Below are positions 1 through 32,000 of a stretch of 32,000 bases of DNA, piece after piece. Each line of letters starts with the position of its first letter. The first letter of the stretch is position 1. The notes under the pieces were generated by a model. That model had not been told where the DNA came from. It searched no databases and worked only from the letters and a program-made list of their open reading frames with translations. Source of the stretch: Candidatus Hadarchaeota archaeon (GTDB lineage: Archaea; Hadarchaeota; Hadarchaeia; Hadarchaeales; Hadarchaeaceae); the NCBI GenBank assembly GCA_964514965.1, contig CAZETV010000001.1, forward strand, positions 60,001 through 92,000, given 5' to 3'. Made by a program: the position numbers and the translations under genes.

Positions 1-399
1 AAGTTCGGTAGCTCGTGCCACAGCGCCTGCAATCAATTTCTTGGCCTTTTCAGTGGCTCTTTCTTTATCTTCATGAACCCAAGAGCACTGTTCTCTTATA
101 TTTGCCATCTCGAAGCAGTAGGGGTTGAGGTTCTTGTGTTCTACGACCTTTCTAAAAGTGGGTTCGTGCATTCTTGGAGAACAGCTCGCCACGACTACAC
201 GATCAAGTCCGGCTTCGTCTATATCCTTCTTGATTAATTCTTGTCCTGGGTCAGAGCACATGTACTTATAGTCCCTAGCAATCACCACGTTTGGCAAAGA
301 CTTGGCATATTTCACCACTTCTTCAACATCAACGGTAGCCGCTATATTTAAGCCGCAATGGCAAATGTACACGCCCGTTTTCACTTCCTTATCCCCCAT
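1..399 (-). CDS. hdrA: Heterodisulfide reductase subunit A (HdrA-type flavoprotein), N-terminal 133 codons; the gene runs off the left edge
   Basis: My own minus-strand translation from the ATG at 399-397 is open to position 1: [133 protein letters not shown]. The VYxCHCGxNI, KYxCSDPGQ, ASCSPRxHEPTFR and [11 protein letters not shown] strings are typical of the HdrA N-terminal domain. It is absent from the ORF track because it is truncated. Confidence 0.8.
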
Positions 400-424
400 G
401 AAATCACGCCAGCAGTGAATTTGG

Positions 425-470
425 CCTAGGTTTAATCTTTTTATCTATTACCATCATGGTTTAAAAGTCG
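425..470. promoter_or_regulatory. AT-rich divergent promoter region between hdrA and mvhG, with TATA-like CTTTTTATC at 436-444 and TTTAAAA at 460-466
   Basis: This is the only AT-rich stretch in the 98-bp gap between divergent genes. It contains archaeal TATA-like hexamers readable on both strands. No transcription start site data are available. Confidence 0.35.
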
Positions 471-497
471 TCCTGACTAAAAGGTTGAGGTGGCCGG

Positions 498-1490
498 TTG
501 AGAAAAATGAAGAGTGAAGAACCAAAAAAGTTGAAATTTGCTTTCTACTGGGCTGGCAGTTGTGGGGGCTGTGAGATTGCTGTTCTAGATATAAACGAGA
601 AGATTCTGGATGTGGTTGCCATTGCTGAGGTAATCTTTTGGCCTGTCGCCATGGATATCAAGTATAAAGACGTAGACGCGATGCCGGACAAGAGCATAGA
701 CGTCTGTTTCTTTAATGGTTCGGTCAGGACAGAGGAGCAAGAACACATGGCCAAACTTCTGAGGCGGAAGTCAAAGTTTTTGATAGCATTTGGCACCTGT
801 GCTCAGCTAGGTGGCATTCCAGGTCTTGCGAACATTTCGAATAAAAAAGAGATTTTCGAGAAGGTATACGTTCAAACTCCATCGACAAAAAATTCTAAAG
901 CTGCGATACCTAAAACTGCTGTTAAAGTCGAATGCGGGGAACTAACTCTGCCAGAGTTTTATGATACTGTGAAGACACTAGATCAAACCGTGGAAGTGGA
1001 CTACTATATCCCAGGTTGTCCTCCGCACCCAAACTTGATATTGAAAGCCGTGGAAGCCATAGCCAAAAATGAGTTACCCGCTAAAGGTTCGGTATTGGCC
1101 CCCGAGAAGTCGGTTTGCGATGAATGTCAGAGGGAAAAGAAAGAAAAGGTTATCTCCAGATTATACAGGATGCACGAAATCAAACCAGATCCGGAGAAAT
1201 GTTTTTTGGAGCAGGGGGTGGTGTGCATTGGGCCCGCAACCCGTGGTGGATGCGAGGCGCGGTGTATCAATGCGAATATGCCTTGTACGGGGTGCGGTGG
1301 TCCATGCCCCAATGAAATCGAGCAAGGGGCGTCCATGATAAGTGCCATTTCTTCGATTCTCGGGTTGGATGAGGAAAAAGGAGAAACATATGACGCTGAA
1401 AAATTAATCAACCAAATAAAAGACCCCTTGGGGACTTTTTACCGGTACTCCCTGCCAGCTGCTCTCATCCGAAGGAGGGTTCAGAAATGA
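498..1490 (+). CDS. mvhG: [NiFe]-hydrogenase small subunit, group 3 (F420-non-reducing / MvhG-like)
   Basis: The N-terminus has AGSCGGCEIAVLD and the central part has IPGCPP. The C-terminus carries Cys clusters for extra Fe-S centres (CDEC...CIGPATRGGCEARC...CTGCGGPC). The stop overlaps the large-subunit start (ATGA at 1487-1490). The start is TTG at 498, 4 nt after GAGGTGG; ATG at 507 is the alternative. Confidence 0.9.
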   Translation: MRKMKSEEPKKLKFAFYWAGSCGGCEIAVLDINEKILDVVAIAEVIFWPVAMDIKYKDVDAMPDKSIDVCFFNGSVRTEEQEHMAKLLRRKSKFLIAFGTCAQLGGIPGLANISNKKEIFEKVYVQTPSTKNSKAAIPKTAVKVECGELTLPEFYDTVKTLDQTVEVDYYIPGCPPHPNLILKAVEAIAKNELPAKGSVLAPEKSVCDECQREKKEKVISRLYRMHEIKPDPEKCFLEQGVVCIGPATRGGCEARCINANMPCTGCGGPCPNEIEQGASMISAISSILGLDEEKGETYDAEKLINQIKDPLGTFYRYSLPAALIRRRVQK

Positions 1491-2974
1491 GCGAATTTAA
1501 GGAGATAAGCATAGAGCCCGTCACGAGGCTTGAGGGTCACGCAAAGATAGTGATATTTCAAGATGAGAAAGGGGAAGTGAAAAACGCCTATTTACAACTC
1601 CCTGAACTCAGGGGCTTTGAGAGATTCTGTGAGGGGAGAAAAGCTGAAGACCTCCCACAGCTGCTCTCGAGAATTTGCGGAGTATGTCCCGTTGCCCATC
1701 ATCTCGCTTCCACGAAAGCTTTGGATGCGGCGTTTCGTGTGGACCCCCCTTCAGCTGCGAAAAAACTTCGGGAACTCATGTACAGCGGCTATTTCATGTA
1801 CGATCACATTCTTAATTTTTATTTCCTAGCTGCGCCGGACTTCGTCGTGGGGCCTGATGCTCCACCTCAAGAAAGAAACATTTTCGGCGTGATCAAGAAG
1901 GTCGGCTTAGACGTGGCCAAGGAAGTAATCAAGCATCGGGCTTACGGCCAAAAAATTACCGAGATAATAGGTGGAAAGGCAACCCATCCGGTTTGTGGAC
2001 TTCCGGGTGGCATATCCAAGCCGCTGACGGAAGAAGAAAGAAAGGAAATAGAAAAGATGGCGGAGGCCGGGCTTGAATTCGCCAAGTTCAGCTTGAAGTT
2101 ATTTGACGATGTTGTATTGAAAAATAAGAAATACGTTGACCTGATTATGAGCGACGCTTACACTTTAAAAACATATTACATGGGTCTAGTGGACCGAAAC
2201 AACAAGGTCAATTTTTACGATGGCAAAATACGTGTGGTTAATCCCGGGGGTCAAGAGTTCGTGAAGTTTAACCCATCCGAATACTTGGACATCATCGAGG
2301 AGCATGTTGAGGAATGGAGCTATGTAAAACTACCTTATCTCAAAAAAATCGGATGGAAAGGCTTGAGGGATGGACATAGCAGCGGGATTTACAGAGTTGG
2401 TGCATTGGCCAGACTAAATGCCGCAGATGGCATGGCGACTCCCCTAGCCCAGCAAGAGTACGAGAGGATGTATGAAACCCTAGGCGGGAAGCCCGTGCAC
2501 TCAACTCTCGCGTTTCACTGGGCTAGACTGATAGAAATAATTTATGCGGCCGAAAGATGCCTAGAGCTCAGTCGAGATGAAGAGATAACGAGCAAGGAAA
2601 TTCGAAACGAGCCAAATACCCCGGGAGAAGGAATCGGAATAGTCGAAGCTGCGAGAGGTACATTGATCCATCATTACAATCTTAACAAAGAGGGCCTAAC
2701 CGAAAAAGTAAATTTGATAGTCCCTACGACCAACAACAATCCATCCATCTGCATGTCCGTGAGGGATGCAGCGAAGGGGCTCATCCATGGTAAAGAAGTT
2801 AGCGAGGGGTTGCTGAACATGGTGGAGATGGCTTTGAGAGCTTATGACCCATGTATCGCATGCGCTTCCCACTGCCACATAGGCGATTTGCCCCTTGAAA
2901 TAAAAATACACGATAATAATCGGAGTTTGATAAAAACCGTTGTGAGAGAACCTCTTGGCTTTAAACACTTTTAG
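1487..2974 (+). CDS. mvhA: [NiFe]-hydrogenase large subunit, group 3 (MvhA-like)
   Basis: It has RLEGH, the N-terminal Ni-binding RICGVCPVAH, and the C-terminal DPCIACASH. A roughly 30-aa tail follows the His, consistent with removal by a maturation endopeptidase. Confidence 0.93.
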   Translation: MSEFKEISIEPVTRLEGHAKIVIFQDEKGEVKNAYLQLPELRGFERFCEGRKAEDLPQLLSRICGVCPVAHHLASTKALDAAFRVDPPSAAKKLRELMYSGYFMYDHILNFYFLAAPDFVVGPDAPPQERNIFGVIKKVGLDVAKEVIKHRAYGQKITEIIGGKATHPVCGLPGGISKPLTEEERKEIEKMAEAGLEFAKFSLKLFDDVVLKNKKYVDLIMSDAYTLKTYYMGLVDRNNKVNFYDGKIRVVNPGGQEFVKFNPSEYLDIIEEHVEEWSYVKLPYLKKIGWKGLRDGHSSGIYRVGALARLNAADGMATPLAQQEYERMYETLGGKPVHSTLAFHWARLIEIIYAAERCLELSRDEEITSKEIRNEPNTPGEGIGIVEAARGTLIHHYNLNKEGLTEKVNLIVPTTNNNPSICMSVRDAAKGLIHGKEVSEGLLNMVEMALRAYDPCIACASHCHIGDLPLEIKIHDNNRSLIKTVVREPLGFKHF

Positions 2975-3027
2975 AGATATCTTTTCGTGTCGCATAAGTT
3001 AGCAAACTATCGCAACGGGTAAGTCAA

Positions 3028-3525
3028 ATGGAAAAATGTGCGATTCAAAATAATTTCAACGAGAAGCTCAAGAAGTGGCTTCTAGATGCCCGAAGGGTTG
3101 TTATCGCAGGTATTGGAAGCTCGATTCGAAAAGATGATTTCATAGGGGTCGGGGTCGTAGAAAAACTACGGGGGAAAGTTTCACGATCGGTTCATTTAAT
3201 AGTGTGTGGAATGTCTCCTGAGAATTTTTTAGAACCGATTATTCACTTTAAGCCAACCCACGTACTATTTGTCAACGCGGCTCAACTAGGCTTAAAACCT
3301 GGTTCTTCAAGGTTGATTGAACTAAATCAGATTTCGTGGCCAGCGGTATTGACTCATGCTCTAACTCATCAGATATTTCGAGAATTTCTAACAGAGGCAA
3401 CTGGTGCTAAGGTCGCTCTGCTCGCCGTGCAACCAAAGGACACGAGTTTTGGAGAAGGTTTTACAAAAGAATTGGAAGAAACTGTCGAGCGTTTATCAAG
3501 TTTTTTGTTGAGGGTTTTACCCTGA
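3028..3525 (+). CDS. Hydrogenase maturation endopeptidase (HycI/FrhD/HoxW family)
   Basis: It is 165 aa with VVIAGIGSSIRKDDFIGVGVV, matching the GIGNxxxxDDGxG family motif. It lies directly downstream of the large subunit that carries a cleavable C-terminal tail. Confidence 0.8.
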   Translation: MEKCAIQNNFNEKLKKWLLDARRVVIAGIGSSIRKDDFIGVGVVEKLRGKVSRSVHLIVCGMSPENFLEPIIHFKPTHVLFVNAAQLGLKPGSSRLIELNQISWPAVLTHALTHQIFREFLTEATGAKVALLAVQPKDTSFGEGFTKELEETVERLSSFLLRVLP

Positions 3526-3562
3526 AATGGATAATGTACGATACTTTTGAACTTTAGGTTGC

Positions 3563-4003
3563 TTAACTACCCGAAACTAGTGGCTTTGGAATTTGGGCCG
3601 ATACTTTACAAGGCCCCAACTTTGTAATTTCATTAACAACTTCCGTAACAATTTTAACAAATCGTTCGGCTTCTCCAGCTGATACTGTCTCGAACCTGAG
3701 CCGCTCCGGTTCTATCCCCAACTGCACTAGTATTCGTTTGAGCAGTTCAACTCTTCGCTGAGCTTTGTAGTTTCCAGAGACGAAATGACAGTCTCCGAAG
3801 TGGCATCCAGCGACCAAAACCCCGTCCGCACCTCGTTTAAAAGTTTCTAGAATGTAAACAGGGTCTAGCCGCCCAGTGCACATCAGCCTGATGATGCGGA
3901 CGTTGGGCGGATAATGCATGCGGCTCGTTCCAGCGAGGTCAGCCGCAGCGTAGGAGCAGAAATTGCAAAGAAAGACGATGATTTTTGGTTCAAATTCAAC
4001 CAT
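3563..4003 (-). CDS. mvhD: Methyl-viologen-reducing hydrogenase delta subunit (MvhD, [2Fe-2S] electron-transfer protein)
   Basis: EPKIIVFLCNFCSYAAADLAG...IRLMCTGRLDP...GADGVLVAGCHFGDCHF is the MvhD/FlpD signature. The track ORF starts at GTG 4024. I prefer ATG 4003 (MVEFEPKI...), which matches usual MvhD N-termini and has AAGGTAG upstream. Confidence 0.88.
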   Translation of the reverse strand: MVEFEPKIIVFLCNFCSYAAADLAGTSRMHYPPNVRIIRLMCTGRLDPVYILETFKRGADGVLVAGCHFGDCHFVSGNYKAQRRVELLKRILVQLGIEPERLRFETVSAGEAERFVKIVTEVVNEITKLGPCKVSAQIPKPLVSGS

Positions 4004-4067
4004 GTTATCTACCTTTAATATCACTAGTGTACTTAAAAATTTTAATTCTTATATTTTTCACCCCACC

Positions 4068-5288
4068 TTACAAGGCTTCACCGAGAGTTACATCGACCAT
4101 CCGCTTGATATCCCTTTTCAAGGCGTCTGGAAGTCCAAAAATGTCAATATCCATGAATCCCCGAATAATCAGTGATTCTGCATCAGACTCCGAAAAACCC
4201 CTCGCAGTCAAGTATTGGACTTGCTCTTCCGCTATCTTCCCTACGGCGGCTTCATGCGAAAGTTCGGTCCCCTTCACTTTCCCCGCCAGCTCTGGAATTG
4301 CGTGTATAAATGCTTCGTCAGAGAGCAAGAGACCCCTGCATTCTAGGTGCGCCTTACTGTCTCGGTGCTCTCCAACCAAGAGTCCACGGGCATTTATCTG
4401 CGCATTGTCCGAGGCTATCGCCCGCGCGATGACTTCTCCTTTGCTCCCTTTGCCTTGAAGAACCGCTTTCGAGCCTACATCCAAATAGGAGTTCTGCCTC
4501 CCGTGTAGAATTGTGTTGAACCTGACCCTAGAGTTAGACCCCTTACAGTAAGCAACTGGGTACATTTGAATACTTTTCACCGGTTTCATGCACAGGTAAT
4601 TGTTAATAAACGTTGCATCGTCGTCTAAGAGGGCCGCAGTTCGAGGTCGGACGTCAAAATTTTGGGCCCAGTTATGAATCATGGTGAAAGTGAGCTTCGC
4701 GTTTTTCTTCACATAAAATTCGGAGATGCCCACATGCAGACCACTTTGAACGTTTGGGTGGGTCGTGCAGCCAGTTATTATTTGGGCCTCAGAGTGGGGT
4801 TCTGCGATTATCAAGTTATGAACGTTTTGGTTAAAATTGTCTTTTGAGATGAAAATGCATGCTTGTAGAGGGAGCGTGATTTTTTGCCCCTCAAGTATTC
4901 GGATGAAATAGCCCTGATCCCACTTTAACTTGGCCAAAGTGGTGAATTTGTCGGTGCTTGGGTCAACAATTTTCCACCAATACTCCTTGGCCCAGCGGTA
5001 TTTTTTGAGTGCTTCTTTAGTGCTCATTATTTCGGCTTTTCCCCTGAAAGTTTTTTGGATTGCTTGAAGAACCGCAGAATGATCTATTTGAAAATATGTG
5101 CCTGCTCGTTCCTTTTCCCTGGTAATGCCAACGCTTAGGGCTCTTTGGGTGATATTTTCTGGTAGCGTCGAAATAGTACATGAGGGCCAAGGTGAAGTTT
5201 CTCTTTTGAAAGTTTCTACATCTAAGTCGGGCCCAAAAGCCGCTGGTTTTCTGATTGTACTCAACGTAGTCTTTTTACCTTTGGGCAT
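4068..5288 (-). CDS. sufB: Fe-S cluster assembly scaffold protein, SufB/SufD family
   Basis: It is 406 aa with a C-terminal LSHEAAVGKIAEEQVQYLTARGFSESDAESLIIRGF block typical of SufB/SufD, and it is adjacent to sufC. I cannot distinguish B from D by eye. Confidence 0.8.
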   Translation of the reverse strand: MPKGKKTTLSTIRKPAAFGPDLDVETFKRETSPWPSCTISTLPENITQRALSVGITREKERAGTYFQIDHSAVLQAIQKTFRGKAEIMSTKEALKKYRWAKEYWWKIVDPSTDKFTTLAKLKWDQGYFIRILEGQKITLPLQACIFISKDNFNQNVHNLIIAEPHSEAQIITGCTTHPNVQSGLHVGISEFYVKKNAKLTFTMIHNWAQNFDVRPRTAALLDDDATFINNYLCMKPVKSIQMYPVAYCKGSNSRVRFNTILHGRQNSYLDVGSKAVLQGKGSKGEVIARAIASDNAQINARGLLVGEHRDSKAHLECRGLLLSDEAFIHAIPELAGKVKGTELSHEAAVGKIAEEQVQYLTARGFSESDAESLIIRGFMDIDIFGLPDALKRDIKRMVDVTLGEAL

Positions 5289-5986
5289 CGCTCACACCAC
5301 TTGTATCCTCTTTTCATGACCCGGTTGATAATATTGGTCGGTTTTCCAGAGCAGGCAATCATTCCATAAAACATCACATGGGCTTTGTCCACTTTTAAGT
5401 AGCGCAGGATGTGGCCGAGATGGGTTATCAAAAGGCCAGATCGCTTTTTGAGGAGCTCGTTGATCGCCTTGCCTATAACCTCTAGATTCTCAACATCTAC
5501 TCCTGAGTCAGGCTCGTCGAATATCGCAAAATCTGGTCGTTGTGCGAGCAATTGCAAAATCTCCGTCCGCTTGAGCTCACCTCCGGAGAAGCCCAAATTC
5601 AAATCTCTGCCGAAAAAATCCATAGGAATGTTTGTGGTGCCTGCTAGCTTTACTTCATCGACTTTTCCCTTGGTGAGGTATCGCAAAACATCACCCAGTT
5701 TGACACCTCTTATCTGTGGGGGGGTTTGAAAGGCCACTCCAATGCCTAGCTTCACGCGCTCATCCGTTGACATGGTGGTGATGTCGGTGCCGTTGAATCG
5801 AATCTTGCCCGATAGAACGCGGCAGTTCGGGAAGCCCAAAATTGACGTTATCAGCGAGGTCTTTCCTGATCCGTTGGGGCCGAGCAAGACGTGGGTCTCC
5901 CCCTTGGGTATCTCTAGGTTAACCCCTTCGAGCACCCGTTTTCCCGCGATTTCTACAGTTAGATTCTCTATCTTTAGCATCTTCAA
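5261..5986 (-). CDS. sufC: Fe-S cluster assembly ATPase SufC
   Basis: It has Walker A GPNGSGKTS, ABC signature FSGGELKRTEILQL and Walker B FDEPDSGVD. Its 3' end overlaps the sufB/D start by 28 nt. Confidence 0.9.
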   Translation of the reverse strand: MKMLKIENLTVEIAGKRVLEGVNLEIPKGETHVLLGPNGSGKTSLITSILGFPNCRVLSGKIRFNGTDITTMSTDERVKLGIGVAFQTPPQIRGVKLGDVLRYLTKGKVDEVKLAGTTNIPMDFFGRDLNLGFSGGELKRTEILQLLAQRPDFAIFDEPDSGVDVENLEVIGKAINELLKKRSGLLITHLGHILRYLKVDKAHVMFYGMIACSGKPTNIINRVMKRGYKWCERCPKVKRLR

Positions 5987-6076
5987 GTTTTCAACCCCAT
6001 TTTAATACTCTTCGGGACGACCTAAAAGTTTCCCAACAAGGCACATTTATTAATCTTCATGATTTAAGGTGCAGTT

Positions 6077-6568
6077 ATGGACGACTTTACATTTGGATTG
6101 CTCTATGGCGTTGTAGCAATGGCCCTTGTGGGGGTCTTGTTATTCTTGTTAGGCCGAAAACTCGATCGACGGCTTTACCTGCGACCAGTACTTTATGGCT
6201 TTTTTTTCTGGGCGGGCGTCAACGTACTTTTTGTAGGAGGAATCTTCAGCTTTTTGGTAGGTGGTGCGGTTACTGGATACTTTCTCGCTCGGGAGGTTGG
6301 AGAATGGGGGAATCAATTTCGAGCGGGTGGGTTGAGCGGTACTTTAATCATTTGCAGCCTTCTCCTCGCGAACATTTTGATCCTATTCACACGAGGCGTC
6401 TCTGATATCTCAGTTAGTCCGGTTAGTCATGAGGAAGTATTATTTCTGCTGTATGGGGACATGTTAATCTATGCTTTTATGTTGTTGGCCATTGCCGGAA
6501 TTGGCGCTGTGCTGGGTGGTCTGCTGCGCAAGCTCTTAAAACCTGCTGGGCAGGAACCCCAACAATAG
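6077..6568 (+). CDS. Hypothetical polytopic membrane protein (163 aa)
   Basis: It has four to five hydrophobic segments and AAGGTG 5 nt upstream of the ATG. I recognise no family. Confidence 0.6.
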   Translation: MDDFTFGLLYGVVAMALVGVLLFLLGRKLDRRLYLRPVLYGFFFWAGVNVLFVGGIFSFLVGGAVTGYFLAREVGEWGNQFRAGGLSGTLIICSLLLANILILFTRGVSDISVSPVSHEEVLFLLYGDMLIYAFMLLAIAGIGAVLGGLLRKLLKPAGQEPQQ

Positions 6569-6781
6569 CGTTTTGTTTGTAAAGAACTCCACCCGAAAAC
6601 TCGGTGGGTGAATAGGGGTAGCATCAAAATAAATTGGATATACCAATAAGCTCGGCTTGAATAAGGTACTTAGTTTGAATGTTTGTTGGTGATAGGTTCT
6701 TTTGTATTGATACAAAATTTCGGCAATGCGCTTAATTTTAGAAACACAAATCATTTATCCCGAAAAATCAGACGAATTTAC

Positions 6782-6802
6782 GGTAGTGGGGTAGCTACCT
6801 GC
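6782..6802 (+). repeat. 5'-flanking partial copy of the tRNA 5' end
   Basis: AGTGGGGTAGCTA (6785-6797) matches AGCGGGGTAGAGC (6803-6815) at 10 of 13 positions, offset by 18 nt. GGTAGTGGGG (6782-6791) can form 10 bp (one G-U) with CCCCGCTACC (6986-6995). Confidence 0.6.
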
Positions 6803-6818
6803 AGCGGGGTAGAGCAGC

Positions 6819-6849
6819 AGTAGGCGAACTACTCTGCCCCTACGGCAGC
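6819..6849 (+). other. tRNA intron 1 (31 nt, D-loop, position 16/17)
   Basis: The intron helix GTAGG (6820-6824) / CCTAC (6839-6843) is flanked symmetrically by GCA triplets (6817-6819 and 6848-6850). The central 4-nt helix has only two G:C pairs (AGCA vs GGCA), so this is a relaxed BHB. The boundary falls inside a repeated AGCA, so the product is the same for several registers. Confidence 0.55.
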
Positions 6850-6865
6850 ATGGAGTGCCCGCCGG

Positions 6866-6886
6866 TCGTGGAAAACCACGGGCGAA
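6866..6886 (+). other. tRNA intron 2 (21 nt, anticodon stem, position 30/31)
   Basis: This is a textbook BHB. The central helix CGCC (6860-6863) / GGCG (6881-6884) has 4 of 4 pairs. The 3-nt bulges are GGT (6864-6866) and AAG (6885-6887). The inner helix CGTGG / CCACG closes an AAAA loop. Cleavage after the second bulge nucleotide joins ...CCGG to GCTCATA. Confidence 0.75.
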
Positions 6887-6893
6887 GCTCATA

Positions 6894-6927
6894 AGGCGTC
6901 AAGCCGTGGGTTTGGCGCTCCTGCGAG
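6894..6927 (+). other. tRNA intron 3 (34 nt, canonical position 37/38)
   Basis: CTCA (positions 32-35) pairs with TGCG (6922-6925) at 3 of 4 positions. The bulges are TAA and AGA. The intron hairpin is GGCGT..GCC / GGC..GCTCC. The 3' exon starts with A38 followed by CCCGG. A 38/39 register gives the same product. Confidence 0.65.
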
Positions 6928-6949
6928 ACCCGGAGGTCAGTGGTTCAAG

Positions 6950-6979
6950 AGAGAGTGGCGTAAAACCTCTCTCGGGATT
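6950..6979 (+). other. tRNA intron 4 (30 nt, T-loop, position 59/60)
   Basis: The outer helix is the T-stem. The central helix TTCA (6944-6947) / GGGA (6974-6977) has U-A, U.G and C-G pairs plus one mismatch. The bulges are AGA (6948-6950) and TTT (6978-6980). The inner helix is GAGAG / CTCTC. Splicing leaves exactly a 7-nt T-loop, TTCAAGT. Confidence 0.7.
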
Positions 6980-7035
6980 TCCACTCCCCGCTACCTTATC
7001 TAGTCTGATTGTCTAAGTGAGTTAAGAGGCTAATT

Positions 7036-7623
7036 ATGTCTATTATCGGTTTGGTTGCGCTTACTCTGCTCTTGGGCCCATTTGGCGCTATACCGTTCGC
7101 GTTTGCTCAAGGAATGTCGACTTTTGATACTGCAATCACTGTAAGCATTATCCACGCGACTCTCGTGCCAGTATGGTTGGGTTTTTTTGAATTTATTGGG
7201 TATAGCATGCGTTACAAAAATCGTATTATCTCCCGTGTTATGAGGTACGCAACGACTAAATCTAAAAGGTTCAGGGTAGATATTGACAGTTACATACGAA
7301 AATTTGAGCGCCGGACGGGACAGTTCGGTTTTGCTCTCGGTGTGGTTGGATTCACATTTTTGGTTGGCGTCTCTTGGGCGGCTCTCTGTGCTTACATACT
7401 AAACATAAAGAAGAAGACGATCCTCGCATCCATCGCTGTCGGTGCAGTGATTTCAAGCGTTTTCTGGACCTTTGTGTTTGCTGGAATTGTGGGGGCCCTT
7501 CCTAGCCCATTGACACTTTACCTAATATTGATTGTTGCGACGTTCGCTTTCCTCGTATACAAGAAAGTTCGCGAGCGTAAACTATTACGGAAAATTTTTC
7601 ATCCAGTCTTAAAAGATCGTTGA
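7036..7623 (+). CDS. Hypothetical polytopic membrane protein (195 aa), with weak resemblance to the small multidrug-export / COG2426-type family
   Basis: It has several hydrophobic helices and a basic central loop. The N-terminal GAIPFAFAQG string is reminiscent of that family but is not decisive. Confidence 0.55.
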   Translation: MSIIGLVALTLLLGPFGAIPFAFAQGMSTFDTAITVSIIHATLVPVWLGFFEFIGYSMRYKNRIISRVMRYATTKSKRFRVDIDSYIRKFERRTGQFGFALGVVGFTFLVGVSWAALCAYILNIKKKTILASIAVGAVISSVFWTFVFAGIVGALPSPLTLYLILIVATFAFLVYKKVRERKLLRKIFHPVLKDR

Positions 7624-7675
7624 TGACTTTGCGTTGGAATCAGAGGAAACCGTGTCTGTTCTCGGACTCACGTTT

Positions 7676-8815
7676 TCATTTGATTAGCCCAATTTTGTAA
7701 AGGTACTCAGCTGCTAGCACTGCACCCTTCGCTGCGCCGAGTTCGGTGTTGTGCGAGAGCACGGTGTACTGGAAGCCGTTCTCAAAAGCGTTTGCTTCTA
7801 CTCCGCCGATGACCGCGACCATGCCACCTTCCAAGGTTGAATCGAACTTAGGCTGGGGCCTGTCTATCTCATTCATGATTACTATCGGTTGTTTAGGTGC
7901 GGTCGGTAATTCCAGTTTTTGTGGTTCGCCCCGATAATTTTTCCAAACTTCTTTCAGCTCATTGATAGTACATTCTTTCGTGGTCTCGATGAAAACGGAC
8001 TCCGTGTGACCGTCGAGGACCGGAACACGATTACATTTGCATGCAATCTTAAATCCCGTTGGTGTTATTTTATCTTCGTTGAATTCTCCAAGGAGCTTCA
8101 CCGTTTCTTTTCTGACTTTTTCTTCCTCCATGTGAATGTATGGAATGACGTTGCCCTCGAAGACACTTTGGGAAAATTCATCCAGTCCAGCCGGAAGGTC
8201 GGCCCCTTGTATCTTTCGCTGTTCGGCCCAGCTCCTGACCGCACTATACCCCGCGCCAGACACAGCCTGCATCGAAGCCATCGTCACGTGCTCAAGTCCG
8301 AATTCATCGTGCACAGGCTTCAAAGACATCACTAGGCCAATAGTCGTGCAGTTGGGCTGAGGCACGACAAATCCTTTCCAACCCCTACCTTTTTGTTGCA
8401 CATCTATGATGCCGGCATGTGACTCATTCACACTCGGCAGGTATACAAAGCTGTCGTCGAAGTAGCGATAGGCTGAAGCCGTGCTGACTACCGGCTTTTC
8501 CATTGCGATGTTTCCCTCGACCCCTAGCGCCGTTTCCGACGGCAACGCTGAAAAGAACAAGCTGTTTTCTTCAGGGCGCACGTTGCTAAGATTCCGGACT
8601 ATCATGTCTAAAATTTTTTTGCTGGACGCTCCTTTGCAAAACCATCTTGAATTTTCCATCCCATAATTTAGTGCATCTGCATAAGTCCTGTCAGCGGACC
8701 TTTCCGAGGCATACAATGCCGTGAGCTCAAACCACGGGTGCTTCTGAAGGTTGAGTACAAATTTCTGCCCAACCTCGCCCGTCGCGCCCAAGACAGCAAC
8801 TGGTATTTTCTTCAT
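7676..8815 (-). CDS. asd: Aspartate-semialdehyde dehydrogenase
   Basis: It has the N-terminal Rossmann motif VAVLGATGEVGQ, the active-site context QPNCTTIGL, SGAGY and a DGHTESV block. GGTGA lies 5 nt upstream of the ATG. It sits next to the DAP/lysine operon. Confidence 0.85.
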   Translation of the reverse strand: MKKIPVAVLGATGEVGQKFVLNLQKHPWFELTALYASERSADRTYADALNYGMENSRWFCKGASSKKILDMIVRNLSNVRPEENSLFFSALPSETALGVEGNIAMEKPVVSTASAYRYFDDSFVYLPSVNESHAGIIDVQQKGRGWKGFVVPQPNCTTIGLVMSLKPVHDEFGLEHVTMASMQAVSGAGYSAVRSWAEQRKIQGADLPAGLDEFSQSVFEGNVIPYIHMEEEKVRKETVKLLGEFNEDKITPTGFKIACKCNRVPVLDGHTESVFIETTKECTINELKEVWKNYRGEPQKLELPTAPKQPIVIMNEIDRPQPKFDSTLEGGMVAVIGGVEANAFENGFQYTVLSHNTELGAAKGAVLAAEYLYKIGLIK

Positions 8816-8889
8816 TCATTCACCTGCTCTACTGTGTTCTCAAGTCTTATTTATTTAATTTGACAAGTTGAAAAGATTTAGGTGTTTAG

Positions 8890-9024
8890 ATGCCCCGCCG
8901 CAAGTATGGGCACATGGTCGGGCCACTTCCAGCTCCGCCTAAACCCGAAAAGTGTAGATTTTGTAGGCGGGGGTTACCTTGTCCTTTCCATAAGCAAAGA
9001 AAAACATCTCTGAGAAAAAAGTAG
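8890..9024 (+). CDS. Candidate small basic zinc-knuckle protein (44 aa), below the ORF-track cutoff
   Basis: My own translation is MPRRKYGHMVGPLPAPPKPEKCRFCRRGLPCPFHKQRKTSLRKK. AGGTG lies 7 nt upstream. The AT-rich TATA-like TTATTTATTTAATTT lies about 30-40 nt upstream. The region is a GC-rich island between two minus-strand genes. It could instead be a structured RNA. Confidence 0.35.
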   Translation: MPRRKYGHMVGPLPAPPKPEKCRFCRRGLPCPFHKQRKTSLRKK

Positions 9025-9043
9025 TGATCGTCATTTTGATTAA

Positions 9044-10099
9044 TTAAGTAGATAGTTTGCTAATTTTTGTCAGGAATTCTTCTTGTTGTGTCCACAGTTC
9101 ACGTTTCAGAGTCCTGAAGTCCCTCTTGATATTTTTAGAATCATCGAGAGCACGCAATGAAACTTCCTTGATCTCTTTCAGATTAGCGCTTCTGACATCT
9201 ATTACCTTATCTTTCTGACCAATGAACTCCATGAAATTGTAATTTTTGGCGTCGTAAGCAACATTTACTATTGGAACCTCGCTTCCGAATGCTAGCACTG
9301 TAGAATGCATCATCATCCCAATGACTAAATCTAGTTTACTGTAAATGAATTTCATTTTGTATGGGTCGGGGGCTGTATCCACCACTTTGAGCGGCAATTT
9401 TTTCTTTCGCATTATCTCAACAACGTGGTGCTCATCTGGATGGTGTACTAAATAGACGATTTCTGCGTTTAGATGTTTAATTAAAAATTTGCAAGCTTTG
9501 ATGTACTCTTCAATTGTTCGGTACAAATATTCAGGATACAGCGCCCAGTAGTGGCAAGCCACGTTCACACCTATCTTTATTTTGCTTTCATCTAGGGCGA
9601 TTTGACTAGTCTCTTCAGAAGCGAGAAAAATTGCGGGATCACCTATTACGTGCACATCGTTTACTCCTAAATCTCTCAAAAATTTACAGGTGTATCCGTC
9701 CCGAACGGAGGTGAGTTTGGCGCGCGCGTTCAATAATCGAATGCTTTCTTTTTGCTCTTGAGTCAGTTCCTTGTCTCCGAGATTTCTGATGTATCCTATT
9801 CCATAGAGCACGATTGGTATCTCTACCGATTTGATAATTTGTGCATCCATCGGGAGAAAAAATTTGGAGTATAATCCTCCTCCCCCGATTACACAAATGT
9901 CATGCTGGTTGATGGTCTCGATAAATTCGGTGGGTTGTGGTTTTTCTAATTCTTCGACTTCCCCCGGGGTATAGGTAAATGGTTTCAAACGGGAGCGTAG
10001 CATGTCTCTGATTGAATATGCTATAGCGATTTCGCCTATGTTGTAAAAATCCTCTTCTCTCCTACAAAAATGGATTATACTAGACAATGTAACTCCCAT
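9044..10099 (-). CDS. Polysaccharide pyruvyl transferase family protein (PS_pyruv_trans-like)
   Basis: It is 351 aa with NIGE near the N-terminus, ICVIGGGGLY, a VRDGYT...GDPAIFL block and MMMHSTVLAFGSEVPIVNVAYDAKN, the usual motif order of this family. It lies 18 nt downstream of dapB on the same strand. Confidence 0.7.
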   Translation of the reverse strand: MGVTLSSIIHFCRREEDFYNIGEIAIAYSIRDMLRSRLKPFTYTPGEVEELEKPQPTEFIETINQHDICVIGGGGLYSKFFLPMDAQIIKSVEIPIVLYGIGYIRNLGDKELTQEQKESIRLLNARAKLTSVRDGYTCKFLRDLGVNDVHVIGDPAIFLASEETSQIALDESKIKIGVNVACHYWALYPEYLYRTIEEYIKACKFLIKHLNAEIVYLVHHPDEHHVVEIMRKKKLPLKVVDTAPDPYKMKFIYSKLDLVIGMMMHSTVLAFGSEVPIVNVAYDAKNYNFMEFIGQKDKVIDVRSANLKEIKEVSLRALDDSKNIKRDFRTLKRELWTQQEEFLTKISKLST

Positions 10100-10117
10100 T
10101 TCACTAAGTTCATCGGA

Positions 10118-10891
10118 CTATAAACCTAGGACATCCTGCATGTCTTGCACAACGCTTGGCTTGCCGTTTTCAACGATGTAGCGGATTGCCTTCATCGCTC
10201 CTGCAGCAAACGTCTCTCGACTCTGCGCACGATGAATTATCTCGAACCGTTCCCCCGGGGTGAAGAATATCACCGTGTGTTCTCCGACAATGTCGCCTTC
10301 TCTAATCGATTTAATTTTTATTTTATCCTCGCTCCAGTTGAATTCTTTCGCGATAATTTGCGCAGCTCTGCGTGCGGTTCCGCTGGGAGCGTCGCGCTTG
10401 TGTACATGGTGCGCTTCAACTATTTCTACTTTGTAATCGCTGCCCAACATCCTTGCAGTTTTCTCGACTGATTTGAAAAATACATTTACGCCGACAGACA
10501 TGTTTGGTGAAATGACCGCTCGGATTTTCCCTTTTTTCACGGCTTCTTCCATTTCAACCAGCTGTTCTGCCGTGAAGCCGGTGGTACCCACGACCACAGA
10601 AACGCCCACTTCTGATGCGGTTTTGACGTTTTGAACTGTGGCATCTGCTTTGGTGAAGTCCATTAAGACATCTGGCTTTGACTCCTTCAGAACTTCAGCC
10701 AGTTTGTCTGCACCAACAATTTTTACGCCAAGTCCACCCACATCAGCTAGTTCCCCGGCATCCTTTCCTACATTTGGGATATCGGGGACATCGATGGCTG
10801 CAACCAACTTCATATCCGATTGTTTCGCGACTTGGCGCACAATTAGCCTGCCCATCCGTCCGCAGGCACCGCAGACAGCAACTCGAATCAT
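10118..10891 (-). CDS. dapB: 4-hydroxy-tetrahydrodipicolinate reductase
   Basis: It has the N-terminal VAVCGACGRMGR NAD(P)-binding motif, VVGTTGF and an EAHHxHKxDAPSGTA block. Confidence 0.92.
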   Translation of the reverse strand: MIRVAVCGACGRMGRLIVRQVAKQSDMKLVAAIDVPDIPNVGKDAGELADVGGLGVKIVGADKLAEVLKESKPDVLMDFTKADATVQNVKTASEVGVSVVVGTTGFTAEQLVEMEEAVKKGKIRAVISPNMSVGVNVFFKSVEKTARMLGSDYKVEIVEAHHVHKRDAPSGTARRAAQIIAKEFNWSEDKIKIKSIREGDIVGEHTVIFFTPGERFEIIHRAQSRETFAAGAMKAIRYIVENGKPSVVQDMQDVLGL

Positions 10892-11772
10892 TTTACCAAT
10901 CTCATGTCGACTAGAACTTTGCGCAATTTTTCTTGGTTTTCTGGCTCGAGTTCTACTAATGGTAGCCTAGGTCCTCCAGCGGACATCCCCATCCAGTTCA
11001 TGGCCATCTTGACGGGCCCTGGATTAGTTTCTATAAACAACACCTTGAACAGCGATGTTAATTCGTCGTTAATCCGTTTGGCTGTTTCGACATCTCTGGA
11101 CCTAAAAGAATCTACTATCTTAGCCACTTTATCAGGCACGATGTTTGCTGCAACCGAGATAATGCCGACCCCCCCCATTTTCATAATTTCGAGCATCAGC
11201 GAATCGTTACCAGAAATCACAACGAAATTTTCACCGCGAGTCAGTTCAATTATTCGCATGATTTGCTCTAGGTTTCCGCTTGCTTCTTTTACTCCCACGA
11301 TGTTCTTCAGCTTGGCCAGTTTTGCCATGGTCTCAGGCTCCATGTTGACGCTCGTGCGCGAGGGTATATTGTAAATAACTTGAGGTATATCGACCTCCTC
11401 CGCGAGCCGCTTGTAATGCTGGTAAAGGCCCGCTTGAGTTGGCCTGTTATAATAGGGCACCACGAGTAGCGCTCCGTCCGCGCCCACTTCCTTTGCGTGT
11501 TTCGTGAGCATGATTGCTTCCCACGTGCTGTTGCTCCCAGTGCCAGCAAGCACGGGCACTTTTCCCTTTGCCGCATCGACAACGATTTCGACGACGCGGT
11601 TGTGTTCTTCGTAAGAAAGCGTTGTGCATTCACCTGTTGTCCCAACCGGCACTAATCCGTGGATACCATTTTTGATTTGAAATTTCACATTTTCGCGAAG
11701 CCCTTCCTCGTAGATTTTTCCATCTTTATCAAAGGGCGTGACCATTGCAGTTAGGGCGCCTTCGAACATCAT
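10888..11772 (-). CDS. dapA: 4-hydroxy-tetrahydrodipicolinate synthase
   Basis: It has AMVTPF, GTTGEcxxLS, YNxP and VGVKEASG (the Schiff-base Lys context). There are 4-nt overlaps with both neighbours. Confidence 0.93.
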   Translation of the reverse strand: MMFEGALTAMVTPFDKDGKIYEEGLRENVKFQIKNGIHGLVPVGTTGECTTLSYEEHNRVVEIVVDAAKGKVPVLAGTGSNSTWEAIMLTKHAKEVGADGALLVVPYYNRPTQAGLYQHYKRLAEEVDIPQVIYNIPSRTSVNMEPETMAKLAKLKNIVGVKEASGNLEQIMRIIELTRGENFVVISGNDSLMLEIMKMGGVGIISVAANIVPDKVAKIVDSFRSRDVETAKRINDELTSLFKVLFIETNPGPVKMAMNWMGMSAGGPRLPLVELEPENQEKLRKVLVDMRLVK

Positions 11773-12998
11773 ATAACCTCCTTAATAGTCTGCCTGAGCA
11801 GCTTCAGGGCTTTCTTACGATCGTCCCAGTTGACGAAGAAGCTAATCGACGCCCGGCTTGAGAATATTTCAATGATGTTTATCCGAGCTCGCGCGAGAGG
11901 TTCCGACAATTTGGATATGGCACCCGGCGTGTAGATGAATCGTTCACTTTCCGCAATGAGCAATGCAATGTTGTTCTCACTCGTCACTGATTTCATCTTT
12001 CTGTTTAGAATTATGCTTTTGTGCAGCAGCTCAAGTGCTCGGTGGGACTCCTCCTCCATAACGTAAATCGAGAAAGACCTTGGGCCGATTGAGATGCCGA
12101 ATATGTTTATGCCCGCTTTGGTTAGGGGGGTTGCGCACTTTACAAGTATCCCTGGCGTAGTCTGCATTTCTTCGCCGACTATCGTCAGCATCGCAAGCGG
12201 TTTTTCGTGCGCTCGAACACCCACAAATTCGACCTCCTTTGGTCCTACAATAGTTGTACCCCGAACAGATAAATTACCGTATCGGAAGTGTATAACCTTG
12301 GCGTTTATGTGGGGGCTCTTATAACTCATCGCTCGGGGATGCATCACCTGCGCCCCAAAGCGTGCTAGGTCACGCATTTCTTCTACTGAGATGCGCTTGA
12401 TTAACTGTGCTTCCTTGATTTTGTTGGGATCAACAGTCATAACCCCTTCGGCATCTGTGACAATAATCACCTCATCTGCGCCTAAGCATTCTCCCATTAG
12501 AAAACCCGTTATATCGCTGCCTCCGCGTCCGATCGTTGTTATATTGCCTTGATTATCTTTGCCCAGAAAACCGCATATCACAGGGATTACACGCTTTTTC
12601 AGTAAAGGAGAAATGAATTTTTTGGTTCTAATTCTCGTCTCGGCCAAGTTCACGTTAGCAAAGCCGAAGTTGCTGTTAGTCACCACCGGCCATTCACGTT
12701 GATTAGGGTCTATATACCTTGCATTCGCCCCAAAGCTACACAATGCTGCAGCGAATACTCGAGCACTCGTTTGCTCTCCCATCGCCATAACATCGTCGAG
12801 TTCTCGGGCGCTCACCTTGCCATCAGTGCCCGCTTTCGCTGCTTTAATTAGTTCATCTGTTGTGTGCCCCATTGCGGACACTACTACTGCCACTTCAGTG
12901 CCTTTTTTATACTCTCGATAGACGGCTTTTGCCCCCATACGTATACGTTCGCCGTCCGCGACGCTGGTCCCCCCAAACTTGACGACAATTCGCCTCAC
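11769..12998 (-). CDS. lysC: Aspartate kinase
   Basis: It has VVKFGGTSV, VVSAMGHTTDELI and GRGGSDITG, plus C-terminal ACT-like repeats. It is 409 aa. Confidence 0.9.
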   Translation of the reverse strand: MRRIVVKFGGTSVADGERIRMGAKAVYREYKKGTEVAVVVSAMGHTTDELIKAAKAGTDGKVSARELDDVMAMGEQTSARVFAAALCSFGANARYIDPNQREWPVVTNSNFGFANVNLAETRIRTKKFISPLLKKRVIPVICGFLGKDNQGNITTIGRGGSDITGFLMGECLGADEVIIVTDAEGVMTVDPNKIKEAQLIKRISVEEMRDLARFGAQVMHPRAMSYKSPHINAKVIHFRYGNLSVRGTTIVGPKEVEFVGVRAHEKPLAMLTIVGEEMQTTPGILVKCATPLTKAGINIFGISIGPRSFSIYVMEEESHRALELLHKSIILNRKMKSVTSENNIALLIAESERFIYTPGAISKLSEPLARARINIIEIFSSRASISFFVNWDDRKKALKLLRQTIKEVI

Positions 12999-14308
12999 TT
13001 AAGCCACCCGGGGATTTGATCGAGGCGTGTCAGGTCTTCGTAACTTTCCCTCTTCCGGATGATTTCGGTCTTGCCACGGTTGACCAAAACCATTGCCGGG
13101 CGGGGCTGAGCGGTGTGTTGGTTAGATACAGCTAAGCCATAAGCCCCAACATCGAAAATCACAGCCAGATCTCCGGGTTCGGTGGCGGGCAACTTACGTT
13201 CTTTGCCCAAGAAATCGCCAGACTCACAGAGGGGCCCAGCGATATTGAAGAGTATCTCATTTTTTTCTCGGATTTTGTTTGCGAGTTCGATATGGTGGTA
13301 TGCTCCGTAAAGAGCTGGCCTAATCAGCGCGTTCATCCCCGCGTCAACCGCCACCCATGTTGGCATCCCGGGCCGCTCCTTGGTGTAGCCGACACGTGCC
13401 AGCAGCACACTTGCGTCGGCGATTATGTACCGCCCTGGTTCAAAGACAAGTGTCGGTTTTGTGAGATTCTTTTCTTCGACGACCCGTTTGACCACAGCCA
13501 CTATGCGCTCTGCTACTTGTGCGGGTTTGAGTTCTGGGTCATCGGGTTTATAGGGGATTCCGATACCGCCCCCAAAATCGACGAATTGGAGGTTGATGTT
13601 AAACCTTTTTTTAATCTCGACTACTAGAGCCATAAGTTTCTTAGCCTCTTCCTCGAAGGGCCCGGAGTCGAGGAGTTGAGAGCCGATATGGGCGTGGATG
13701 CCAACGACCTTGACGTTCTTCATCTTTGATGCGAGCTTGTATGCTTCAAGTGCCTGCCCACTCGCAACATCGAACCCAAATTTACTCTCTCGAAGCCCCG
13801 TGGCTATGTAAGGGTGAGTCGGGGCTTTCACGTCAGGGTTCACTCTAAACCCTATCCGTGCTTTTTTTCCAATCCTTGCGGCGATTTTTTCAACCACATT
13901 AAGTTCCTGCGCACTGTCAACGTTTATCAGAACGTTGTTAATTATTGCATACTCCAGCTCCGGAGGTGATTTGTGGTTGCCGTTGAAGATTGCCCTCTCA
14001 CCAGGAACGCCAACCTTCAGGGCGTTTCGGAGTTCATTACCGGAACTAATCTCCGCACCCGCATTCTCGCTCTGCAGAATTTTGCAAATCGCCAAGTTGG
14101 AGTTAGCCTTGAGGGCGTAGGAGACAAACACGTTTGGCCATCTCTCGGCAAAGGCATGATAGAAACGCCTGTAGTTCTCGCGCACACGCTGTTCATCAAC
14201 TACATATAAAGGAGTTCCAAATCGCTCGGCGAGTTCGACCGCGTCGGCACCACCAATCACGAGATGTCCTTTGGGGTTGGTGCTGAAATGCTGTTTCAGC
14301 ATTAGCAT
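12995..14308 (-). CDS. lysA: Diaminopimelate decarboxylase
   Basis: It has YALKAN (the PLP-binding Lys), HIGSQ, GGGIGIPY, EPGR and CESGD motifs. It is 437 aa. Confidence 0.92.
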   Translation of the reverse strand: MLMLKQHFSTNPKGHLVIGGADAVELAERFGTPLYVVDEQRVRENYRRFYHAFAERWPNVFVSYALKANSNLAICKILQSENAGAEISSGNELRNALKVGVPGERAIFNGNHKSPPELEYAIINNVLINVDSAQELNVVEKIAARIGKKARIGFRVNPDVKAPTHPYIATGLRESKFGFDVASGQALEAYKLASKMKNVKVVGIHAHIGSQLLDSGPFEEEAKKLMALVVEIKKRFNINLQFVDFGGGIGIPYKPDDPELKPAQVAERIVAVVKRVVEEKNLTKPTLVFEPGRYIIADASVLLARVGYTKERPGMPTWVAVDAGMNALIRPALYGAYHHIELANKIREKNEILFNIAGPLCESGDFLGKERKLPATEPGDLAVIFDVGAYGLAVSNQHTAQPRPAMVLVNRGKTEIIRKRESYEDLTRLDQIPGWLK

Positions 14309-15639
14309 TTTCTCTCAACCTCGCGGAGGGCTTCCCCGAAGATATCTAGGCCAAGTTCGAGTTCGTTTTGACTTATGATGAGCGGTGGGGCTATTCGAAT
14401 AGTTGATTTTCCTCCCCGAAAGACGATGAGCCCTCGATTCAAGGCTCCCTGTATCACTGCATTACGCTCTTTGATTGCTTTCTTCTTTGTCCGCCTATCT
14501 CTGACTAATTCCACCGCTAACAGCAGTCCTTTACCCCTAACTTCGCCAATCAAGCGGGATTCATCGGCGAATTCCTGTAGCCGTTTGAGCGCAAGCTCGC
14601 CTAGCTCGCCAGCTCTTTTCACGAGCTTTTGTTTTTCCAAGATATCTAACCCTTCAAGAGCTGCCGCGCAGGCTATCAGGTTGCCTCCGAAGGTCGAGGC
14701 GTGCGCTCCAGGTTCCCAATCCATGACCTTCGCGTTGGCTATTGTCGCGCCTATTGGGGCCATCCCACCAGCTAGTGCTTTCGCTACACACGAGATTTCG
14801 GGCGTTATTTTCCAATGTTCCATCGCGAACATCTTTCCAGTTCGCCCGAGACCAGTCTGGATCTCGTCGGCTATAAAGAGCCAGTCGTGTTTCTCGCACA
14901 ACTCTCTCAACATTGGGTAGTATTCAGGTGGGGGGATGATGTACCCGGAGTTACCTTGAATCGGCTCGATGATGACTGCAGCAACCTCCTCAGGTGGGAT
15001 TACTTGTTTTATTGATTTGCGGATGTACTCAACACATGTGAAATCGCACCCTGGGTAACTCTGACTGAATGGGCATCGGTAGCAGTAGGGGTAGGGCATG
15101 AAGCTCACGCCCGGCACTAACGGGGCAAAATAGCGATGATGAACGACGTTTACTGAGGACAGGCTCATCGCTCCGAAAGTTCGGCCATGGAATGCCCCTG
15201 TGAAAGCAATCATGCGTGGGCGGCGAGTGTGCCAGCGAGCGCATTTGAAGGCTGCTTCCACTGATTCGGCGCCACTGTTTCCGAAGTAAACGCGTTTGGC
15301 AAACTTTCCAGGAGTAATCCTCACGAGTTTTTCAGCGAGCTTCACCTGCGCCTCGTAGTAGAAATCGGTTCCGGCGAAGTGTGTGAGCTTCGTAGCCTGT
15401 TGCTCGATGGCGCGGATAAGTTGAGGGTGAGAATAACCAAAGTTGAGGACGAACATGCCCGATGTGAGATCGAGCAGGACGTTTCCGTCCACATCCCGCA
15501 CATAACAACCCCAACCTTCCTTCGCCACTATCTGCTCAGCTCGCGTGTAAGAAGGTGACATTACACGCTCATCACGTGCAACTATCCCTTTTGCTCGAGG
15601 GCCTGGAATTGGTTTTACAATCCGTGGGCCCCTTTTCAT
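14302..15639 (-). CDS. Class-III (fold-type I) PLP aminotransferase, GabT/ArgD-like; possible DAP-pathway aminotransferase
   Basis: It has GNSGAESVEAA, EPIQGNSGYIIPP, DEIQTGLGRTG and the PLP-Lys context VAKALAGG. It is the first gene of the translationally coupled lysine operon, with a 7-nt overlap with lysA. Confidence 0.8.
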   Translation of the reverse strand: MKRGPRIVKPIPGPRAKGIVARDERVMSPSYTRAEQIVAKEGWGCYVRDVDGNVLLDLTSGMFVLNFGYSHPQLIRAIEQQATKLTHFAGTDFYYEAQVKLAEKLVRITPGKFAKRVYFGNSGAESVEAAFKCARWHTRRPRMIAFTGAFHGRTFGAMSLSSVNVVHHRYFAPLVPGVSFMPYPYCYRCPFSQSYPGCDFTCVEYIRKSIKQVIPPEEVAAVIIEPIQGNSGYIIPPPEYYPMLRELCEKHDWLFIADEIQTGLGRTGKMFAMEHWKITPEISCVAKALAGGMAPIGATIANAKVMDWEPGAHASTFGGNLIACAAALEGLDILEKQKLVKRAGELGELALKRLQEFADESRLIGEVRGKGLLLAVELVRDRRTKKKAIKERNAVIQGALNRGLIVFRGGKSTIRIAPPLIISQNELELGLDIFGEALREVERKC

Positions 15640-15774
15640 CCATGCTGGTTTTGACAGACTCTCACCCTACAGTTTTACGCAAATATATCTATTTAAATAA
15701 TTGCAGCGGCGTAACAAAGCAAGCTAACTAAGTTTTTTATAGCTAGCAGCGCCTTTTCCTTCAGAGGTGCACTT

Positions 15775-16662
15775 GTGGTAAATCCTAAAATGCGTGTTGG
15801 AAAAAGAGATGTGTTAGCGGTTTTACCTAAACGAAAGCATGGAGCACACAAAGGTGACTATGGACGGTTACTCGTTGTCGGGGGCGGGTCGCGTTATGTT
15901 GGGGCTCCAGCGCTCGTTGGCCTAGCCGCGTTGCATTCCGGTGTTGACCTCGCAATCATTGCTGCGCCTGAAAAAGCAGCTTGGACGATAAACTCATTCT
16001 CACCAGACCTTATCACAATCAAACTTCCCTGTCGCGACCTTGAGCCCTCCGCAATTTCTGAATTACGGAACGAATTTAAACTCTCAACAGCCGTAGTCGT
16101 GGGGCCGGGATTGGGCACGCTTGCGAAGACACGTGACGCTATAATCGAGATAGCACGCACCCTCAAGGAGGCGCAACCAAACCTGCCCGCGCTCTTCGAC
16201 GCGGATGGGTTGAAAGCGCTGGCATCAGAGCGGGATTTACTTCAGGAAATGCGTTGGGTTCTGACACCCCATGCGCGTGAGTTCGAATTACTAACTGGCG
16301 TGGACCTCCCAGCTGACATAAACGGACGAGCCCAACAGGTCAAGGCTGCCGCAAAGCAGTTCGGCTGCACGGTGTTGTTGAAATCGTGGGTGGACATTAT
16401 TGCATCACCTGCTGGCAAAGTTAAACTCAATTACACAGGCAACTCCGGGATGACAGTGGGAGGCACAGGTGATGTACTCGCAGGAATAGTGGGCACTTTC
16501 TTGGCGCAAGGGGTAGAACCTTTCAAAGCTGCGGTCTCTGGAGCTTGGGTATGCGGGCGGGCGGGGGATATATGCCTTCGGGAAAAGAGTAATGAATTCT
16601 TAGCATCAGACTTGCTTGGGAAATTATCCGAAGTTTTCAAGGAGGTTAGAGGAAGGAGATGA
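15775..16662 (+). CDS. nnrD: ADP-dependent NAD(P)H-hydrate dehydratase (YjeF C-terminal / carbohydrate-kinase fold)
   Basis: It has [19 protein letters not shown], a C-terminal GTGDVLAG motif and the expected length. The track start is GTG at 15775. Confidence 0.8.
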
Positions 16663-16666
16663 TATT

Positions 16667-16813
16667 ATGGCGAAATTTGAAGCTGCTGAGCGGCGCTTAT
16701 TTAACGTGAAGATATGTATGCGGTGCAACGCGCGCAACCCTTGGAAGGCAACCAAGTGCAGGAAGTGCGGCTACAGTGGGCTTAGGTCGAAATCGAGGGA
16801 GCCACGAGGATGA
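16667..16813 (+). CDS. rpl40e: 50S ribosomal protein L40e
   Basis: [48 protein letters not shown] is a 48-aa C4 zinc ribbon with the typical L40e length and pattern. The track ORF (16616) has an unlikely 5' extension overlapping nnrD. Confidence 0.85.
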
Positions 16814-17562
16814 AAGTGGAAGAGCGATTGAAACGAACCATAGCTCGAGAGGGTGCAGCTCACTTAACGCTTATAGACCCAGCAAAACAGGCTCCGAGAG
16901 TCGCCGCGCAAATAGCGTCGGATGCTGCATCTGCAGGAAGTGATGGCATTATGGTTGGTGGCTCTACTCGCGCGGGTGGCAGTCTCCTTGACCGGACTGT
17001 AGCGGAGATAAAAAAAGCCATAAAACTTCCTGTTATCCTTTTTCCCGCAAGTGAAGCAGGGATAAGCCAGCATGCGGATGCAATCTTTTTCATGAGCATG
17101 CTCAACTCCCGTGACCCCTATTTTATCACTGGTGCTCAAAAGTGCGGGGCGCCGCTCATAAAACAATTAAAGTTGGAAACCTTGCCTATGGCCTATTTAT
17201 TGGTCGAACCTGGTCAGGCGGTCGGGAAGGTCGGGAAAGCAGACCTTCTCCCCCGCACCAAACCTGAGCTGGCCGCGGCATACGCGCTTACGGCGCAATA
17301 TCTGGGGATGAGGTTTGTCTACTTAGAGGCTGGTTCAGGGGCGCCTATGCCAGTGCCGGCAAGCATGGTGCGAGCGGTGCGGGAGTCAACGCAAGCGACG
17401 CTCATTGTGGGAGGCGGGATAAAAACACCGAGAGCGGCTGCCGAGCGCGTGAAAGCTGGTGCGGATATTATTGTAACTGGGACCATCGTTGAGCGCGCAA
17501 AAGATAGGGTAAAAAAAATTCGTGAAATAGTGAAAGCAATTAAACTAGGCCGCGGTGCTTAG
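16810..17562 (+). CDS. Geranylgeranylglyceryl phosphate synthase (PcrB/GGGPS family)
   Basis: It has TLIDP, VGGS, the YLEAGSGA phosphate-binding motif and a GGGI motif near the C-terminus. It is 250 aa and overlaps rpl40e at an ATGA. Confidence 0.85.
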
Positions 17563-17758
17563 CGCAGGAAATGCAAGCGTAACCTTTGAAGCTTGGAGTA
17601 AAAACGCGCCTCCGATCGATACCGGGAATCTTGGGGTCAACCCTGAAGCCTTTCCTCACTGATACGGCTTTTATTCTAGGCACCATTCGCCCGCAATATA
17701 CACAGGGGACTGGCTGACTTCGCCCTCCCGCACGATAGCGACCCCATTTTTTACCCAT
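17540..17758 (-). CDS. rps26e: 30S ribosomal protein S26e
   Basis: It is 72 aa with a basic N-terminus, VPCVYCGRMVPRIKAV (the S26e C-x2-CGR-x-VP-x-DKA pattern) and a second CISC pair. Confidence 0.78.
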   Translation of the reverse strand: MGKKWGRYRAGGRSQPVPCVYCGRMVPRIKAVSVRKGFRVDPKIPGIDRRRVFTPSFKGYACISCAKHRGLV

Positions 17759-17974
17759 TTTCTCAACTGCACATTATTCGGAATTGTAGGCTATAACTAT
17801 TTTGGGTGATTAAAAGTTCGCATTGACTGTTCCATCTTCCCTCGACTTTGCCTTTTCGGGGTCGCGGATCGCCCGATTAATGGAATTTATTCAGGATTTC
17901 CCGATTCTTACGAACTTTTACGAAAGTGTTAAATCATATTAAAAAAATCCTTATAGAGTCGGAGTGAAATCTCC

Positions 17975-18517
17975 ATGAATGGCATGATAGAGATAAGATT
18001 TCACGGTCGCGGTGGGCAAGGAGCAGTGACCGCGGCTAGGTTGCTTGCCGAGGCGGCTTTTGCGGAAGGTAAACATAGCCAAGCTCTCCCATTTTTTGGG
18101 GCTGAAAGAAGAGGGGCGCCCGTGCTCGCGTTCACGCGAATAGATAGCAGGCCAATCCGCATCCGCACGCAAATTTACGAACCTGACTATGTGGTGGTGC
18201 TAGACCCTTCACTGCTGGAAGTTGTGAACGTCGCTTCTGGCATAAAGCAAGGTGGACTAATAGTGCTCAACTCTAAAAAAAATGCACAATTTCCCAATGC
18301 TAAAAGCGCTTTCGTTGATGCTACTTCGATAGCGAAGGAGATGCTAGGGGTGCCGATAACAAACACAGCCATGCTGGGCGCTTTTACGAAGGCGACGAAG
18401 CTCTTGTCGTTGGATTCGCTCATAAATGTGATCAAAGGACGCTTTTCAAGTAAACTTGCAGAAAAAAACATCGCTGCGATAAAAGCAGCGTATGAACAAA
18501 CAAAGGTGATGACATGA
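17975..18517 (+). CDS. porC: 2-oxoacid (pyruvate/ketoisovalerate-type):ferredoxin oxidoreductase gamma subunit
   Basis: [23 protein letters not shown]...FGAERRGAP is the gamma-subunit signature. It is the first gene of a gamma-delta-alpha-beta operon with 4-nt overlaps. Confidence 0.88.
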
Positions 18518-18774
18518 AATTACCCCCTAGCACGATTATCCTTAAACCGGGGAATAGTGAGCAAAATGAAACTGGCAGTTGGCGGAGCCTCAAACCAGTG
18601 GTCGATGCTGAAAAATGCAATGGATGCGGGCTGTGCTGGCTTTATTGCCCTGAGCCAGCAATTACCAAGGGCAAACCTGTTGTTATTGATTACCGATATT
18701 GTAAGGGCTGTGGTATCTGTGCCAATGAATGTCCAGTCAAAGCGATAGTGATGGTTGAGGAGGGACAAAAATGA
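18514..18774 (+). CDS. porD: 2-oxoacid:ferredoxin oxidoreductase delta subunit (2x[4Fe-4S] ferredoxin-like)
   Basis: It carries two CxxCxxCxxxCP motifs ([12 protein letters not shown] and [12 protein letters not shown]) in 86 aa. Confidence 0.88.
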
Positions 18775-19955
18775 GGCAACTGGTTACTGGTGACGACGCC
18801 GCTGCTATCGCCGCAAAGCTTGCACGCGTCAAGGTCATCTCAGCTTACCCAATAACCCCGCAGACGATAATCGTAGAGCGACTTGCCGAATTCGTGGCTA
18901 ATGGTGAGCTGGATGCAGAATACATTAAAGTGGAGTCAGAACACAGTGCACTAAGTGCCTGCTTAGGTTCTGCAGCTGTAGGGGCAAGGACATTCACTGC
19001 GACTTCCTCTCAGGGACTAATGCTCATGAGCGAGATATTGTTCGTCGCTTCTGGCATGCGGTTGCCCATTGTCATGGCGAACGCAAATCGCTCGCTCTCT
19101 GCGCCGCTCAGCATTTGGTGCGACCAACAAGACTCAGTAGCTGTGCGCGATTGCGGTTGGATACAACTTTATTGCGAGAATAACCAAGAGATTTTCGACT
19201 CAACTCTTCAAGCATTCCGCATCGCTGAAGAGTCCTTGCTTCCAGTGATGGTCTGTTTTGATGGATATATTCTTTCACACACGGCCGAGCCCGTGGAGAT
19301 TCCTGAGCAAGCTGAAGTCGATAAATTCTTGCCGCCCCACAAGTATCCTTATCCCCTCGATCCCGAGAAGCCCAGCACGATGGGTGCGGTCGGAGTACCG
19401 GACTATTATGAGGAATTTAGGTATCTGTTGCAAGAAGCCGTACTCAAATCGAAGGAAAAAATAATTGAAGTTGGACAAGCATTCGGCAAGCAATTTGGAA
19501 GGAAAAGTAGCCTCATCGAGTGTTACCGAAGTGATGATGCAGATATGATTTTGTTAACAATGGGCTCGTTGAGCGGCAGCGTTAAAGAGGTGATTGATGA
19601 GTATCGCGCTCACGGTGAACGAGTTGGGCTCGTGAAGGTGCGAGCATTCAGACCCTTTCCAGAAAAAGAGTTAATGGACTCGCTTGGTCACGCCAAGGCC
19701 GTAGCTGTACTCGAAAAAGATTTCTCGCCCGGTTCCACTGGGGCACTTTTTTCGAACCTTTCTGGGGCGTTTGTAAATTATAAAGATGCTCCGCTCTTGT
19801 TGAATTTCATTTGTGGTCTTGGTGGACGTGATGTTTCATCGCTTCAAATTAGGGAAGCGACCAAAGCAGCGATGGAAGCAGTGAAAACCGGTGAGGTCAA
19901 AAAAACTGTTCACTGGTTAGGATTGAGAGAAACTATGGTGGGGTTAAAACCATGA
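18771..19955 (+). CDS. porA: 2-oxoacid:ferredoxin oxidoreductase alpha subunit
   Basis: It has the N-terminal [30 protein letters not shown] and ATSSQGL motifs. It is 394 aa. Confidence 0.9.
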
Positions 19956-20824
19956 GCCCCGTGCCCGAAGAAGAATTGCTCGCGCCGGGACATCGCGCAT
20001 GCCCAGGGTGCGGTAGCATCCTTGCGATACGGTACGCGCTAAAAGCTCTTGGTAAAAACACCATTGTTTGTGCTCCAACTGGTTGCATGGAGGTCGTGAC
20101 CACGCCATACCCAGAAACCGCTTGGCGAGTGCCTTGGATACATGTGGCTTTTGAGAATGCCGCCGCAGTTGCTTCTGGAGTTGAGGCTGGTCTGAAAAGT
20201 TTGGGTAAACGTGGCGTCAAGGTCGTTGCAATAGGTGGTGATGGAGGCACTGTAGATATCGGGCTTCAAGCTCTTTCTGGAATGGTCGAGCGCAACCACA
20301 ATGTGCTTTACATTTGCACTGACAACGAGGCTTACATGAACACTGGGATTCAGCGAAGTGGAGCGACACCCTACAGCGCATGGACAACTACAACACCTAT
20401 AGGCAAGGTGAAGCGAGGTGAGGACCTCCCGAAAAAAGACATGCCGGCAATAATCGCGGCTCACCGTGCTCCTTACGTTGCGACCGCTTCAGTTGGCTAC
20501 CCTCTCGATTTCATTAAAAAAGTGGAGAAGGCAGCCTCGATCGAAGGACCAACATACATCCATGTGCATTGCCCGTGCGGTCCTGGATGGAGAATCGATT
20601 CCGGCAATACTATTGGAGTCGCCAAGCTTGCAGTGTTGACAGGAATGTGGAATCTCTATGAGATCGATAATGGCGTGTTTAAGCTCACTTTTAAGCCGCC
20701 TAAGCGAAAGCCGGTGGCAGATTACTTGAAAGTGCAGGGGAGATTTAAGCATCTAACTGAAGATGAAATCGCGGAGATTCAGCGGGCGGTAGATGAACAG
20801 TGGAAGCGCTTCGGCATCAGTTAG
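19952..20824 (+). CDS. porB: 2-oxoacid:ferredoxin oxidoreductase beta subunit (TPP and [4Fe-4S] binding)
   Basis: It has ACPGCG, the TPP motif GGDGGTxDIG...NNEAYMNTG and a C-terminal QGRFKHL block. Confidence 0.9.
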
Positions 20825-20860
20825 ATGAATTTTTAAAACTGAAGCCTGACCTGTTTTAAA

Positions 20861-23182
20861 TTGGGTGGGGATTTGCGCGCTCGTGCTGAAATAGCGGTCA
20901 CTGGAATAGTGCAGGGAGTAGGATTTAGACCGTTCATCTATCGACTTGCCACTCATCATGGGCTCACTGGCTTCGTCCGGAACATGGGCGACGCGGGAGT
21001 GCAGGCGGTCGTCGAGGGTGATAAAAGGGCAATTGAAAAATTTGTCAGCTTGTTGTGTCCCGAGCAACCACCGCTCGCGAGAATAGATAATGTTCGGGTT
21101 GTGTGGAAGAATCCAACCAACGAATTCGCTATTTTTAGGGTAGTACCGAGTGAAAAGAGCGGCTTGGGACTTCCTTCGGTAGTGCCACCTGATCTCGCGC
21201 TCTGCGACGATTGCTTACACGAGATGCTCGACCCAAACGACCGACGTCATAATTATCCATTCATTACTTGCGTCAACTGTGGCCCTCGCTTCACTATCAT
21301 CGAGAAGCTCCCCTACGACCGACCTCGAACTTCAATGAAGACTTTTCCGCTCTGCGACGATTGTCTCCGCGAATATCAGAATCCCCCTGACCGACGATAT
21401 CACGCAGAACCGACATGTTGCTCCGTCTGCGGTCCTCAAATGAAACTCCACGATGCAGAGGGGAATCCCATTGATGTGCATGAACCGCTGCGTGAGGTAG
21501 CGCGTCTGCTTGATGGTGGTAGTATGGTCGCCATCAAGGGGATAGGAGGAATTCACATAGCATCGAAAACAACCGAGGATGAAGCACTTGCACGCATGCG
21601 GAGGGCATTCAACCGCTTTCAGCAGCCATTTGCGGTAATGTCTAGAGATATTAAGACAATCCAGACTTTTGCGGAAGTCAGTAAAGCCGAACTTGAGTTG
21701 CTGAAATCCTTTCGACGGCCGATAGTTGTGCTTCAACGCTCTAGCGATTATATGCTTTCAGAGCTCGTGGCACCCGGTTTGGATTCAGTTGGCGTGATGC
21801 TGCCTTACTCGGGGATTTATCATCTCATTCTGAATTACGGCAAGGATCCGGCCTACGTTATGACGAGCGCAAATATCGCTGGGTTACCGATGATAATAGA
21901 TGATACTGAAGCTTTCAGAAAGCTGCGAGGAGTGGTCGATTACTTTCTATTTCATGATAGGCTAATCGTCAACCGATGTGATGACTCTGTGATTAAGGAG
22001 GTCGATGGAAAGCCAGCATTTTTGAGGCGTTCGCGAGGTTTCGTGCCGGAACCCGTGAAGCTTAATTTTGTGAGTGATAAAAAAGTGCTCGCATTGGGTG
22101 CTGAACTCAATGTGACTTGCTCGGTTCTGACTGGCGACCGGTGCTTCCCCAGTCAACATATAGGCGACACTACAAAAGTGGAAACTTTCAAATACATGCA
22201 ATCAGCTGCTGAGCGACTTATGTGCTTGTTAAACTTGGACTCAGTTGACATAGTTGTTCACGATTTACACCCCAACTATGCAACGACAATGATTGCACCG
22301 CGGATGGCAAAGAAGCTCGGAGCAAGAACCCTCTCTGCGCAACATCATCACGCTCACCTTGTTGCCCTGATGGCAGAACATAGTCTCAGCGAGTTCGTCG
22401 GCATCGCCATAGATGGTGTTGGGTATGGTTCAGATGGCACGATATGGGGTGGAGAAGTCATGTTGGCCGATTTGAACTCGTTTAAACGTGTGGGCGGGCT
22501 AATGAGCCAGCGCATGCCTGGAGGTGACTTGGCGGCGATATTTCCAGCGCGCATGGTTGCAGGCATCCTCTGGCAGCACATCGAGCGTGAGGAGCTTGAG
22601 CGGGTTCTGGACGAGTTCTGCGCGAGTAGCTTCAGACGCGGAAAGCGAGAGAGAGAGATAGTTCTTCGCCAACTCGAGCGCGATTTGAACGTGTTTCGAA
22701 CGAGTAGTTGCGGTAGAGTACTCGATGCCATCGCCTGCCTGCTCGGGATTTGCAACGAACGAACCTACGAGGGCGAGCCGGCAATCAAGCTTGAGGCGGT
22801 AGCAAACAGGGGGGACGCAGGAAAAGTGAGACTAGAACCAGTAATCGAAAAGATCGGCGGGATGGTGGTCGTTAACACATCTAGGTTGCTTATGGATGTA
22901 CTCGATGCCCTCCGAGCACGAGTTTCCCGCGAACACATCGCGGCTGCGGCTCAACAAGCTATCGCTCGGGGATTGGCGTCAATCGCTATCGATACAGCTT
23001 CATCTAACGGAATTGGAGTTGTCGGAGGGTCAGGTGGGGTGTTCTACAACAAATCTATCACTACAGCAGTGCACAGAGAAGTCGAGAAAGCTGGATTGAG
23101 GTTTGTCCAACACGAGTTTCTACCCCCGGGTGATGGTGGCATCTCCGTCGGGCAGGCAATCATCGCAGTAAAACGGTCATAA
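20861..23182 (+). CDS. hypF: [NiFe]-hydrogenase maturation carbamoyltransferase HypF
   Basis: It has an acylphosphatase-like N-terminus (GIVQGVGFRPFIYRLA) and two zinc-finger pairs (CDDCLHE...CVNCGPRF and CDDCLRE...CSVCGPQ). It also has YrdC-like and Kae1-like C-terminal domains and is 773 aa. The start is TTG at 20861 or TTG at 20873. Confidence 0.92.
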   Translation: MGGDLRARAEIAVTGIVQGVGFRPFIYRLATHHGLTGFVRNMGDAGVQAVVEGDKRAIEKFVSLLCPEQPPLARIDNVRVVWKNPTNEFAIFRVVPSEKSGLGLPSVVPPDLALCDDCLHEMLDPNDRRHNYPFITCVNCGPRFTIIEKLPYDRPRTSMKTFPLCDDCLREYQNPPDRRYHAEPTCCSVCGPQMKLHDAEGNPIDVHEPLREVARLLDGGSMVAIKGIGGIHIASKTTEDEALARMRRAFNRFQQPFAVMSRDIKTIQTFAEVSKAELELLKSFRRPIVVLQRSSDYMLSELVAPGLDSVGVMLPYSGIYHLILNYGKDPAYVMTSANIAGLPMIIDDTEAFRKLRGVVDYFLFHDRLIVNRCDDSVIKEVDGKPAFLRRSRGFVPEPVKLNFVSDKKVLALGAELNVTCSVLTGDRCFPSQHIGDTTKVETFKYMQSAAERLMCLLNLDSVDIVVHDLHPNYATTMIAPRMAKKLGARTLSAQHHHAHLVALMAEHSLSEFVGIAIDGVGYGSDGTIWGGEVMLADLNSFKRVGGLMSQRMPGGDLAAIFPARMVAGILWQHIEREELERVLDEFCASSFRRGKREREIVLRQLERDLNVFRTSSCGRVLDAIACLLGICNERTYEGEPAIKLEAVANRGDAGKVRLEPVIEKIGGMVVVNTSRLLMDVLDALRARVSREHIAAAAQQAIARGLASIAIDTASSNGIGVVGGSGGVFYNKSITTAVHREVEKAGLRFVQHEFLPPGDGGISVGQAIIAVKRS

Positions 23183-23185
23183 AAA

Positions 23186-23785
23186 TTATACACCCATGGC
23201 CCAGAGGAGCACTAAAATTGAGTTGTAAGCGTTGTGGGTTATAATCGCTCCAGCCAGTCCGCTTACCAGATAGCAGATTCCTAGCAGAAGTCCAGCCCCA
23301 AGCAAAGGTATCACAAACGCAGGGTAAGTACCGGGATTTGAGAGGTGGAATGTAGCGAAGATGATGGTTGAGACCAGCACCCCCATCCATTTCGAGCGAG
23401 TCCGCCGTGCCACTTCCTCAAGTAAAATACCCCTGAATATCCACTCCTCAAAGATAGGCAGCAAGTTGACCATCATGAGCAACAACAACGGATATTGCTC
23501 TTGGAGCGCAGTGAAGGGATACTCCTCCGTCGAGTACATCTCCACCCCCGCTCCATGAAGGATATTTCCTACTATAATCGTCATGGCGAGTGCCGCAGCG
23601 GTAAATGCAAGTGAAATTAAGATAAGTTTAATTGACTCCCGCATTCGCATTTGACGCGCTATAGGTAACCAATGGTTTGGCCGTATTCGCTCGAGGTAAG
23701 AGGGTCTCAACGCAACGAGCTTACCGACTACGAGGCCAAGCGCGATGCCGGATAGGAGAATTCTAGCGAGGTCGAGCCAGAGCAA
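23186..23785 (-). CDS. CPBP-family intramembrane glutamic endopeptidase (CAAX-protease-like)
   Basis: It has the EEWIFRG motif, a FATFH motif and a downstream HNAYN motif in a multi-TM protein. The start is TTG. Confidence 0.8.
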   Translation of the reverse strand: MLWLDLARILLSGIALGLVVGKLVALRPSYLERIRPNHWLPIARQMRMRESIKLILISLAFTAAALAMTIIVGNILHGAGVEMYSTEEYPFTALQEQYPLLLLMMVNLLPIFEEWIFRGILLEEVARRTRSKWMGVLVSTIIFATFHLSNPGTYPAFVIPLLGAGLLLGICYLVSGLAGAIITHNAYNSILVLLWAMGV

Positions 23786-23790
23786 CTAAA

Positions 23791-24027
23791 TCACGGAACA
23801 TATTTTTTAGAGAGTTTTTCGTAGCGCCGATTTAAGGATGTACTTACCTTTATCGTCCATGTGGGCTTGTTTTCTCGCTGTCGGCGCTCGACTTTTCCTT
23901 CCTCAGCCAGTCTAAAGAGATCGACCCGTAGTTGGGTGATGTCGATCCCAGTTTTCTGAGAAAGCTCTTCGATGGTGAGCGCGACTCCGGCCTCTCTTAA
24001 CGCCTTGAGAATTTCATCCTTTCGCAA
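23791..24027 (-). CDS. Small winged-helix DNA-binding protein (78 aa)
   Basis: It reads (M)RKDEILKALREAGVALTIEELSQKTGIDITQLRVDLFRLAEEGKVERR..., a helix-turn-helix plus wing pattern. I place the start at TTG 24027, which is 5 nt after GGTGA and 4 nt after the upstream stop. The longer track ORF (to 24141) overlaps the upstream gene out of frame. Confidence 0.6.
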   Translation of the reverse strand: MRKDEILKALREAGVALTIEELSQKTGIDITQLRVDLFRLAEEGKVERRQRENKPTWTIKVSTSLNRRYEKLSKKYVP

Positions 24028-24031
24028 GTTT

Positions 24032-24358
24032 TCACCTCTTCTCCAACTTTTCGAGTACTTCAAGAATAGGTTTAATACGGTCGAGCAGCTCCAAGGTCTT
24101 GGCGTGGTCAGTTTCCTTTTCGAGCTGAGCAGCAAGCGCATTTAGTTTAGTACGTAGGACATCTCCAACTTTCTCGGTGAGGGCAGCTTTGGGCTTAGCT
24201 TCAGCTTTCGCGGCTTCGGTTCTCCCGCCACAAACAGGGCAGACGACTTTCCCCTTAAACTCGAATAGAGGCCCCTTGCAGGTGCCGCAGTGCATCGAAA
24301 GCATCTTCCCCCCGCCGAGGAGCATTTCCGTCATCTTAGCTATTCTTTCGTCTTGCAT
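24032..24358 (-). CDS. UPF0148 / autoantigen-p27-like zinc-ribbon protein with a coiled-coil tail
   Basis: It has a CGTCKGPLFEFKGKVVCPVCG zinc ribbon after an MLLGGGKML lead-in and a helical C-terminus, the typical architecture of archaeal COG1645 proteins. Confidence 0.7.
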   Translation of the reverse strand: MQDERIAKMTEMLLGGGKMLSMHCGTCKGPLFEFKGKVVCPVCGGRTEAAKAEAKPKAALTEKVGDVLRTKLNALAAQLEKETDHAKTLELLDRIKPILEVLEKLEKR

Positions 24359-24399
24359 CTGACCCCAAACTCTTTATGAGGCCCCTTCCTTAAAATTAA

Positions 24400-24687
24400 G
24401 TGGATTGGATATGCGGACGGGTGATAACCGTGTCCTCGGATGTCAAACTAAGGCAAGTAGCGGAAATAATGGCGCGTGTGGCAGAGGATACTTCAGTTCC
24501 CCGCAATATTCGAAGAGCTGCTAACGAAGCTAAGAATGCCCTATTGAAACAGGAGGGCGATTCAGTTCTCAAGGCTTCTTCTGCGACAATGATACTTGAC
24601 GAAATAAGTAATGACCCCAATATGCCCATCCACACTCGAACGACGATATGGAGTGCCCTCAGCGTCTTGGAAACAATCCGCGAGTGA
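24400..24687 (+). CDS. UPF0147 family protein (conserved archaeal, COG1698-like)
   Basis: AEDTSVPRNIRRAANEAKNAL...ILDEISNDPNMPIHTRTTIW matches the family signature. The real start is probably GTG 24430, which has GGGTGA 6 nt upstream. Confidence 0.75.
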   Translation: MDWICGRVITVSSDVKLRQVAEIMARVAEDTSVPRNIRRAANEAKNALLKQEGDSVLKASSATMILDEISNDPNMPIHTRTTIWSALSVLETIRE

Positions 24688-24860
24688 GGTAAATCATTCT
24701 TGCGATACTCTCGACTGCCTCTGCCACGAGAAATGCTTTGTGTGGTGTATGCTTAATGGTTATTAACTCGCGTTTTTTCCACGATGAACTTTTGGGCTGT
24801 GTTGGAAACCGTTATAGCCTCTGGGGTTTCTTAACTTTTGGTTAAAATTTAGGTGATTGT

Positions 24861-25214
24861 ATGGGATTAGATTTGAAAACTTTCGTCCAGATTCTCAAGA
24901 AAAAAGACACAAAAAATGCCAAGGAATGGCTTGAGCAAATCAGAAGCAGAGTTGATTTCAACGATGAGTTCGGGCAAGGTTATCTGCTGGCGCTGCGGGG
25001 TATGGTTGCGGCTCTTGAAGCCGGAGGAGAGCTGTCAGTGATTAACCGCGTGGTGAATGGAGAATACAAACAGGAACAAGTTTCAGAACTTGTCAAAAGT
25101 GTGCAGGAGAGGCTCGCATCGAAGTTTAGGCCCAAGGATGAAACGGGATTCTACACTGCGTTGGTTGAGGTGCTTCAGGAATTCTCTGGAGAAATGTCTG
25201 ACGTGCCTGCTTAG
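24861..25214 (+). CDS. Hypothetical soluble helical protein (117 aa)
   Basis: It has a clean ORF with AGGTGA 5 nt upstream of the ATG. I recognise no family. Confidence 0.55.
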   Translation: MGLDLKTFVQILKKKDTKNAKEWLEQIRSRVDFNDEFGQGYLLALRGMVAALEAGGELSVINRVVNGEYKQEQVSELVKSVQERLASKFRPKDETGFYTALVEVLQEFSGEMSDVPA

Positions 25215-25274
25215 TTTCTTTAAAGTATTGTAAGGATGTTTAGGATTCCGTGCATTGTGTCAGCTTTCTCGCAC

Positions 25275-25295
25275 CCTATAACAATTAATTATAGG
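25275..25295. promoter_or_regulatory. Perfect 7-bp inverted repeat CCTATAA-N7-TTATAGG upstream of trkH
   Basis: I read it directly from the sequence. It is centred on AATT, about 90 nt upstream of the trkH ATG. It is a possible operator or simply TATA-like sequence. Confidence 0.3.
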
Positions 25296-25379
25296 TTTTA
25301 AGTTCAAACCTGCAGTTGTTTTTAGCCTAGCAAATCCTTTATACACTTTCGGCGAGGGTATACGGTTGGAGGTTGCGTC

Positions 25380-26783
25380 ATGCTACATTTCATAGGGTTC
25401 ATTCTGCTCGCTCTAGGTGCTGTGATGTTGGTACCGACTCCAGTGACATTTATAGCGAACGAAACCTATTTGCTCCCATATTTCGTAGTCCCAGCAGTCA
25501 TCGTCTTAGTGCTAGGATTTTTCCTAAGGCGGCGTTTTCCACCTGTGGATATAACCTTGGGCAAGGCAATGGTGCTTGTCGCCATTAGTTGGATAATATT
25601 CTCGGCATTCGGCTCGATACCTTACATCTTCGGCAACCACATGCTAGTCGAGGACGCTTATTTTGAGAGCATGTCTGGTTTCACGGCTACAGGATTAACA
25701 ATGTTTTCTAATGTTGACGCAATTCAACCAACCATCCTTTTCTGGCGCAGTCTAACCGAGTGGGTGGGCGGTATGGGTGTGATCGTTCTCTTCTTAGCAG
25801 CTCTCATCGGCGCGGGGAAAGCAGCTCGGAAGATATATGTTGCTGAGGCGCGAGCTGATCGCATCGAGCCAAGTATTCGAGAAACTGCTCGTTCCTTATG
25901 GAAGATATACGTGTTACTCACTCTTCTGGGCATTGTTGGATTATACTTCGCAGGTGCACCCAACATGTCGCTGTTTGAAGCAGTTAACCACTCAATGACG
26001 GGAATTGCCACTGGCGGATTCAGCGTGCGCAACGCGAGTTTTGTGGGGTATAGCTTTCCCGTGCTTATAGTTACGATTTTGATAATGATGGCAGGCGCGA
26101 TTAGCTTCGCGGTCCATCGAAGAGTCATGACCGGGCATTGGCGAGAACTTTTCCAAAACATCGAGGTTCGGCTGATGCTCGTACTAATAGCGCTGGCCAC
26201 ACTTTTGCTTATGTGGAGCGTGGGATTGCAGAACGCACTATTTCAATCCGTTTCTGCTCTGACTGGAACAGGTTTCTCCACGACCAACCTCTCAACGTGG
26301 GGAGATCCCCAAAAGGGACTGCTCACGATTCTTATGGTTATAGGTGGAGGGTATGGTTCAACCTCGAGTGCGATCAAGCTCATCCGGACCGTAGTCATCG
26401 TTAAATCGGTCCACTGGATGATTAAGCGAAGCTTTCTTCCGGAGCGAGCTGTTGTGCCGATGAAAATATCTGGTAGGATTTACAGCGAACAGGAGATGAT
26501 GGAAACTTCCATTTATGCATTTCTCTACATTATCGTGCTGGTAAGCGGTGCAATAGTGCTGATGGCAATGGGCAACTCAGCCATTAATTCGGTATTTGAG
26601 TCGGCCTCAGCTCAAGGGAACGTTGGCTTATCTGTGGGGATAACTTCAGCAGCAATGCCCTTAGTTGGAAAGATAAGCCTGACAGTTCAAATGTTGGTAG
26701 GACGCCTTGAGATAATTCCGGTGATAGCGTTCGTTAGCTACCTGATAGCTAGGGTGCCTCGCCCTCGGCAGAAGCCCTTCTAG
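25380..26783 (+). CDS. trkH: Trk/Ktr-type potassium uptake membrane subunit (TrkH/KtrB family)
   Basis: It is 467 aa and polytopic, with repeated pore-loop-like segments (SGFTATGL, TGIATGGFS, LTGTGFST, AQGNVGLS). GGAGGT lies upstream of the ATG. Confidence 0.85.
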   Translation: MLHFIGFILLALGAVMLVPTPVTFIANETYLLPYFVVPAVIVLVLGFFLRRRFPPVDITLGKAMVLVAISWIIFSAFGSIPYIFGNHMLVEDAYFESMSGFTATGLTMFSNVDAIQPTILFWRSLTEWVGGMGVIVLFLAALIGAGKAARKIYVAEARADRIEPSIRETARSLWKIYVLLTLLGIVGLYFAGAPNMSLFEAVNHSMTGIATGGFSVRNASFVGYSFPVLIVTILIMMAGAISFAVHRRVMTGHWRELFQNIEVRLMLVLIALATLLLMWSVGLQNALFQSVSALTGTGFSTTNLSTWGDPQKGLLTILMVIGGGYGSTSSAIKLIRTVVIVKSVHWMIKRSFLPERAVVPMKISGRIYSEQEMMETSIYAFLYIIVLVSGAIVLMAMGNSAINSVFESASAQGNVGLSVGITSAAMPLVGKISLTVQMLVGRLEIIPVIAFVSYLIARVPRPRQKPF

Positions 26784-27345
26784 ATGGCGGGCGCACGAAG
26801 ACACGGTATTTGTCGGAGCCCTCTAACTCCATTATTATCCGTTTTGCAATCAAGCCTTTCGGGTTGGTTAATCCCTTTACTCTTTTATCTAAATTATCAA
26901 AGTCCGCGAAGAAGCCCTTCTTCCGCTCTTCGATGATCGCCCACATAAGTTTCTTCCCTATTCCTGGGATGAGTTCAAGTTGGTGGAAGCGCGTAGTCAG
27001 AGGCGTGGCACGATTGAAGAATTCTATGAATCGTTCTGGGGCCTCGCTGATCAGTCCCTCTATTGCGACTGGCAGCTCTGCTTTTGCCGCAGCTGTGAGC
27101 TCATCGTAACCCACACGGCGTTTGATTCTTTCGACTTTGTCTCGCCCGCCTTTGCCTATAAAAACGCGTTCGTGAGGGGTAAATATCACTCCTGCTATGG
27201 GCACGATTTCAAGCAGGGTGAAAAACGTGTCTCCAAGAATTTGAGCTATGGGCTCACGCAAATGGATTGGCCTAGGGTCACCCGGGTTCCCATTAGGCAA
27301 GAAATCCAACACTACGCCTCGGTCTTCATACTTTTTGTCGACCAA
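26749..27345 (-). CDS. DUF655 / COG1491 predicted nucleic-acid-binding protein (OB-like N-terminus plus HhH)
   Basis: It has GVVLDFLPNG at the N-terminus and LELIPGIGKK (HhH). It sits downstream of rpoF as in the conserved archaeal L21e-RpoF-DUF655 cluster. The start is TTG. Confidence 0.75.
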   Translation of the reverse strand: MVDKKYEDRGVVLDFLPNGNPGDPRPIHLREPIAQILGDTFFTLLEIVPIAGVIFTPHERVFIGKGGRDKVERIKRRVGYDELTAAAKAELPVAIEGLISEAPERFIEFFNRATPLTTRFHQLELIPGIGKKLMWAIIEERKKGFFADFDNLDKRVKGLTNPKGLIAKRIIMELEGSDKYRVFVRPPSRRASAEGEAP

Positions 27346-27372
27346 GAATACGCGCCTCCAACTAACTAGAAA

Positions 27373-27711
27373 CTACTTCCTGTACTCGTTAATTAGCTCT
27401 AAAATTTTTTTGATATCCTCATCTTCAAGCATTGTTCGTTCTTTTGCGAAAATGAGTTCCACATCCTCTTTTCTCTCGGGCATAAGATCAACGAGTGCAA
27501 TTGCTTGATGTTCCCTTATTTTCTCAAGCTTGAGCAACTCACCGACCAGTTCCCCTGTTTTTTTGATATCTAACTTCGCAAATTTTTGCGCGTAATCGTA
27601 GGTGAGCCGTTGTCCGTACTCCAACTCTCCCTGCTTTTTTTGTTTTTCGAGGATTTCAAGTACTTTGGCCAGTGATACGGGTTTTTCACCTGTTACCCCT
27701 TTTCCTATCAT
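27373..27711 (-). CDS. rpoF: DNA-directed RNA polymerase subunit Rpo4 (RpoF)
   Basis: It is 112 aa with the family pattern of PVSLAKVLEILEK...YAQKFAKL...LMPERKEDVELIF. It overlaps rpl21e at an ATGA. Confidence 0.8.
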   Translation of the reverse strand: MIGKGVTGEKPVSLAKVLEILEKQKKQGELEYGQRLTYDYAQKFAKLDIKKTGELVGELLKLEKIREHQAIALVDLMPERKEDVELIFAKERTMLEDEDIKKILELINEYRK

Positions 27712-28007
27712 CTTACCCCCACCATTCTAAGGTGTTCTGGGCGGGAAATAACCTTTTTGATGGAGCCCCCGTCCCTAATTTCGACCACGTAAGCTCGCCC
27801 ACAACGTTCCTGAACAACTCCAATTCTGCCATGGTACCGCGGGTGGGGCTGCCCCTTCGCGATGCTTGGGTCAAGGATAATTGTAACCTTCGTGCCAGGC
27901 CCAATCGGCTGAATCACTCGACTCACAGGCGAAAGCCCACGTTCACGAACATGCTTGGTGAGCTTTCTTCTGCTTTTGCTTCGAAGACCTTTCGATCTTT
28001 TAGCCAT
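27708..28007 (-). CDS. rpl21e: 50S ribosomal protein L21e
   Basis: MAKRSKGLRSKSRRKLTKHVRERG...HPRYHGRIGVV...RPEHL is the typical L21e pattern. I start at ATG 28007 (GGTG 6 nt upstream) rather than the track's 28061. Confidence 0.88.
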   Translation of the reverse strand: MAKRSKGLRSKSRRKLTKHVRERGLSPVSRVIQPIGPGTKVTIILDPSIAKGQPHPRYHGRIGVVQERCGRAYVVEIRDGGSIKKVISRPEHLRMVGVR

Positions 28008-28061
28008 GATAACACCATAAGTAATAGGTTTTCCTAACATTTCTAAACTACTCGTTCTCAC

Positions 28062-29456
28062 TTAAGAACTTTTTCTGCTAGCTCCCTTTCCTATATCGTG
28101 AGATATTTCCTTCGGTAATTGTTTCATTAGCTTTGCAAACGGGCCAAATTTCGGTCCTCGTCCTTTTATCATCTTTTTAATCAACTTTTTCATGAGTTCA
28201 TATTGTTTTAGCAATTCTTTAACATCTGTCTCACCTGTGCCCGAGCCTCGGGCTATTCGGTGAATTCGTGAGGCGTTGAGCAACTTCGGATTTTCGAGTT
28301 CCTCAGGAGTCATTGACTGCATGATAACCTTAAAACGCTTTAGTTTCTCCTCTCCAACCCGCATCTCTTCTTCCGGTATAGCTACCCCCAGTCCAGGGAC
28401 CATCTGCATAAGCTTCTTGAGGGGACCCATTTTTCCCATCATTTCAAGCTGGCTGTAAACGTCTTGTAAAGTTATCTTGCCTGCGAGGATTGCTTTCATA
28501 TCAGCAGGCTTCATATCTTCGGCTTTTGCGGTCTCCTCTATCTTCTTCAGTAATGTCTCAATATCGCCCATTCCAAGCAAGCGAGCCACGAAGCGCTCGG
28601 GCACAAAAGGCTCGAGATCATCTAGGTGTTCACCGACACCTATGAACTTAATCGGAGCCTCAGTTGCCGCAACCGCCGAGAGAGCTCCACCACCTTTTGC
28701 CGTGCCATCCAATTTGGTAATCAAAATCGAGCCTATGTTCGTTGCAGCTTTGAATGCGGTGGCCTGCTCTTTTGCCTGTTGTCCCATTGTCCCATCCACG
28801 ACAAGCATAATTTCGTCTGGCTCTATTGTTTTGGCGATTTGATGCATTTCTTCCATCAGGGCTTCCTCTTTGCGATGCCTACCAGCCGTGTCAACGATGA
28901 TTAATTCAAGATGCTCTTTTTTGTGCTGCTTGACGCCCTCCTTTGCGAGCTTAATCGAATTCTTGGCTTGGGGTTCACCGAAAAATCTTGTGCCCACTTG
29001 TTGACTAAGTTGACTGAGCTGTTCGTACGCACCTGGGCGAAAGGTGTCCGCACAGACAATGCCAACCTTGAAGCCCCGTTTCTTGAAGTGAGCGGCTAGC
29101 TTTGCCACCGAGGTCGTTTTTCCACTTCCTTGAAGGCCGACCATCAATAGTACCGTGGATTCTCCGGGCTTGAGCTGTAGTTGGGTTGGGCGCCCCATGA
29201 GCTTGGAGAGTTCTTCGTATACAATTTTGATGATGTGTTCCTTGCGTGCCATGCCAGGGGGAAGCTTCTCATCGAGTGCCCGCTTTTCTATTCGCTTCGT
29301 CATTTCCAGCACGAGTTCTACATTGGCGTCCGCCTGCAGTAGAGCGCGCTGGATATCCCGCACTAGCTCCTTGATTACTCGCTCGTCAATGTGGGGCGCG
29401 CGTGTCAGCTTTCTGAGGGCGCTGTGCAGGGTCCTACCAAGTCTGTCGAGAACCAT
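28062..29456 (-). CDS. srp54: Signal recognition particle protein SRP54
   Basis: It has an N domain, a G domain ([20 protein letters not shown]) and a Met-rich M domain ([13 protein letters not shown]). It is 464 aa. Confidence 0.93.
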
Positions 29457-29509
29457 AGGGTATCACGTTCAATAATCGTTTGTCAAGTTGTATTAAATAA
29501 ACGAGGAGG

Positions 29510-30550
29510 CTAAGCTCTTCTCTTGGGCATTAAGATCGTGCGAATCGGGAACGGGATCGTGATGCCCTCCTTCTTGTAGCGTTTGTGTAGCTCCTTGACA
29601 AACTCATGAGTGATCAAGTACTTGTCCACGAATTCTTTGACCCTCAGGATGACGGTGAAATTTATACTAAAGTCGCTGAAGGTGTGATAACGGATGAAGG
29701 GCTCGAACTCAGGCACCCCACCAGTCACTTTTTTCAAAACTTTTTTACCTACATCAATGGTCACTCTTTCCACTTTCTCAAGGTCGCTGTCGTAGGCCAC
29801 TCCAACCTGGACCAAGCAGGCCATCTGTGGCTCGGGTAAGTAGTAATTGGTGACTATTGCTCCCGCCATTTTTGAGTTAGGTACTACAATTATGTTGTTT
29901 GGAAGTTCGCGTATTCTTGTGCTACGCCAACCGATCTCTTCCACATAGCCTTTTTGACCGGAGTCTAGCTCGATATAATCGCCTACCCTTACGGGTCGGT
30001 CGGACATAATGTAAATGCCGGCAAAGAACTCGGACAATGTTCCTTGAAGGGCGAACGCAACTGCGAGGCCCCCTATCCCAAAGGCTGCGACTAATGCGGT
30101 CACTTGAATGCCAAGTGCATCTAGTATAAGTAAGAATGCTACAAAAAAGATGATAATTTTCATGATTTTCTGGAGCGTTGGTACGAGTGTTTTCACGCTG
30201 GGGCGCACTGTGCCGTAGTACTTTAATATTCCAGTTATAATCCTCGTGGCGCACCATGTTGTTATTAAGAGTATTAACAGGTAGCTGATGGTCGGGATAT
30301 ATCGTATAACCTCAGCAGGGACAAACGTTGCACGCTCAAGAGCAAAGTTAATCCCCATAATCAAGAATATTGCAACTATCGGCACTTTAATAGCAGCGAG
30401 AATGATATCGTCGATTTTGGTTTTCGTCTTTCTGGTGAGCCTACTGATGTAAATGTTTAACACAAATCTCAGCGCGTACCCCGCCACAATGAACCCGATT
30501 AATATTAAAATCGGCGTTAGTATTTGCCAGAGTTCTTCAATGGTCATCAT
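29510..30550 (-). CDS. mscS: Small-conductance mechanosensitive channel (MscS family)
   Basis: It has N-terminal TM helices and a pore helix (AAFGIGGLAVAFALQ). A beta-domain block follows (PVRVGDYIELDSGQKGYVEEIGWRSTRIR...NSKM). Confidence 0.88.
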   Translation of the reverse strand: MMTIEELWQILTPILILIGFIVAGYALRFVLNIYISRLTRKTKTKIDDIILAAIKVPIVAIFLIMGINFALERATFVPAEVIRYIPTISYLLILLITTWCATRIITGILKYYGTVRPSVKTLVPTLQKIMKIIIFFVAFLLILDALGIQVTALVAAFGIGGLAVAFALQGTLSEFFAGIYIMSDRPVRVGDYIELDSGQKGYVEEIGWRSTRIRELPNNIIVVPNSKMAGAIVTNYYLPEPQMACLVQVGVAYDSDLEKVERVTIDVGKKVLKKVTGGVPEFEPFIRYHTFSDFSINFTVILRVKEFVDKYLITHEFVKELHKRYKKEGITIPFPIRTILMPKRRA

Positions 30551-30624
30551 TTACACCAATGTTATTTTATAATCATATCTAAAAAACATATTTAAAACAT
30601 CGCTTCCACTATTTCTTGGTTTTA

Positions 30625-32000
30625 ATGGTTTCTGCGAATGATATACAGGTGCTTGTGAAATCTAAGTTGAAAGGATACAAATTTCTAATTGTTTCTAACC
30701 GTGAGCCTTACATCCATATGCACACGCCTGATGGGGTGCAGGTTAAGACCCCCGCTGGAGGTCTGACAGCGGCTCTGGACCCCCTGATGCAGACTACCGG
30801 CGGAACGTGGGTGGCAGGCGGTAGTGGGGATGCCGATCGGGAAAACGTAAATAAACAAAATCGGTGCCGGGTCCCCCCCAGTAACCCGAAATATGTGCTT
30901 AAACGGGTCTGGATGTCAAAGGACGAGGTGGACAAGTTTTACTTCGGTTTTTCGAATCAGACGCTCTGGCCCCTCTGCCATAACGTGTTTCGGGAACCCG
31001 TTTTCAAGAAATCGTTCTGGAACGGTTACAAGCACTCGAACGCACTGTACGCGGAAGCTATCAGGCAGGAGATGAAGGGAATAGATAAAGCTTTCATTTG
31101 GTTTCATGACTATCACTTGGGGCTAGCACCAAGAATGGTCAGGAATGGAGCCCCGAAAAAACAAAAGCTTGTGCTTGCTCATTTTTGGCATATTCCTTGG
31201 CCCACATGGGATACATTCACCCTTCTACCGTGGGGGGAGGCGATACTCGACGGCATGCTCGCGAACGACCTCATTGGTTTTCACCTCCATAGTTATTGTG
31301 TCAACTTCTTGACGAGCGTTGAGAAGGTGATGGGAATTAAACCCGATTACAGGACACTTAACGTGAGATATAAAGGACGCAGCATTCACGTGAGGCCCTT
31401 CCCTATAAGCGTGGATTTTGAAACCATTGATAAACTGGTGAGAAGCCCAGGGGTAAAGCGGGAGATGAAGCGCGTCCGAGCTCTCCAGTACATTCCATAC
31501 AAATATATCGGTGTAGGCGTAGATCGGATTGACTACACAAAGGGCATCATTGAGAGGTTCAGGGCCATAGATCGGTTTTTGGAGAAGTACCCAGAGTACC
31601 AGAATAATTTTGTGTTCGTGGAAGCAGGGGCACCAAGCCGCACACGAATTCCAAAGTATATGGAACTGAACGAGGAGATATCTAAAGTTGTCGAAAAGAT
31701 TAATTGGAAATACATGAGGGGCTATTGGAAACCTATCATTTACATTGGGGGAAAGTTGGGTCCAGATAAACTTTTCGCATTATACAGAACCGCTGATGTT
31801 TGTTTAGTGAGCCCGATTCAAGACGGGATGAACTTGGTGGCGAAGGAATTCATCTCTGCAAATTTAGATTGCACGGGAGCGTTGATGTTAAGCAAATTTG
31901 CGGGAGCAACAGAGGAACTGGAGGGTGCCGTGATAATCAATCCTTATGATGTGGAGGGATTTGCAGACGCGATTAAAGATACTTTGGGCATGTCGCTGAA
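30625..32000 (+). CDS. otsA: Alpha,alpha-trehalose-phosphate synthase (GT20, OtsA-like), 3'-truncated by the window end
   Basis: My own translation from ATG 30625 (frame 1) stays open to 32000: MVSANDIQVLVKSKLKGYKFLIVSNREPYIHMHTPDGVQVKTPAGGLTAALDPL...FSNQTLWPLCHNVF...WFHDYHL...DRIDYTKGI...QDGMNLVAKEF. All are GT20 hallmarks. It is absent from the ORF track because it has no stop codon. Confidence 0.88.
   Translation, partial: MVSANDIQVLVKSKLKGYKFLIVSNREPYIHMHTPDGVQVKTPAGGLTAALDPLMQTTGGTWVAGGSGDADRENVNKQNRCRVPPSNPKYVLKRVWMSKDEVDKFYFGFSNQTLWPLCHNVFREPVFKKSFWNGYKHSNALYAEAIRQEMKGIDKAFIWFHDYHLGLAPRMVRNGAPKKQKLVLAHFWHIPWPTWDTFTLLPWGEAILDGMLANDLIGFHLHSYCVNFLTSVEKVMGIKPDYRTLNVRYKGRSIHVRPFPISVDFETIDKLVRSPGVKREMKRVRALQYIPYKYIGVGVDRIDYTKGIIERFRAIDRFLEKYPEYQNNFVFVEAGAPSRTRIPKYMELNEEISKVVEKINWKYMRGYWKPIIYIGGKLGPDKLFALYRTADVCLVSPIQDGMNLVAKEFISANLDCTGALMLSKFAGATEELEGAVIINPYDVEGFADAIKDTLGMSL

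Follow-up and report, generated by a model that had tools for sequence, protein, structure and literature searches.

The locus at positions 6803-6993 of the window, the whole 32,000-nucleotide stretch of DNA analysed here, raises an awkward question: can a sequence in which standard tools see no tRNA be the gene for initiator tRNA-Met (tRNAiMet)? ARAGORN, run with and without its intron mode, finds no match in the unspliced gene, as had been anticipated from the sequence alone, and Rfam returns no tRNA match for the window either at the gathering threshold or at E<=10. We answer with considerable confidence, on comparative sequence evidence, that the forward strand of this Hadesarchaeon (Hadarchaeota) carries a functional tRNAiMet gene interrupted by four introns of the bulge-helix-bulge (BHB) type, at tRNA positions 10/11, 30/31, 37/38 and 59/60. 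The sequence-only reading had proposed such a gene, in five pieces and with the anticodon on a micro-exon of 7 nt, and this core is upheld; orthologous genes without one or more of the inserts are contiguous at the junctions. Three of its introns (6866-6886, 6894-6927 and 6950-6979) are exact to the base and the fourth, in the D-arm, was misplaced by 6 nt. The revised architecture is given in Table 1.

Table 1. Features of the interrupted tRNAiMet gene and its upstream region, in window coordinates
Feature	Position	Strand	Basis
Candidate archaeal TATA box, ATTTATCC	6753..6760	+	Inferred from archaeal promoter geometry
5' leader: imperfect exon 1 copy AGTGGGGTAG (6785-6794), then CTACCTGC	6785..6802	+	Comparison of loci
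Exon 1, tRNA nt 1-10, AGCGGGGTAG	6803..6812	+	Ortholog spliced alignment, BHB rule
Intron 1, 31 nt, position 10/11	6813..6843	+	Conserved BHB, one junction across 17/17 loci
Exon 2, tRNA nt 11-30, GGCAGCATGGAGTGCCCGCCGG	6844..6865	+	Perfect D-stem GGGC/GCCC restored
Intron 2, 21 nt, position 30/31	6866..6886	+	BHB, ortholog contiguity, compensatory inner helix (h')
Exon 3, 7-nt micro-exon GCTCATA, nt 31-37; anticodon CAT 6890-6892	6887..6893	+	Contiguity
Intron 3, 34 nt, canonical position 37/38	6894..6927	+	BHB, ortholog contiguity
Exon 4, nt 38-59, ACCCGGAGGTCAGTGGTTCAAG	6928..6949	+	Comparison with related loci
Intron 4, 30 nt, T-loop position 59/60	6950..6979	+	BHB, covariation, ortholog contiguity
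Exon 5, nt 60-73, TCCACTCCCCGCTA, discriminator A last	6980..6993	+	Sequence, comparison with related loci

Removal of the four introns, the first as revised, leaves a predicted mature product of 75 nt (AGCGGGGTAGGGCAGCATGGAGTGCCCGCCGGGCTCATAACCCGGAGGTCAGTGGTTCAAGTCCACTCCCCGCTA), which ARAGORN calls as tRNA-Met(CAT) with a full cloverleaf and all four arms. This product is identical to an intron-less archaeal tRNAiMet at 71 of 75 positions; for comparison, the intron-less tRNAiMet genes of two related loci (L024 and L103) score 63-64 bits on the Rfam model RF00005. The structural elements originally picked out are all present in the sequence. In the acceptor stem AGCGGGG (6803-6809) and CCCCGCT (6986-6992) pair over 7 bp without a mismatch, with A1:U72 and A6993 as discriminator; the T-stem AGTGG (6939-6943)/CCACT (6981-6985) adjoins the 3' acceptor strand; and the sequence includes both TTCAAG and AGGTC, the latter as the variable loop. 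Once 6866-6886 and 6894-6927 are taken out, the anticodon arm reads CCGGG-CTCATAA-CCCGG. Archaeal initiator tRNA-Met is distinguished by a CAU anticodon, A1:U72 and three G:C pairs at 29-31/39-41, and the full signature, as first proposed, can be seen directly here. A total of 120 archaeal tRNAiMet genes from metagenomes share the core of the anticodon arm and D-arm, GGAGTGCCCGCCGGGCTCATAA. The five exons are colinear on one strand within 191 nt, an arrangement different from that of a split or permuted tRNA gene.

Comparison with related genes takes the case well beyond chance. The asd gene beside the locus shares 89% identity with those of Hadesarchaea MAGs, 19 related loci were retrieved, and syntenic orthologs of the tRNA gene are present in at least 17 Hadesarchaeal genomes. 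In a wider set, 91 related tRNAiMet genes (48 with introns and 43 without) can be read as a mature tRNA of 75 nt interrupted by 0-5 introns, the counts being those of the parse with fewest introns, and each of the 48 spliced products from intron-bearing relatives is called as tRNA-Met(CAT). Eight intron positions occur in this dataset (4/5, 10/11, 14/15, 20a/21, 30/31, 37/38, 45/46 and 59/60), seven of them in Hadesarchaeal genomes themselves, and where an allele lacks one of these introns its sequence runs on uninterrupted at precisely the junction predicted. One locus (L006) has the 10/11 intron only and another (L010) only that at 59/60. The BHB pairs at the splice sites are conserved and covarying, with compensatory variants at 30/31, 45/46 and 4/5. 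The exons are under purifying selection: compared with the six closest loci they show 0 differences in 75 positions, the introns 4-8 in 116.

These observations bear on whether the locus might instead be a decayed pseudogene riddled with insertions, or a chance tRNA-like assembly. Such an explanation would account for the silence of the standard tools and for the 3' end, where CCT directly follows exon 5 so that CCA is not fully encoded, as it is in most orthologs. A failure of RF00005 on the genomic sequence is, however, to be expected because the gene has four introns, and has no bearing on function; of the relatives interrupted by at least three introns, ARAGORN likewise misses 24 of 24. 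Decay is also at odds with exons that stay invariant while introns and flanks change, with compensatory T-stem substitutions across intron 4, with inserts that all obey the BHB rule and covary, and with the synteny of the orthologs, and we consider it extremely improbable that the locus is a relic or an accident. Two further searches were negative. Copies of the four introns elsewhere, as translocatable introns, were sought in 143 sequences and just chance 12-mers inside coding sequence were obtained; and no further hidden tRNAs were found in the GC-rich intergenic islands of the window. As to other parts of the window, 8885-8980 is not significantly structured and 30551-32000 is coding.

In a BHB motif the exon-intron boundaries lie in 3-nt bulges a 4-bp helix apart, or in the relaxed hBH and HBh' forms (PMC4090602). 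All four introns conform to this rule, intron 1 doing so at 6813-6843. The perfect BHB originally attributed to intron 2 is confirmed: the central helix H, CGCC/GGCG, has 4/4 pairs and is flanked by bulges GG|T and AA|G, and the inner helix h', CGTGG/CCACG, extends over 5 bp and is replaced by the compensatory variants CGCAT/ATGCG and CGCGT/ACGCG in relatives. The motif is of HBh' type, without an outer helix. Six loci (L005, L006, L008, L010, L016 and L120) lack the 30/31 intron and have exactly contiguous exons at this point. Intron 3, correctly placed at 37/38 from the outset, has H CTCA/TGCG with 3/4 pairs (U33 being unpaired) and bulges TA|A and AG|A, and alleles lacking it are again contiguous; it is absent in L006, L008, L010 and L016. 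The 5-bp anticodon stem serves as its outer helix h, and this stem is not complete until intron 2 has been removed. Among 23 distinct sequences, pairs 1, 3 and 4 of this H are formed in 20-23 and h in all 23. The 7-nt anticodon exon between introns 2 and 3 is contiguous with its neighbours wherever either intron is absent. The conserved 37/38 intron was also inspected for a box C/D guide RNA; by eye it contains no C or D boxes, the candidate GUGA being GUGG in the window.

Intron 4 was likewise located exactly in the T-loop by the sequence-only reading. Its H, TTCA/GGGA, has 3/4 pairs between bulges AG|A and TT|T, its h' is GAGAG/CTCTC and its outer helix is the 5-bp T-stem. The helices covary: 92.4% of cells in the 59/60 helices are paired, compared to 30-60% in slid controls, in 68 cells both sides have changed, and the observed value was reached in 0 of 500 shuffles. 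T-stem changes are compensatory across the intron, the sole exon changes in more distant loci being double T-stem swaps, and three loci (L006, L009 and L016) lack the insertion altogether.

The D-arm is where the original proposal needed correction. It had placed a D-loop intron at 6819-6849 (position 16/17, a relaxed BHB), giving a D-stem GAGC/GCCC with an A11.C24 mismatch. This placement is not without attractions: it leaves the intron length unchanged at 31 nt; its spliced 75-mer, the A11 version, is also called as tRNA-Met(CAT) by ARAGORN; GTAGG (6820-6824) can form 5 bp with CCTAC (6839-6843) in the window; and each end carries a copy of GCAGCA. Its central helix, however, has just 2/4 pairs, and the GTAGG/CCTAC helix, confined to the closest relatives of the window, is disrupted without compensation in L001, L004, L005, L006, L009, L012, L015 and L016. 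A11 clashes both with the GGGC D-stem of orthologs lacking intron 1 and with the 5' halves of contiguous archaeal tRNAiMet genes, 100 of 100 of which have G11. Moreover, the junction would have to lie at differing positions among orthologs, from 13/14 to 16/17, and in L027 it would be impossible. It is thus very unlikely that the D-arm intron lies at 6819-6849, and the equally long 6813-6843 is preferred.

Only with intron 1 at 6813-6843 is the G11:C24 pair of the D-stem obtained. H is formed by GGGT (6807-6810) with CCCT (6838-6841), giving 3/4 pairs with bulges AG|A and AC|G, and h' comprises GCAG/CTGC plus AGTAG/CTACT (4+5 bp). The 10/11 junction alone fits all 17 carrier loci at one and the same position, L027 included; in every carrier the 3' exon begins GGCAGC after the intron and the 3 nt preceding it are variable. 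Pairs 1-3 of H and pairs 1-3 of h' are formed in 15 of 15 distinct sequences, and 76% of cells in the motif helices are paired as against at most 64.5% in slid controls, the changes on both sides of the inner helix coming largely from one distant sequence, L027. Other solutions for this region were tried and discarded. Joining GGGG to TACGGCAGC (D-stem CGGC) would destroy U8 and would place in the product a TAC that varies in orthologs (CAC, CAT, CAA or TAT); and, on a hand check and a brute-force motif list, excision of intron 1 in nested fashion or in two steps, or a continuous GGGGTAGAG/CTCTGCCCC helix within the BHB, would give no bulges and wrong products.

Upstream of the gene, the imperfect copy of exon 1 in the leader invites a different assignment of the 5' end, in which 6785-6794 would be the sole or an alternative 5' exon, the first intron would span the 49 nt of 6795-6843 and the tRNA would carry U3.G70. 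In the Hadesarchaeal loci inspected, a TATA-like AT-rich element (TTTATC or TTAAAG) lies about 31-33 nt 5' of the first AGCGGG-like element, and the distance from this promoter-like element to the first copy is constant in all loci. This copy is identical to exon 1 in L001-L004, can pair with CCCT to give an identical central helix, and pairs with the 3' acceptor strand in the minimum free energy (MFE) fold. On the other hand, many loci have a degenerate first copy (AGCGGGGAAA, AGCGGGTGAA, AGCGGGATAC or GGCGGGAAAG), which could give no valid exon 1 there, and the second copy is always perfect; the first copy is therefore not a functional exon. There is, in addition, no inner helix after the first-copy splice site. 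Use of the upstream copy is consequently judged highly improbable, and exon 1 is retained at 6803-6812. The leader itself contains a hairpin of GGTAG (6782-6786) with CTACC (6795-6799), with the compensatory GGTGG/CCACC in L033. An 18-nt intron at this hairpin (H GTAG/CTAC), analysed by hand, would yield a nonsense product. The leader copy is seen in inspected loci having 4/5 or 10/11 introns, the exception being L027, from a distant lineage.

A maturation pathway can be proposed on this basis. Transcription would probably start from the TATA-type promoter near 6753-6760 to give a precursor of about 210 nt, whose leader of about 20 nt would presumably be removed by RNase P and whose 3' end would be trimmed and its CCA completed. 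Each intron would form a BHB with two 3-nt bulges and a 4-bp helix between them; the archaeal tRNA splicing endonuclease EndA would cut after the second bulge nucleotide on both sides; and an RtcB-type ligase may join the exons. Simultaneous cutting of introns 2 and 3 would lose the 7-nt exon, and splicing is therefore most likely ordered. Intron 2, whose BHB is self-contained and sequesters nt 25-28, would be the first to leave, after which ligation would allow the anticodon stem to form and so complete the canonical BHB of intron 3. A single mismatch occurs in all central helices except that of intron 2. Introns 1 and 2 have no outer helix, and an endonuclease accepting relaxed motifs would therefore be needed; no EndA gene lies within the window. 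Folding of the precursor by MFE favours other pairings, among them a continuous 9-bp helix, GGGGUAGAG/CUCUGCCCC, in addition to that of the leader copy. A brute-force BHB scan of the precursor produced more than 150 chance motifs; being too permissive alone, it was used only with comparative data.

One may speculate further that the Hadesarchaeal tRNAiMet gene is perhaps the most interrupted tRNA gene known and that its maturation is an obligatorily ordered cascade, in which introns transiently sequester nucleotides of the acceptor, D and anticodon stems. The near-invariant 30/31 and 37/38 introns would then have a role of their own, for example in ordering events around the 7-nt exon or in intron-dependent modification, as would the leader with its decoy copy of exon 1. 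We regard this larger proposal as doubtful.

The practical consequences are more immediate. tRNAiMet is essential, yet its gene is unseen by ARAGORN and Rfam, and Hadesarchaeal MAGs annotated with these tools could therefore appear to be without it, which may affect quality criteria for MAGs based on tRNA complement. A single syntenic orthologous gene with 1-5 introns provides an unusually clean natural series for BHB intron gain and loss. The same series may show intron sliding (10/11 versus 14/15), and it is also suited to the study of ordered splicing where introns lie close together on either side of a 7-nt exon.

Several precedents exist among archaea. In Thermoproteales, Pyrobaculum calidifontis tRNA-Glu(UUC) and P. 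islandicum tRNA-Pro(UGG) are described as having three introns each (Sugahara et al. 2007/2008, cited in PMC4390854 and PMC4090602). According to these secondary accounts, such multi-intron genes are, like the present one, missed by standard tRNA finders, and the proposed removal by EndA and a ligase would be similar, one intron sometimes having to leave before the next BHB can form. As far as the same accounts go, the differences are that Hadesarchaea are not Crenarchaeota, that four introns are present here, and five in orthologs, compared with at most three, and that here it is an initiator tRNA whose anticodon is on a 7-nt exon.

A second likeness may be drawn with Caldiarchaeum subterraneum tRNA-Thr, in which a residual piece of the tRNA 5' end accompanies intron gain (Sugahara et al. 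2012, PMC3293823): there too, a partial copy of the 5' end is found upstream of the intron-containing gene, and intron content varies between the alleles of related genomes. In the present gene, by contrast, the copy is just 18 nt upstream, within the leader, and no mobile element lies between the copies.

Closest in lineage is the work of Kaneta et al. 2018 (PMC5829648), which dealt with Hadesarchaea and recorded a marked rise in disrupted tRNA genes in YNP_N21. The Hadesarchaeal alpha4 EndA, with an L3 loop insertion associated with increased tRNA gene disruption, is a candidate enzyme of broadened specificity (PMC5829648). That paper gives only the proportions of disrupted genes, and we found in it no description of the tRNAiMet gene, of its four or five introns, or of the presence/absence series.

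As to intron number, the sequence-only reading had taken four introns to match or exceed the known limit, which is only partly right. A maximum of three is given in reviews and in the tRNAscan-SE 2.0 paper, but four are tabulated in Asgard archaea (PMC11291895). In Atabeyarchaeia and Freyarchaeia most tRNAs have introns, many of them several (Valentin-Alvarado et al. 2024, PMC11291895, Supplementary Data 4); Freyarchaeia Arg-TCT and Ile2-CAT are examples of the maximum of four per gene, and the Asgard iMet has three (same source). The present case differs in belonging to another phylum and in being an initiator gene with four introns and up to five in orthologs; no tabulated case of a five-intron tRNA gene was found there. 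The novelty is thus moderate, disrupted tRNAs having been noted in Hadesarchaea in 2018 and four-intron Asgard tRNAs tabulated in 2024. The gene is an extreme instance of a known archaeal tRNA intron habit, its counterparts in relatives having as many as five introns, and the five-intron orthologs, such as that of Ca. Hadarchaeum yellowstonense YNP_45, go beyond what we found in the literature and raise the documented number of introns per tRNA gene to five.

A GC-rich island on the forward strand at 6803-6993, flanked by two ORFs of the same orientation, holds the initiator tRNA-Met (tRNAiMet) gene. The tRNA-like ends noticed in the sequence-only reading are present as described there: the acceptor strands AGCGGGG (6803-6809) and CCCCGCT (6986-6992) pair perfectly to give A1:U72, the discriminator is A6993, and the T-stem AGTGG/CCACT (6939-6943/6981-6985) adjoins the acceptor 3' strand. 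The sequence CTCATAA is found at 6888-6894. The expectation that standard finders would miss the unspliced gene was borne out: ARAGORN reported zero tRNAs in the 32-kb window and likewise in the excised region, intron mode included, and Rfam returned nothing over the window at gathering threshold and nothing over 6700-7100 at E<=10. The remaining window is ordinary archaeal chromosome, encoding ribosomal protein L21e, the RNA polymerase subunit Rpb4, SRP54, GGGP synthase, pyruvate:ferredoxin oxidoreductase (PFOR), lysine biosynthesis proteins, NiFe hydrogenase with HypF, and SufBC; no splicing endonuclease gene lies within it. A further GC-rich stretch (8885-8980), intergenic and upstream of asd, contains a 7-bp complement, CCCCGCC/GGCGGGG; it folds no better than shuffles on both strands (z -1.1 and -0.35) and is therefore probably not a structured RNA.

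Genes and introns of the locus. Sites such as 10/11 are insertion points between those tRNA positions; H, h' and h are the central, inner and outer helices of the bulge-helix-bulge (BHB) motif; arrows mark cuts.
Feature	Window positions	Strand	Site	H	h'	h	Bulges	Remark
Upstream ORF	6077-6568	+						without Pfam family
Intron 1	6813-6843	+	10/11	GGGT/CCCT, 3/4			AG↓A, AC↓G	inner hairpin GCAG/CTGC plus AGTAG/CTACT
Intron 2	6866-6886	+	30/31	CGCC/GGCG, 4/4	CGTGG/CCACG	none	GG↓T, AA↓G	
Intron 3	6894-6927	+	37/38	CTCA/TGCG, 3/4	weak	anticodon stem	TA↓A, AG↓A	U33 unpaired in H
Intron 4	6950-6979	+	59/60	TTCA/GGGA, 3/4	GAGAG/CTCTC	T-stem, 5 bp	AG↓A, TT↓T	
Downstream ORF	7036-7623	+						small multidrug-export-like protein
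asd	7676-8815	-						aspartate-semialdehyde dehydrogenase, neighbour gene

With asd as query, 19 related Hadesarchaea/Hadarchaeota MAG loci were gathered (amino-acid identity 68-89%), and the same tRNA gene lies downstream of asd in 17 of the Hadesarchaeal loci. Searching metagenomes with the conserved core GGAGTGCCCGCCGG(N0-30)GCTCATAA yielded 120 further archaeal tRNAiMet genes; handles such as L006 denote the compared MAG or metagenome contigs. Intron architecture, taken from the fewest-introns parse, was resolved for 91 genes, every one with a mature length of 75 nt (91/91); 43 have no intron, and 15, 9, 3, 14 and 7 have one, two, three, four and five, respectively. Individual loci differ in which introns they carry: L006 has the D-arm intron only and L010 the T-loop intron only, L005 and L120 are without 30/31, L009 is without 59/60 (with an extra intron at 45/46), and L016 is without 30/31, 37/38 and 59/60 (with an extra intron at 20a/21, in a perfect BHB, ATGG/CCAT). 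Wherever one of these introns is missing, the allele runs on uninterrupted at precisely the junction that the window predicts, so that introns 2 to 4 as originally proposed, along with the 7-nt exon 6887-6893, are confirmed to the nucleotide. ARAGORN called tRNA-Met(CAT) in 48/48 spliced products, as it did for the 75-mer first proposed, and detected 0/24 unspliced genes with at least three introns.

Splice sites were assessed by the BHB rule of a 4-bp helix H between two 3-nt bulges, relaxed hBH and HBh' variants being admitted (PMC4090602); the cut after the second bulge nucleotide was taken over from the sequence-only reading, and pairs were scored in splice-site-anchored coordinates over all distinct sequences. 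The h' helix of intron 2 has compensatory variants (CGCAT/ATGCG, CGCGT/ACGCG), and H of intron 3 is 4/4 in orthologs with TGAG. The outer helix of intron 3 is split by intron 2 in the precursor, having 1 bp before intron 2 removal and 5 bp after. For intron 4, 92.4% of cells are paired across 22 distinct sequences, compared to 30-60% in slid controls, with both-side changes in 68 cells and 0/500 shuffles matching the observed value. The 30/31 and 37/38 introns are near-invariant across Hadesarchaea (L001-L018, L037, L088, L094, L120) and contain no C/D boxes, the window's 34-nt 37/38 intron matching that of L011 exactly despite an asd identity of only 74%; the 59/60 and 45/46 introns, by contrast, diverge freely with compensation.

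The original interpretation was right in substance, with one intron shifted by 6 nt. At the D-loop position first proposed, 6819-6849 (16/17), H has just 2/4 pairs, A11 faces C24, and the inner helix GTAGG/CCTAC is confined to the window and its nearest relatives, being elsewhere broken and uncompensated. Removal of 6813-6843, of the same 31-nt length, leaves a perfect D-stem, GGGC/GCCC, and the 10/11 junction is valid in 17/17 loci bearing this intron; their 3' exon always starts GGCAGC, with varying bulge nucleotides before it (TAC, CAC, CAT, CAA, TAT). The L027 intron is without similarity to the exon, making its junction unambiguous, and the fourth pair of H is present there and in L052. 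Position 11 is G in 100/100 archaeal tRNAiMet genes whose 5' half is uninterrupted, and also in orthologs without the 10/11 intron (L010, L011). Pairing reaches 76%, compared to at most 64.5% in slid controls, the double changes coming largely from one distant sequence, L027. A sequence-related intron lies 4 nt downstream, at 14/15, in L007, L008, L037, L088 and L094 (H AGGG/CCCG; h' GTAG/CTAC covarying with ATAG/CTAT); this relationship and covariation, and the exon-like intron start AGCAGC, suggest, speculatively, intron sliding between 10/11 and 14/15.

Given the 10/11 placement and the G11 evidence, the predicted mature tRNA is AGCGGGGTAGGGCAGCATGGAGTGCCCGCCGGGCTCATAACCCGGAGGTCAGTGGTTCAAGTCCACTCCCCGCTA, identical to one intron-less archaeal tRNAiMet at 71/75 positions and bearing the initiator features A1:U72, G29-31:C39-41, CAU and G11:C24. 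On RF00005 the intron-less tRNAiMet genes of L024 and L103 reach 63-64 bits. Between the window and its six closest loci there are 0/75 exon differences and 4-8/116 intron differences. Two more distant loci with four introns, L015 and L109, differ in their exons solely by double compensatory swaps in the T-stem, affecting three and two pairs, respectively; these pairs form only once intron 4 is out. To judge from the sequences, these swaps are the signature of a working gene with splicing-dependent function; the observation is real and the gene functional-looking.

Five introns are present in the tRNAiMet of L012 (Ca. Hadarchaeum yellowstonense YNP_45), L007, L011, L013, L014, L018 and metagenomic L037, combining 4/5, 10/11 or 14/15 with 30/31, 37/38, 45/46 and 59/60. 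The acceptor-stem 4/5 intron, of 15-18 nt, occurs in L011, L013, L014, L018, L031, L033, L061, L083, L107 and L134. Its H pairs the last two leader nucleotides and A1-G2 with the intron and covaries (GTAG/CTAC, GCAG/CTGC, ATAG/CTAT), reaching 4/4 in L031, L083, L107 and L134 under an 18-nt parse. Odd tRNAiMet introns also occur outside Hadesarchaea, in metagenome contigs of other archaeal lineages (L053, L138, L027, L030, L045, L113): L053 has one after G7 and one within the T-arm, L027 has 10/11 and 59/60, and the 37/38 introns of L113 and L045 are very long (93-125 nt). In metagenome contig L142 the tRNAiMet 3' end (…CCCCCTCCCGCTA) is present twice, ~70 nt apart, the pattern expected for an integrated element targeting a tRNA gene.

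The five exons are colinear, BHB motifs lie at 8/8 splice sites, and conservation, covariation and initiator identity are all observed. Transcription would start from the TATA-like ATTTATCC at 6753-6760, an element ~31-33 nt from the first AGCGGG-like element in the loci inspected. The leader would be taken off by RNase P, the introns cut by a relaxed-specificity EndA (an alpha4 EndA with an L3 insertion is reported for Hadesarchaea; PMC5829648) and the exons joined by RtcB; since the gene reads CCT after A73, CCA would be completed. This CCT (6994-6996) is shared with the closest relatives, CCA being encoded in most other Hadesarchaeal orthologs. Splicing is predicted to be ordered, intron 2 ahead of intron 3, because the BHB of intron 2 is self-contained (nt 25-28) and h of intron 3 needs exons 2 and 3 joined; with simultaneous cuts the 7-nt exon would be kept by few base pairs to the departing intron strands. 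As H of intron 1 uses G5-G7, the acceptor stem would be complete only after intron 1 removal. In the precursor MFE fold (-104.8 kcal/mol, z = -5.0) the BHBs of introns 1 and 3 do not appear, and the leader copy of exon 1 pairs with the 3' acceptor strand.

That leader (6782-6802) comprises an imperfect exon 1 copy, AGTGGGGTAG (9/10; 10/10 in L001-L004), followed by CTACCTGC, and its CTACCT is complementary to exon 1 too. It is this first copy, rather than the real exon 1, that lies at a constant distance from the promoter-like element. A leader hairpin GGTAG/CTACC is kept in those inspected loci whose introns include 4/5 or 10/11, except the distant L027, shows a compensatory change in L033 (GGTGG/CCACC), and is missing where the tRNA begins directly after 'ggt' (L007, L008, L010, L037).

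Archaea are known to have tRNA genes with several introns. The gene should matter as a likely annotation blind spot, an essential tRNA missed by ARAGORN and Rfam, and its relatives as a clean series for comparing how BHB introns are gained and lost and for studying ordered splicing. The suggestion that four introns lie at or beyond the limit agrees with reviews and the tRNAscan-SE 2.0 paper, which give a maximum of three per tRNA gene, but Valentin-Alvarado et al. 2024 (PMC11291895) list as many as four introns in Asgard tRNAs, and three in an iMet; that paper and Kaneta et al. 2018 (PMC5829648), which reports markedly more disrupted tRNA genes for the Hadesarchaeal genome YNP_N21, reduce the novelty claimed. 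In a searched literature largely without subscription papers, neither this gene nor an initiator with four introns nor a tRNA gene with five was found described, and the five introns of the orthologs exceed any number found there. The leader copy may have been left behind by a past intron gain (compare PMC3293823). The window gene is an extreme example of the known archaeal multi-intron tRNA genes.
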